64,000 bases of DNA from Protoeuglena noctilucae (Eukaryota). Position numbers and translations under genes: made by a program. Location: NCBI GenBank assembly GCA_958009085.1, contig OY253680.1:744001-808000 (forward strand). The letters run 5' to 3'. This document shows, in pieces, positions 1-64,000 of the stretch; the stretch's first letter is position 1; every line of letters begins with the position of its first letter. Under the pieces are notes generated by a model. The model had not been told where the DNA came from, ran no database searches, and saw only the letters and a list, made by a program, of their open reading frames with translations.

Positions 1-127
1 GCGCCAAGTGAAGCTACTTGTAGGCAGCGGCATCACACGCTCCATCTACAGCACCTCGCTTTCATGCAACCCTACACATGCGACACACCGTCGTGCCTCT
101 TCACATCTGGTGCCCGCTCGACCACTC

Positions 128-2042
128 TCACATCTCCAAGTCAACCAAGTCGTCTTCTTCCAATCCCAGCGACTCTGCCGTCTCGTCGTCACCAACCACA
201 TCCCCGTCGAAGCGGAGGCGCGGGTGACCCTGCTGTGTGAGAGAGCACAACATGCGTTAAGTGAGATGGCTCTAGTTCTAAACATGTTCAGTAAAAGTTC
301 CTGCACCGTAAACCTACAACGCCTTATGCTTTGATCCAGGCCCAATGCCTGCGTCATCATGGGTTCACAGACCCACCCACCTTGCTGCCCCCGCCAGTGC
401 TCGCCAGCCCTTTGTCCCGAAACATCTGCAACATGACTGTCGCGTACGTCGCCAGCGGACGCTTGATGTCGACCAGAAACTTCAGCTTGTGCGCTTCCTT
501 CCAGCACACCAGGCGGGCCACGATGGAGAGCTTTTTTGTCGAACAACCACCCTCGCCTTCGCCCTGATTCGAAACCCCGTCGACGCCCTCTGTTGCCTGC
601 AGCCGGAATCATTGTTTTGATGTCCATTCCATGCACATAGACATGTGACACATGAGCCGTTACACCTGCTTCCTCCCGCAGCCACTGCTCACCTGCCCAT
701 TCCTCGCCCGTGCCCCGCTCCCAGCCGCAGCTGCCGACCGCCCTGATGTTTCAGCACAGCTCACGCTCCCGCCGCCCTGTGTCCTGCACCAAACAGATGG
801 GGTAGAGAGCATCGCATAGTCTGCCATGCACGCCATGCAATGCAGGCGTCTCAACACCCAAAGCCGCGTCAAGCACGCACCTATCTGGCACAGCAGACAC
901 CGTGCCTCCCTCGCCAGCCCTCTCTGCGTTCTGCACCATCGCCCGCATCAGCAGGACGCGGGGGTCGGCAGCTGCGGGATCCCGGGCCGGCGTGGCCTGC
1001 AAGGAAAGCGGAGAAAGACACTTCGCCAATGCCATCCACGATTGCAACCCACCATCACCACAGCTGCACCCATGCACCTGTCCTTTGGCCCCGTCCCTCG
1101 CGCGTGCCCGTTTCCTGCCACCCCGGCCATCGCCAGCGGTCCCTGCCTCCGAGTCTGGCTGCGACTCCGGCTGCGACAAGATCATCACATCCGACTCCTC
1201 GTCTGAGTCCTGCGAGTGGCGCAAATGACATTGCCACCGTTGCACTTGCGAGGGTGCATATCACCCTTGCTGCGCTTGTGTGTGCGTACGCTCAGCGGTG
1301 CCGGCGCATCCCGGCCCACGACAGCCCATTACTCGCCGGTGTCTGCTCAGGTGGAAGGTCGGGCACGCCACGCGGCCTGCCGCGACCACGCCCCCGCCCG
1401 CGCCCCCTTCCTACGCCCGTGTGGTTATCAGGGGGTCCCGAAGACGACGGCAGCGCGCGTCGCTTCACCGTGTCCGAATAGTCGAACAGGTCGTCGTCAT
1501 CGTCGTCCACTGTGGCGGGGAGAGGGCGGGCGGATGGGTCGCTGGCCGGCCCACGTTCGGCAGCACAGCGTGCTGACCATGTTTCGTCGCCACGCACCGG
1601 TGATGGCGACTGCGGGCGCCTTCTGCGATGCGCTGACCATCGTGCGAGATGGACGGGTCGTTGAAGTCATGTGTCCGCTCTCCAGGCGCGCGCGCGCGGG
1701 TCAATCCTGCATGAGAGCGGGATGGCATGGCTGGGTAACGACACCCGCCTCCGGTATGCACCTTCGACGACGGCTGCAAGTGGTTACGGACAACCCGAAC
1801 GCAGCCACCTACTCACATGCTGTGACAGGACCGGTTGGAGACGGCGGCACCTCGTCCAGTTGCGCCCGGAAACGAACGGTCCCTGCAGGGGGAGAGGCCT
1901 ACGAACGCCCGCCTGATCGCGATGCCGGTCTCTTGCGACTCGATGTGGATTGGTGACGGAGCGGCAGGTCGAAAGGGCACTCGAGTGGGCAGAAGACAGC
2001 GGTTGCTGGCGCACGCCAGGACGTGGATCCTTCCACGTCCAT
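128..2042 (-). CDS. Rad60/Esc2/NIP45-like protein with C-terminal SUMO-like domain (multi-exon; start uncertain)
   Basis: The last exon (229-128) reads GHPRLRFDGDVVGDDETAESLGLEEDDLVDLEM*, matching the SUMO-like 'F.FDG......TP..L.MEDDD.ID' pattern but with no di-Gly. The preceding exon reads KKLSIVARLVCWKEAHKLKFLVDIKRPL. The N-terminus is acidic and disordered, with DDDDDDLF and an RGRGRGRPRG (AT-hook-like) stretch. ATG 2042 is inferred. Confidence 0.55.
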
Positions 2043-2199
2043 CTTCGCCCTGCGGGCGCAGAACGTCCGAGCTAGGAGTTAGCGCTATAGGTCCTGTGTC
2101 AACTGCGTGCTCTTCTCACATCGCCCACTGCTCGCGTGCCCAGGGCGCCAGGCCCAAGGTCCCCCGTTGGGGCTCAGGACCGATTGCCAGGGGCGAAGG

Positions 2200-5100
2200 A
2201 TGGACGTAGACGCCCTGGTTGACCAGGCGCTCTGCAGGGTCCTCTGCGTCACGCTGGACAGGGCCAAGGTGAGGCGATGGCGGACGTGACCCTCCCTCTC
2301 CCACACCGCGCACTCCGGCGCCCCTTAACCGGCCGCGCCGACACAGTCCAAGCCAACCAAATGGACGGCACGCGTGGATGGCGGCATCGCGTTTGCGAGG
2401 GGGCGGTCGCGGCGAAGGCCCACAACATCGCCGGGTACGCAGCCCCCCCGCCCCCGCCCCTGCAGGCTTCGCCGCAGTCGGTGCCGCCGGTGTTTCTTTG
2501 GGAGAATCAGGAGGGCATCCCGCGTCTGAACGCCGACGTGGCCGAGGGAGTTGTCGTGGATCTGCTGTCCTCGCCTCCTGCCGGTCTGGCGCAGACGCCG
2601 CTCTGGTTCCTCCTCGGGTGCTACGGTCGGGCATCGCACGAGCTTCGCACGACCGTCTCCTACATCCGGGATAAGGAGAAGGTGCGCATCGCTGGGCTTG
2701 GCGGGGCCAGGAACCCTCTGCGCGTTTCCATCACCCACGGCCCGCGGCCCGCCCCCCCGCAGGCGGACAAGGTCTACGATGCGCTGAAGCAGCTGCAGAA
2801 GATCATCGTCAACTACGCGTGTCTGCTGCTCACCGCTCCGGAGGTCTTCCCGCAGCCCCCGGGCGACGTGCAGCGCGGCCCCCTCCTGCTCCTGGTGCGC
2901 AGTGCGCGAGAGGCGCTTGGCTTCCCACATTGCGCATCGAGGCCTTATGCATCAGCTCCGCGCGGCTCGGGGACTGCCCCGGTGTTCGGTGCGATATGAC
3001 ATGGTCGGGCTTCCTTGTTGGTCCTTGCAGGACGCCCTGAGCGTGCTGGATGACGGCAGCCCCGCCGGGGACAAGTACGCGCGTGCGTCGTTCCGTCTGC
3101 CCGTGGGATTCCTCGAGGATGCCGTGCAGGTGGGACAGCACCAGTGACAGCATCTGTACAAGCACAGTGAGGTGCTGTGATTTGTCGAGCCATGCGCTGA
3201 TGAAGACTTCAATCGAGTATTACACTGTCTATACAGTCCGAGTTGGAATGATGCAACGACCGCGCACCCATGATGTGGCCCGCAGCACCTGGCGATGGAT
3301 GACGGGGACGACGCGGTGGATGCCGTGGTGCATCCGATCCTCAGGGAGCTGGGGAAGCGGCCCGTGGGCAAGAGCCCGCTTGTCGAAGTGCGGGGGGACC
3401 TGGTGAGACAAACGCAGAGCAGCGGGGCAGGCCGCGCCACCCATGCCACGTACGCTTCGCTGCGCAGTTAACGCTCACTGCAGTGCCACACGCACTGGGC
3501 TCTCTTGCCTCAATACAATCGCACACCTCTCCTTCTGACCCCAGGCCCTGCTATCCTCCATCCTGACGAGCCGCCCCGTGGCCCTCTCCCTCTTGCGCTC
3601 CAAGCTGTGGCTCCCGGAGCCGTCGTACTTCAACCCACGCAACCCGGTGCTAGTGCGCATCTCCACCCCCACGGGCCGCAACTTCCAGGGCGGCACTGCC
3701 CTGGGGACCTACCTGGCAATCTCGCCCATCCCCGACCTGAGCGGTTGCTTCCCCGCCATGCCCAGCGTGATTGACCGGTGCTTCCACGACCCCGCCAACA
3801 TGCCGCAGGCGGACATCAGCAACGCCATTACGTCGCTCAGGCTCACCACGGTGAGGGACATGGGGCGAGATGCAATGGGGGCGTCATGGCACAAACAAAC
3901 AAACAGTCAGTTTGTGCACGACTCGCCACCACTATGGTGGGTCACACCCATTGTTGTTCCCATTCCTGTCCCCTCTTGTCCCTAACTATCGCAGGAGAGT
4001 CTCGTGGGCGCTCTGCACGCCACCCTCCACGCGCTGTTGAAGGACAAGGCCACGCGCCGCCCCACGCTCGTGTGGCTGGCCAGCGTGGTCGACGCCAACA
4101 TGGAGCTCGCAAAGATGTCCCCCGACCCATGGAAGGCCTCCACGTCGGGCTTCATGTTCAACCTTGCGTGGGTCATGCTGCGCCTCTCGGAGCCCTTCAC
4201 TGCGGATGTGGCCAAGGCGTTTCAGCGACTGACGCCGGACTACGTGGCGGACCCTGTGGGGAGCTTACTGAACCTGGGAGATCATGAGACGAGGATGAGT
4301 GCGACGACGGAGACCGTCGAGGCGTTCGCGGCGGAGGTGGCGGAGAGGAGGGCATCGGGAGCGGGGGCGTCCGGGTCTGCGGCCGGTGAGAGATGAGATG
4401 GGTGTGGAGCTGTGGGTCGGTGGAGGGGTGTGGAGGGATGAGTTGCTGCAGGATGGTTGCTGACTTTAGAGTCTTGGTGGATGGCAGTGCACAGCACTGT
4501 GTGGAATCAACTGCCCGCCCACTGCCCCAGTTGTCGTCGTGACCATCACACCCCACCGTGACCCCCGCAGCCGCGTCCCAGTCACCCCCGACGGCCATCT
4601 CGCAGCGGCTGTACCGCGTGCCGTCTCCCGATGAGCCCGACGGCCCCTACAGCTTCATCTGCGAGTGCTTCTTCCTCACCGCACGCGCCTTGCACCTGGG
4701 CCCCATCCGCGTGCTCACCACCCTCAAGAACATCCAGCGCCAGATCCACCGCGTCAAGGAGGAGCTGTTTTTGACAGAGGCAGAGCTGAGCATGACGGCG
4801 CCGGGCACCGCCAGGCACCGGCAGCTGAGCGCGGAGGTGAGGGGCCGGGTGGGGGAGTCGTGGGGAGCGACGCTTGGTGTGGACTGTGCTGGAGTAATGA
4901 GCACTATGCACCGGACATAGTAGTACCGAGGCACTTTCACCGACCCCACCCCAGCTCTCCACACAACCCGACAACTGACCCGACTTCACGACCCCCACCG
5001 CATCGCCCCGCCCCTTCAGGCCGCGCAGACCAAGGACGAGATCCGTCAGATGGAGAGCATCGTGCTCTGCATGGTCACGGCGGTGTACGACCCCAAGTTC

Positions 5101-8100
5101 CTCACAGAGGCCATGGGCTTTGTGCGACTGGTGGCGCTGTGGCTGGTGCACGTGGCACTAGGTGAGCAGGGGTCAGAGTGGGGCTTGGAGAGGGGCAGGG
5201 AGACGCAAAGAGCGCGTGTTGCTGGTGATTAAGCTGACCAACCTTGCCTCCTGTCTTCCGCACTCGCGTCTCCGTCTGTCAGAGTACCTTGTTTGTCAGA
5301 GTACCCTGTTTGTCAGGGCACCTAGTGACCTTTCCCATCTACCCTCTCCCCCAGGTGGCCAGCAGCTGTCGGGCAATTGGTTCCGATCGGACGCATCCAA
5401 CCCCAGGGAACTGGCCGTGGTGAGTGGAGACGGGAGCCGGCAGCCGACCGTGGCAGCTGACCCTGTTGAGCGTTGTCAATCAAGTAGCCCTGTTGAGCAA
5501 CGAATCGATCAATAAATCAATTGACTATCGTTACTCATCTTCTCATCCCTCTCATCCATCTCAGCTCCCCGAGCACCTGGTGGAGGATGCGTGCGAGGTG
5601 CTGGCGGCCGTGGGGAACGCCGCGCCTCACCTCCTCGATCAGGGGCTCACCTACGACCTCATGCAGTTCTTCTGGTGAGTGGGGTGTGGGACTGTAACAG
5701 CGCACTATCATCTTGATGGCACTTTCCGTGCACCTGCCCACCCGTCACCCACGCATGCCCTTCCCTCACCCACGCAGCGTCTTCCTGGGCCGCCCCCAGC
5801 TCATCCGGAACCCGTACCTTCGATCCAAGATGATTGACGTCCTCTGGCAGTGGCTGCCGAGCTCACAGGCGAGGGCACTCTTGCATTGACAGACGACGCT
5901 AACCGTAACTGACCACAAGCCCCTCTCCACCGCTGTCACTCACCACGCACCGCAGTGTACCTCATTGCACGAAGCTCACCCGGACCTTCCGCGTCTTGCG
6001 TGCAGGACCGCCAGCCCCGCTACCGCCTCTCGCCCCAGACATCCCTGGCTCATGTTTTCGAGACTCCCCTGGTGGTGTCTGCGCTGGTGCCCGCCCTCAT
6101 CCGCATCTACATCGACATCGAATTCACCGAACGACACAACCAGGCGAGGAAGGAAGCATGGGTTGATGGGGTGGGGTGAGGGACAGGGTGACGAGAGGGT
6201 GGTGCGGAGGTGGCCGTGCGCATGTCACCATGACATTCATAGCCTTCTGCGGCCTCTCTCTTGTCGTTTCATTTCAAATGCAAGTCCATTCTTCTTCTTG
6301 CAGTTCTATGAGAAGTTCTCCACCCGCGCCCACATTGGGGACCTGTTTGAGCACCTGTGGGAGAACCCAGGGCACAGGCGAGGGCGCTTGGGATTGACGT
6401 TGCGATGTTGGGTTGTTGTAGCACAGAGTGCATCTTGTACAGGCTCTGTGGGTCAGCAGCGAGGGTGCGATGAGCGGGTGGCAATCAAATATGAACTCTA
6501 TGTATTGTCTTGCAAATGCGCAGGGCCACGTGGCGGCAGTACGCCTACTCCGAGCCGGACGTGTACGTGCGCTTCTGCAACATGATGCTCAACGATGGTG
6601 AGGGAGCCATTACATGCTGGTTCACCGCCCCACTCGCACCTGCATTGGACAGTCGTCCACCTCTCACCTCACCTATCACCTCTGACCTCTGACCTCACTT
6701 CTCGCCTCTCACGTCACCTCTCACCTCACCTCTGACCTCTCACCTAATCTCTCCCCACTGCAGGCATCTTCCTCCTGGACGAGACGCTGCGCCTGCTGCC
6801 TGACATCAAGGAGGAGGAGAGGACCAAGAACGACAACAGCACCTGGTGAGAGGGGTGGAGGGACGTCCGCAGCTCTGCGTTGATCCAAACCTTGCAGCTC
6901 ATGATACCTGCCTTGTGCATCCTTCCCAGCTCTTTCACCACAAACTTTGCTTCCTTCACTGCCCCTCTTAGGTCCTCGATGAACCCCGAGCAGCGTCAGG
7001 AGTTGGACGCGCGCCTGCAGGAGCACATCGGGCACGTGACGGGGATGCTGGAGCTGGGGCAGTCGACGATGGAGACGCTGCACCTGTCCACGCAGGAGGT
7101 GCAGGTGAGGGGACGACAGGATGTCATCATGGGTGGACCATGCATGATGCACCGTGCATGTGCCAGTGACCACTGCCCTTGCTTCGTCACCCCATCACAT
7201 GCTTAAATCACTCTCACCCGTCTCTCATCCTCTCCAGGCCCCCTTCCTCGGCCCCATGGTCAACCGCGTGGCGGAGATGCTCAACTACTTCCTACTGCAC
7301 TTGGCCGGACCAGGTGAGTGATGCAAGCTACACAGCGTAACGGCATTACCAAAACGATACGAACAACACACCCTCATCCACCACATCCCTCTCACCCACT
7401 TCCCCTCTCTCACCTGTCCCTCATTGCCACTGCCACCGCCTTGCCTCAGCCCCACTCCACCACCCTACGCACCCCGCGCGTTCTCCTCCCTCGCAGCCCG
7501 CAAGTCCCTGGCGGTCTCCAAGGACCTCCGGTCAAAGATCGGCTTCCGCCCCGAGGAGCTCTTGGCCAGCGTGGTCAAGCTGTACCTGAACCTCTTCCAC
7601 GCGGACCGGGAGGGCGCGCTGGTCAAGGCCATCGTCAGCGAGGGGCGCAGCTTCCGGCCCACGCTCTTCGCCGAGGCGGAGGCGGTCATCCGGTGAGGGC
7701 AGAGAGGTGTACGAGAAGTTTATGGTTTCGAATCGCAGCCAAGGCGAAGCTCATTGAGAGGTGCTGGTGGCGATGACAGCGATGGTGTTTTGTCGGGGCG
7801 GGCTGAGCAAGGGTGGTCTCTGCTGATGGCTATTCAAAAGTGGCTGTGCCTCTCCTCGTCTCTCGCAGGGACCGCGGCATCGTGGGTTCCGAGGAGTTAC
7901 ACGGCTTTGCTGCGCTGGCGAGGGCGGTGGAGGAGGCGGGGAGGGAAGGGGCCGAGGAGGACGATATCCTGGCGGTGAGTCAGATAAGGGTCAAGACAGT
8001 GTGGGATTACAGTGTGGGATGGCAGTTTGGGACAGCACTACCGTTATCCCCACTGCCACCCTCGCTGCCACCCCCACTGCCACCCCCACTGACACCAAAG

Positions 8101-8482
8101 CCCGTCCCATTTCCCCGCGTCATAGGAGGTGGGCGACGACGTCCCCGAGGAGTTCCTGGACCCCATCCTGGGCACGGTGATGAAGGACCCCGTGCTGCTT
8201 ACCACGTCCGGGCACGTGGTGGACCGGGACATCATCACCAGGCACCTGCTGACGGACCAGAAGGACCCTTTCAACCGACAGGACCTCACCATCGAGATGC
8301 TGCAGTGAGCGGACATGCAGAACGGAGCTTAGTGATGTTCATCATGTCAGTGCCGATCGCATGCTTAGTATGAGCAAGTCTGTCTCTCTCCTCTCCACCG
8401 CAGGCCCCAGGAGGACTTGAGGAGGCAAATCGAGGCGTGGATGGCGGACCTGAAGGCCCAGAGGCACGCCAAGGCCAACTAG
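2200..8482 (+). CDS. UFD2: Ubiquitin conjugation factor E4 (UFD2/UBE4), U-box ligase, many introns
   Basis: Ufd2P core motifs are present: [63 protein letters not shown]. The C-terminal U-box reads [53 protein letters not shown] at 8480-8482. Confidence 0.95.
6662..6745. repeat. Intronic low-complexity CTCAC/CTCTGAC repeat
   Basis: Imperfect tandem ctcacct/ctctgac units lie upstream of a UFD2 3' splice site. Confidence 0.6.
8048..8095. repeat. Intronic 12-bp imperfect tandem repeat (ccccactgccac)
   Basis: About 4 copies in a UFD2 intron. Confidence 0.6.
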
Positions 8483-8933
8483 AGATCGAGGATGCTTTGC
8501 TAAGACTGGTGTGGGTGCCTGCATGCCATCTGTGGGTCGGATGCCCGGACCTGGCCAGGAGCAGCGCAAGGTGCTGCATCGTGTGGCATTTGTACCAGAG
8601 CCACTTAGCAGCTGCTGTCTATCGCTAGTCGCCAGGAGTGAAACCGGCAGCTTTCTCTTGCAGTTGCATTTCCAGTCGTGCCATTCAACGGGCACCCGTA
8701 TCCACACAAGTTACGGACAGAACTAGGAAGACCACAACGCACGTGACTAACACAACCGCATGCGGGGAACACCAACGCAAATGGGAGAGGCAGGGCTCTC
8801 GATCCCAAACCACCCCACCGCCACGAGAGCCTAAGACGCACACAGCCTCTGCCCCTGAGCCCCAACAGGTCCCGGCAAGCTGCAGGACTGACACCCCTTT
8901 ACCCCACCACTCCTCCAACCTCCCCACCGACCC

Positions 8934-11634
8934 TCACAAGTCGGTGTGGTCGAACTCCTCGTCGGCGTCACCCCCCGCCCCCGCCCTCTCGAGGATGGGC
9001 CGTACCCGCTCCTCGATCTCGTCCCGCTTCTCGTTGAACTCCTCCGCGGTCGTGTACTGGTCCACCTCGTCGTCCAGCCACTCCTGGCAGGCCTCGGCCG
9101 CCTCCCGCACCGCCTCCTTGTCCCCCGCGCTTAGCCGCCCCGCCTTGCGGTCGTCGTCAATCATCTGGGACAGCCCGAAGCAGTAGCCCTCGAGCTTCTG
9201 CCGCGCCTCGTTCTTCTCCCGGAACAGACGGTCCTGCTCAGCGAACTTCTCCGCCTCCTTGACCATCCGCTCCACGTCCTCGTCCGACAGCGTCGTCGAC
9301 TTGGGCTTGACTTTCATGTCCGAGCTCTTGCCGGTGCCCTTCTCGAGCGCCGTCACCGCCAGCACCGAGTTGGCGTCCAGCTCGAACGTCACCTTGATCT
9401 GCGGCTGCCCGCGCGGCGCGGGCGGGATGCCCGACAGGTCGAACTCCCCCAGCAGCGCGTTGTCCTTGGTCTGGGCGCGCTCGCCCTCGAAGACCTTGAT
9501 GGACACCGTGGACTGGTTGTCCTGGTACGTCGAGAAGACCTGGGACTTCTTGGTGGGGATCTGGGTGGCGCGCGGGATGATCTTGGTCATGACGCCGCCG
9601 ACCGTCTCGATGCCCAGCGACAGGGACGTCACGTCCACGAGCAGGATGTCCTTGGTGAACTCGTCGCGCACGCCGTGCAGGGCGTTGGCCTGGATGGCGG
9701 CGCCCTGGCACACGGCCTCGTCGGGGTGGAGGCCCTTGAAGGGCGCGCGTCCAAACCACTTGGTCACCTCCTCCTCGATCGCAGGGATGCGCGTGGACCC
9801 GCCCACGAGCACCACCTCGTCGAGCTCCTCCTTGGACACCCCCGCCACCTTCAGCGCCTCCTCCACCTTCTCGATCGTGCTCTTGAACAGCGGCGCGCAC
9901 TCCTTGTTGAACTGGGCGCGGGTGATGGTCACCTCGAAGTCCTGCTCGTCGCCGAAGAAGTTGTCCACCTGGATGTCCACCTTCAGCTGCACCGACAGCA
10001 GGCGCTGCGGGGGCGGGAGGGAAGGAAAGGTGGGTGAGAGACGCATGCGAGAGACCCCGACCCAGTCAACGCTGCGACAGCGCAAGCTGGAGCTAGCCAC
10101 ATGGCATGACCCTGACTCTGTTACAATCCTAGCAAGCATCAATTCATACAATCACATCGCTTCTATATCTCTTTCTCACCTTGGCCTTCTCGGCCTCGGA
10201 CTGCAGCTTGGCCATCTTGCGGGGGTTCTCGCGGATCTGGCGCTCCTTGTCCGCCGCGTCGGGGTACTTCTTGAGGCCGTTCTTGAGCATCAGGTTGACG
10301 ACCTTCTCGTCGAAGTCGCGGCCGCCGAGGCTGTCGTTCCCCGCCACGCCCTCAATGAAGAAGAGACCGTCCTCAGCTTCCAGCACCGTCACGTCGAACG
10401 TGCCGCCGCCCAGATCGTACACCAGCACCTTCATCTCCCCGCGCTTGTCCAGGGCGTACGCGATGGCAGCGGCCGTCGGCTCGTCGACCGTGCGTTCCAC
10501 TGCGACAGGACAGGGGTGGCGCAGGGCATGAGATGCTTGCGGTGGCGTGCGTGCAAGCGTGCAGCGCTGCCAACGCACCCTCGCTGCGCCCCGCGTCTCC
10601 CAGCGCACTCACCCGTGAGCCCCGCGATCTTGGCCGCCTGGATCGTGGCGACCTTCTGCGGCTCGTGGAAGTAGGCCGGCACCGTGACCACCGCCTTGTC
10701 GACCGTGGCCGGCGACAGCACCGCCTCAGCCGTCTCCTTCATCTTGGACAGCACGGCCGCGGAGATCATCTCGGGCGACATGCGCTTCGCCTCCCCGTTG
10801 ATCGTGACCTCAATCACCGGGCGCGCCGTCTCCCCGGACCCCTCCTTGACCACCTTGTACTGCAGCGTGCCGATCAGCTTCTGCAGCTTCTCGTCGTCCC
10901 ACCTGCGAGGGCCAGGAGTCGCAGGGTATTGGCGCTCGTCGCCATCGCAGGGGCGGCGGGCTTTGTGGGCGAGGCGAGGTGCGCGCAGGGGCGGACCTGC
11001 GGCCGATGATGCGCTTCACGTCGTAAAGCGTGTTGCGCGGGTTGGCGAACTGCTGGTTCTTGGCGGCCTCGCCGATCAGGCGCTGGCCGTCGGCGGTGAA
11101 GGCCACCCAGGAGGGCGTGATGCGCGCACCCTGGTCATTCTGGAGCACCTCCGCACGGCCCTGCAAGGGACGCGGACGGGCTCGGGTGCGTGGCAGGCCG
11201 TGGTGCCAGCACGAGGCCGAGAACGCGACGTCAGCAGCGCGTGGCCGGCGCGGGCGGGCGCCGGGAGGCCGGGGTGCGGCGCGCCGGGCGACAGATCGCC
11301 GCCCCCCACCTGGCGGTAGACCGCGACGCAGGAGTAGGTGGTGCCGAGATCGATGCCCACGGGGTACGAAGTGACGGCCAAGGAGACGCCGGAGAGCAGG
11401 AGGGCCGCGAATGCCAGCCCTGCGACGCGGAAACGGGCATCGAGGTTCCCGAGGCTTCCTACCGCCCGGGCCGCGCGGGGAGGGGTCGGATGGGAGCGTG
11501 GGGCAGAAACTGCGACATCTCGCGATGAAAGCGGCGGGAGAGCGCGGTGTGGGGGCGCCCGGGTGAGCGGCGCGGCGCAGCGAGGCACCTGCGATGGCAA
11601 GGGCCAGGAGCCGCGAGGAGGCCTTGCTCCTCAT
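8934..11634 (-). CDS. BIP: ER-luminal HSP70 (BiP-like), divergent
   Basis: Signal peptide ([30 protein letters not shown]), then [55 protein letters not shown] and [17 protein letters not shown]. It ends in the KDEL-like HTDL*. Confidence 0.95.
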
Positions 11635-11897
11635 CCTGGGCGCGCGAATCCAGTCCCGACGAGGATTAATCGACAAGAGATGCGAGTTCTCTGTGGCGGG
11701 AGGGACGGGGGGGCCCAGATGTGGCCGTTTTGACCAGTCTGACACGGTGACGCTCTGGCGAGCTGGGAAGCTCCGCGCCGTGTCTGACCGCCACGGCCCC
11801 CGCCAGGCCAAATAAGCGGTCGCGTTCGCGAGCTCGGGACATTATTCACCAGCACAGACCGGCTCCCGGTGCATCGGCCCGCTCCTGGCGCGCGGCA
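11635..11897. promoter_or_regulatory. Putative bidirectional promoter shared by BiP and GRP94
   Basis: Only ~263 bp separate the divergent ATGs. It contains an inverted pair GACACGG (11741-11747) / CCGTGTC (11778-11784) and a CCACG half-site at 11791. Confidence 0.6.
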
Positions 11898-14800
11898 ATG
11901 GCACGGATGGGGCGGTGGGGCGCCGCCCTGGCGCTCCTCGCCTGCGCGCTCCTTTCAGGTGAGCGACGCGGATAGGCGTTGCATGTGCCTCTTCCTTCGC
12001 GGCGTGCGCGTCGGGCGCCCGCAGCGTGCCCCGGCGACCGAGTCAGACACGAACACCGCGGCCGCGCGTGGCGCGCCGGCCGAGTGTGGGCGGCCAGGGG
12101 CGGCGCGCGGGCGCGATGGGGGCTTGCAGGAAGCTCATTGTCGTCCCCTGCTTCCTCTGCAGGCGTTCAGCGGGCGTTTGCGGTCGCATCGGGGGCGAGC
12201 GGCAGGTGACAGCTTTGGAAGCTTCTGCGCTCCCCCGCGCGCCCTCGCGCCGCGCACAAGGGCCTTCGGTCGCCCCCGCGCGTCAGCTTATTCTCATTCA
12301 CCAATTGCATCGTTCGCGACCCATCTGACCATCTCTCTCGCGCTCCCCGACGCGAGCGGGCCGGCATGTCCCCGCGCGCGCTGTGCCATCTCAGCGCGTG
12401 ACGCGGCCCCCTGCGCGTCGCCGCCGCAGCGTGGACAACTACACGTTCGAGACGGATGTCGCTCGCATGCTCGAGATCATCGTCCACTCGCTCTACTCCA
12501 ACAAGGACGTCTTTTTGCGCGAGGTCATCTCGAACGGCTCGGACGCCCTGGATAAGATCGCGTTCCTGAACGTGTCCAACCCGGGCCTCCTGGGCGACAC
12601 ACCGGAGCTCGAGATGCGCATTCGCGCGGACCGCGAGAACCGCGTCCTGGAGATCCGCGACACGGGCATTGGCATGACGCGGGAGCACCTGGTCAAGGCA
12701 AGCTGGCGTGCAGAAGGATGGCTGGCACGCGTAGGCTGCTGCATGTTCGAGCAGCTACGAGGTCGCACGAGCTCGTTCTGCGACGCATCTCCCCAGTTTG
12801 CCAGCGGCATGGCTGGCTTGTCCGCACTGACGCGTCCTCACCCGTCGCTCCGCAGCACCTGGGCACGATCGCCAAGTCCGGCACGTCTCAGTTCGTGGAC
12901 GAGTTCCTCAAGAGCCAGGACTCGACGCTGATCGGGCAGTTCGGAGTGGGCTTTTACTCGGTCTTCCTGGTCGCTGACTCTGTGGAGGTGGTGTCCAAGC
13001 ACAACGACGACGCGCAGCACATCTGGACGTCCGACGGGCAGGGGTCGTTCGCGATCATTCGGGACGACGACCCGGAGACGCAGCTGGGCCGCGGCACGCT
13101 GCTGAGGCTGCACATCAAGGACGACGCCGACGAGTACCTGGAGGAGAGGTGAGGGGTGGGTTGGATAGTTTTAGGGGGTGTCTGCGGGGATAGAATAGGT
13201 TGAGCAAAGCCTTGGGGTGAGATTGCCAGCGTGGAGATGGCATGGGGTCTGCTGTTGCCCGTCTCCCCGCTCCACGCCAGTGCGTCTGACTGCCTCGCTC
13301 GTCGGTGCGCCTCAGGAAGATCCGCGAGCTGGTCAAGACGTACTCGCAGTACATCCACTACCCCATCCTGCTTGAGGTGGAGAAGGACGTCGAGAAGGAA
13401 GTGCCCGTGGATGAGGTGGACGAGGTGCGTGGGACAGCGACAGTGTTGACGCTGGGTTGCTGCGTGGAACAGCGACAGCCATGATGCTGGGTTGATTTCC
13501 GAATGACGCCGAGGCTGTGATGCTGATCGCGTTCCCAGTAGCTGATCTCCCTTGTCTCGTGTCGCGCATCGCAGGACAACGACGGCATCACGGACAGCGA
13601 CGCAGACGCCCCCCGCACCAAGACGACGACGGTCAAGGAGCGGTCGTGGGAGCGCCTCAACCAAACGCAGGCGCTGTGGACGCGCATGCCCCAGGAGGTC
13701 AAGGAGGACGAGTACTTCGAGTTCTTCAAGGTAAAACCAGCGCAGATGGCATGCAAGATAGCTGGGCCACGCCCTCATGCACCCCTCGCTCCCTCAGCCA
13801 GTTGTCCTCCACTCTCTTGCATTCTGCACTCTCACGTCGCCACACGCACCACCCTCACCTCCCTGCGACCCTCTCATCTCCGGCCCTCACCCGTCCCTCA
13901 CATCTTCTCGCGTCTCAGGAGGTGGCCAAGTCGGGCGAGAACCCCCTGGCCTACGAGCACTTCGAGGCGTCCGGCAGCGACGTCGAGTTCAAGGCCCTGC
14001 TCTTCGTGCCCCCCCGCGCCCCCTCCAACTTTTACGACGAGTTCTACACCCGCAAGCCGGACGTGCGCCTGTACGTGCGCAGGGTCTTCATCACCGACGA
14101 CTTCGAGGACATCCTGCCCACCTACCTCAGGCGAGCAGACGCGGATGGAGTTGTGTGATGCTGGCTTCACATGATGGGATGCTATGCTTACTCTATGGGC
14201 ATCGGCTAAACCGACGCTGCCGTATGGTAATGCCAGGCCTGTTGGGGATGGTCAATACCTTGTTTTAGAAAGGTTTGGCCAATACCATCCGACTTGCCTT
14301 GTCCCACTTAGTACCTCCCTGTGTGTCACACGCAGGTTCGTGTGGGGCCTGGTGGACTCGGACACGCTGCCTCTCAACGTGTCGCGCGAGACGCTCCAGG
14401 AGTCGCAGGCCCTTAAGGTGATCAAGCGGCGCCTGGTGAAGAAGGTGCTGGACATGATTATGGACATCCACAAGAAGGACGAGGAGCGGATCGCCAGCGG
14501 AGAGCTCCAGGAGGGCGACGAGAAGGCGTACGACAAGTTCTGGAAGCAGTGGGGCAAGAGCCTCAAGCTGGGGCTCGCGGAGGACACGAGCAACAGGCAC
14601 AGGTGGGCGGAGGGGCCGGGCTGTGCCAGCTGGGCTTGATGCAGGATGCCGATGCCCGTTGTGCGTCACGCCCCTGCGGACCCTGCCGCGCAGGATCGCC
14701 AAGCTGCTGCGCGTCAAGACGTCCAAGAGCAACGGCAAGCTGGTGTCCCTGGACGAGTACATCGAGGGGATGAAGAAGGGGCAGAAGTTCATCTACTTCC

Positions 14801-16238
14801 TGTCGGGCGATTCGGACGAGGTGAGTATGGGCTCGTATGGGCATGTTGATGCTGTTATTGTTGGTGGTGGTGTTGGCAGGAGTGCTGGCGGTGCCTGCCG
14901 ACCTCATATCTCGTTCCATGTCACGCCTATGCCGCTGCCGCCACCCCGCGCCTCTCTCGGCATGTACAGGAGATCCGCTCGTCTCCGCTGATCGAGCGCC
15001 TGCTGGCCAAGGACATTGAGGTCATCTTCTTCACCGAGCCGGTCGACGAGATCCTCATCCAGCACCTCGACGAGTATGAGGAGGTAAGGGCGCGCAGCGG
15101 ACCCGACAGATCGGATTTGCACCATCACAGCCGCTCAGGTCTTATGACGAGTTGCATTGCTTTACGAGCAGAGAACGCCATAGCATTGGCCGAGCATGAC
15201 TGTTATGTTCAAATCATAGACCTGCTTCCTCACACTGACTCCCCGACCTCCCCCGTGTGCGCAGTTCAAGTTCCAGAATGCGGCCAAGGAGGACATGCGC
15301 ATGGACGACAAGGAGGAGAAGGAGGAGCACAAGAGGCTGGAGAAGGAGTACAAGGACCTGTCCGAGTGGTGGCGCGAGCAGATCAAGTCGGTGGACCGGC
15401 TGGCCCAGGAAGTGCGCGTGACGACCCGCCTCACCACCACGCCCTGCATCGTCGTGTCGGCCAAGTTCGGCTGGTCGGCGCACATGGAGAAGATCATGAT
15501 GGCGCAGGCCCTGGGCGACCCGGAGCGCCAGCAGTACATGCGGTCCCAGAAGATTCTCGAGATCAACCCCCTCCACCCCATGGTGTCCTACATCAAGGGG
15601 CGGTTCGACCAGGACCGGGAGGATGCGGACGCCAAGCTCCTGGCCCAGCTCATGTACGACACGGCGCTGCTGGGTGAGCGGCCGACCGCACTGGGCAGCG
15701 CTGGCTGCCGCTGTCGTGTTGTTGCGTCTCGTGCGCTGCAATGGCAGGCGCTTCTATCTCATATGAAGGCTCCTCTCCATCAGCGGGGGTTTTGAGCTTG
15801 TTGTCGCTCCTGATGTTGAGTTGATTTGGCTGTCTTGTCACTCGAGCCCCCTCATCCCTCGTGCAGAGTCGGGGTACGATGTGGCGGACCCCCACGCCTT
15901 CTCCAAGAGCATGTACAAGATGCTCAACATGGCGATGCAGGCGGGACTCGACCTGGACTCCGTCAGCGCGGCGCCCGAGGTGAGGAGGAGGGCGGCAGCA
16001 AGAAATGTGCTGTGACGTGCGCCCCGTGCTGTGTGGCAGAGCACGTCGCTGTGATTCGCGGCGATCCGCGCCAGTTAGCGCTTTGAGTGGTAAGCATTCG
16101 AGCCGGTCCTTTTCAGTTGGATGCTCGTGCGCTGCGAGACGTCACCACTGACGACGCCACTGCTCTCGGTCGCTTTCGCAGGATGATGTGGATACGGTCG
16201 ACGGGGACGAGGCGCAGGACCACGACGCGGAGCTCTGA
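11898..16238 (+). CDS. HSP90B: ER HSP90 (endoplasmin/GRP94)
   Basis: Signal peptide exon, then [85 protein letters not shown] and [10 protein letters not shown]. It ends QDHDAEL*. Confidence 0.96.
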
Positions 16239-16576
16239 GCGCTCCATTCGCGTGTCGTGAGGCTGCGGGGCAGTCGAGGGAAAGATGGCGGAAGGGGTGG
16301 TGGGGTACCTGACATTTGTGTCTGACGCGTAGATGCACCCGAGATGCACGGGTTCGTAGTACCATTGACTTGACGATGACCCTGTGCTCCGCGGGAGCCT
16401 TAGGCGCGGCGGACCGGACCGCTGCTGCAGCGTTTGTGCGCCTGCGCAGCGGTGAATTCCACGCGATCGACTCTCAACTCGTTTCTAGTCTGCTGTGGAA
16501 CATAGGGGAAGCCAGTCAATCGCGCCGTGCGGCAGCAGAGCTGAGAATCGGGGCACGGGGGGGCGTGGGCTCAGCC

Positions 16577-17136
16577 ATGAATTCCGAGGAGGTTTGGCGT
16601 TGTTCCAGGGCATTTGAGGGGCTCGAACGATGCGCCAAGTCCCATCCAAGGTGATGTGGACCTGTCGTCGGTGCCGGGGCATGGCGGAAGGTCGCGGGTG
16701 CACGGTTACAACTCCAAGCGCGTTCGCTGTGCAGAGACCATCGAGAGATCTGCCGACACATCCATAGGGAGTGCGTCTGGTGCACGATGCTCGCCGTTGG
16801 CTGCCAGGATGCGGCGCGGGTGAGCGGCAGGTTGGCTTGCGGGTCTCGAAGATGCTGCCGTGGCTGCATTGGCACGACGCTTACCCTCCAGCTCGCGCTC
16901 CCCAGGCCCTGCAGCGCTGTGTGGAGGTGAAGGGCAGGTATCGCGTCCCTCCACGGCACCCGCTGCAGGAAAACATACCAAGGGTGAGCACTGGCCCGCT
17001 CGGCACGCACTGACCAGCCTGACCAGCCTGCGTCACGGCGGCCGTGCACCCAGTCGTCTTTTATCACCGCTCTCAGGAATGCGAGGCGTACTTCAACGCA
17101 GCCATGGACTGCCTCGCGCAGAATTCGGACAAATGA
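16577..17136 (+). CDS. Small quadruple CX9C (CHCH-type) protein, ~98 aa, probably mitochondrial intermembrane space
   Basis: Exons 16577-16650, 16735-16819, 16906-16983 and 17077-17136 join through GT-AG introns into MNSEEVWRCSRAFEGLERCAKSHPRDHREICRHIHRECVWCTMLAVGCQDAARALQRC...ECEAYFNAAMDCLAQNSDK*, which has four exact C-x9-C motifs. Confidence 0.75.
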
Positions 17137-17228
17137 GGGTCCGCAACGGCCTATTCCTGCATTCTTGCTAGCTGCGCTCGCCACCGCCTGTGCTGCATCA
17201 CATGTCGTCCACCGTTGTCGTCCCTCTC

Positions 17229-19030
17229 TTACGCCACCAGCTCCGCGAGCCCCTTAGTCACGTCCTCCAGGCTCTTGCTGAACAACGCCTTCCACCGCTG
17301 GCACTCCTCCTTGTGAGCGGGCCGGTCGAGTTTCTGGCATTCCCTGCGAGTGCGGGGGGCGGGTGGGCCAGCGGGTCACGCGTCGCCGTGTCGAAGCCCG
17401 CAACTGCCGCCCAGAGCACGCGGTCGCTCGCCTGCTGCAGTACATCGCAACGTGGCACCCCCCGCACGCCATGAGGTCGGGGACCGTCGCGGCCGTGCTC
17501 TTGCACTGGCACGAGCTGCCGAAGGCGTGCTGGGACCTGCGTGCGCTCGCCCGGCTAGCCACTTGCCCGCTAAAGCACAGACAGCCAAAGTTGCGGAAGC
17601 TGCAGGCGACACCGCAGTCGCAGCTCACCACTTCTTGCACCCCGCGCATTGGAAGAACGACATGAGCGCGCCGATGTCCCAGGCAAAGCTGCAGATCCGC
17701 ATCATGCTGCGTCAAGGAAACGGAACATGGGTTTTTAAGCCGATCTCGGCAACACGGGTTCGCAATGCTAGCAGGACCCGCTGCAAGCCGCCCCTCACGT
17801 GATGCGCTGGCACAGCTTGCCGGGCAGCTCAGGTCCAACTTCGTCCGCGATCTCGTGGGCGCACTTGCACTTGAGCAGCCTCCTTCCGCTGGCGAGGGTG
17901 TACGCCATGTCGGCGTCGCGCACGGCCAGGACCCGGAGGAAGCGGGTGAGGACGTCAGCCGCGCCCGCGAGGAGCATGCGGTGGGGCATGGTGCTGCCCG
18001 CGGGGGACACGCAGAGGAGGAGGAAGGCGTAGGGGATGCTGAGTTGCACGGGATGGAACGCGGGGGCGATGAACAGGAGCTTGGGGTCTTTGGCCTGCCA
18101 GCGGAGGCTGAGCATGTTGTCGAGGATGCGCAGGCACGCCTCCACCCAGCTCTTCCAGAAACCCCGCTTCTCGAGCCTCATTAGCAAATCCACCGTGACG
18201 GGCAAGAGCGTCCTGCGGGCGGGTCGAGGGGTCACTTGTGTCGTATGACCAACAGCCACGGTCGACAGGTAACATAAAAGAGCCGGTAACTGGCGTCGAT
18301 CATCATTGCCGGCCACACTCACTCTCCCGGGAGCACGCCGGGGTCGAACCTGAGATCGTGCCGCACTGCGGTGACAATCTCGGTGGGCAGCAGGATGCCT
18401 CGGAGGGAGAGGAGGGCCATGCAGTCCACCGGCCTCTCCGACAGGCTCTCCAGTTGGAACGAAATGTCGAGCAGGTTGCTCTCGAGCAGCTCCACCACGG
18501 CTGCGGTGATGGGGACGGGGGGGTCCGTGGCAATGAGTAACAGTCACCGTGCAGAGAGGCAGGATGGGTCGGCGTGGCCGAAGGCGTGAGAGCAGCAGCC
18601 GAGGGTGCCCTGCCGCACCTGCGTGGCGGCTCCAGCGCGTCTCGGGCCAGATGGACAGCTGCGAGATCTGCATGAGGGCCTGGGGCACCTCGTTGAGGAA
18701 GGCGAAGATGTCCGCCCCCTTCTTCAGGAGGTACCCGTCCTTGTGCGCTTTGCACGCCAACACGTGCGTCGCCGCCACCCGCACCACCCGCAGCATCTGC
18801 TGCGCCGTGGCGACGTCGGGGGACCTCTCCCGCCCCGCCGCCCGGTCCCTGCGCGCCACCAGCTGCATGAGCCGCGTCGCGTCGTCACCACGGACTGCGG
18901 GGTCTGCCAGCGCCGGCTGCAGGCGGTTGGCCAGGAACACCGAAGTGGTGGCCGTCTTGAGCGACAGCAGCTCGCCCTGGCACAAACCGCTCTTCATCGC
19001 CTCGGTCGCCCGGCCCACGGCCACTGCCAT
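17229..19030 (-). CDS. MYND zinc-finger protein (helical N-terminus, C-terminal MYND)
   Basis: CQCKSTAATVPDLMACGGCHVAMYCS-R|ECQKLDRPAHKEEC reads across a GC-AG intron (donor 17431). TAA at 17229. The start is uncertain. Confidence 0.75.
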
Positions 19031-19283
19031 GTTGGACCAAAAGTCCCTCTCTGCGGCATCAAGCGATCACGATCCATTTGACGAACTTCAAATGAATCAA
19101 AGACGAACGTCCACCCAACCGGATTTCTGGCGATCACGCCGGCCTTCCAGCACTGACGGCAGGTCTACTTTTGCACAGCTGAGCCGCAGATCATTGCAGA
19201 TTCAGGGAATCTGAGCCGCATCTGGCAGCACGTTGCCAGGGAAGCGGACACACTCAAGGCTTAGGGACACTTAAACCTACCGG

Positions 19284-22016
19284 TCAAACAAACTTTGCCA
19301 ATCCCTCGCCTCCCAATCGGTCCACACCCGTCCACCCTCCCCTAGCCGCCCCGCCCGCGTTCGCGGAACCCCGCAGCCCCCTCCCGTGCGCTTTCCCCGC
19401 TTGGTACGCCAAGTACCCTACGACGCTGACGCTGATGCCCCACACCAACGTCCGCTGCAGCTTTCCGGGGCTCTTACAATCCGCGTCTCGCCCACCTCCT
19501 GCGCCGCTCGCCCCGCTGCCCCTCGCGCCTCCTGCGCCCTTGCTCCCCGCGTCTGATAGCCCGCCCTTCGAGTCACCCACCCCGCTGCCACCCTTCCCAT
19601 GGCCGCACGCCTGCTCATGAGAGGCAAGCTCCGGCGCCTTAGCAGCCCCGACGCTCCCCTCGCCGCCCCCACCGCCGCCCCTGCCCGCGCCTCCGCTGCT
19701 GCCGCGCCCAGTCCCGCTGCTCCCCCCCGCCCCATCGCCGCGCGCATATGCGTCCTCGTGCGTCGGCACCCGCGGCGGGAGCACGCCATCCGCAGCGTTC
19801 GCCCCGCCCCCCCCACCACCCTTCCCCGACGCCCCACCTGCCGGCACGGGGCTAGCCTTTCCGTCCGCCCCTCCGCACAACCCGCACGACCGCCGGCATT
19901 CCTGGTGCATGTACCCCGGGTTCTCCGTGCACTGCCGATTACGTGCCCACCCCGCACACTGACTCTGCGTTGAGCCGGGCGGAAAGGCGACGTTTGACGC
20001 TCACAGGTAGCAAGCAAAGTTACAAACCTCCATCCGCGTCCCCTCGCCAGCTCACGTTGCTGTCCCGGCAAGAGTCGCTCCCCACGGGCACCCTCGCCAT
20101 GTCCCCCAGCGCCTCCAGTTCCCGACGAAAGGCCTTCTCCCGCCCCTCCACCGCCCCGCACAGCTCGTCCAGCTGGGGCGATGCGGGGCACGCACGGCGG
20201 TGCCACCAGCACAGCGCCGCGTCTGCCATGATTAGAGGCTCCTGCGCCGCACGAGGACAGACACAATGGCAGAGGGATGCGAGGGACTGGGTCAGTGCAG
20301 CGAGGTGTCGATGCTCGGGCCCACAAAACGGCTCCAGCGATCCATGCGGGGCTCACCAGGGCGATCAGGTCAGTGACGCGTTGCTGCCCCTGGGAAGTCA
20401 GCTTGGCTGGGTCAGGGGGCGTCGGAAACAGCCCGGACTTGGGCGCTGCAGGCACATGGCACGCCGTAAATGAAACCAAGAGAGCTTTGCTTGCCCACAG
20501 CCGTGGCTCTGTAACACTGCGTTTGTATTCCAAGCTCGCTCGTCGCTCACCCTTGTCGGCCCCGAACGGCTTCGTCCAGGGCTGGTCGGGCCATGGCGGG
20601 CACGCGAGCGGGTCGAAATCACGGAACCAGTGCTTGTCCCAATGGAACCCTGTGTTGGCCACCTCCCACAGGATGCCGTAGTGCAGGATGCGGGGGACAG
20701 TGACGACGGGGTAGCCGGGGTAGAGCTGGTCCGTCAGGGACGCGCGGTGGTAGATCCTGGAGTCCGCAAACAGGGCTTACTCAACACAAGGCTCGCTGTG
20801 CAAGAGCCCCATCGGTCGCAGTCGCAGGCGCCGCTCGTCACCCGTGCTTGGCTGCCGCGAAGGCGTAGCCGTACATTTCGCTGATCCATACGCGGCCCTT
20901 GCCCTGCTGCTCCGCGTAGACGTCCCCCGAGGTCTGCCACGCGTTCGGGTCCATTCGAACCTTCTCGGTGTATTTGTAATAATCGTCCACGAACGACGCC
21001 AAGTCCTCGCGGTAAAGCATGTTGAACGTGCCAACCTGCGGCACAGCAAAGGGCGGCACGAACTTCAATAGAAATTAGACACACTCAGGCAGCAACGGTG
21101 ACAACCCATGGGCCACCACCCCAAGCGAGGCTTGCCTGGTCAGCACGGCGCCCCACCACGCCTCCCTTGGTGTCCTCCAGTTTGGGCAGCTGCGGGCGAG
21201 GTGTACCACGAGTCGCACACACGGCTGTCATCGCCACGCCTCCCAGCAACGCCACAGATGCGCTCGCTTTCACCCTCACCTCAGGCACGATCGCATCCGC
21301 CATGGCATTGGCCACCCCCTTCAGGTAGCCGTAGTACGCGGCGACGGGCTTGCCCGGGGCGACGCCGAGCTCCCCCGGGTCCATGGGCGCACGGAGGAGC
21401 ATGTCGGCATCTGTGATGAGGATCACGTCCGCGACCGGCTTGGCCTCCTCCAGCCACCGCGCGATCGAGTAAGGCTTGTTGTAGGCCGAATACGTGTCCC
21501 TGCGACGACGGAGCGACGAAGGGGCTCGTGGACCTGCTGCCAGGCATGCGGCTGTCATCCATGCCGGCGGAAGGGATGCCTCGGCGGTCACCCAAGGGCC
21601 CGGTTCTCCTCGACGTCTTCGGTGACGAACGTGTCGACGATGTCGAACACCGCGCTCCGCGTCTGCCGCACGCGCGCCAGGTCTTCGGACTTGCAGGACA
21701 TGAGGCGCGTGAGCTTGCCGGGCTGCCCTGACGCCAGGAACGAGTAGGTGAGCACGATGCTCTGCCAGTCGAAAAAGGGCGTGCATTGCGTCGAGAAGAT
21801 CGTATGCACCGTGGGGAACCTGCGGGGCCCGACTGGGAGATCGGGTGACGCCAAGGCGCGCGCTGAGCAAAGCAGGAACGATGAGGGCAGCCAACTGGGC
21901 GCGTCTCACGATCCCGCGGTCGCCGACGCCACGTTGGGCGAGGACGCGATCACAAGGAGCGTGGCCAGGGCGGCCACCAGCGCCTGGGCGAGGCGCATGG
22001 GCCGCTCGACGCCCAT
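19284..22016 (-). CDS. SERGT1: Peptidyl-serine O-alpha-galactosyltransferase (GT96, SGT1/SERGT1-like) with ShKT domain and C-terminal TM
   Basis: Signal peptide, then VHTIFSTQCTPFFDWQS...SGQPGKLTRLMSC, YNKPYSIARWL, ILITDADMLL (DxD), WISEMYGYAFAAA and ILHYG...WDKHW. An ShKT-like CRDSN...MHQECRRSCGLC precedes the TM segment LVWGISVSVVGYLAY. Confidence 0.88.
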
Positions 22017-22490
22017 TGGAGCTGCGTCCTGGGCCCCCACGCTCGTCAGGAGCGTTGGGAGCCGTCCATGCCCATGACGAACCAAAGAACGTGCAGGTTC
22101 ACACCCAATGCGCGTGGCAGGTTGCTTGAAAGAGTCGCTGAGCACACGCAGGGCTTGGAACAGTGCGCGCAAGCGAAACAATCCTCCACGCGTCGCCCTG
22201 GTTCACTGGAACCACCCTGCCGCTTTCTGCGTGTCGTCAGCAGCGTTCAGGCTTGCATAGAAGCGCAACAGCGGATTCCAGGACAGACTGGCGCTGAGGC
22301 AGGGTTAAACCCGCTCGGCCGCCGAGTCGAGGGTCCACCGGATCCCGCCATCGCCCTTTTCTCGGCTCGCTTCGCACCACCAGTTGCATCCGCACGCTGC
22401 TCACGCTCCCCCCGACCGGAACGAGCACGGATTGACCGCGAAGCCGCGCTCCGGGGTCGCCAGAGGGCAGGGAGAGGGACTAGGCTGGAA

Positions 22491-24958
22491 ATGGGGGGTT
22501 TGCGGGAGCAGGTGAGATCGCGGCGCGGCACCCGGAGGCGACGCGACGCGGCTGCCGCCCGCTAGCCAGGGTTGGACTCCTGAGTCTCCTTTTCAGCGCG
22601 GGAGGCCGCGTGTGCGTGCTTCTAGCATCGACTGCAGCGCTGGACGCGCCCGGCTGCGTCTAGGGACCCCGCCCTCGCGCTGGAATCCGGCTGCTGCGCT
22701 GCGCCGAGCGTGGGCGAAATCTCGCGGGCCCCGCTGCCGCCCGCCTCGTCCAGGCAGTCGGCACTGATGCTGACTCCCACTCGGAGCGGGGGATTCGGGT
22801 TTGATCCACCATAGAACGCTTGCTTGGCATCTTGGTTTCCGCGCCCATCCGCATCGGGTTTCCACGGCGTCGGGCCGTGAGACCGGGCTTGCGCTTTCAG
22901 CAACGGCTCCATGACTTTGTTACCCTCTCACCAGCCACGCGCGGCGCCATGTCTTTGCTAACTTCTGGCCCCGCAGTCCCTCGAGGGGCTGGACCCCGCC
23001 AAGCTCACGCCGCTCTCTCCCGAAGTCATCTCGCGGCAGGCGACGATCAACATCGGGACCATCGGACATGTGGCGCACGGGTGCGCGCTGCACTGTGCCT
23101 GCGGAGCGCGGGGCTGCACCAGGCGCCGTGCACTGCTCTGCAGCCGACGCGTGGCACCTCTGACCTGCCCGCAGCAAGTCGACGCTCGTGAAGGCCATCT
23201 CGGGGGTGCAGACGGTGCGCTTCAAGAATGAGCTCGAGCGGAATATCACGATCAAGCTCGGCTACGCGAACGCCAAGATCTACCAGTGTCCCAAATGCCC
23301 CCGGCCCAAGGTAAGCCATAGGTCTTTTGCTTCCTCTTGCAGTTGTCCTGCGATGGTTTGCACGCATATGTGCGATTTCTTTGCAACCTTTCCCGCAGTG
23401 CTACTGGGCGTTCGGGTCGAGCACGGAGGACTCCCCCGAGTGCCCCAACTGCGGCACGCGCATGGACCTGCTCAGGCACATCAGCTTCGTGGACTGCCCC
23501 GGGCACGACATTCTCATGGCCACGATGCTCAACGGGGCCGCCGTGATGGACGGCGCCATGCTGCTGGTGGCCGCCAATGAGAGCTGCCCTCAGCCCCAGA
23601 CTTCCGAGCACCTGGCGGCCGTGGAGATCATGCAACTGCGCCACCTGGTCATCCTGCAGAACAAAATCGACCTCGTGTCGCAGACGTCCGCCAAGCAGCA
23701 GTTCCACGACATCCGGGAGTTCGTCAAGGGCACCATGGCCGAGAAGGCCCCCGTCGTGCCCATCTCGGCGCAGCTCAAGTACAACATCGACGCCGTCGTC
23801 GAGTACCTGGTGCGCAAGATCCCCGGTGAGGACGTGCGGGATGGCGTGGGGCACCATGACAACGCCACTGCCGCTCCGGTGACACTCGCCGGATGCAAAG
23901 TGGTCGTGATGGGAGCAGCTGTGCTGTTGTACATGTGGGAGCCCTTTGCGTGCGATCGCCGAGCGGCAAGCACTGCCCCCGACCGCCTCTGCTTTGTCTG
24001 CCGCCCGCAGTGCCTGCCCGGGACTTTGTGTCGCCGGCGCGCATGATCGTCATCCGCAGCTTCGACGTGAACAAGCCGGGGACCACGGTGGACCACCTGG
24101 AGGGCGGCATTGCGGGCGGGTCCATTCTGCAGGGCGTTCTGCGCAGGGGGCAGGTGGTGGAGGTCCGGCCGGGGCGCATCTACAAGGACGCGCAGGGCAA
24201 GGTGACGGGGGCAGGGACAGGCGTTGGCGCAGTCCACTGAGGCACCGGAGGTATGTTGCTTGGTGCTTCGACACACCTGTGAGGACCTGTGGGGCGTGTC
24301 AGGACAAGATTGGACACATGACAACCCATGCATCGTTAACGATCGGACGCCTTTGTCTCCCTGGCCCGCAGGTGACGTGCACGCCGATCAAGGCCCAGGT
24401 CATGTCTCTGTTTGCGGAGAAGAACGCGCTCGAGTTCGCCGTGCCCGGGGGCCTCATCGGCGTGGGCACGAGCATGGACCCGATGCTGACGCGGGCGGAC
24501 CGGCTGGTGGGGCAGGTGCTGGGGGACGTCGGGACGCTGCCGGACGTGTACACGGAGCTGGAGATCAACTTCTTCCTCCTCCGGTGAGTCGTGGGAATGT
24601 GGGGACCGAGACGAGCGTCGCCTTGGGTTGTATTGGGACGAAGACGAGAGCTTCTTACCCTCCCTCGGCACCCCACCGCAGTCGCCTGCTGGGCGTCAAG
24701 ACGGAGAAGGGCGAGAAGGGCAGCAAGGTGAAGAAGCTGGAGAAGGGCGAGGTGCTGATGCTCAACATCGGCTCCATGTGCACGGGGGCGCGCGTGGTGG
24801 CGTGCAAGTCGGACCTGGCCAAGGTGCAGCTGACCATGCCCGTGTGCACGACCGAGGGGGAGAAGATCGCGCTGTCGAGGCGCGTCGAGAAGCACTGGCG
24901 GCTCATCGGGTGGGGGCAGATCCAGAAGGGGCTCAGGATGCAGCTGCCCGACGCCTGA
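22491..24958 (+). CDS. EIF2S3: Translation initiation factor 2 subunit gamma
   Basis: [76 protein letters not shown], then [27 protein letters not shown] and [13 protein letters not shown]. Confidence 0.97.
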
Positions 24959-25176
24959 GAGCCGGCGAGACTGTCAGCGCTTGGCGAGACGGGGGTTGGG
25001 TGAGCGGTTTGAAACAACGTCGGCACGTCTGCGCTGTTCATCGACATCAACATGAACCAATGCGATGCTAGGACAACATGACTGGCAATGGCATCCTCAC
25101 ACCATGGCAGAGAGACATGGCACGCTGTTTGGACAAGAGTGCAAGCATGGCTGTGCTAAAGATCGTCATGGCGGAC

Positions 25177-28100
25177 TCATGTAGTCCCAGCTGAGCCAAC
25201 CCCGCTTTGACTGGCCGTGGGCTGACTTTGCGTGGGCAGCAACAGATCGTGGCCCTGCCAGCACTGGGCCGGCACAGTCGACCCAGCAACCGTGGCCTCC
25301 TTCCACCACTTCACGCACTTCTTCCCGGCACGGCAGCTGCATGGAAGCTGCTCAAATGCGTGGTCCTTGGTCTCGTATCCATCGCCACAGATGGCACACA
25401 CGTGGCCTGGGTCGCCGTCGCTCCATATGCCCAGGAACGCCTCATCCACCGCCGTGTCCCCTTCCCTTAATCTGGGTGAGTCACGAAGGGTGAGGACGCT
25501 CGCTCGGGGGCATCTCCGACAGCTATGCAACCAAGCTCACATCATTGCAAACAACCACGACCACCGCAGCCCCTTACCTCACACCCTGCACCCAGCCGCG
25601 CAGCTCCTCGGACAGCCCCTCGATTGTCGGGCGCTTGGACGGGTCTGGGTCGAGGCACTTGGTCAGGGCGGACCTGCGAAGGGGTGTGGGGAGAAAAGGT
25701 TAGCTCTGTAAGGGCCTCAGCAGAGGTGCAAAGGTCCACTGCGTCGGTGTACCTGATGGGCTCGGGAACGTCCTCCAGGTGCCTCTGTTCCAGGGCTCGG
25801 CCGTGAATGTGCTCCAAAGCAATCAGTCTCGAGTTGACGCCGGAGAACGGCCTCTTGCCTGACGCCAGGTGTGCCAGCGTGGCTGCCACCGCGTAGACGT
25901 CCCACGACTTCTCTGCACAGACAAGAGTTGACACACAAACGTTGCAGGGGTTATTCTTGCCTATCAAGGCCTCGCCAATGCAGTCAGTGCAACTGCTGGC
26001 CACGAAAGCGCTTCGTACCTGCAACCCCAGGATCCATGTTCTTCATTTGGTCCAAGGGCGCGTACAAATGAGTCATCTCTAATGCAGTTTTAGGCAATGT
26101 GCCCTCCTTAACGTGCTGTGTAGAGAAAGCGCTAATTGTATTAGTATGATCTCCTGAGGCTCGACTCCTGACATTGCTGCATGTGAGAGAGGACCCCACC
26201 TTCACGCTCCCAAAGTCGCAAAGCACCACGGTCCCGTCCCTTGTAATCAGACAGTTGGGTGGCTTGATATCGCAGTGCACCAGCCCCTGCTCGTGCATCT
26301 CCATCACCGCCTTGCAGATGTCGTCCGTCGCCTTTGCAAGTGCCACCTCCTTCAGCGGCCCCTCTCTTACCACCCGCTCCAGCGAACCCCAGCATCGGTC
26401 CATCACCATCCACAGCTTGTAAGTCTCAACACCAGCCACAGCCCCGTACGTGGGGCACACTCTCTTGCACCGCTCGGACACCACCATACTCACGAAGACC
26501 TCGTTTCTTGTATGCTCGTTGTCAATCATGACCTTGACTGCCACCGGCTTAAGGCCCTCGGCGTCCGTCATTGATGCCATCTTGACCAAATTGCGAGTTC
26601 TTCCAAGAACGCGCCCCGACCTTGACAACTTGCTGCGATCCAGGTTGAGAATCCTGGACGCAACCTCCTTCATGTCCAAATCTGTCAGCACTGCATCGCC
26701 AGCGTTGACCTTCCGCAATGTTTGCACCACGTTTGCAACCGTCTGGCCCCTGGTCGAGACGAGCGCAACGCTCGCTCCGTCATGCGCTTGACCCCTGCAT
26801 ACAATGGAATTGAGTTGGGGATGTGGTCACTGAGAGGGCCTACAACCATGGTCTAATGACACACCTCACATCCGTCTCACCCGTCATGCTCCTCGCCCAA
26901 CTCTGCTTCCTCCTTTGGCAGATTTTGCTTGAGCACTGCTTCAAGGGCCGCCCACCCAGGTGGCCCAGTCCTGTGGGAAACATCACAAAGGTTCATCGAG
27001 TGTAAATACCACTGCAGATGCAATGCGTCACGCTGTGCAATTCCCAAGTGGATGCCGCACCTGGTGGCCTCCTCCCACTGCACCGTCCCCTCTGCCATCT
27101 CCGCTGCTGTGGGACGCGCCGCCGCGTCTGGGTCCAGACACTGCCGCAGCAAGGGTCTGCGAAAGCAAGCTCGGAGGGCTCTGTTATTGATACACTGCTG
27201 CAATGCCTATGCTCCCTTCGCATGCTCTCAATGCCATGCATAACTGCACCTGATACCCTCGGGAACGAGGTCGAGGTACATGTGGTTCATGGCTTTGCCA
27301 TCGGTATGATGCACAGCAATCATAGCAGCTGGGACGGATTCAAAGGGCACCTTCCCTGACGCGAGGTGAGCGATGGTGGCAGCCGCAGCAGCCACATCCC
27401 ATTTGGGGTCTGCGGGTGCCACCACGGGGAAGCAGGGTGTTTTGCACAAGTAGCTTATGTCTTGCTTCCAGCAAGGGGCTGCCAGGGGGCACTGGGTAGG
27501 CTAGCTCACCCGCCTTCGTCCCCGCGGATGCTTTGAGTTGGTCAAGGGGCGCGTAGTTGTGCGTCATCGCCACCCTGTCGCCCAGCTCCTGATCGACAGA
27601 CTGCAATCACGGACGCTTTGGGCCATGGTCAGCCTCCACTGCGTCATTGCTTGCTGCAGTCCCACCTGACCCAGCGCAGTTCCTCACGTGAGCCGCGTCA
27701 AAGTCCGTCAATACCACCCTGCCGTCCCTCCGAACGAGGCAGTTGCCCGGCTTCACATCGCAGTGCACGATGCCGCACGCATGCAGCTGGGCCACCGCAT
27801 CAGAGATGTCGCATGAGGAGCATGCCAGCTCGCCCAAGGGAAGGCCCTTGCCGCCGAGACCGCGCAGGCGATCCGCCAATGACCCCCCGCACCGCTCCAT
27901 CACCATGAACAGCGCACGACTGCGCTTGACGCACCCGTAGAACTTGGGGACAAGCGCACACTGCAGTGAGGCCCGTAATGCCAGGCCCACCTCGCTCTCC
28001 GGATGGAACGAGCTGTCCATCGGCGACATCTCCTTGACCGCCACCGGCAAGGCATTGCCATCAACCGTCAGCGTGGCCGCACGCACAGAAGCCCGCCCGC

Positions 28101-28530
28101 TGTCAATGGCCTCTCCACGTTTCGACAGGGAATCGTTGGGCAGGAAGATCACGCTCCTCAGCCACTCCGTCGCCTCCCCGACAGATGCCACTGGCAGAGA
28201 CTCGACGAACTCGCCGACTCTCTCCAGTGGCAGCTCGTCCGCCGACACGGCGTGGCCCATCCAGCATTGCGGCCCGCCCTCGGTCCCCCTGGCCTGGAGC
28301 GTCCGGCTTAGCCACCGTCTCGCGCCTGCCTTGCAAGCGATGCAGCCGCACGGGAGCCGCCTGGGCTCGATATCGCCACCGTCCGCCTCGAATGCGTGCC
28401 CGCACAGGACACACCACGGCGTCCCCAGGGACCGATTCCAGCGACCGCTGTGCGACGCCAGCGGGCGAAACGCACTCGATGTGCCAGGATCGCCGTCGGG
28501 CGCGGCGAGTCCGCTCCCCTCCGCTGACAT
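25177..28530 (-). CDS. RING-kinase-kinase-RING tandem kinase protein (KEG-like modules)
   Basis: N-terminal RING-like CVLC...LPCGCIAC...CWMGH. Kinase 1 has VAVKE, HCDVKPGN and DFD. Linker exons splice in frame (EEATR|TGPPGW...EHDG|GQAHDG...VVQTLRK). Kinase 2 has VAVKV, MDRCWGS, HCDIKPPN and DFG. A second RING-like CAIC...LPCSC...CWQGH follows. Confidence 0.75.
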
Positions 28531-28971
28531 CTCGGTCACGGCATGCAGGCTGAAGCTCGCGACGACAGCCGGCTCATCATGCGGCTAGCTCAGGAAGAGG
28601 ATTGAACACGATTAGCATGCCTTTCGCACAATTGCCGCGAGCATCAGCCGGGCTTTACCCTTCCAGCAAAGTGTTTCACGAGCATGCGCACAATGCACTC
28701 TTCCTTTCCATCCTTTGCTGACATTATCCATCCGTCCTTGAATGACAGCCAGCGACGGCCAGGTTCCTTAGGGGCTTCTTTCCGTTAAGTGCGTCCAGTC
28801 GGCGATTGCTGCTGCAGGCAGCGTTTGACCGAGACCACTTACAGAGCCACGGCTTCACAGAGTAGGAGTCAGAGGTGACTGGATAGGGGTGCGATCGTAC
28901 CGTGGCAGCCTGCGTGGCAGTCGGGAGCCCGCACTCTTGACTGCTGATGTTGAGACTCCCTTTCGAAGGCC

Positions 28972-30774
28972 ATGGCGACCAGCGCCGCCTGTTGTCGGTC
29001 GATGTCGGCTGAGATTTGCGATGTAAGTGTGCTCATGCCGCGAGTGCGCCGCTGCGCCCAGTGCGGGCGCGGGAAAGGCTTGCGTGCTCTGGACTGCACT
29101 ATGCGCTCGTGCGGCGACAGGCTCGCGAGGGGACACGCCGCGACGTGCTTGCGCGACGCACTTGCCTGCAATATGGCTGCCTGTCGTCCGCAGGGCAAGC
29201 GCACGCGACCCGTTGGGCTCGCAGCCATGGCGTCGACGTGCACCGCGGACCTGCCCGGACAGGGCGCGGCAATGGACGCAGGAGAGGAGCTGGGGGGAGG
29301 AGCGGTGAGGCTGACGGTTAGTCTCATGAAACGAAGCAGCGATTTCCGCAAAAGCAAGCGCAAACGTGTCGATGAGGGGTTGATGCAAGTGAGATATCTT
29401 ACTGTGCTTTCAGGGCTGGACCGAGGAACGGCTGCGGCATGCACTCGGGCTGCATGGAGCCGGGGGGTCAGGAGACCTCGACGTCGATCTGAAGGGTGCG
29501 AAGGTGGTGCTGGAAGAGCCGCTGGTGGTGGAGGCTGGCTGCGTGACACTGCGGAAGGGGACAGTGGTCGCGGGAAAGGCATGGGAGGGGCCGCGGCTGC
29601 TGAGGGTGGCAGGGGAGGGGACGCGTGTGGTGCTGGAGGGGGTGCGGCTGAGGGGCGGTGGGGTGCAGGTCTCGCAGCAAGCGCGGCTGGAGATGGCTCA
29701 GGGAGGGGTCGTTGGGTGTAGCAGTGACGGGGTGGTATGCGAGGGTGGCGGGGATGCGGAACTGATAGGGGTAGAGATCCTAGGGTGTCTGGGACAGGGA
29801 GCATGTGTGCAAGGAACAGGCAGCAAGCTAGTGATACAAGCAGGGAGCATTGAGCGGTGCAGGGAGAGTGGTGTGGTTTGCAACGATGGTGGCAAGGCAG
29901 AGATAACTGAGGCACAAATTGCAAAGTGTGGCAGGTGCGGGACGGTTGCGATGGGACCTGGCAGCACACTGGTGGTGCAGGGGGGGCACATTCAGGAGTG
30001 CCGGGGTGCTGGAGTGTTTTGCCACACTGGCGGCCAGGCGGTGGTAGCGGGGGTGGGAATCCAGAGAATTCAGATGGGGGCTTGCGTGGAGGGCACAGGC
30101 AGCAAGTTGGCAATAAGCAAGGGACACATGCAGCGTTGTGCAGGTGGTGGGGTGGAGTGCTCAGCTGGTGGCACTGCACGCCTTGAGGACTTCACCATCG
30201 AGGATTGTAGGGGTCCCGGCGTGGTGACGCATGGGGGCCGGGTCACTGTAGATGGAGTAGCGGTCGAGAAATGCCTCATGGGTGGCATGAAATGCAGTGT
30301 CGGGGGCCGCATTGATATCCATCGGTCAAACATTGTCGGCTGCCATGACAGCGGCATTTCCTGCATGCAAAGCGGCATAGTCGAGGTGTTGGACACAATT
30401 GTTACAGGATGCGGTGGCTGGGGTGTTTGCGTATCGCATGACACCAGCTTCCTGGTTATGACTGGGGGCCGCATTTCGGAGTGCAAGGCGGGGGGGCTTC
30501 TCAGCAGCAACAGGGGAAATGCAGGGCTGAGGAACGTGGAGGTCGTCGGATGCGGGGGGCCGGGGGTGGAGAGGAGCAGAGGTGGCACGGTGTTGATGAA
30601 AGACGTGAGGGTGGATGGGAACAAGCTGCAGGTGAGAGGGCAGTTGTGGCAGGGGTAGCAGGGGGTCTGCATTAGCAGTGGTATGCATGGCGATCAGGTG
30701 ACCTTCTCCGTGGTGACCTTCTCCCTGCGTGCGTGACGCAGGACGATACGAACCAAGAGACCCACCAAGAGTGA
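28972..30774 (+). CDS. Right-handed parallel beta-helix (PbH1/pectin-lyase-like) repeat protein
   Basis: The large exon 29414-30631 carries ~23-aa repeats of the type I.GC.G.GV.C..GG...L.... The 5' exons and the last exon (30742-30774) are inferred; the unspliced stop is at 30658. Confidence 0.75.
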
Positions 30775-31272
30775 GGGGCCCCGGGTTGCATGCAGTGCGC
30801 GAGGCAGTCAGGCGGAGATGCAACGTGCTAGTAGAGTCAAGTAAAGCGAGTTGGACGTCGTGCTTTGGCCCTCTGTCGCCCCTTCCCAGCTCCATGCATG
30901 CATGCTATGCAGGTGGCCAACATCTGCAGCCACCCGCGGCGCCTCACCCGTTCTCGACTCTCTTCGCCAGCGCGGCCGTTCTTGGCAACGGGACTTTTGC
31001 CAAAACAGCAGCGCGTGCTGCAGCCTGCGTGCATCCTCGCTCTAATCTTCTCCGTGTTTCAAATCGATTCCCACCAAGCCCACAGCGACCTCGACCAGGC
31101 GGGCCTAGAGACCATGCAACCTAAGCCCAGCTGTTTGCGCCACGTGAAAGCAAACTAGATTATGTCCGTGCAATGAAGTGAAAAGTCGTCAGTTCTCCCT
31201 CGCGGGTAGAGCCCTCCGCTACCCCCAGAAACTCTCCCCTGGTGTTTGTGCGGCGCCGTGACACGCCGTGCG

Positions 31273-31677
31273 TCATGCGCCATCGTCCCGCGAATCGAAC
31301 AGCGAGTCCTGATCCGCATCGTCGAAAGCGTCCGACGACGAGGGCCGGGCCCCACCGCCCGACAGCATGTGCCGCCACTCCGAGCTTGCAACACCGGTCG
31401 CCGCTTGCTCATCGACGCTCCCGGCCGGCCACGCCCACGGCGAGCCTGCGCCGTCCACGGCGTGCCAGGCCCCATGCACGGCGTCGTGGCCGTCGATGTC
31501 CTCGGGAGGGGCGTCTGTCGGACCCAAAGCGCCCGAAGCATCGACCGACTGCGCCATAGAGACGGAGGCCAGCGCGGACCCCTCGAGGGCCCAGTGCCGC
31601 GACACCAGGAAGGCCGCCGACTCGACCCGCGCCCGCATGGCCTCGTCCGCGCGGCTCTCGAGGACGGACCAGGCCAT
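31273..31677 (-). CDS. Hypothetical intronless acidic protein (~134 aa)
   Basis: ATG-initiated ORF MAWSVLESRADEAMRARVE... with an AT-rich TATA-like stretch (~31765-31787) upstream. No recognisable domain. Confidence 0.35.
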   Translation of the reverse strand: MAWSVLESRADEAMRARVESAAFLVSRHWALEGSALASVSMAQSVDASGALGPTDAPPEDIDGHDAVHGAWHAVDGAGSPWAWPAGSVDEQAATGVASSEWRHMLSGGGARPSSSDAFDDADQDSLFDSRDDGA

Positions 31678-31878
31678 CGCGGCCCCCAGGGCGGGACCCG
31701 CCAGCACAGACCAGCCAGGGAATTGGAGAGTTTCCAGGGACTGCGGGCGGAGAGGAAGGGCGGTTTGAAATTGTTAAACTGTATAAAGTGGGAGGCTGCA
31801 GAGGACTAGTAGTGCTGTCAGACACAGCCGCGGCCGCCGTGAGGTCAAGCTGTGAGGGGCCCTCACCGGAGCGACTTC

Positions 31879-33808
31879 CTAGAGCATCTGCTGCACGGAC
31901 GTGGACGAATAGACGCGCCAGATGGTCTCGCCCAGCACGTTCGCCACGGACAGCACCGTTAGTTCCGGGAACATGTTCTCAGGAAGCACGGGAATGGTGT
32001 TGGTCACTGGGAGGGCAGAGTAGAGACGTGTCGCGTGTCGGTGGCATCACACCGCGCGTCGGCCCAAGGCGACTCTTCATCAAACATTTAAATGCTGTTC
32101 AACTCTGCCCAGTATTCTCACCGATGACTTCCTGGAAGACGCCCGAGGAGAGGCGCTCGATGGCGGGGGGCGAGAAGACGGCGTGGGTGGCGCACGCGTA
32201 GACCTCCTTGGCCCCGTGCTCGTGCAGCACCTTGCCCGCGTTGGTGATGGTGCCCGCCGTGTCGATCATGTCGTCCACGAGCACTGCCACCTGTGGGGGC
32301 CATGGCGTGCACCGTGTGACACCGGACCCGCTGCACCGGTGCCAGGTGCATGGAGACGGCATCCATGCGCCGGACGCAGCATCCGTCTACCGCGTGGCCC
32401 TGGCCCCGCCGCGGCTCTCACCTTGCCCTGCACGTCCCCGATCAAGTTCATGACCTCGCTGACGTTGTGGGAAGAGCGGCGCTTGTCCACGATGGCCAGC
32501 GGGGCGTCGTTGAGCTTCTTCGCGAAGGCACGCGCGCGCGCGACGCCCCCGACGTCTGGGGACACCACCACCAGCTCCCCCGCCGGGATGCGCTTGGACG
32601 CCAAGTAGTCCAGCAGGACCGAGGACCCGTACACGTGATCCACGGGGATATCTGCGGGACGCACATGACATAGTGAGCTCCCTGCGCGCCAGGGCAGCGC
32701 CGCGCGCGCGCAGAGGGGGTGCTGCGCCCTCACCAAAGTAGCCGACGCACTGCCCCGAGTGCAGGTCGACGGAAAGGACGCGGGAGGCCCCGGCGGCGGT
32801 GATGATGTTGGCGGTGAGCTTGGCGGCGATGGACTCGCGGCCCGAGGTCTTGCGGTCGGCCCGGGCGTAGCCGTAGTAGGGGATGACGGCCGTGATGGAC
32901 CGCGCCGACGCGCGCTTGCAGGCGTCGATCATGATGAGCAGCTCCATGAGGTTTTCGTTCGTCGGTGGGCACGTCGGCTGCGACGACGAGCGGGCGGTGC
33001 GGCTCATGAGACCCCGTCACGGCCGACCCCGGTGCCCGCGACCCCTGGCACCCCGCCGCGCCCCTCCGCCCGCTCGCCTGTATCAGGAAGACGTCGCAGC
33101 CGCGCACGGACTCTTGCAGCTGCACGTAAATCTCTCCGTCGGCGAACTTTTTGATCTTGATGGTGCCCAGGTCCATTCCCAAATAGTGCCCCACCTCCTG
33201 CGCAAGCTGCGGGTTGCCCGTGCCCGAGAAGATGCGGAGGCGCTGTGCGAGGGCCGGGGCACGCGGCATCGGCGGCGAGAACCCCGGCACGTCAAGGACG
33301 GGCTTCTGCGGGCAGACACGGCGAGGGTTACTCGCGCGGGGCCGCTCGAAGCAGCTGCCACGTGCACAGCCAAGCCGTCAACCATGACACGAGTGCGGGG
33401 GCGCGCGCGCACCCGTGCGAAGCCATTGGGCGACACGTGCACGGCCCCAGCCGGCACCGTCGTGTCTAAAGCGCGGCAGGGCCGCACGGGGCGCGACCTC
33501 CCGGAGAGGACGCTCGCGGGAGAGCTCGATGGGCCGGCTGCGGGCAGCGGGACGGGGTGTCGTCGCGGGAGGGACGCTCGCACGCCGGCGCGAGTGCGTC
33601 GCGGCGGGTGCGGAGGGAGAAGCGCGCACGGGTCGCCTCCTCGGTCAGCGGGCCCCGCGGGCCGGCAGCCGGCAATGCGTGCCGCAAATGTCTCCTCGCA
33701 GCCCGGTCCCCGGCCCCACGCGATGCAGGGGCGCGAAAGGGGCTGTGGGAACAGGTGGCCAGCGCCCAGCCGCCCTCGGGGAAGCGTTGACCGGGCCAGT
33801 TCGACCAT
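31879..33808 (-). CDS. PRS1: Ribose-phosphate pyrophosphokinase (class I PRS, probably plastid-targeted)
   Basis: [104 protein letters not shown] and [11 protein letters not shown]. It ends [17 protein letters not shown]. The start is inferred. Confidence 0.93.
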
Positions 33809-34675
33809 GCGACCGGAACAGCCCGACAATGCCACGGTGAGGCAACGACGGGCGCCCAGGACCGTGCAGGGGCGAACAGCAGCCCTTCCCTATCAGCCGA
33901 CAAGGCCCCTCGTTCGGGAGGGCGGCAAGACGACCACCGCTGCTGGCCTCCGTCAGAATAACTTGAAACGCATCGCATGCATCCCGGGGGCGTCCTGTCC
34001 GAAGGTTCCCGGGGGAGAAACGGCACCCCAACGACATTTCAGCCCCATGCCGGCGGCTCGGGGGCCGACAGCCGGCGTGCGGCGGCGAAAATCGCTCCTC
34101 ACCCACGGCCTGCGAGCGCTGGCACGCTTGCCCAATCATCGTGGGCCCCCGGCTCGCCCCAGGTGGTGCCGACGCCCGATGGGAGTGTGGCGCCCGCGCG
34201 GCGCGGACAGCGAAGCTTGCCGAGAGCGGCAGCGGGTGGAATCCGCCGTGTCGCCCGCCCGCGCGCGCCGGATGAAGCCGGGCGAGTTTGCCAGTTTGCA
34301 GGGCAAAGCCTGAGCGCAGCCTCGCGCTCTCATCATCAACCCCAGGGGCATCCATGTGATCCAAACGCGCTGCCGATGCCATGGGAGACACCTGTAGCAT
34401 CGCGACCGGCGACTAGCGCTGCACCCGCATCTCGCGCATCTCTGCATCCAGTTTGTCTCAGCGAGCGTGTTTTAAGAGCTGTGCTGGATTCCGCAAAACC
34501 TTCTCTTGTTGCTTTCCTTCGTGCTGCTGGCTCGGGAGAGGGAGGATCCCTGGGCGTCGCGGCGGGCGTCGACGCAAATGGCGCCGCGTTGAGGAGACTC
34601 CCCGCAGCGAGCGGTGCCTCTTACGCGGTCGTCCTTCTCCCGCTGTTTGCGAGCTGAAGTCAGGACGCGGCACCG

Positions 34676-37600
34676 ATGGGCGCGAAGGCGTCAAAGGTCT
34701 CTGGCGCCGGGCCAGCCCCTGTCGAGGGTCCCAGGTGAGACGCGCAGGCGCGGAAGGCGCCGGCGACGGAATGTGCTGCGTGGGAGGATCCTCGCACGTA
34801 GAAGCGGTTCTTCAGGGTGCAGCTCGCGTACCCTTCGCACGGCAGACCCCCCCCAGTGCCCTCGGCCTGCCCCGCATGGCCCAGCTTTCTTTGCAGCGCG
34901 TCTGTGGCGCCGTCGCTGCGGCCATCGCATCTCGCGCCTCATCGTCGTCCTCCCGCGCAGGCTGCTTGTGGTGGAAAACGATGACTTGCCCTTCGTCCTG
35001 AACTTCTCGTTCGATGTCGCCGGCACGCGCTACGGGGGCGAGGCGCCAAGGTGTGACTTTGAGCCCAGCGTGATGTATTGGATTCGATCGTTACAGCAGG
35101 AACACGCGCCCAATTCTCCCCCTCTGCAGCTCCGAGTACAACAGCAACGGCCCCACGCCCTCCATTGCCGCCATCAAAGACGCCATCACTCGGTCGTGGA
35201 TCGAGGGTCGCGTGTTGCAAGAGAAGGCCTGGTCGCAGATGGAAATCCCTGACCAGATCCCGCCCAAGGTGGCCAAGCTGTACAGGTGCCGAGCGGGGCG
35301 TCCTGCAGCGCCCATCGCAAAAACTGTCTCCAGCGTCTCACTGGCCTTTGTGGACCTGCATCGCACCCGCAGGTGGTACTACACACTTCCACGGAGCAAG
35401 GTCCCCTCCAACCCCACGGGCCTGCCCGTGCCCTTCATGTCGCTGCAGCCGGCGGAGGTGCTCTCGCAACGCGTGCGCGGAGTACGCAAGGCCCGCGTGC
35501 TTCGCATCGTCCACGGGCTCGGGGACGAGGCGTCTGATATGGTGGATGGCGACCTCGACTTCAAGGACAGGCAGAGGCTCGTCACTGGTGAGGGGCCGAG
35601 CCTCGCGAGTCCCTGTGCAGTCATGTAATGCTCCACTGCCGCCATTGACGCTCTGCTTCGGCAGCCACGATGCCGTCTTCACGAACGAGGCCCGCCCTGA
35701 CACCGCAGCGGAGATCAACGCGTCCGACGACCCGCTCGTGGCCGATCTCGTCAAGCACCTGGACCCCATGGCGGCGCAGCACATCATCGACCGCAGCTCG
35801 GGGTTGGTGGCGCACAGCTGCACCGTCGTGATCCGCCTCACGGTGGCCCTCTACCGCCGGGACCTTCCCCTCCCGCCCTTCCTCAACAACACCACGGAGG
35901 CGGCCGTCTACCCGCACCACGAGATCCGCGCTGCACGTGTGCTGTCGTACCCTTACTGCATCTACTTCCCCAGGGACCCCTGGCCTCGGTGCACCCTCCC
36001 GCCCGTGCCCCGCACCCCGCGCCTCGCCAACAAGCTCTCCCGTATCCTGGTGATGGCCGACACGGTCGCATTGCCCCGCAGCTGCGGCCGCTAGCTGCGG
36101 TGGGCGACGTGTAGCTCAGCTTCTTCCTTCCCTGCAGTCGCTCTTCCCGGACGACCTCCCTGGCCAGGTCGGGGACCTGGGGCCCAACATCATCAAGGCC
36201 AAGGTGGCGCTGGTGATAACGTTTGGGGAGCTCTTCACGCAGCTCTACGCCATCCCCTTCTCGCCCGCGGCGCAAAAGTGAGGCCCTTGGTTGCGCTTTG
36301 CGGGGAATTTGGGGATGCAAGCCATGCTGTGCCCTGTGCAAGCGGTTCAGATTGAGCTGGGTTTAACGCGTCGGCCACTCCTCTGCCTGCACAGGGCGGT
36401 GCTGAAGAAGCTCTTCATCTCGCAGACGGGCTTCATGGAGCACGCCCGCCGCCCCGAGCTGGTCCTCCACCGCACCATCCAGGCCGAGGACGACCGCTTC
36501 GCCATGTTCGCAAGCATCGACCTGGCTGGTACCGACCGCGAGGATCTCGGGTTCGACCCCTCCAACGAGGTGTCGTTCTATCTCAAGGTGCTGGACATGG
36601 TGGAGCAGGAGGGCACGCACATCCCTGCGCGCCTGCGCCCCCCGGGGTGGCGGCGACGTAAGGGCCACGATGGGGTGCTGCAGGCGCTGGCAAGGAACGT
36701 CAAGCAGGGGGAGAACGGGACCGTAGCGGTGAGTGGTGAGGTTTCCAGTCGGTGCTCGGCAGCGCCATTCACGGCCGTTGAATGACTCCATGAGAGATTT
36801 GCTCGCATAAGCACATGTCGCTGTTCCCCGCGTTGCTGGCCCCGCAGCCCGAGGAGGAGGAGGGCGGTGGCGAGGCCGAGGTGGCGCAGGAGGAGGAGGC
36901 GCTGGTGGCCGGGGAGCGGGTGTTCGTGGCGGTGCCGGTGGAGGAAGTGCGGGACGCCGAGTGGACAGGGTCGGGGATGGGGTTCTACGAGGGAGATGCG
37001 TCGCTGGTGAGTCAAAGGGCGCTAGTCTGGATGAGCAGCGAATGCATCGAGAAGTGCGTTGGTGGATGCTCTGCACGACCCCTTGCATGATCTGTCCGGC
37101 CGCACCGCAGATGTGCGTGAAGCTCATTACGGGCGACGAGGACGACGACATGAGCGAGGACATGGTGCGGCGTTTGGGGGAGGGCGGCATCCGCGGTATG
37201 ATCCACCACATGGGGGACGTGCCGCGGCACAGGGACAACATCGGCCAGGACGACATGGAGGTCATCATTCGGTGAAAGACGCTCGTCGGGCTGGATAGTA
37301 TGGCGCCATGACTGCAATCGACGCAAATAATTGAGCAGCTTCGTTCCATGTCAAACTCTCAGGTGGCGCGACAATGGCACGGTGGACATCTTCAGCCTCC
37401 CGATGGACGACCTGACCAGCCTGGCCGCGATCCCCGGGTGCCTCAAAGCCATGCACGCGGACCTGGCGCAGATGCGGGGGGCGTACGACGTAGACATGTC
37501 CATCGTGGAGCAGCTGGACGAGCTAGAGGACGCCATGTCAGGTACCATGCTCTGCAGCACGCCTCTGGTGCAAGGACACGCTCCTCTCCAGATTGCCATG

Positions 37601-40600
37601 ACGAGGACCCCTCGTCAAGTGCCCTGAGTGTATGCCTTCTCGCAGTTCTCGGCTACGGCCTGCTGGCCCTGGAGCGCGCCTTCCTCAAGCACGTCATGCG
37701 GCGGTGCGGGTTGGCCGCCTACTCGTTCCCAGCGGAGGTGACGGCATGGCCTGGGCACGTCATACATGTGCTTGCTGATGAGTGGTCGCATTCACGTTTC
37801 CTCTGTCTGGCTGCCGCACCGCAGACGGTGCCATCTGCCGAGGTGCTCGAGCGTGTCGAGGCGTCCTTCAGTGCCGCCCCCGACACGGGCCTAATGTCGC
37901 TCCTCCCGTCGCGGAGCGCCATGTTCGGGGGCAAAGTAGCCAAGCCCGCGGACTTCCGTCAACTTGACAAGTGCCTGGAGGAGCTGCAGGAGGAGCGCGC
38001 TGCGGCGGGGCTGTCGGCGTTGGCGCTGCAGGTGGGTGGTCGGTCAGAGCCGGGACTGGCAGCGTGCGGCTGCCGGCCTGGCAGCGTACGGCTGCGGGCA
38101 CAGAATGTCAAGATGAAGCCAGCAACGATGCGATTGCAGGGCCCAGCTGGGCTGGCGATGGAGTCAGCGACGGCTCCGAAGCCTGCGAGCGCGGTGGACC
38201 GGGAGGGGGCAGAAGCGGCAGCGCCAAGGCAGGCGGGCGGTGGCAAGGAAGGAGGGCAAGCGGGTCGAAAGAAGAGACCGGGGTGGGCCGTGTCGGACGT
38301 GAGTGGCGAGGCTGGAAGGTGTAACATAGCGTGGCAGGCAGGTGGTCGACGGCACGCTTGCCCCTCCTACCCTCGCAGGCTTTCGACCACGCCCGTCAGC
38401 ACCACGCGCGCATCGCCACGTTACCCGCTACCTCGTCCCCCCTGCCTGCCCTCCGCCCCCTCGCGGCCGAGCCGCAGGACGCGAGTGGCAGCATCGACGG
38501 TCGCGTTTTGCGCTTGTGCGGTCTGCCGACCGCGCACCTCTACCGCCACGTACTGCTGCTCAGCTGCCCCAACAAGGTCCTTGAGACCATGGCCGAGAAG
38601 CAGGGATATAAAAAGGCCATCGCTCCAAAATCTAATGGGGAGTTTTTTGGGGGATTTCACGCGGGGCAGTTCCTGCGGGGAGCGCCGTTGGAGACGTTCT
38701 ATGTCGAGGAGCCGCCCCTGAAAGTAAGTGGCAGGGAGAGCCTATATGTGATGTAAGCTCTGGATGCTGATGCTTGGAGTCCAACTGTAAAGCCTGTCCC
38801 TCCTCCCCCATCCTCAGTACCCCTATCGCAACTACTTCTCGTCGACCTACCCATCGACGGACCCACTGAGCGTCTTTGGCTACGCCGAGAAGGTCCACCT
38901 GATCGACTGCGTGCTCGAGCAGCCCGCGTCCACCACGGCCGGGCGCAGCGGCCGCATCGACTACCTCGAGGGCGGCGCGGACGTGTTCCTGCGCGAGCTG
39001 CTCACGCTCGGGATCCTGGAGGACGTGTGCCGGACGCAGCAGAGCCAGGGACGCATCTTCCTTAGAGACAGCTGGGCGCTTCCGTGGCGGCGCGGGCGGG
39101 ATTGGTTCCTCGAGCCCCTCAAGTGGTTCCGGCAGCCGCTCAACGACATCACCAGGTACTACGGGCATCCCTCTGGCTTCTACTTCTCCTTCTTGGGGTA
39201 CTACACGGTGTCCCTCATCATCCCCAGCGCCATTGGGTGAGCAGGGATGAAGGCAGCACGTTCTCCATCGCACAGGTCCATCACCCTTGCTCGCCAAGCC
39301 CGTAGTCTGGACTCGACGAAGTGGTTCGCGCGAGCCACGGCGACCCCATTCTGGCCGTCCCTTTGACCGAACTGCGGCGCTTGCTGTGCTATGTCCCGTC
39401 ACCAGCCTCCCGGTCCTCCTTCCCCTCAGGGTGGTGGTCGAGGTCCTCATTTTTCGGAACTATTGGACTTCCGTCAAGTCGGCCTTCCAGTACGGCCTCG
39501 CCTGGGTGCTTGTCGCCTACTCGGCCCTCGTCGTCTTCTGGGGCATCCTCTTCATTCACCTCTGGACGCGGAGGTCCAACAAGGCGAGAGACGAAGCAGC
39601 GCATCAGCAGTTGTCTCAGCAATGCGCGCTTTGGTACAAGAAAGCGACTCCCCACCTGCGCCGTCCCAACCCCAGCTGGCGTACGTGTGGGACAACGGCC
39701 TCTACGAGAAGCGCGACATGCAAGAGTTCAAGGAGAACGTTCGACCCGAGTTCGTGAGCGCACTGGACAAGATTATGGTGGCATCGACGAGAGGGGAGGA
39801 CCGCGTCATGGGATGGGTGCGGCGGGGGCTCAAGCTCAATGCGCCGGTGAGAGTCTGAGCCTCCCCTGGCTCAGCTGGAGGTGCGGGTCGCTGGTCCCCT
39901 CTGCCTTACAACAGCCCGTCGTCGCCCCATGCACGCAGTCGATGCGCAAGTTCCTGGAGACGCGCACCCAGATGGACACGGTGAACAAGCAGATCAAGCA
40001 GGACATGAGCGCCCACAACGAGGCGTACTTCATGCCCTTCGCGGTCCGCAACGCCATGAAGGTCGTCAGCTGGGCGATCCTGATCGTCTTCTCGGCCGTC
40101 TCTGTCGCGGCTACTTGGGTGTGCCTGCGCATCCAGCAGGGCATCGAAGACGGCAACATCAACGTGGGGGAGCGGTCCTGGGCGGTGAGTGGGGGCGTCA
40201 GCGACTACTCGTCTCCTCTCTCGTCCCGCCAACTCACTCGGTCACCACCCTGGGCCTTCCGCAGGTCAAGGGCAACACCTCGACGCGCCAGATATACAGC
40301 TACGCCGTCTCCGGCGTCCTCAACGCCCTCCTCATCCCCGTCTTCTCCATGCTCTACCAGCTCGCGGCAGAGCGCCTGACCGACTGGGAGAAGTACCGGT
40401 CCGACCAGTCCCACATGTCGGCGCTGTCCACGCGCCTCGCCCTCTTCTTCTTCATTAATTCGAACAACTCACTCTTCTACATCGCGTTCATCAAGAGGGA
40501 CTGGTTCCATCTGAGGGCCCAGGTGAGCATGGGAGATGTCGGGGCACACCTGGAGGCTGGGACGGTGCGGCGCGTGGTGGCTTTTGTCTGGTGCAATCGA

Positions 40601-43600
40601 CAGTGTGCTGCAGCAAGGGTCTGCATGACCTCGCTCATCCTCCCCTCAGGTCGGCTCGTTCATCATCACCGGCCAAATCATCGGCAACGTCCGCGAGATC
40701 ATGATCCCTTACGTCATGCAGCGGTGCCGAGTGTGGTACATGCGGTACCTGGACCGCCAAGCGCAGGAGCTGTCGCACAGAAACGAGCAGCTGCGGAACA
40801 CGCAGAACCGCAAGCTGGAGCAGCTGGAGCGGTTGCGGCGCAAGATGGAACAAGAAAGGCGCAGCACGGGCCGGCCGCACCCCAAGACCCAGCAGCAGTA
40901 TGAGGAGGCCTCCCGCAAGCTGAAGCGGCTGCAGGACAGCCAGCGACAGACGAGTGCGGCTGCGGGGCGGCGGGTAACAGAGGCAAAAGTGGGGGAGCGT
41001 GTGGCTGCGGCGGCTGGGGACGAGGGCGATGGGACTTCCATGACAGGCGCGGGCCATGCGTTGGCCACAGAGGTCACCATGGATGGGATCCTTGCGAGGC
41101 GGAGGACGCTGTTGACGTTCCAGGTCAGGGCCTTGTGTTGATGGTGCTCCAGATGTCATGATGGGCCATCTGAGGACATGCTCTTGGCTCTCGCACAGCA
41201 GCGCAAGCACCAACGCCTTGCCATCGCAGGAGGTCGTCCTCGCGTACCGCATGCTCGTTCGCCGGTTCCCGCGCCTTTCCGACTTCCTCCTCGAGACCCT
41301 CCGAGCGCTCAACCGAGCTGACATCGAGCGTGCTAGCGGGGGAGTCGAGAACGACGGCTCATTGGCTGCGGCGCGTTCAGAACCCCCTGCCACGCCTCTG
41401 CGGACCTTCCCCGCGCTGCTGGACAAGGAGAGCAGCATGCCTGGCACTCCGCGGAACGCAAGCATGCAGGAGGGCACGTCCCGGGAGGGCGGGGATGGGA
41501 AAGGGTCGGCGGCAAAGGCCCGGCGCGTGCTGACGTACCGGGGCGCTATAGAGGTGAGGCGCATCCACTCCGCGCTCGGTCGCCAACCTGGGACCCTCGG
41601 CTGGTTGTTGTGCCCTGTTATGTAACCCACAAGACCTCTCCTCTTCTGCGAGCGTTCTCAGGTCGCCGACACCAACAATCGCAACCCTCGTCCCCATGAC
41701 GCCGACTCTCTGGCAGAGACGCTCCGGACCGTCCCCCGAGTCCACGCGTACCTGGCCACCAAGGGAGGTCTCATCCGCAAGCACCTCTCGCAGCGGAAGC
41801 TCCAGGAGTGCCCTCCACTGCACCAAGAGGCAAGGCCGAATGCTGTTCGTGCTGTGTTGTTCTGGCACTGGGTTGTGCCGTCTTACCCACCCCGCCCATC
41901 ACTCTACCCCCCTGCCCTCTCGCAGTATCTCGAGCTCATGACGCAGTTCGGGTGGCTGGCCATGTTCGTGGTCGTGTTCCCTCTCGGTCCCATGTTTTGG
42001 TGAGCATCAAAGGGTCGAGGGCCTCGCGGCTGGCATCGTACCAGTCAGGAGCTCCTGCAAAAGGACGGCACTGTTCATCATGTTCTGACCGCGTCCCCGC
42101 TCCGTTCCCTTCGCCTCAGCCTCATCAACAACATCATGGAGATCCGTGTCGACTCGTTCAAACTCGTGCAGCTCTACCGCATGCCCGCCCCCAGCTTCCC
42201 CACCAACATCGGCATCTGGTCCAACGTCCTGAGCGCCATCGCCGTTCTCTCCAGTGAGCTCGGCGGCGATTCCTGCCCAATCAGCAGCGCCATCATTCCG
42301 CAATGTGCGCCCAATCCACCGTCACCTCCCCGCACACAGTCGTGACCAACCTGGCGATCGTCTACTTCACCAAGTTCACTCTGACGGTCGACTACGGCGC
42401 TTTTCATGCGGGGGACGCCGTCACCGTCATCGAGCTCCTGTGGGTGAGCCCTGCGTGGTCGGGCCTGAAGGGCGGTGTCGAACGGGCAGGGACAGAGCGC
42501 CACGTACATGGCCCCTCGTCCGATCCCGCAGAACAAGACGGGCGAGACGCGCGTGCTGACCCTGGTGGGCATGGAGCACCTCTTCGTCTTTGCCGCCGCG
42601 GCCGTGGGGTGGGTGCTCTACTCAATACCCAACGAGATACTCGAAGACATGTTCAGGTGACGAGCGGGAGCGAGAGAGCTGCGGGGCATACCCATGGTAT
42701 GCTAATGGATCTGGCTGCTCAGTGTATGACGCGTGTAGTCACACCCTATGTAAGCCATGTGCTGCTGAGGGCCGTCATGCATACCTGCCTCCCTTGCCTC
42801 TTCTTGCACAGGCAAGACTTCTACCAGATGAAAGTGGAGGACATGCGCCGCGCCAAGCTCCTGGCAAGTGGCAAGTTCAAAGAGCGCATGGGCAACACGG
42901 ATGACCCGCGGGAGGAGTCCGGGGCCACGAGGAAGCTCAGAGTGGCGGCCAACATCGTCACCAAGCACGCGCACAACATGATGATGCGGGCCAAGCTGCT
43001 CGGGAGCCAGGGTGGACGTGGGGAGGGGACCCAGGGCCCAGGAACCGCCGGTCGTGGGGGGAGGGGGGAGGCGGCGAAGGTCGCTGGGGGTAAAGGAGAA
43101 AAGCAGAGGGCGGCAGCGAATGGCGGGGGGCAGAAGGAGGGGACGAAGGGGGAGAAGAGGGGTGGCGTGACGTTTCAAGTGGCCGAGCATGAGCGGGCTG
43201 GTGGGAAGGCAGAAGATAGGGGGCGAAGAGAGGGACCGGGCGGGGGCGTGGGCCGTGAGGGGGGCGCGGGGGCGGGCAACGGTGTCGGTCCTGGGGCCGC
43301 GGGAAAAGGCGAGGGGAAGGCGGAGGATGCAGGAAGGGTGGGGGAAACAGAGGCAGCAGGGTCTCAGCTGGCCACCGCAAGGGCCCCCAGCGCGTCCGGG
43401 CCAAGCGAGACGGGTTGCCCTCGTTCCAGCCCCGGGGAGGGTCAAGCGGGGGTGGGGCCGATGAACGCTGGGGAGCGACCCGCCCCTGTTAGGGCGGTGG
43501 CCCTCGCACCCCTGCCCGGAGCAGCGCAGATGAACGCGGCGAGTGACCACGGGAAGGCTCCGGGACGGGATTTCAGTCCTGCTCCTGACCGCCTGCTGAA

Positions 43601-44171
43601 CGCGGCCCAGGATCCGGGGGGCCACATGTTGTCGGTGGAGGACCTGCCGAGCCTGCCAAACATCAAGGGGGCGCTCCAGGTGCCGATGCCCGACTTGGAC
43701 TTCAAACCCCGGGGTCAGAGCGACTCGTTGAGCGGTGGGGGAGATGGGGCTGCTGCCAAGGGCGGCGCAGGTGCTGGCACAGCCACGGGCTCCAGGCTGG
43801 GGAGCCAGCCACCTGCCGAGGCCGCCAACGGGCTCAATGCGCCCCACGACGCTCATGGTGGGGGTTCGGGGACCCCGCGTGGAGAAGAGAGGTCGCCGGG
43901 TGGGAAGGAGACCAAACGCCGAGGTTTCCTGTGGAGCCGGAAGACGGACAAGAAAGGCTCCCAAGATCCAGGAGACGGGTTGGCTGCCACCGCGTCGCTC
44001 GACCCATCGGGGTCAGGTGGTGTCCACTCGCCCGTCCCCAGGACGGCTGAGCTGCCCCCCGTCCCTGCGCTGCCCCCCGTCCCAGCGCTGCCCCCCCTGC
44101 CGAGCTCGGCGCCGAGGCAGGTGCCGGCCAGGGCCCTCAAGCCGCTCAGCAACGTCCCCAAGCCGCAATGA
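34676..44171 (+). CDS. Very large anoctamin/TMEM16-family protein with long N-terminal extension
   Basis: The anoctamin core runs from ~38380: QPLNDITRYYG..SGFYFSFLGYY, AERLTDWEKYRS, FFFINSNNSLFYIAF, GNVREIMIPY, YLELMTQFGWLAMFVVVFPL, NNIMEIRVDSFKL and NIGIW. Upstream exons appear to splice continuously back to MGAKASKVSG at 34676; that N-terminal linkage is less certain. Confidence 0.8.
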
Positions 44172-44430
44172 GCTGGGGCCACCTGAGGCAGTGCTCGTCC
44201 CATGTTCCTTTAGCTTTCAGCAGTTAGGTTGTCTACAGGGCCCGGCCTAAGCTGCGTGCGTTCGTTATCTAGTATAAGCCAACACGGCACCTAGAGGCAC
44301 ATGTGAAATGTTCCAAGAAGGGCCGCATGAGCTGCTGCAAGGAGATTGCTGAGCGCGCAGGCAGGCAGGGACAAGCGGGTCCGTTCGGTGCAGTCCTGCA
44401 GCGCGTGCACCGGCACAAGCGCACCAACCG

Positions 44431-46917
44431 TCAATACGGCGTGTCAGGCAGGATGAGGTTGACTCCGGCGAGCCGCCGGGCGTTGGATTCTCGCAGCAGA
44501 CGTTGCTGCTCCTCCTCCGTCTCCGCGATCTTCTTCCAGCGCGCCATGCTGGCACGCGTGTTGGCATCCCTGCGCTTCCGCAGCTGCCTCTCCATCTCCG
44601 CCTTTTGACTCTGCGATACGAGCAACGGCAAGAACATTGCTGTACCTCTCGCTATGCTAGTCGGGGCCAGGACCAGCGACCCGCCAAAGGAAATTCCGGC
44701 GCCTCGCTCACCAAAAAGTCCTCCATCTTCTTCTCAATCTCGCGCCGCTGCTCAGCCCGCCGCACTTCGTCAGCGCGTTCCATGAGCTCCACGCTTCGCA
44801 GCTTGCACGACGACATCAGGCCCTTTGACGTGCTGCGCTCCTGCACCAGTTCCGTTACGCGCTGCAGGCAAACGGAGCATAGTGCAGTGCATGGTTGGCG
44901 AAACCACCCCTTCCATGCCGACATGTCGTTGCTCTACAACGGCACCGCCCCTCACCTGCACCCGCTCCTTGACTTGCTGGTCCCTTCGATCCTTCCGGCT
45001 CTCCAGCTCCTGCACCCACATCTGCCGCCGCGCCTCCACGGACTCTGGGTCCCACCGCCGCGTGTTGTTGAACGTGGCCACGGTCGTGAGCCGGTCGTTG
45101 CGGTGGCGACTGATGCGCTCCTCGGCCTCCATCTCCCTCTGAATCTTCTCTGCTCGCGTGACGAGGGCGACACAGGATTTTCAGACACCGTAACTGAGAC
45201 ACAAAGGTGCTGAAAGGAAGCAGCTCCGTGCGCTCGACTCCCAGCCGCTCCTCACCCTGGTGCGCCTTCTCCGTCCGCTCCGTCTTGTCGGCCCAGAAGT
45301 TCTTCCTCCTCTCCCCGGCCTTCTCCAGCTGGGCCTCCGCCTCTCGCGCCTTCTCCGCCACGGATTTCCCCAGCTCCCGCATCCGCTGCTGGCCGCGCTC
45401 CTCCAGCTGCCGCTCCCGGACCTCGAGCTCCGCGATCCGCATGTCACTCGCCGCGCGCACCTTGGCTAGAGCCCTGCAGAGCGACATGGCGAGCAACACA
45501 ATTTGGCTTGCGAGACCAGGTGGGCCGGCACAGCTGCTGCTGGCCATGACTCCCCGCCGACCTTTTCCATCACGCGGCGTCCACGGGCCGGCTCATGAGT
45601 CACCACACCCCCTCCCCCCTCACCTCGCCCTTCGCTGCTCCCATTTGGACCTCCTCTCCGCCGCCCGCTCCCTCCTCTGCGCGTCCATCTCCAGCCGCCG
45701 CATCTCCGCCAACTCCTCCATCGTCTGCGTCCGCTGGAGCTCACCCTCCGCGTGCGTCGCAGCCTGGCTCATCTGCTCCACGTGCCGCTTCATCGAGCGC
45801 TCCAAGTCTTGCTGCTTGGTCTCCCCTCGACGCAGCCTGCAGGCGCAGACCGAGCCGGGGCCGGGCGCTTCGCACAGCCTGCCAAGGCCAGGCATCCAGC
45901 CGTGCAGCCACGACCCCGTGGCTGCTTTCTGCCCTGCTATCCTCACCGCATGCTTTCGATGCGCTCCTGGGCACGTGCCCGCCGCTCCTCCAGCGCCGCC
46001 TCCGCCAGCACTGCCCGGTCCTCTCGGCTCTGCAGGTCCTGCACCTCCCTCGCCAGCTTCTTTTCCAAAGTGGCGTTGATCCTGCGCGCGAGCACCGGGC
46101 CAGGTGCATCCATTGAATGAGCGACATCCCGGCATGCCAATCCTGATGCACCGCATGCATCAATGCCCGCGCAGTCACCGGTGGTTCTTCTCCTTCACAT
46201 CCGCGTCCCCCGCCAGCTTTTGGTGCGGTCGCGACGGCGCCTTTGTCTCGTGCGACTCGAACTCGGCACGCTTGGCCAGGAGGGCTGTGATGAGGCGCTG
46301 CCGCTCCTCGGCGGCGTGCGCCTCGTGGATCGAGGCCAGGTGCGGCGGCAGGTGCGCAAATGCGCGGCGGTTCCGGGATATCAAATCCTCGGGCGCAGCC
46401 CCCTGCGAGGAGCGGGAGCCGGCGTCGGAAAGGGCGAGTCCAGAGTGGTGGGCGGTCGCGGTCACCCCGCGCGCGCGCGGTGGCTCGATGCGCGTCGCCT
46501 TTCCGTCTCGACACCGCTATGGCTTACAAACATCCTCACCAGAGCCATGAAAGCCTGCACGGACAGCGGAGAGCTCGGCCGCAGGTCTGCAGGGCGCACA
46601 TGTGGAAGTTCACTCTTCTCCACGAGCTCCTTCACGCCAATCTTGCCACCCTGATTGTTTCGGGCCTCAATTAGGAGCTTTGACATGCGGGCCGCGTAGC
46701 TGCGAGGGCGAGACAACGCGCGGTCAGTCTGGCTTCAGCCTGTTTTCTCTGCGAGCGGCTCCACGAGCCCGGAGAGCATATGAGACTGCATCGCGCAAAG
46801 AGCGAATAGCAACAGCGGCGCCTCAAACCTGTGGCGGCTGACGAGCTGCTGAGCATCGTCGATTCCGGTGCTCCACGTGCCCCCGCGGGTGCTGTCCTCC
46901 CCCGGGTGCGCGCTCAT
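44431..46917 (-). CDS. Uncharacterised E/R/K-rich coiled-coil protein (multi-exon)
   Basis: Successive exons are charged and helical (ELEVRERQLEERGQQRMRELGKSV..., RRLEMDAQRRERAAERRSKWEQRR) and are bounded by GT-AG sites. It ends NLILPDTPY*. Confidence 0.65.
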
Positions 46918-47698
46918 TCTTGCCGGATCGCTCACAGGGCGGCGTCAAGCCGAGTCCACCTCCCCATCCGCCGGAGGGCCTCAAGGGCGGGGCCCCTCTC
47001 CAGATGCGAGCAACGACCTGCAGCGGAAGGTGAGTGCCGTGCGAGCCCGCCATCAGGACGGCTGGAATCATGTTTGGCTACATGAACAGCCGAACTAAAT
47101 ACGCTGGCCACGTCGTGCTCCCGAGCGCGAGGTGTGGCGCTTCCTGCACAGGCCGGTCATATGGGCCTGGTGAAGCCCACGCGTGCTGACAGAGTCCGAA
47201 GCCTGGCTGGCCTACCAATCAAATGCAGCTTGTTCAGCTGGAGATGCGGCACCGCGCGAGAGCCGCGGGATGCGGGCGCCTTCGTGCTATTGCGCAGACC
47301 GCATGCCACGCCGCGTGCGTCAGATGCTGCGGGAGATGAATGTGCCGTTTGGTCTTTGGCTGAATAAAGACGCAAGTGTACCGCCCGCACCCTGTGGGGG
47401 CGCCTCGTTGCGCCCAAGCTGCCAGAGACCTCTCCACGCGTCTGAAACATGAAGCCTCAGCTGTTTCGTAACGTGCAGATGCGGGAAGCTGGACAAAAGT
47501 TCTCGGCGCAGGTCCGGTCACCGGCCCGGACGGCAGAGCGTCTCCCTGCGGCCGTTCGTCATCCTGTGCAAGCCAGCGACCGCGCGAGCATGATGTACGG
47601 CCCCTCATCAAGGGCGGGTGGCAGTGCAACCGCTGCTTTATAGCGTCACGCACGCCTGCAAAGCTTGCGGGTTCCCCGTAGCCATTCTAACCGAAGAG

Positions 47699-50469
47699 AT
47701 GGTGGGGCCCAAGGCGGAGCCCGCATCCTTCCTGGCCGAGATCCTTGCGGCCCAGGTGACGCTCGCCGCTCGCAGTATCATGTCGTCTGTGTTGGTGGGG
47801 ACCGCGGCTGCGGGGCTTGGGAGAACACGCGTGCTGGGATCGGACTCGTGGGCAAGTGCCCGCAGGACTTCGACCTCCAGGGCGCGTTGGGGCGCTGCCG
47901 GTCGAGAGCGCCGCTTGATGTGGTCGAGAAGGAGGCTGAACAGTACCTCGCGAGCGTGCGGGAGGACCTCGGCCGCGCCATCAACGAGGATTACGGGGCA
48001 TTCGTGGAGATGGCGGGCTCACTCGGGGAGATCGACGCGGCCGTCGCGCGGCTGCGGTCGGGACTGACGCCGCTGTCGCGCCGGCTGCAGTCGCTGCGGA
48101 CGGACGCCAAGCTCGAGTTGGAAGCGCTGGAGACGCTGCTGGCGCGCCGCGCCGATGCACGTCGCAACACGCGCGCGCTGCGGCAGGCCCAGGGGGCGGC
48201 GGTGTCGGCGGCGAAGGTGGATCGACTGCTGTCCAGGATCGACGAAGCGGCGGACCAGCCGGTGCCGGAGCGCGCGCGGGCGCTCGAGCGCGCAGCGGGC
48301 GAGGTGGCCCGCCTGACCTTCTTGCTGCGCACGTGCGACGCGACCCTGCCAGGCATCGCGGGCGCTGCGCGGGCCGCTGCTGGCCACACGCAGCGCGTCG
48401 TCGGGCACCTCGAGTCATGCCTGGCCGCGGCACTGCGTGGGGTTGCGGGAGTCGCGGGAGCCCCCACTGAGCCCGCCCTGCCTCATCTCATGCATGCCTT
48501 TCGCGCCCTCGGCGCCGATGCCCGCGCGGAAGCGGTCGTCCGCGCCGCCTGGGTCGCCCCGCAGCTCCGCGCTGCGCTGCCAGCGGGAGACGGTGCGGGA
48601 CCCTTCCAGCAATGGCTGCACGCTGCGACGGACCTCTCCCGTCGCACGTGCTCGCTCCTGGGAACCACCAGCGGGGCTTCTTCGGACGAGCGGGAGCTGC
48701 GCCCCGGGGACGACCGGGCGCCGGCCCAGGGACCCGACAGCGCCCACGCACCCGGCGGGATGGGTGCCCTGCTGGGCGCGTGCGTGCTGCCGGAAGTGGA
48801 GGCCGTGGCCGTGGAGCGTTTCGCGCCGTGCATGAGCCCCGGGAAGCCCGAGGAGTTCCTCAGAGGGTACCTCGCATGCGTGTCCTTCCTCGCGTCCCTG
48901 GAGGCCTCCTGTTCGACACAGGTGGGTGCCGAGCTGAGGTGCCATATGCCTGAGGATGACAAAAGCTTTATCGTAGATCCCAGCAGCTGTCCGGGGCGGG
49001 CGCAGGCCTCTTTCAGGCGACATGCATCTCGTGTCGCGATTGCAGGCCGATGTCCGAGCTCTGCGTGACCACGCGTCGACCAAGGCCCTTCTGGGGCGGT
49101 GGAACGTTCGAGCGTTCGCTGCTTTGCGGTTCCAGACCCTGGCGGCGCAGCTGGAGGGCGCCATGACGACGGCGACGCTTGCGGGACTCGCAAGGCGTGA
49201 GCCGGGGGTACACGGGATGCGGTGGGCTCTGCTGGCGCAGTGCCGGGACGTCCTGTCTCGCTGCCTTCCGGAGAAGGAGGTTGAATGGGGTGCGCCGGGG
49301 CTGGCAGAGAGGTCGCTGTGGGTCGCTCTGCAGGCAAGGGGCAGCAACAGGTTCGGGCAATGGGGCGATGCGTCGCCGGGCTGGGCAGCATCGGACAACT
49401 CACTCGCGCCTATTTTGTCGAGCAGGTTCCGGGCCGGCTGCGGGTGTTTCTGACAGGGGCATTCGATGGCATGGACGACGCGCCCAAGCTGGTGCCCCAG
49501 TCATGGGCCGCGTCTGGGGGCGCAGGGGACCTGTTGGTCGCAGCGGCGGAGCTGAGGGCGTTTGTGGCGGCAGTGCAGGGGGCGTGGCTGCCGCCCGCCG
49601 TCGCAGCGTTGCGGGGGGCACCCGGCGCGGGGCCGGTGCTGGAGCGGTGAGTTGCGAGGGGCGCGGGGGCGTTATTTGCGGCTATGGATCGGACGTTGCC
49701 ATTACATCTTTGCTCCCGCACCCATGCAGGGCTGTGGACGAGGCGCTGGTGGCGCTGGATCCCTTGCCACCTGCGCTGCTGGGGGTGGCGGCAGGGCGGG
49801 TGGCTGCGGAGGCGGCCCAGGCCATCGCGCAGATCAAGGGGGTGGCCGCATCCTTCCGCATGACGCAGCGGCCCATGCCGGCCGAGGCGTCGCCCTATGT
49901 GGCGCTGGTGGTGCGGCCTCTTGCAGAGCTTCTGCAGTCGGACGCGGCGGGCGCGCTGCCAAGGGATGACCTGGGCGCACTGCGGGGTCGCGCGGCGCAG
50001 CTTGTCTGCGAAGAGTACGCTGCTCAGGCGAGGGGCAGGTCGCCTGGCGTCGGTGCATGACATTTCTTGGCTTTTGCCAGGGAAGTTGTGATGGGCTGTG
50101 GACTGTTTGCTTCTGCAGGTGTCCGACCTGCTCGCGTCGGTGAGGCGCACGGAGGGGTCCCTGGCCAAGCTCAAGCGGGGCCGCGTGGCGCCGGGGACGG
50201 AGGGAGGGCCCAGCAACCTCGACAAGATCGCCGCACAGGTAAGCTGGGTGGTTGCAGATGGCAGAGCGATGAATGCACTTGGTGCCCTCGCGTGCGAGTG
50301 CCACGTGCCGCGTCTCGCTGTGTTCTACGAGCAGATGAGGATAGACGTGGAGGCGTTTGCGGGCATGCTGGAGACGCTGGGTGTCGACGCGGCGAGCCTC
50401 CCAGCACTGGAGACGCTGCGGGACGCCGCCAATGCTCAGGAGGCGCAGGGGGCTCCTGGGCCCGAGTAG
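47699..50469 (+). CDS. COG2: Conserved oligomeric Golgi complex subunit 2
   Basis: N-terminal DFDLQ...YLASVREDLGRAINEDYGAFVEM, then SPGKPEEFLRGY, RWNVRAFAALRFQ, IKGVAASFRMTQRPMPAEASPYV, VRRTEGSLAKLKR and SNLDKIAAQ. Confidence 0.88.
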
Positions 50470-50682
50470 CTCAGAGGAGTGGGGTCAGCAGCGTCGGCAG
50501 AGCAAGTAGCAAGTGTGCCAAGCAGCACGCAAAGCCGCTCACACTCACTGTTCGGCAAACCACGTGGGGCTGCGGCACGTCAGCTGACTTTGAATAGCTG
50601 TTGAGACGTTGTTATCACACGCAATTCGGCCGCGCCTTCCACCCGCTGCCATCGATGACCTGCACACGTCACGTTAGTGTCA

Positions 50683-52214
50683 TCACGCGCTCGCCCACTC
50701 CTTGAGCATCGACTGCAGCCCTGCCAGGGACGGCCTGCTCGAGATCGGGCCCAGGCACTGCCGCAGGATCTCCCTGCGAGGACGCGAGCCTTGCACAGGT
50801 CAGCAGCTCTTGCGTTGCGCTGCGGGTGTCAGTCAGTATGGCCGCAGCGGCACAGCTCGTCACCGCAGCTTGTCGTCAGGGACCTGGTCCAGGTTCATGT
50901 GCTGCAGCGTGCGGCCCATGGCGTGCTCGACCGCGACCATCGCCGACGGGGTGTCGGCGAATGGCTTTTTCCCAGTCGCCAGCTCCGCGAGGGTCGCAGC
51001 GACCGAGTACACGTCCCACCGCGGGTCTGGGAGGGCGACAGTAGGGGAAGAGGACAGGATGAGGTGTGGCAGTTTGTACAAGCATTGTCCGCCACATCAT
51101 GGATGCCCACACTCAAGAGTCACCTGCCCTGCACCCCGGACCGGCCCGGGTAGACAGCTGCTCCAGGCAGCTGTAGGCCAGCGTGAAAGCCAGAGTTGAC
51201 ATCACAGTCTTCTCCAGCACCTGCGAGGAGCTCAAGGCCATGGATATTGATAACCACAGCGTTGCTGGAAGCGCACTCTTGGCCATCACCACGGAACAGT
51301 GGCCGGGGTCTACATGTCACACCACCTGGCGCTCCCAGCATTGCGCCGACGCCCACACTCGCCTTGCTGCTCCCGAAGTCGCACAGCACCACCGTGCCGT
51401 CCCCCCGCACCAGGCAGTTCTCGGGCTTGATGTCGCAGTGCACGATGCCGCAGGCGTGCAGCTGCGCCAGGCTTGTGCAGATGTCCAGCGCCACCTTGGC
51501 CAGCTGCCGCATCTCCATGCCTTTGCCCCCGTTGTTGTCCAGCCACCGCCCCAGGGATGTCTGGCACAGCTCCATCACCAGGTACACCATCCCCTGCTGC
51601 TCCATGTACCCGTACACACGGCACACCGCGGGGCACTCCTTAGAGGCCAGCATGGACCTCCCCACCTCGCGCACAACCCGATCGCGGTAAGATCCCGCCA
51701 TTGGCAGCTCCTTCACCGCCACGTCGACGGGCTGCTCGCCTGGCCTCTGCAGCTTCGCGCAGCGCACGACGGCTCTGCCCTCGGAGCCTCCGATGCATGG
51801 CCCGATGTCGGCTATCCAGCTGGGGTCGAGGCGGCCGACGAGATCCAGCTCCTCCGCCTGCCTCGCCGTGCGCTGTTCCGCGTCACCCGCCGGCAGCGTC
51901 TTGAGCTTGTCGACGTACGCCTCGACGCCGTCCGGGCGCAGCGCCCGCATCTCTACCGTCGGCTCGTGAAGGTAGCAGCAACGCGGCTGGAACGCCCCGC
52001 CGCTGCTTGAATTCGTCCCTTCCGTGCCGAGGTTGTTCAGCAGGCACTTCCGGCACAGCACGCACCCGCACGGCAGCTGCTTGGGCCTGTGCTCCCCACC
52101 ATCATAGATGCTTCCGCATGACGTACACTCCTGCAGCGCCTGCCCACCCGCCCCTGCGATCGGAGAACCGTGCTCTGCACTCAGGCCCCGTCCGGGCTTT
52201 CTGTCGCCGCGCAT
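50683..52214 (-). CDS. KEG-like RING-kinase paralog A (non-RD)
   Basis: RING-like CTSC...LPCGCVLCRKC...CCYLH. The kinase has VAVKE, CPAVCRVYG, HCDIKPEN, DFGSSK| (GC donor 51362) and WDVYSVAATL. It ends RPSLAGLQSMLKEWASA*. Confidence 0.85.
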
Positions 52215-52863
52215 GCAGCCAGCAGTAGATGAGGATCAAGTCTGAGATTGAAAGACGAGCTTTTGGGGCCTGCGCACGCCCAGGACCCTCCCGGCGCGCG
52301 GATCTAGCCATGGCCTGCAAGCAGCCATGCGAAGCGAACCACGCGCCGGTCCGTGGCCCGGGTGGTCATCGCTTGCCTGATCCGGGTGCCATTCCTCTTC
52401 CTCAATGCTCCGGTAGGTCCAGCGAGGCTGAGGGCTCCCGGGACTGGCCCCTGCCCAGCAAGGCAGGTGCAGCCTCTGCGATGCGAACGACCCTGGCCCC
52501 GATGCCTCGCGCAGATGCACACTAGGCAAGACGATATGTCCACATCACGCACGGGCCGCACAGCTGTCAGGGCGTCCTTGCGATGGTCTGGCACCGCAGC
52601 GCGAGTCAGAAGAAAGCCAGTTCTCGCCCTGTGGTTCGCCAAACACACTTTGCTGCGATGTCAACGCATCGGACGCTAGCGACGCTGACAGGCAGCCCGG
52701 GATCGCGATCGCGGGCATTGCAGGGGAGCACCTGTTGTGACAGGTCAGGTCGCCTGTTCAGATGGACGGGTGCATGACGATGATTGTGTGGTCGAGAGCT
52801 GCGGGGGCCTCCCGTGCTCGAGATGCTGAGGGACCTATTCAAAATGCAGTTGTGGCAAACAGT

Positions 52864-52915
52864 CATGGCAGAGATTACTGGCATGGCAGAGATTACTGGC
52901 ATGGCAGAGATTACT
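52864..52915. repeat. 18-bp tandem repeat x3 (catggcagagattactgg)
   Basis: Two full copies and one near-full copy lie just downstream of the kinase paralog B stop codon. Confidence 0.9.
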
Positions 52916-52940
52916 TGGGGTGGCGATGGCAGCCTGTGGC

Positions 52941-54353
52941 TCACAGCGCTCCCATGCTCGATGCCCACTGCCTGACCTCCTCCAGCAGCTCCACCGCGGA
53001 CGGCGTCTGCTGCTGCGGCGTCTGCTGCGTGTCCTGCGCCAGGCACCGCAGCAGCACAGGCCTGCAAGCACTGGCAGCAGACATGAAGATGAGCAAAAGC
53101 AACCCAAGAGCTGCGTGCCTGGAACGTGACGCTTTGTAGAGACCCTCACCTGAGGCCGTCCGGGACCACGTCCAGGTGCATGTGCTCCAGCGTGCGGCCC
53201 CCGATGTGCTCCGTGGCGACCAGCGCTGGAGCCACCTTGTCGAAGGGCTGCCTCCCACTGGCCAGGTGCGTCATGGTTGCAGCCCACGAGTGGATGTCCC
53301 AAGCTTTCACTGCAAGCAGTGAAGAGGGGCCGGGCACTGTTGCACATCCGTGGCAGCTATCGCCGCCCCTCGCGGTCCCAGCGGGGTGCGGACTCACCGG
53401 CTCGGGTACGCCGGGCCTCCACGACCTTCAGCTGGCTGAGGCACGCGTAGGACGCCGTCGCGTACCATGTCGACCGCACGGAGTGATTCACGGACTGCGG
53501 CCAGTGTGCACGGATGTGTGAGGGTCTCTCCAAGGCACAGCCTCTGCGGCCCTGCTGCATGCGCAGTCAAAGCACTCGCCTTGCTGCCCCCGAAGTCCGC
53601 CAGGACCACGGTGCCGTCCGCCCGGACCAGGCAGTTGCCCGGCTTGATGTCGCAATGCACCACATCGCAGGCATGCAGCTGCGCCAGGCTGGTGCACAGG
53701 TCGACTGCGACCCGGGCCAGCTCCCCCTGAGGCAGCCCTCGTCCGCCCAGCTCTGCCAAGCGATCAGCCAATGACCGCTGGCAGCGCTCCATGACCATCA
53801 GGAGGGCGTCGTTCTGCTGAGTGTACCCATAGACGCGGCACACCCGAGAGCACCGCTGGCTGACCAGCGAAGCCATCGACACCTCGCGCCGCTCGCGTCG
53901 CCAGTCCTCTGATGTGCGCCTGTGGATGACCTTGACGGCGACCGGCACCTGTGCTCCGTTCACCAGGAGCGTCGCCTCGAAGATTGCCCCCGCACCTCCG
54001 TTTCCAATGCACTGCCCCAGTTCAGACAGCGCCCCCGAGGGCAGCTCCCCCAGGAACTGCACCTGCTCCTGGTGGGCGGCGTTGGGTGCTCCGGTCGGGA
54101 GCGTGTCGACAAAGGCGCCCACACCTTCCGAGCCGCGGCCTGCCAGGTCCGGCAGGGCCCCGTGGCACAGCATACACCTGGGGTCCTGCGCACTCTCCGA
54201 CAGGCTTATGCTGAGCAGCGTCGTGGCGCACGGCCGGCACGCGATGCATCCGCACGGCTGGCGCACGGTGGCGAAGGCGCCATCTTCTTCGAGCAGGCAC
54301 CCGCATACAGGGCACAGGGCCTCCTCCTCGGCCATGTTCACGGTCGCCGACAT
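52941..54353 (-). CDS. KEG-like RING-kinase paralog B (non-RD)
   Basis: CPVC...QPCGCIACRPC...CMLCH, IGNGGAGAI, VAVKV, HCDIKPGN, DFGGSK| (GC donor 53579) and WDIHSWAATM. It ends VRQWASSMGAL*. Confidence 0.85.
53617..53804 (-). repeat. Left arm of ~188-bp near-identical inverted repeat (inside kinase B)
   Basis: Its reverse complement matches 55463-55650 with ~10 mismatches by hand alignment, including a 74-bp exact core. Confidence 0.9.
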
Positions 54354-54889
54354 CTGATGCCTTGATTGAGCCTTCGATCACGTCGATCGCGCCCTGGTCG
54401 GCTCACTGCAGCCGGCGACGGACGATGTTGTGCTCTGAGTGGCCCGCGAGGTCGTCTCCGGGAGAAAAGCTAGCTCTCTTTGCGCGCGTGTCGCAGACAA
54501 CAGCGAGAAAAGGGGCAGTGTGGCCTCAGCGGCACAACTCGCCAGCGCAAAGCTGCACGCGGGTTGCCAGTGCTTCGGTTTGCCTGTTTGCCGTGTGCCG
54601 CTTGCACACGCCATCTGAGGAGCGCACGATGTGGCGTTGGCACCGATATATTTCTGCCGCGTGTCATCTTCTGCCCCAGATTCCCAGCGGAGCGCAAGCA
54701 GCGTCCTGCATGTTCTCGCAAACGCGCTTCCGATTGCGTTAAAAACGGCTTAGCTTCCCTCGGATTGTTGCTCAACGATTGTCAGCTTCGTCACTGGACT
54801 GCACGGGGTGGTGATCGATCGCTTTTGCAACGCGAAAGCACGGATCCAGCGCAATTTCATGCTTGTCCATTTCTCGCGATTGCAGGGCC

Positions 54890-56335
54890 ATGGCAGCGGC
54901 TGGGCAGGGCGCCGGAATGTACGGCGCTTTTTGCTACGTCTGCCTCTGGGAGTACACATGGCTCGTGCAGGAGCACGCGCCCGTGCAGCTGTCGTGCGGC
55001 TGCGTGGCATGCCGGCGCTGCGTGTGCTGGTGGCTCCGCGGGCAGGTCGGATGCCCGCAGCCCGAGTGCTGGAACGGCCACCCGATCGTGGGGATGGTCG
55101 CCACGACCGAGGCGGACGCCCTGACTGACACGCTGGCGATGCTCCCCGAGACAGGGCCGGCGGCGCCCGAGCAGCCGACCCACGCGGCCCCGCCGAGCGA
55201 GGCAGCGTTTTCCGCGGGCCGCCTGCCTCTGGAATTCCTGACAGTCACGGGAGAGTGTCTAGGCGTGGGCGGCGCAGGAACAGTGTATGGGGGCTTGCTG
55301 CAGCTCCTGGAGGGCACGAAGCTCCCGGTGGCGGTGAAGACAGACACGGCCCCCGAGCACGGTGGACGTCGCATGCGCCGCGAGATCGTCATTGCCATGC
55401 ATATCTCTCAGGCTTGCCCGCTGACGTGCCGGGTGTACGGCTACGTGGAGCAGGGCGACCAGCTCCTGATGGTCATGGAGCGCTGCCAGCGGTCATTGGC
55501 CGGTCGCTTGGCAGAGCTGGGTGGACGAGGGCTGCCTCAGGGGGAGCTGGCCCGGGTCGCAGTCGACCTGTGCACCAGCCTGGCGCAGCTGCATGCGTGT
55601 GGCGTGGTGCACTCCGACATCAAGCCGGGCAACTGCCTAGTCCGGGCGGATGAGCGCGGCACAGTCGTCCTGGCCGACTTCGGGGCGTGCAAGGCGAGAG
55701 GGGAGAGCGGACGGCGCGTGGCTCTGGCTGTGCATGCGTGCACCATGTGCGGCCGCGAGACAGAGATGCCCCAGTGCGTCTGCGCAGCGGAGCGACCGCA
55801 CGGCGTGGTCGACCATCTTCGCGACGCACTGCTACGCCTCGTACGAGCACTTGTCGGCCCAGCGCGGGCGGAGGCCAGGTGCGCACACAGCTCTGGACCC
55901 AGCAGCCCCCTGGGCTTTCAAGCTCATGCCAGGGGCAGCACACCACCTGGCCGTGGCGTCGTTCGCCGAGGCGGTCCTCTCCTTGTCCCACGCAGCGCTG
56001 GCCTGGGACATCTTCTCCATTGCAGCGACCCTGTGCCACCTGGCGACCGGCGTGCGGCCGTTCAGGGACGTGGCCCCCGCCACCATCACGGTGGAGCACG
56101 TGCAGGGCCGCGTGCTCGAGCACATGCGCCTGGGTGATGTCGCGGACCCGGCGCTCAGGTGCGTGGGGGACCCTGGCCGGCTGGAGGCGGGGCGGTCGCC
56201 CGTCCTTGGCAGGGGAGCAAGCGTTGCCGCCCTCGCAGGGCCATCCTCGCCCGGTCCCTCTCGTCGCATCCCGCGCAGCGCCCCACGGCGGACGAGCTGC
56301 TCCGCGACGTGGAGCAATGGGCCGCAAGCGAGTGA
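54890..56335 (+). CDS. KEG-like RING-kinase paralog C (non-RD), head-to-head with paralog B
   Basis: CYVC...LSCGCVACRRC...CWNGH, LGVGGAGTVY, VAVKT, HSDIKPGN, DFGACK| (GC donor 55694) and WDIFSIAATL. It ends RPTADELLRDVEQWAASE*. Confidence 0.85.
55463..55650 (+). repeat. Right arm of ~188-bp near-identical inverted repeat (inside kinase C)
   Basis: Matches the reverse complement of 53617-53804; the exact core is 55523-55596. Confidence 0.9.
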
Positions 56336-56544
56336 GGGGGGACGCTCCCGTCGCCTGAGGACATGCGCATGCATGCCGCGCGATCGCCGGCGGCTCCCAT
56401 GACCCACGACCCTTCGCCCGGGACAGGAGAGGCCGTGAAGTCCGGCGGCAGGCCCACCCTGGCATCTGAAAGACGACTGTGCAGTGGCGTTTTGCTGGCC
56501 TCTGGCAGGGGGGTCGGCTTGCATTCAAGTGGAAGGCAACCTGC

Positions 56545-56559
56545 AGAACGTTCTGGAAA
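56545..56559 (+). promoter_or_regulatory. Perfect heat-shock element (nGAAnnTTCnnGAAn)
   Basis: aGAAcgTTCtgGAAa lies ~107 bp upstream of the predicted ATG (56666) of the recombinase-bHLH gene. Confidence 0.5.
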
Positions 56560-56665
56560 CTGAATTTACGAAGGCAGATCTGTCTTTCGGGCGTTTCACC
56601 CGCCGACATAGGAGCTGTCGTGCAGTATCCTCCTGCAACCTGCGCCCTCTCCGATCCCCAGCAAG

Positions 56666-59598
56666 ATGGTCATTGAGACCATCTTAAGCGTGTTTTTAGG
56701 GGTTCATGCGATTCACGGGGACGGGGATGGCGGCTCGGGGACGGAGGACCCGCGCGCGCCGGGGCCTTCCTCGTCCGCTAGCCGGCAACAGCTCCGACGG
56801 CCACGAGAGCGGTCACGATCGGGCGAACGGGTTGAAGATGACTGCAACAAACGGTTCCGGTGGACTTCGGAGGCGTCCGTGTTCGACGTGGGCGATGTGG
56901 GCGATGTGGGTGAGGTCGACAGTTGGGCACCGGTGACGCCGTATCTGCACGCCCCGCACCTCGCGCCGCCAAGTGGGCCCTTTAACACCCGCAGAAATTG
57001 TTAATGACTCCCGCGATATCAACCAAGAGCCTCTCTGTGGGCCTGTCGAACTCGTTGACCTTGTGAGTCGCTGCTTGTTGTGTTGGACAGGCTCGGAAAG
57101 GGACGTATGGGGCGTCATAGATGGAGTGTTTGCTGCCCTGAGTAAGGAAAGGGTACAGGGAGGACGCAGGGAGGACGATGCTGTTGGCGCATGGGGTGAA
57201 AGCGGGGGCGGGGTCCAATGTACTCCCATTTACGCAAGGGTAATGCAGGTAGATAGTGACCTAAATTACAACTTCGTTCTTCTGGGCCGTAATATGCCGT
57301 CCCTGAATCACGCAGGATGACGAATTCCAAGATGAAGACCCGGATGATGAGGCTGGTGGCGGTCGCCGGACCACCATGGAGACGAGCGCCGGGTGCATCA
57401 TTGGTATGGCGCCACTTCTGCAGGAGTCGGTGGTGAGTGAAAGCTGGCACTGCAGGTGAACTGTCACGGCGTCAGCCCACTTGCCCCGCCCACTTGCCCC
57501 GGGCGCCCACCCCATGCCCGCCAAGCACCCTCCCCATGCTGTTTCTGCGCGAGGCCTGCACTGACGGTACACTGAGTAGTGAGGAACAGCGAGTAGGACG
57601 AAACAGCCGCCCCCTTCACAAATGTTCGCAGAAGGGGCAAACCAACTGTCAGAATTTTCTGTTTCCGGCCGCGAAAACCATGTTCGAAACCATCGGCCAG
57701 TCTAAACCAGACGACCCGGAGCACTTCCGACAGCTGCTCATGTCGGTGCGGCGGGCCAGGCCGAAGCCTGGCTTCGTGGACTTTGACACATTGTCCCGCA
57801 TCGTCAGGAGTGCCTCTTCCCCAATGGAGGCAAGGGCTTTGTTGATGGTGCACATGCTGCTTCCTGTGCGCATGGGGGAACTGTGGAATGCGCTGTTTTT
57901 CGTGGATGTCGTCAAATCCCGCAAGAAGGTGAACTATTTTCACCGCATGGGCTGTGAGGGACTGGGGGAGTTCGTTTTCTGGGTGTACAAGACCCGTGGC
58001 ATTGGCGTGCAGAAGTTGCCTGTCCCTGAAGAGCTCCGGCTCGTGTTGCTGAGCCTCCGCATGGATGATGAGGAAGACGGGGAGTTTGTGTTTGGCTCCT
58101 TCGAGACCCGTACCGCCTTCAACGCGCATGTCAAGGATGTGCTTGGTGCCCTAAACCCCGCCGTTCGCTACAACGTCCTTAGGCATGCAGTGGTCACCAA
58201 GCTCGCAACGCTGTGCACGACGTTTGCTGAGTTTGCACGCATTGCGGCATACATGTTGCACTTACCCTATTCCGCATGGTACTATTACTGTCATGTGGAT
58301 ATCGCGGCTCGGGTGGTCGGGGCACACGCGGGGGTCACGTTCTTGGGTGGGATTGGTAGGGGGCTAGGGGAGGGGGGCATTGGGGCTCAGCTGTCAAGGG
58401 AACTTGGGGTGCTGGGGAGCGGCGTGGAGTGGCTTGAGGAGCTGAGGTTATCGGTGGCCGTTGTGCAGGAGCCAGTGGAGGGAGGGGCGTGGCTGGGCAG
58501 CAGCGTTGCTGACTTGGCACTAGAGATGGAGGCGGGACCGGGCAGCGCACTGGAGGTGGGGACAGCACCAGGCGGCATGGCTGACTTGGCACTAGAGATG
58601 GAGGCGGGACCGGGCAGCGCACTGGAGGTGGGGACAGCACCAGGCGGCATGGCTGACCTGGCACTAGAGATGGAGGCCGGACTGGGCAGCGCAACGGAGG
58701 TGGGGGCAGCACCAGGCGGCCTGGCTGACCTGGCACTGGATGTAGAAGGAGGGCCAGTTGGCGTGGCAAAGGTTAGGGCAGGTGTGCGAGGGGTGCATGG
58801 TGTAAGCCGTCACGATGGGGGACCTAAGGATGGGAACCAAGGGGCCCCTCATACAAAGGCATTAAAAGAGAGGTATCGGAGGGACTGCATCAACAAGCGG
58901 TGCTCTGAGCTGGCTCAGGTGAGGGCTGCGCGATGGCTTGGTGCCACCCATTTGCACGTACAACACAGCACCTCTGAGGCGCCCACCCCAGCCATTTCGC
59001 AGTTGATCTATGCCGGCGAGAAGCCCAAGACGGACAAGCTTTCAATTCTGAGGGACACTGTCAGGGTGGTGAAGCAGATGCGCGTGGCATGTGGGGGAGG
59101 GCCTGTTGGTGTGGCGCAAGTAGGGGCGGGTGGGGGAGGGCCTGTCGGTGTGGCGCAAGTAGAGGCGGGTGGGGGAGGGCCTGTCGGTGTGGTGCAGGGG
59201 CCAGGCGAGGCGCAGCTTGGGGATGGTGGGGAGGGGGCAAGCGGCGATGACGGGGAACAGGACGGGAAGCGGGAGGCTGCTCATAAGAAGGCACTGAGAG
59301 AGAAGCATCGGAGGTGCCGCATCAACGAGCGGTTTTCTGAGCTGGCTCAGGTGAGGGCTGCATCACAAGGGTGTCCCCCGGCAGGTAGAGCCCTTGTGAT
59401 GCTTGCACCAGCGGCCAATGCCACCCATGTAGGAACTCTCATGCTTGCAAAGACTCTGAGGCGCCCACCCCAGCCATTTCGCAGTTGATCTATGCCGACG
59501 AGGAGCACAGCACGGACAAGCTTTCCATTTTGGTGGACACCATTAAGCTGATCAAGCACAGGCACACGTTCTTGAGCCGGATGGTGGCCCGGCCATAG
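56666..59598 (+). CDS. Tyrosine recombinase - repeat - bHLH - repeat - bHLH fusion protein (~780 aa, spliced)
   Basis: Exons 56666-56909, 56995-57239, 57316-57432, 57632-58918, 59003-59350 and 59485-59598 join in frame through GT-AG introns. YR motifs: LPVRMGEL, GEFVFWVYKT, NVLRHAVVT, AAYMLHLPYSAWYYY. bHLH1: KALKERYRRDCINKRCSELAQ|LIYAGEKPKTDKLSILRDTVRVVKQMR. bHLH2: KALREKHRRCRINERFSELAQ|LIYADEEHSTDKLSILVDTIKLIK. Confidence 0.8.
57760..58300 (+). mobile_element. Tyrosine-recombinase catalytic domain, probably derived from a mobile element or virus
   Basis: Catalytic set: R (57869), K (57989), N-x-x-R (R 58181), H (58259) and Y at +9 (58286). The domain is intronless and visibly lower in GC than neighbouring housekeeping exons. 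No element ends were identified. Confidence 0.65.
58508..58745 (+). repeat. 72-bp coding tandem repeat x~3.3 (ADLALEMEAGPGSALEVGTAPGGM)
   Basis: Units start at 58508, 58580, 58652 and 58724; the first two are identical. Confidence 0.95.
59091..59197 (+). repeat. 39-bp coding tandem repeat x~3 (GGGPVGVAQVGAG)
   Basis: Units start at 59091, 59130 and 59169; a diverged copy lies at ~58748, before bHLH1. Confidence 0.9.
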
Positions 59599-59988
59599 CA
59601 AGGTAAGGACGCGTGGGGTTGGGAAGGCGCAGTTCGGGAGGCCCTGCCCGCACTCAAGCGCGGCGAGGTTGCTCCAGGTGACCAGCCTGGGGTCGAGCAC
59701 GCGCCATTTCGACAGTTTTGCGATGACATGGCCCCGGGAGGTCCCCTGGGCCGTTGGAGCGGCCTCGACGACGCGATGCGATCCCCGGATCGCAATGGCC
59801 GCCCCCGCCCCAGCCGGGCCTCGGGGCGCCACGTCCTGGCCTCGAGTCTTTGCGACGCTCCCAGCGCATCCACGCGGAGGCTCTCGGGGTCGTGAGACGC
59901 CGCACTGACGCTCAACCGATCGCCTACCCACCCTGCCGCGTCCTGTGTGCCCGTGCCCCCGCAGGCCCTCGTCGGCGAGGCTTGAGGA

Positions 59989-61451
59989 ATGGACCGCCGC
60001 CGGAGTGCCGAGCTGTCCTCGCGGCCCTCGGGCCTGCAGCGGCTCGTACAGAGCATCCGCCATGACGCCGGAGGCCGGGCCGCCGGGGCGCTGCGCTGCC
60101 ACATCTTCGACGGCACGCACCCCGAGCTAACGGAGGCGCTCCGCAGCCGCGGGGAGGGCGCGTGGCGGCTGGCCGCGGCGCTCGTCCTGTCGCTGGCCTT
60201 CATGGTTGCCGAAATGGTGGCGGCGTACTTTAGCAACTCCCTGGCCCTCTGGAGCGACTCGGTGCACATGATGTCGGACGTCACGGGCTTCGCCATCTCG
60301 CTCTTCGCCCAGCGCTTCGCGCAGCGGCGCCCGTCCGCCACGCACAGCTTTGGCTACCTGCGCGCCGAAGTGCTCGGGGCCCTGGCGTCCGTGATGATGA
60401 TTTGGGCCGTGACGGGCGTCCTCGTGTGGGAGGCGGTCGGGCGCTTCATGCACCCGGAGGCGAGGGGCTTTGCAGAGCGCGGCCGGTCGTTGGATGCCTT
60501 TGCTCGTCCCTGCCCAACCTCCTCCCCGCTTCTCTTCTCCGCAGAAAGTGGGCGGGCGCACCATGGTGATCGTCGGATGCCTGGGCCTCCTGAGCAACGT
60601 GACCATCGCGCTCGTGATGGGAAACCGCGAGCACGGACCGGGTTCATCCCCCCGGCCGTCCAGCGGGGGCGAGCGCAAGGCCGCGGGCGACCCCGACGTC
60701 GAGGCGGACGGCGTGCCGCTGATGGAATCTCGCTTGGAGGGGTCCACGGCCGGGCGGCGCGCCACGGAGGCGCCTGTAGAGGCCGGCCCTGGCGAGGCGG
60801 GGCAGGGCAAGTCGGTGAACGAGCGGGCGGCCTTCATCCACGCGATCGGCGACGCGGTGCAGAACGTGGGCGTCGTGCTCGCCGGCGTCCTCATCTGGCT
60901 CAAGCCGGGCCCCGCCAAGTACGCCCACCTGTGGCTCCTCGCCGACCCCCTCTGCACCTTCCTCTTCTCCATCCTGGTCCTCATGACGACCTCGGGCATC
61001 CTCCGCGAGCTCAGCGACGTCCTCATGGAGCGCGCGCCCAGGCGAGTGCGAGTGGAGGGCGCGCCTGGTGGCCGGGCCGCATGCCACACCAGGCAGCCGC
61101 GGTATGTCGTCTCGCCTCTATCGTCAGCGCTAAACAGCCATGACCTCTCGTCCCGTATCTCTCCCACACCACCCGCGTCGCGTCATCTGCAGGGACCAGG
61201 AGGCCCTCCTCGTCGTGGACAGCCTGATGGCCGTGCCCGGCGTGGCGGCGGTGCACGACGTCCACCTGTGGCAACTGGCGCCCGGCATCCCCCTCTTCTC
61301 CTGCCACGTCGTCATGGTGCCCGGGGCCAACGGCATCGAGGTGCTGGCGGCGTGCGAGGCGGCGCTGCACAAGCAGGGCCTCAGGCACACGACGGTGCAG
61401 GTCGAGGAGGAGGCGAAGGAGGGGCATGTGTGCGGGTGCAGCCACGCCTGA
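59989..61451 (+). CDS. MTP1: Cation diffusion facilitator Zn transporter (MTP1/ZnT2-like)
   Basis: SNSLALWSDSVHMMSDV (TM2 HxxxD), HSFGYLRAEVLGAL, RAAFIHAIGDAVQN (TM5 HxxxD), ADPLCTFLFS, VLMERAP, VHDVHLWQL and HTTVQVE. It has two GC-AG introns. Confidence 0.92.
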
Positions 61452-62177
61452 CCTGACGGGACGGGAACCCGCTTCCTTGTTGCATCGACCCTTTTTGGTA
61501 GAAATGCGCGACCCATTTGGCCCCACTAAGTCCGCCATTTTCGAGCAGGCGTTCCCTTTACCCAGCAACACCCCCGCCTGTCATGTGTCGAGCCAGACTC
61601 CTCAGCAACACGAGTCTGGGCTCAACGGCCGTCGTTCTTGCAAGCAGCAGGCACTAGCTGTCGAAGGACGAGGCCACGTTCCCCAGCCAAAACACCAACT
61701 GTTCTCAAGCTGAGCCGCCGGCCTGCCTTGGTCCATGCGAGCACATTCAACAGCGTGGCTACGGCCCCACTCGGCCTCGGAGGCTAGGGTTCGGCTCTAT
61801 GTTAGCTTTAGGTCCTACGAAACGAAGTCGGGTTACGGCAAGGGAGAGAAGCGGCAAGCGCCACTCACGGCTTGCTAGGTTGGTTCGGCAGTCTCGCAGG
61901 GGCACCCGTGCGGGAGTCGCCCCGTGTTGCTCACGCAGACTGTATGGAGTGACGGGTGGAGTACGGTGCGTGGATGAGGAAAGGGCGGGTGCCGTGGTTT
62001 CGATGCTCTCGTCCGACGACACAAGACAGGACCGCAACGTCGGACTCCGCAAGGTAGGGGGCAACACTTAGAGTCTTGGCGAGATTGCGATGGTAAGCGG
62101 TAGAAGCATGCGAGCGAACGATGAGCTCGTGCGCCACATGCGCAGGGGAACCTTTCTTGCAGCGTCGGGCGTGCCTG

Positions 62178-64000
62178 TCAGAGGGGCAGGGACCCTGTGA
62201 TGCCGGGGGGAAGGAAAGAGAGTCCGAGGGTCCAGGCGAGTCCGAGGGCGTTGCTGACGGCCCAGGAGATGTCGTGCTCCGCAAAGGCCACGGCGACGCT
62301 CATGACGCTGGCGAGGAGGTGGTGGAGGGCGAGAGGGTCCGCACCACCCGCGGCAGCCACGGCCGCGTTGGCCAAGCCGGACCCGAGGGCCGCGTCGGCC
62401 TCGATCACGTCGCAGCAGACGCCGCAGCACGCGTCGGCGACGGACGCCAGGACCCCCCCGGGGCCTCGGGGCGGGCGGGGGACGTCGCATGGTGGGAGCT
62501 TGGCGTCCTCGAAGGCCTCGCACTGCACGCGGCAGGTGGCGTCCCGGATGCGCTTGGCCTCGTCAGCCACCATGTACCCCAGGTGGGACTCGAGGGTCTC
62601 GTCCAGCAGCGACGCCTCCAGCAGCGGCAGGTACGCCCCCTTCTGGCCCACCGTGGCGGCTAAGGAGCGCTCGAGGGCCAGTACCTGGGAGAGGGAGTCG
62701 TGGAAGGACAGGAGTCAGCGGGACAAGTCTTCCTGACGTGCGTGCTGCCCTAGGGAGGGCTATTGCATTGCGTGGGCCTCCCCGCCGCGCCCCTCTTCAC
62801 TCGCCTTCTCGGTGGCGGCGACGGTCCGCACCCAGAGCGCCCCGAGCGAGGCGTAGGCGTCGTCCCACACCTCCTGGAGCTGCCTCGCCGTGCTGCCCTG
62901 CGCTGCGCTCGAGGCGGCGTGCTTGCGCTGCACGCGGCGGCAGACGGCAAGGAGAGGCCCCCACTGCTGCACGCGGTTGAGCGAGTCCTGGTGGGCGTGG
63001 AAGTGGACGATGACGGGAGAGAGGAGCAGCTCGGGGCGGTCCAGGAAGGTCCCACGGTCTCCGGCGACCACCCCAAAGACGACCTCGGGCATGTGATCGG
63101 CGAAGATCTTGAGGCGCAGATAGGACAGCGCGTTGTACATCTCCTTCATGGCCCGGCGCCAGAGCACCCTTGCCCGGGAGAAGGTCCCGAGGCCGGGCAG
63201 CACCGACACGGCACGGCTGGGCGGGGGGAGATCGACAGGGACGACTACCATTTGCCCGTCGGGCATCTGCTCGTAGGAGACCTGGCATGAGAGCAGGGAG
63301 CTGTCTGCGGGTGGCGGAGTGCATAGGGTCGTGAGAGCCGCAGCGGGGAGGCTGTGATGGGAGCGGCCGGCCACGACGGCAGAGCACGTAAGCTGTGCAA
63401 GGTTGCCAGGGGCCAGCGATGGCAGGCAAGCGATGCGCACCGACGAGTGGAAAGACTTTGGCAAGCATCTTCTCCGCGGCGGGTCCCGGCGCCCCCAGAG
63501 CCGTCATCAGTCCCTCCCAGGTGGGCCCGAGGCCATACTCCGACGTCGTGACGCGCACGTGCAGGTGCAGCTCCTGGCCGCCGGGGCCCTGCACCCACTC
63601 CCCGAAGACCTCGTCGCGCATCATGGCCTGGTAGAACCCTTCGTGGCACTCGTGCGCTTCGGAGACTTTGACCAGGCGGGTCCCCGAGAAGTCGTCGTGC
63701 GTGATGGTGTACCGACGCTGCGGCAGGCCGGCGCTCCCGCTCTCCTGCGGCGGCAAAGAAGCGGATCGTTCTACTTAGCCCGACGTTGTGCTGAATGACA
63801 GGTGCGTTCTTCAGCAGCCCAGGCCAGGGCACCTGGGCGTCGTGCGAGAAGACCACCATCAGGTCGTGGCCGTCCGGGGTGCTCGTCGCCATCGGCGCGC
63901 TGTCCGCGCCGCCGTGCGAGCGAGAGGCGACCACACGCAGATCAGGAAGGGTGCCGAGGAAGCGGCTGGCGTCCTGCGTCGGGCGCGGAGGGAGCAACAC
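62178..64000 (-). CDS. SGR: STAY-GREEN-family (Mg-dechelatase-like) protein, 5' end outside window
   Basis: LPQRRYTITHDDFSG, RDEVFGEW, LHLHVRV, LRLKIFADHMPEV..GD...PEL..SPVIVHFH...NRVQQWGPL. It has an internal insertion and a C-terminal extension containing CCGVCC. Confidence 0.85.

Follow-up and report, generated by a model that had tools for sequence, protein, structure and literature searches.

Probable interlocus gene conversion between head-to-head RING-kinase genes beside a candidate tyrosine recombinase-bHLH gene in Protoeuglena noctilucae

The window analysed in this study is a 64,000-nucleotide stretch of Protoeuglena noctilucae DNA (G000:C13:744001-808000) from an assembly of 26.3 Mb in 27 contigs. 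GC content is about 64% and introns are short. The presence of a Staygreen-family gene, together with sequencing runs of marine origin, suggests a marine green alga. A cluster composed of three RING-kinase genes (A, B and C) and a recombinase-like gene is flanked by a COG2 gene and a cation-efflux gene. Kinases B and C are oriented head to head, and each carries one arm of an inverted repeat inside its first exon. The features are as follows, with positions counted from the first letter of the window.

50680..52214, minus strand: RING-kinase A, the third RING-kinase family member of the cluster
52941..54353, minus strand: RING-kinase B, 383 aa, four exons (54353-53580, 53494-53398, 53309-53150, 53061-52941)
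53617..53804, minus strand: left arm, inside exon 1 of kinase B, coding for LLMVME...RAD (hinge, helices D-E and catalytic loop)
53671..53744, minus strand: left copy of the exact core, 74 bp, the longest exact run between the arms
53805..55462, no strand: spacer, 1658 bp, comprising the divergent promoter region and, from each of the two genes, the parts that code for RING and N-lobe
54890..56335, plus strand: RING-kinase C, 384 aa, four exons (54890-55693, 55788-55878, 55996-56158, 56239-56335), with Pfam support
55463..55650, plus strand: right arm, inside exon 1 of kinase C, stopping at a 6-bp insertion present only in C
55523..55596, plus strand: right copy of the exact core, 74 bp
56546..56558, no strand: GAA-nn-TTC-nn-GAA, a candidate heat-shock-element-like motif in the 5' leader of the recombinase-like gene, the only match of this pattern in the window
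56666..59598 (wider 56487-59603), plus strand: recombinase-like gene, spliced, 725 aa, six exons

The kinase B model is identical to a spliced protein in the public collection (P0012), and all three of its introns were seen in one RNA contig, the first being of the GC-AG type. A domain search with B found Pkinase and a weak RING match (E 1.4). For kinase C, intron 2 was seen in RNA, intron 3 was indicated in RNA and intron 1 was inferred. RNA cover of this gene is thin, patchy and slightly higher at the 3' end; a chimeric-transcript reading of that cover was dropped because contig depth cannot rank the parts of a gene. The first kinase intron (53579-53495 in B, 55694-55787 in C and the equivalent in A) begins with a GC donor in several family members, namely the three kinases of this cluster and a further pair located on contigs C3 and C14. 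The RING-kinase family has at least 14 members, clustered on contigs C13, C3, C14, C22 and C18, and recent segmental duplicates are present. Kinase A (window 50680-52711) has a copy 68 kb away (G000:C13:726894-728920) that is 94.5% identical and carries an in-frame TAG; birth and death of genes in this family are rapid. The ends of the duplicated kinase units had no obvious common motif, and the flanks of the recombinase gene gave no match at any other kinase locus compared.

Aligned in register (53617 with 55650), the arms span 188 bp with exactly 10 mismatches (53628, 53653, 53655, 53664, 53665, 53667, 53670, 53745, 53764 and 53766), which agrees with the near-identical inverted arms of about 188 bp and about 10 mismatches reported in a preliminary description of this DNA. 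In gene direction, three mismatches fall in the first 134 bp, as had been counted there, and seven in the last 54 bp (Fisher p = 0.007, for a split picked after seeing the data). The 74-bp exact core of that description was likewise located, at 53671-53744 and 55523-55596. Outside the arm, the DNA identity of B and C is 46% in the RING-linker, 53% in the N-lobe and 60% in the spliced C-terminal part, in line with the strong divergence claimed for these regions. Kinase A has no identity island in common with B or C and is 67% identical in the arm segment. The spacer, described earlier as 1.66 kb with both RINGs, both N-lobes and a shared promoter, has these contents and includes 536 bp between the two ATGs (54353 and 54890). 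A modelled crossover between the arms would invert the spacer and swap the N-terminal modules with both products in frame (376 and 391 aa), as had been proposed, and the ATG of the recombinase-like gene lies 1016 bp past the right arm, where about 1 kb had been stated.

Both arms are real sequence. Of 23 listed runs, 12 of which contain the stretch, four were compared with the reference, three of these four being of DNA type. In all three DNA-type runs, the contigs end 30 bp into the exact stretches, and those on either side show the B-specific and C-specific alleles with no other letters. The assembly may itself derive from one of the three, and the runs all seem to represent a single genotype. 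The spacer lies on a single contig of reference sequence (53775-55492) in the three DNA runs, and an RNA contig covers the whole B arm without a difference. Collapse during assembly or polishing is a known way for near-identical islands to arise, and it had been named earlier as a possible source of this one. It now has a negligible probability, since distinct B and C alleles reach into both arms in three runs, even if these are possibly not independent of the assembly; moreover, exact B and C proteins occur on 12 and 15 public contigs, respectively.

The four-fold silent sites of B and C differ at 4 of 37 positions within the arm and at 30 of 46 outside it (p = 4e-7). Silent sites were thus homogenised together with the coding ones, which protein-level selection cannot explain, and the gap points to a recent transfer of DNA. 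The island was also significant by permutation (p = 0.0002), a significance inflated by exon/intron and constraint differences because the test assumes a uniform mismatch rate. In a window ranking of 14 members and 91 pairs, which considered the best 25 of the 91 by exact run, the best 188-column window of B/C reached 95% and was the highest among pairs below 90% overall, the next such pair reaching 80%. It is most improbable that the block owes its identity to nothing but selection or to a partial duplication of recent date. The block is admittedly the most conserved part of the family, with 57-73% DNA identity between B and nine other members. However, in the same block seven other diverged pairs involving B or C differ at 9 of 18 to 15 of 25 silent sites, and the selection-alone reading is largely refuted by this test; a fresh duplication would not be expected to leave old paralogous sequence in register on both flanks, as is found here.

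Phylogenetic trees of the segments agree with a transfer confined to the arm. They were built from 11 modelled members, of which the whole 5' tree used 7; the set excluded I18 and A2 and included F3c despite a doubtful automatic exon model (that of I18 is likewise doubtful), and H22p and a shortened copy at C13:743.6k were outside the modelled set. In the arm tree, B and C are sisters on very short branches (bootstrap 91 for nucleotides and 65 for amino acids), whereas the 5' and C-terminal trees have long branches and no supported pairing of the two. The trees lean to B as the donor with bootstrap values below 70 at the key nodes, so that transfer was probably from B to C. B and C each hold private, derived alleles inside the arm, including a C-to-S change in the catalytic loop of kinase C (HSD), and homogenisation is therefore not continuous; the 10 differences between the arms also argue against constant homogenisation. 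In the trees, the N-terminal and C-terminal halves of kinase C tend to group with one and the same outside gene, located on C22 (bootstrap 44-84), which weakly suggests that no fixed B/C module swap took place in the past.

Identity islands are not restricted to B and C. Among seven duplicate pairs (B/C included) from regions that were picked, non-randomly, for holding family members, six had a significant best window or exact run and one had neither. An inverted duplicate 30 kb apart (window 28875-29235 versus G000:C13:742796-743156) shares exact stretches of 118, 66 and 62 bp, all within 360 bp, against a background of about 81%. This conversion-like tract covers the 5' end of a beta-helix gene, and the duplicate also holds the N-terminal part of kinase D. 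Tandem kinases on C3 have a 73-bp exact run in the last exon against a 77% background. In the C3/C14 kinase pair (loci L016 and L017), the homologue of the B/C arm (G000:C3:108531-108718) contains two mismatches versus 8-11% outside it; the left boundary falls at the same base as in B/C and the right boundary 2 nt further on. Silent sites of this pair differ at 0 of 39 positions in the tract and at 13 of 109 outside (p = 0.02), and the probability of two or fewer mismatches is 0.003 after scaling for the general conservation of the block. The tract boundaries fall in two loops that are variable across the family, one of them with an indel in C. A search around the C3/C14 pairs turned up no relative of the recombinase-like domain. 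Patches of this kind, in duplicate pairs that have no adjacent recombinase, are accordingly not special to the recombinase neighbourhood. The convergent kinase pair on C22 showed only a match of 33 bp at 82%. Mosaic public-protein forms of A/A2 and of the C3/C14 pair were not counted as conversion, as they may result from assembly mixing.

Evidence of an inverted spacer was sought in contigs, RNA and public proteins. No strand-changing joint occurred among 28 of 77 contig pieces from the four runs. An RNA contig of 1361 nt joins the N-terminal half of B to B's own C-terminal exons with no difference, a contig not being equivalent to a single molecule. A public protein search with B gave six clusters at E<=1e-40, namely exact B, exact C, three other paralogs and one truncated B; none of these six hits (8000 candidates scored, 175-559 aa) joined the N-terminal half of one kinase to the C-terminal half of the other in either combination. 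The chimeric B/C products anticipated earlier were therefore absent from the RNA contig and from these hits. In public assemblies, B occurred on 12 contigs and in one spliced form and C on 12 + 3 contigs, all in the reference pairing, whereas near-identical pairs showed 17 and 4 + 5 public variants; these assemblies are probably not independent genotypes, and contigs neither resolve phase across the 74-bp core nor reveal rare forms. Such data disfavour a near-even mix of orientations, and rare flipping would be invisible to them. Two candidates were set aside: P0004, the first 108 aa of B with an unmapped tail on one contig, is likely an artefact, and a contig of depth 3.8 in one run that joins 57771 to 53533 was treated as foreign DNA because its two matches are shorter than 30 bp. 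Metagenome contigs gave 0 matches to the arm protein and to the exact arm pattern, in a collection where records of this genome itself may be excluded.

These results bear on a homology-driven polymorphism in which host repair recombines the arms, so that both orientations and chimeric kinases exist and the recombinase-like gene is uninvolved. The geometry permits it and the frames stay open; it would be the same process as conversion, with crossover outcomes, and a yeast region is described as inverting by this route (passages of PMC9731477). We nevertheless regard it as unlikely. The arm is 188 bp at 95% identity compared with 4.2 kb at 97.6% for the yeast repeat, which according to the same passages was itself unflipped in about 53,800 mitoses, no chimera was present among the six hits at E<=1e-40, and the common C22 relative of the two halves of kinase C speaks weakly against a past fixed swap.

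The neighbouring gene has all five coding-region introns seen in RNA contigs. In its 725-aa product, the N-terminal part is acidic and is followed by what is likely the catalytic domain of a tyrosine recombinase (about 57680-58340), then by a repeat linker and a pair of bHLH domains. The catalytic consensus of tyrosine recombinases is R-K-H-R-H/W-Y, and motif reading places R223, K263, N324-x-x-R327, H353 and Y362 at the expected spacing, N324 standing at the H of HxxR. On this reading, the conserved residues ahead of the catalytic domain number only about 45, fewer than a usual core-binding domain would need. Atlas features assign the domain to phage-integrase clusters at 0.97. No Pfam or PHROG recombinase match was obtained for the protein, its match to XerA was weak (E=1.4), and the PF00589 profile had no match in this genome. 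Two AlphaFold models had pLDDT of 38-39, and fold comparisons from them carry no information. The earlier identification of the gene as a tyrosine recombinase is in keeping with its features and with the apparently retained R, K, R, H and Y, and was not confirmed by the profile searches or by fold prediction; the domain is likely of the tyrosine-recombinase kind and the protein a candidate enzyme.

The gene is single copy in DNA, and among 1.84 billion representatives the only matches found were itself and one paralog on C1 (G000:C1:925.4k). Relatives of the domain were found neither in viral contigs nor in phage records. The C1 paralog is distant, has an in-frame stop and lacks the catalytic R, and neither a RING-kinase pair nor a long inverted repeat was found around it. 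Some 4 kb upstream, this paralog is preceded by a protein-kinase gene of the conventional type (L056:67-1389); by tblastn it is not of the RING-kinase family, and its position is probably a coincidence. The tandem repeats of the linker in the gene studied here (72 bp, 58500-58755; 39 bp, 59086-59202) vary in copy number among public assemblies (646-683 aa), as real variation or through assembly collapse. RNA contigs have loose ends from 59603 to about 59965, that is, from just past the recombinase-bHLH stop to just before the cation-efflux start, and read-through or a two-gene transcript is possible. The gene appears closer to a mobile-element recombinase that is being domesticated or is decaying than to a dedicated invertase. 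The fusion may be a new domestication of such a recombinase and may be the more unusual object of the locus; no paper on it, or on this locus, was found in the open-licence literature.

The preliminary description had proposed an invertible cassette driven by this enzyme. In such a shufflon-like arrangement, the recombinase-bHLH protein would bind in or near the arms and invert the spacer, perhaps under stress, thereby swapping RING/N-lobe modules; the long arm would then represent co-conversion around a short crossover site. The gene adjoins an arm at 1016 bp, is spliced in RNA and has recombinase-like features with R, K, R, H and Y apparently kept, and a Chlamydomonas Crypton recombinase is tied to inversions in the text available of PMC9977147. 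The search for a palindromic lox/FRT-like site in the arms gave at best 8 of 13, equalled or beaten in 317 of 340 window tiles. Shufflon sites are described as asymmetric in parts of PMC11852207, so a missing palindrome is not decisive, and an asymmetric sfx-like site would be invisible inside two long similar arms. The proposal is nevertheless highly improbable, and the cassette reading was not borne out. No reads, contigs or proteins of the inverted form were found in the data described above, the arms differ at 10 positions, and the same segment is homogenised in the C3/C14 pair away from the recombinase-like gene. The residues before the catalytic domain are too few for the usual core-binding domain, N stands at the H of HxxR, and, according to sections of PMC3212892, a recombinase domain joined to a DNA-binding domain has often been domesticated as a regulator. 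A broader version, in which the recombinase with its two bHLH domains would both exchange a defined cassette, from the hinge to the catalytic loop, between paralogs of the RING-kinase family and flip the B/C spacer on cue, with the C3/C14 boundaries as its footprint in trans, is very unlikely.

We conclude, with a probability of roughly 80%, that the arms are an interlocus (ectopic, non-allelic) gene-conversion tract and that inversion is at most a by-product. The description above had offered recent gene conversion as the more conservative alternative, and this was upheld by the silent sites (4/37 versus 30/46), by B and C being sisters only in the arm and by the patches in other pairs. Local identity is far above that of the flanks, silent sites included. 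As paralogs, B and C are old, their silent sites being close to saturation, yet they have in common a sharply bounded block of few silent differences, which extends from one variable loop to another and terminates at an indel. Homologous repair would have copied the best-conserved kinase block into an inverted neighbour 1.7 kb away, making a dedicated recombinase needless. Strand invasion may have started in the catalytic-loop region, where the diverged paralogs are still 70-80% alike, and the tract may have ended at flanking mismatch clusters. At least two rounds are likely, of which the older would have covered the 188 bp and the more recent the first 134 bp. The stopping of conversion tracts by clustered mismatches would also give the boundary coincidence of the two pairs in an enzyme-free manner. 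As a rare by-product, a crossover would invert the spacer and give rise to N/C chimeras in frame. Gene conversion is uncommon between sequences that differ by about 25-30%. Against conversion, the only apparently intact recombinase-like gene of the genome lies 1 kb from an arm, a placement unlikely in 26 Mb unless both gather in a duplication-rich region, and the agreement of tract boundaries between two pairs may reflect targeting.

As a conversion tract, the locus provides a small and clean case of a fast-evolving kinase family that traded its catalytic core between diverged copies, twice and in the same block. Conversion would have left a 188-bp inverted repeat, at which a rare crossover would yield in-frame chimeric kinases. 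If the recombinase-bHLH protein did drive inversion, the locus would be a nuclear switch of a eukaryote in which an enzyme programmes the shuffling of proteins, producing chimeric RING-kinases in an alga; no example of such a switch was found in the open-licence literature.

Several known systems resemble the locus in part. Like the R64 shufflon (Rci/sfx), it has a tyrosine-recombinase-like gene adjoining inverted repeats in coding sequence, where inversion would swap protein ends. A shufflon is defined in the text consulted (PMC11852207) by a short site, two isomers and enzyme dependence, with sfx sites of 31 bp in seven occurrences, whereas B/C has two long degenerate arms, no site or inverted isomer was found, and the enzyme is a spliced bHLH fusion. 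The neighbouring gene resembles Cryptons and Crypton-derived genes in combining an intron-bearing eukaryotic tyrosine-recombinase domain with a C-terminal DNA-binding domain, as outlined in portions of PMC3212892 and PMC9977147. It differs in having bHLH in place of GCR1_C and in being single copy, with no termini found, no Pfam match and no relative outside this genome. Inversions linked to Cryptons in Chlamydomonas involve short target motifs at element ends (excerpts of PMC9977147), unlike the long coding arms of B/C. The mating-type flip/flop of Ogataea polymorpha is likewise a nuclear inversion between inverted repeats in a eukaryote; it is reported (PMC5720833, PMC4238957) to be programmed and induced, to cover a 19-kb region and to be documented in both orientations, none of which is shown for B/C. 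In C. elegans hsp16/hsp70, gene conversion between adjacent inverted paralogs (passages of PMC3966223) produced, as it probably did here, a short near-identical tract in neighbouring opposite-strand genes with no dedicated enzyme. The B/C background, in contrast, is strongly diverged (about 50-60% outside the arm), and a second pair, located on other contigs, is homogenised over the same protein block. On Saccharomyces chromosome XIV, the portions of PMC9731477 seen describe inverted, homogenised copies of 4.2 kb that contain whole genes. When conversion there is accompanied by crossover, inversion of the spacer is an occasional by-product; the region was stable during about 53,800 mitoses, and both of its orientations are documented. 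In B/C, the repeat is 188 bp inside exons, a flip would produce chimeric proteins, and one orientation is seen. Judged by this layout, the Saccharomyces flip/flop region is the closest structural analogue of the B/C arms, which are a real feature with, most likely, an ordinary and known mechanism.

Follow-up and report, generated by a model that had tools for sequence, protein, structure and literature searches.

A spliced gene with six exons

The window, that is, the whole 64-kb stretch of DNA that was analysed, holds a single copy of a gene that runs on the forward strand from a start codon at 56666 to a stop codon ending at 59598, where the sequence-only reading had placed it. Its parts, and the intron that follows it, are listed here with their positions in the window and their strand.

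56487..56665, +, 5′ untranslated region (at least), covered by a spliced RNA contig (X9 record 20)
56666..56909, +, exon 1, start codon and acidic low-complexity N-terminus (RNA joint 56909/56995; translation)
56995..57062, +, exon 2 (RNA joints on both sides, X9 and X10)
57316..57432, +, exon 3, acidic stretch (RNA joints on both sides, X9 and X10)
57632..58918, +, exon 4, the large exon (single open frame; RNA contigs over 57631-58332 and 58508-58915; coding periodicity)
57755..58300, +, tyrosine-recombinase (YR)-like catalytic-type domain (hhalign against a 15-YR profile; no Pfam match)
58311..58507, +, G-rich in-frame linker, 51% G (composition and motif scan; coding periodicity)
58508..58737, +, 72-nt in-frame tandem repeat, 24 residues, 3.2 copies (Tandem Repeats Finder)
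58850..58918, +, basic region and helix 1 of bHLH 1 (Pfam HLH profile positions 4-24)
58919..59002, +, intron 4, 84 nt, phase 0, no stop (RNA joint in X9, X10 and X11; absent from DNA run X5)
59003..59350, +, exon 5, with helix 2 of bHLH 1, the 39-nt repeat, an acidic/Gly linker, and the basic region and helix 1 of bHLH 2
59003..59083, +, helix 2 of bHLH 1, in exon 5
59282..59350, +, basic region and helix 1 of bHLH 2, in exon 5
59351..59484, +, intron 5, 134 nt (joint in one X9 contig)
59485..59598, +, coding part of exon 6, helix 2 of bHLH 2 (RNA contigs in X9, X10 and X11)
59603..59964, +, further GT..AG intron, from exon 6 to the first coding exon of a downstream cation-efflux gene (RNA loose ends)

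The locus is confirmed as a spliced, expressed nuclear gene, and its exons join through canonical introns without stops, as had been proposed. The RNA evidence comes from the metatranscriptome runs X9 and X10, which share one sample and study, with X11 contributing at one joint. Five GT..AG introns are confirmed by these RNA contigs, and their joints are absent from the DNA run X5 of the same sample. A 1309-nt RNA contig (X9 record 20) spans 56487-58332 with introns 1-3 (56910-56994, 57063-57315 and 57433-57631) spliced out, intron 4 falls in the loop of bHLH 1, and the joint between exons 5 and 6 is given by one odd contig in one run (X9). The intron ends are uniform, all donors reading GTGAG and all acceptors CGCAG.

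When joined, the six exons amount to 2178 nt, or 725 codons plus the stop, with no internal stop codon. No other of the 230 stop-to-stop frames of at least 130 codons in the window is as long as the open frame at 57437-59485 (683 codons). The 5′ untranslated region contains no ATG upstream of 56666 and has an in-frame stop at 56609-11; at the other end, the stop codon TAG occupies 59596-98 and exon 6 itself extends to 59602. Exons 1-3 encode 143 residues of acidic, low-complexity sequence rich in D, E, G and S, and exon 1 matched no family in a Pfam scan. Rfam and tRNA scans of the window returned no matches.

Repeat-rich linkers and two bHLH domains

Besides the YR-like domain, exon 4 encodes the G-rich linker, the 24-residue repeats and, of bHLH 1, the basic region with helix 1. 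The low-complexity in-frame repeats that had been noticed behind the YR-like part are real, since Tandem Repeats Finder reports, besides the 72-nt unit, a 39-nt in-frame unit present 2.7 times at 59091-59196. Judged from the open frame, the YR-like and bHLH parts very likely belong to one polypeptide. Exon 4 has no in-frame stop from 57632 to 58918, and codon periodicity continues unbroken from the YR-like part through the linker and the repeats (58311-58760) into bHLH 1, with GC fractions at the three codon positions of 0.75/0.52/0.76 in the linker and 0.85/0.56/0.62 in the repeats and flat values in the introns. These observations speak against two genes read as one, namely a YR-like gene ending near 58330 and a separate double-bHLH gene starting in the repeats, an arrangement that we regard as improbable, although in-frame ATG codons do occur within the repeats and the two halves are not joined by any RNA contig seen.

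The segment 58333-58507 is uncovered by RNA contigs of X9 or X10 and is covered by the DNA run X5. Because this segment is 51% G and carries G-quadruplex-type motifs on the sense strand (58345-58385), the hole is likely a dropout of library preparation or assembly, and it weighs neither for nor against a single mRNA. The RNA contigs end at 58332 and 58320, and the absence of a poly(A) tail or any other loose end at 58320-58332 is a further point against the two-gene arrangement. An in-frame intron at 58334-58468 was also considered, and was dropped as no joint supported it. The four database copies of the gene are identical except for repeat number, the ORF calls of these copies each containing two or three units of the 72-nt repeat; in these four independent calls repeat gain or loss always involves whole codons (24 or 13 residues) and keeps the frame, again contrary to the two-gene arrangement.

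Both copies of the bHLH domain score above the Pfam HLH (PF00010) cut-off of 20.7 bits, the first with 26.7 bits on 58760-59095 (profile positions 4-52 of 53) and the second with 21.1 bits on 59201-59350, and the profile gives 30 bits in two stretches on 59003-59350. Exon 6 alone matches no Pfam family; in a tblastn comparison inside the window (E 7.6e-7) it shares 60% identity with helix 2 of copy 1. In translation, the basic region of copy 1 reads K-E-R-Y-R-R and that of copy 2 R-E-K-H-R-R, so that the DNA-contacting Glu and the Arg-Arg pair are present in both, and the earlier claim of two bHLH domains that keep their Glu/Arg residues holds. A phmmer search of the PDB with the bHLH pieces gave no matches at E ≤ 1. 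The two copies arose by tandem duplication, intron included; intron 5 duplicates intron 4 and has 50 nt inserted, and the direct repeats D4 and D5 show 81-84% identity, with spacings of 432 versus 482.

The basic-region pattern K-A-x-R-E-K-x-R-R-x-x-[LI]-N and the P-K-T-D-K before helix 2 resemble plant bHLH subgroup IV (ILR3/bHLH105, PYE), with which an intron after helix 1 would also be shared; the subgroup IVc (ILR3-like) membership proposed earlier is a candidate assignment. In contrast to that subgroup, the algal chain carries two bHLH copies and lacks the leucine zipper that would follow, zipper-like heptads being absent after either copy when read from the sequence.

The upstream domain and the tyrosine recombinases

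The domain at 57755-58300 had been described as an apparently intact tyrosine recombinase. With residues numbered from the M at 57680, all the residues named in that description are indeed present: R64 in PVRMGEL (57869-71), K104 in YKT (57989-91), N165 (58172-74), R168 (58181-83) and H169 in NVLRH (58172-86), H194 in MLH (58259-61), and Y203 (58286-88), which lies nine residues past H194 in a Y-x-H context. Five of the six catalytic residues (R64, K104, R168, H194 and Y203) fall on aligned columns, and the remaining one, His II, the first His of the H-x-x-R motif, is replaced by Asn165. An N-terminal core-binding (SAM-like) domain, which some true YRs also lack, was not recognisable by Pfam on exon 1 or on 57437-58330. 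"Intact" is too strong a word for a domain that has Asn at His II, shows no core-binding part and has a relative, P0002, that has lost Arg I. An active enzyme and a domesticated one would fit equally well with the retention of R, K, R and H and of a Tyr at +9, the canonical distance.

Agreement with known recombinases was obtained by hhalign against an independent profile of 15 YRs (13 from E. coli K-12, lambda Int and Cre). The domain scores 23.8 (P 0.004, probability 8%) over 160 colinear columns. In this alignment the catalytic columns are occupied by R64, K104, R168, H194 and Y203, and EFVFG coincides with the conserved Phe. None of 400 column shuffles reached this score (maximum 22.3, over 32 columns), and the eight best-scoring of them align at most 32 columns. 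A custom HMM of the same 15 YRs (hmmsearch --max) gives 6.5 bits, a value reached or beaten by 2 of 2000 shuffles, and aligns box I, placing R64 on Arg I; phmmer against the PDB aligns the same box to XerA (5hxy) at a non-significant E of 1.2. Among language-model features, the nearest clusters in the ESM Atlas (0.96-0.97) are those of integrases, site-specific recombinases and protelomerases. The custom HMM, hhalign, these features and the phmmer match to XerA, four methods of different kinds, agree on family and register.

Curated libraries and structure models count against the assignment. On 57437-58330, Pfam at E up to 10 returned no family, DUF3504 and PF00589 included, and the YR-like part found none in NCBIfam (E up to 10) or PHROGs (E up to 1). 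The top PDB sequence matches are unrelated proteins (RNA polymerase beta′, E 0.099; response regulator, E 0.27), and a profile of the two-sequence alignment A1 found no PDB sequence. Against the lambda-Int family, hhalign gave P 0.098 with untrimmed A1, a 17-column chance match, and P 0.44 after trimming. MAFFT --add matched 6 of 7 conserved columns, which carries little weight, as 9 of 400 shuffles did equally well or better; hmmalign, being a local alignment, is uninformative on colinearity. AlphaFold2 models of 57680-58330 reached pLDDT 41 (single sequence) and 35 (with A1), and at these values both are unusable and unfit to support a fold claim. The Foldseek check for a YR fold that had been suggested, run against the PDB with the pLDDT-41 model, gave no match at E ≤ 0.001, and among the non-significant matches listed, 8 of 47 were YR or type IB topoisomerase chains.

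Only one relative is available for comparison. An exhaustive phmmer search of 1.84 billion representatives found the protein's own cluster and P0002, which is 35% identical; a homologous-protein search found none with the domain and P0002 only with A1, and metagenome contigs (scanned twice) and viral contigs (scanned once) contained no relatives. In P0002, Leu occupies the Arg I position and Asp that of His II, and the blocks conserved between this relative and the gene product are the YR boxes. By itself, P0002 gives P 0.31 in hhalign and no Pfam family at E up to 10, and its Atlas model (pLDDT 0.50) has TM values of 0.32-0.38 to its neighbours, below threshold. Seven of the ten structural neighbours listed for P0002 are PF00589 clusters, all of them sub-threshold, and two Preplasmiviricota clusters (TM 0.36-0.37) also occur among its sub-threshold neighbours.

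Of the earlier assignment, what stands is the set of conserved residues in YR order and spacing, as aligned by hhalign; the assignment itself is sub-threshold and has no Pfam, NCBIfam, PHROGs or PDB sequence match behind it. It is conceivable that the upstream domain is a lineage-specific alpha/beta domain unrelated to YRs, in which the R..K..R-H..H..Y series is coincidental, since R, K, H and Y are all abundant there. The empty library searches, the unrelated top PDB matches, the MAFFT shuffles, the hhalign probability of only 8% and the unusable models all speak for such an origin. However, coincidence explains poorly the 160 colinear columns with a score that no shuffle reached, the agreement of the four methods, the YR neighbours drawn independently by P0002, and the YR or type IB topoisomerase chains among the listed Foldseek matches, so that we consider it unlikely. 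The tyrosine-recombinase reading of the domain is probable, not proven, and its descent from a YR catalytic domain, in very divergent form, appears quite likely.

Compared with the Xer-type and phage YRs (XerC/XerD, XerA, lambda Int, Cre, FimB/FimE), the algal domain agrees in how box I (Arg I), the beta-hairpin Lys, L-R-H-A..T and H-x8-Y-x-H are ordered and spaced. It differs from them in falling below every curated threshold and in having Asn at His II, and the gene differs in lacking a visible SAM-like core-binding domain, in its C-terminal bHLH part, and in being nuclear and interrupted by introns. Arg I and the Lys are 40 residues apart in the algal domain, a spacing that is usually about 14 residues shorter in the reference YRs.

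Origin and possible function of the gene

Since eukaryotic YRs belong mostly to mobile elements or viruses, the locus might be a mobile element or an integrated virus (Crypton-like, PLV or virophage), as a remnant or an active copy with captured bHLH exons, instead of a host gene. The GC3 of the gene (0.57-0.76) lies below that of the downstream cation-efflux gene (0.92), and the two Preplasmiviricota clusters among the sub-threshold structural neighbours of P0002, the only lead towards the PLV or virophage origin proposed earlier, point in the same direction; the upstream kinase gene, however, has a similar GC3 (0.71). Such an origin of the locus is also at odds with its surroundings. There is only the one copy in the window, without convincing terminal repeats (only short imperfect inverted repeats were found around it), and no viral or transposon gene was identified by Pfam among the 29 open frames of at least 300 codons in the window. 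The neighbours are ordinary cellular genes, namely kinases, cation efflux, HSP70, COG2, anoctamin and Staygreen (Pfam). The gene contains five spliceosomal introns with uniform GTGAG..CGCAG ends, and its last exon is spliced onto a host gene: in X9, X10 and X11 the loose ends that follow 59603 match the window sequence starting at about 59965, and the cation-efflux gene has its ATG at 59989 and a Pfam Cation_efflux match on 59986-61453. Together with the lack of relatives in the viral and metagenome contig scans, these features make a mobile element or virus very improbable here.

We favour instead, with a probability of about 0.5, a single-copy host gene in which a YR-type module has been exapted into a double-bHLH transcription regulator. 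The host would be a GC-rich marine alga, probably of the green lineage, and the protein of about 725 residues would consist of an acidic disordered N-terminus, a divergent YR-derived domain, variable repeat-rich linkers and two tandem bHLH domains, in that order. The bHLH domains are predicted to bind E-box or G-box-type DNA, dimerising together or with a partner, and the YR-derived module may have been exapted as an extra DNA-contacting or protein-contacting module. The protein would regulate transcription in a sequence-specific manner and would have a parallel in the DUF3504 domains that animal regulators acquired from Cryptons.

If the domain descends from a YR, its catalytic activity has probably been lost, as suggested by the Asn at His II, the lack of a recognisable core-binding domain, and the Leu at Arg I and Asp at His II of P0002. 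A functioning enzyme, acting as recombinase, nickase or resolvase, with the two bHLH domains providing site recognition in place of a core-binding domain, is nevertheless supported by R64, K104, R168, H194 and Y203 on the catalytic columns, by the His-Tyr spacing of 9 and the Y-x-H as in Xer-type enzymes, and by the fact that the blocks shared with P0002 are the YR boxes. Within the YR superfamily, type IB topoisomerases and telomere resolvases tolerate other residues at His II, and FimB/FimE are examples of short YRs, with frames of 218-221 codons, that possess almost no N-terminal domain. On the other hand, His II is replaced by Asn, Arg I is missing from the only relative, neither repeated candidate recombination sites nor terminal repeats were found around the gene, and the YR assignment is itself sub-threshold. 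In addition, known YR derivatives in eukaryotic host genes lack most of the catalytic residues, according to PMC3212892. Activity of the domain is doubtful in our estimate. In its fullest form, the active-enzyme proposal would make the protein a natural, catalytically competent host YR or nickase of virus or transposon recombinase descent, with the two fused bHLH domains choosing E-box/G-box sites and P0002 as an inactivated sister, and we hold this to be rather unlikely. A competent enzyme might rearrange DNA in a programmed way, nick strands or alter topology at regulated promoters.

The sequence-only reading knew of no YR-bHLH fusion, and none was found in full-text literature searches either. 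The closest parallel to the preferred reading, a host regulator with an exapted YR module, is provided by the DUF3504 domains of KCTD1, KIAA1958, ZMYM2-4, QRICH1 and WOC, which are Crypton-derived and occur in animal regulators (Kojima & Jurka 2011, PMC3212892). There, too, a YR-derived domain is found in a host gene beside other DNA-binding domains, in transcriptional regulators. DUF3504, however, is described in that paper as lacking most of the catalytic tetrad, whereas R, K, R, H and Y are kept in the algal protein. Moreover, the partners of DUF3504 are zinc finger or BTB domains and its hosts are animals, in contrast to the duplicated bHLH partner and the algal host here. A second parallel is the ALOG domain of plant regulators, for which Iyer & Aravind 2012 (PMC3537659) report exaptation of part of a mobile-element YR; the likeness lies in the transfer of such a part into a green-lineage transcription regulator, and the difference in that ALOG derives from the N-terminal YR domain, whereas the algal protein retains the catalytic-type domain.

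YR-derived domains in host regulators are already known from animals (DUF3504) and plants (ALOG, the N-terminal domain), and the present gene would add an independent example from a marine alga, in which the order of a YR catalytic-type domain and then two tandem bHLH domains is a new architecture. With the nucleophile Tyr and four of the five other active-site residues still present, the question raised is whether the active site of a host recombinase operates under the guidance of a transcription factor or the fold has been kept as a binding module. An active protein would be nature's equivalent of the engineered recombinases that carry fused DNA-binding domains, whereas an inactive one would date and document another route from mobile-element enzyme to regulator.

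Gene structure and the bHLH pair

From the RNA contigs, it is clear that the gene at 56666-59598 (forward strand), which very probably joins a tyrosine recombinase (YR)-like domain in its large exon to two bHLH domains, is spliced at canonical introns, and its joined exons read without a stop, as the sequence-only reading had proposed. Over 56400-59900, we compared three RNA runs (X9 and X10, metatranscriptomes of one sample, and X11) with a DNA run from the X9/X10 sample (X5), and found five GT..AG joints in the RNA contigs and none in the DNA run. Joints 1-4 were each seen in two or three RNA runs and joint 5 (exon 5/exon 6) in a single X9 contig; a 1309-nt RNA contig (X9 record 20) covers 56487-58332 with introns 1-3 spliced out.

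Features of the gene (forward strand)
56910-56994, +, intron 1, 85 nt, RNA joint
57063-57315, +, intron 2, 253 nt, RNA joint
57433-57631, +, intron 3, 199 nt, RNA joint
58508-58737, +, in-frame 24-residue repeats, two or three units
58919-59002, +, intron 4, 84 nt, RNA joint
59091-59196, +, in-frame 13-residue repeats, two or three units
59351-59484, +, intron 5, 134 nt, RNA joint
59603-59964, +, further GT..AG intron beyond exon 6, RNA contigs X9, X10 and X11

All five donors read GTGAG and all five acceptors CGCAG. The transcript's first ATG is at 56666, with an in-frame stop upstream of it, and the spliced exons make up 2178 nt, that is, 725 codons plus a TAG at 59596-98. GC at the second codon position is low in every exon, which is the coding pattern (0.75/0.52/0.76 in the linker 58311-58507 and 0.85/0.56/0.62 in the repeats), and the introns are flat (for example 0.65/0.64/0.61). 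Because intron 4 is in phase 0 and free of stops, a 683-codon frame stays open over 57437-59485, the longest among 230 frames of at least 130 codons in the window. If retained, this intron adds 28 residues in the loop of the first bHLH domain and keeps the frame; prokaryote-style database ORF calls read through it as coding.

The two bHLH domains claimed earlier are both recovered by the Pfam HLH profile (PF00010, cut-off 20.7 bits). Copy 1 (58760-59095, through the in-frame intron) scores 26.7 bits over profile positions 4-52 of 53, the basic region and helix 1 of copy 2 (59201-59350) score 21.1 bits, and exon 5 scores 30 bits in two stretches. Exon 6 alone, containing helix 2 of copy 2, is too short and gave no Pfam match; in a search within the window this helix is 60% identical to that of copy 1 (E 7.6e-7). 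Since the two units are direct repeats with 81-84% DNA identity, intron included (their spacing differs by 50 nt), the pair arose by tandem duplication. The E-box-contacting Glu and Arg residues said to be kept can indeed be read, as Glu and Arg-Arg, in both basic regions. The copies resemble plant subgroup IVc, of which they may be members as proposed earlier; PDB sequence searches with the bHLH pieces returned no match at E <= 1.

Between the YR-like domain and the first bHLH domain the reading frame stays open with a coding-like composition, and RNA contigs flank 58333-58507 on both sides, although none was seen to bridge it. This stretch is 51% G and contains quadruplex-type motifs, so the gap in RNA cover is weighed neither way on the question of a single mRNA. 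Only two such sense-strand motifs occur in 56400-59900 (58345-58385 and 59123-59140), and both coincide with stretches poorly or not covered by RNA contigs. In the databases, the gene's own cluster consists of four ORF calls of prokaryote style, which agree in everything but the number of repeats and so differ in length by whole units of 24 or 13 residues only; all four combinations of unit number are found (646, 659, 670 and 683 residues), reflecting either strain length polymorphism or assembly collapse. Taken together, the open coding-like frame, the whole-unit differences and the RNA on both sides make it very likely that the YR-like part and the bHLH domains belong to one polypeptide.

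The only contig with the exon 5/exon 6 joint (X9 record 23, 201 nt) has 30 loose letters before 59299 that match the end of exon 6 and the start of the cation-efflux exon, giving a circular-looking order (59299-59347 / 59482-59603), for which chimeric assembly, template switching and a circular RNA are candidate explanations.

Ancestry of the recombinase-like domain

The YR-like part had no match in Pfam or NCBIfam (E up to 10) or in PHROGs (E up to 1). A phmmer search of the PDB gave four chance-level rows, one of them XerA (5hxy, E 1.2), in which P-V-R-M-G-E-L is paired with the G-V-R-V-G-E-L box of XerA, the box that carries the catalytic Arg I of that enzyme. An exhaustive phmmer search of 1.84 billion representatives returned, apart from the cluster to which the gene itself belongs, a single relative, P0002 (E 7e-6, 35% identity). 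Since the structure models of this part were unusable (pLDDT 41 and 35), we built an independent YR profile from 13 E. coli K-12 PF00589 matches (XerC, XerD, FimB, FimE and prophage integrases), lambda Int and Cre. With filters off, hmmsearch with this profile gave 6.5 bits, which 2 of 2000 residue shuffles also attained, and aligned box I with R64 in the Arg I column (residues are counted from the Met at 57680).

Comparison of the trimmed alignment of the domain and P0002 with the same profile by hhalign scored 23.8 (P 0.004, HH-suite probability 8%) over 160 colinear columns, almost the whole domain. Here R64, K104 (Y-K-T), the conserved Phe (E-F-V-F-G), R168-H169 (N-V-L-R-H-A..T), H194 and Y203 (Y-C-H) all fall on the corresponding columns. 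None of 400 column shuffles reached this score (mean 11.7, SD 2.0, maximum 22.3 over 32 columns), and the reversed alignment scored 10.9. As P was 0.003 for the gene's sequence alone, 0.31 for P0002 alone and 0.44 with the lambda-Int family alone as target, the signal appears genuine, though modest, and needs a broad profile to emerge. In a cruder test with MAFFT --add, six of seven conserved columns were matched, which 9 of 400 shuffles equalled.

Independently of any alignment, the domain's feature neighbours in the ESM Atlas, at 0.96-0.97, are clusters of integrases (archaeal ones included), site-specific recombinases and protelomerases, on a scale where, according to the tool, about 1 in 100 shuffled proteins attains 0.95. 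For P0002, the feature neighbours are PF00589 clusters at 0.87 (a lead only), and 7 of 10 structural-neighbour rows, all below the tool's bar and based on a low-confidence Atlas model, are also PF00589 clusters. Foldseek with the poor model of the gene's domain found no significant match; 8 of 47 among the matches listed were YR or type IB topoisomerase chains, none significant. On the evidence taken together, we put the probability that the domain descends from a YR catalytic domain at roughly 0.8-0.85.

Active site and possible function

The recombinase had been called apparently intact. Candidate residues (R, K, R, H and Y) stand at five of six canonical positions, with the His-to-Tyr spacing of 9 noted earlier, while the first His of H-x-x-R is replaced by Asn. 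The Arg I-Lys distance is 40, which exceeds that of reference YR enzymes, and the 143 residues ahead of the large exon are acidic and of low complexity, with no recognisable core-binding domain. These three features argue against a working enzyme. P0002 keeps Lys, Arg II, His and Tyr, but with Leu at Arg I and Asp at His II it is unlikely to be catalytic. The positions that the two proteins share cluster in the YR boxes, so the active-site region is under some constraint, which binding of DNA phosphates without chemistry would explain as well as catalysis would. Behind its YR-like part, P0002 has an Arg/Lys-rich stretch followed by a heptad-like Leu pattern (residues ~210-255) that may represent a basic DNA-binding region of another kind; Pfam gave no match to P0002 (E up to 10), whose ORF call may extend into an intron.

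We weigh two functions. The main rival is that chemistry has been kept, as the five residues and their spacing would allow, with the bHLH domains standing in for the missing core-binding domain and guiding cleavage or recombination; the Asn and the long Arg I-Lys gap speak against it. We prefer a transcription regulator, in which the bHLH pair would bind DNA either as a pseudo-dimer formed within one chain or together with partner proteins, and the YR-derived module would add a DNA-binding or protein-binding surface. This role is likened to that proposed for the YR-derived module of animal DUF3504 proteins, regulators with an exapted YR part (PMC3212892). Two further cases are the ALOG domain, exapted in regulators and reported to go back to the N-terminal domain of YRs of the DIRS1 type (PMC3537659), and a reported YR-like phage repressor (bioRxiv 10.1101/2022.10.21.513154). 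In agreement with the novelty claimed earlier, full-text literature searches (domesticated YRs, green-algal Cryptons, prasinophyte PLVs, DUF3504 transcription factors) found no YR-bHLH fusion. The gene is thus placed as a variant among known YR-derived regulators, and only an active enzyme would put it in a category of its own; the original observation is confirmed, and its interpretation partly supported.

Genomic setting and the downstream transporter gene

RNA contigs of X9, X10 and X11 run on past exon 6 (59485-59602), which ends 4 bases beyond the bHLH stop codon, and across the 59603-59964 intron; the joint at 59965 leads into the first coding exon of a cation-efflux gene (ATG 59989). 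In an X10 contig of 1090 nt, 968 nt lie past this joint. The transporter transcript therefore includes exon 6, through sharing or read-through, either as a bicistronic mRNA or by use of a second promoter within intron 5. Contigs there have a depth of 56-118 versus 4-24 upstream, values that cannot rank gene parts according to the tool's warning.

The gene is present once in the window, with no convincing terminal repeats found around it there, and no relatives turned up in scans of viral and metagenome contigs. It has cellular neighbours, five ordinary introns and a last exon spliced to the next host gene, and we favour a resident host gene over a mobile element. For the PLV/virophage origin suggested earlier, two Preplasmiviricota clusters among the structural neighbours of P0002 (TM 0.36-0.37) are the sole, weak lead.

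The window is GC-rich eukaryotic nuclear DNA (GC 0.59-0.72 in 2-kb steps). Pfam matches on the 29 open frames of at least 300 codons that were scanned all belong to families of cellular proteins: HSP70, four paralogous protein kinases, a beta-helix protein, anoctamin, COG2, the cation-efflux (CDF) transporter and Staygreen, the last of which hints at the green lineage. Its sequence is present at 0.93-0.98 of sampled words in runs labelled as one organism and in marine metagenomes, and at 0.37-0.58 in metatranscriptomes from one of those samples. Pfam and repeat analysis place the kinase paralogs upstream of the gene:

27610-28584, protein-kinase paralog
51123-52235, protein-kinase paralog
53397-54377, protein-kinase paralog
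54815-56134, protein-kinase paralog

Three of the four directly precede the YR-bHLH gene in direct and inverted orientation, forming a direct repeat family (D1) and inverted pairs (I1-I3) of 80-83% identity.
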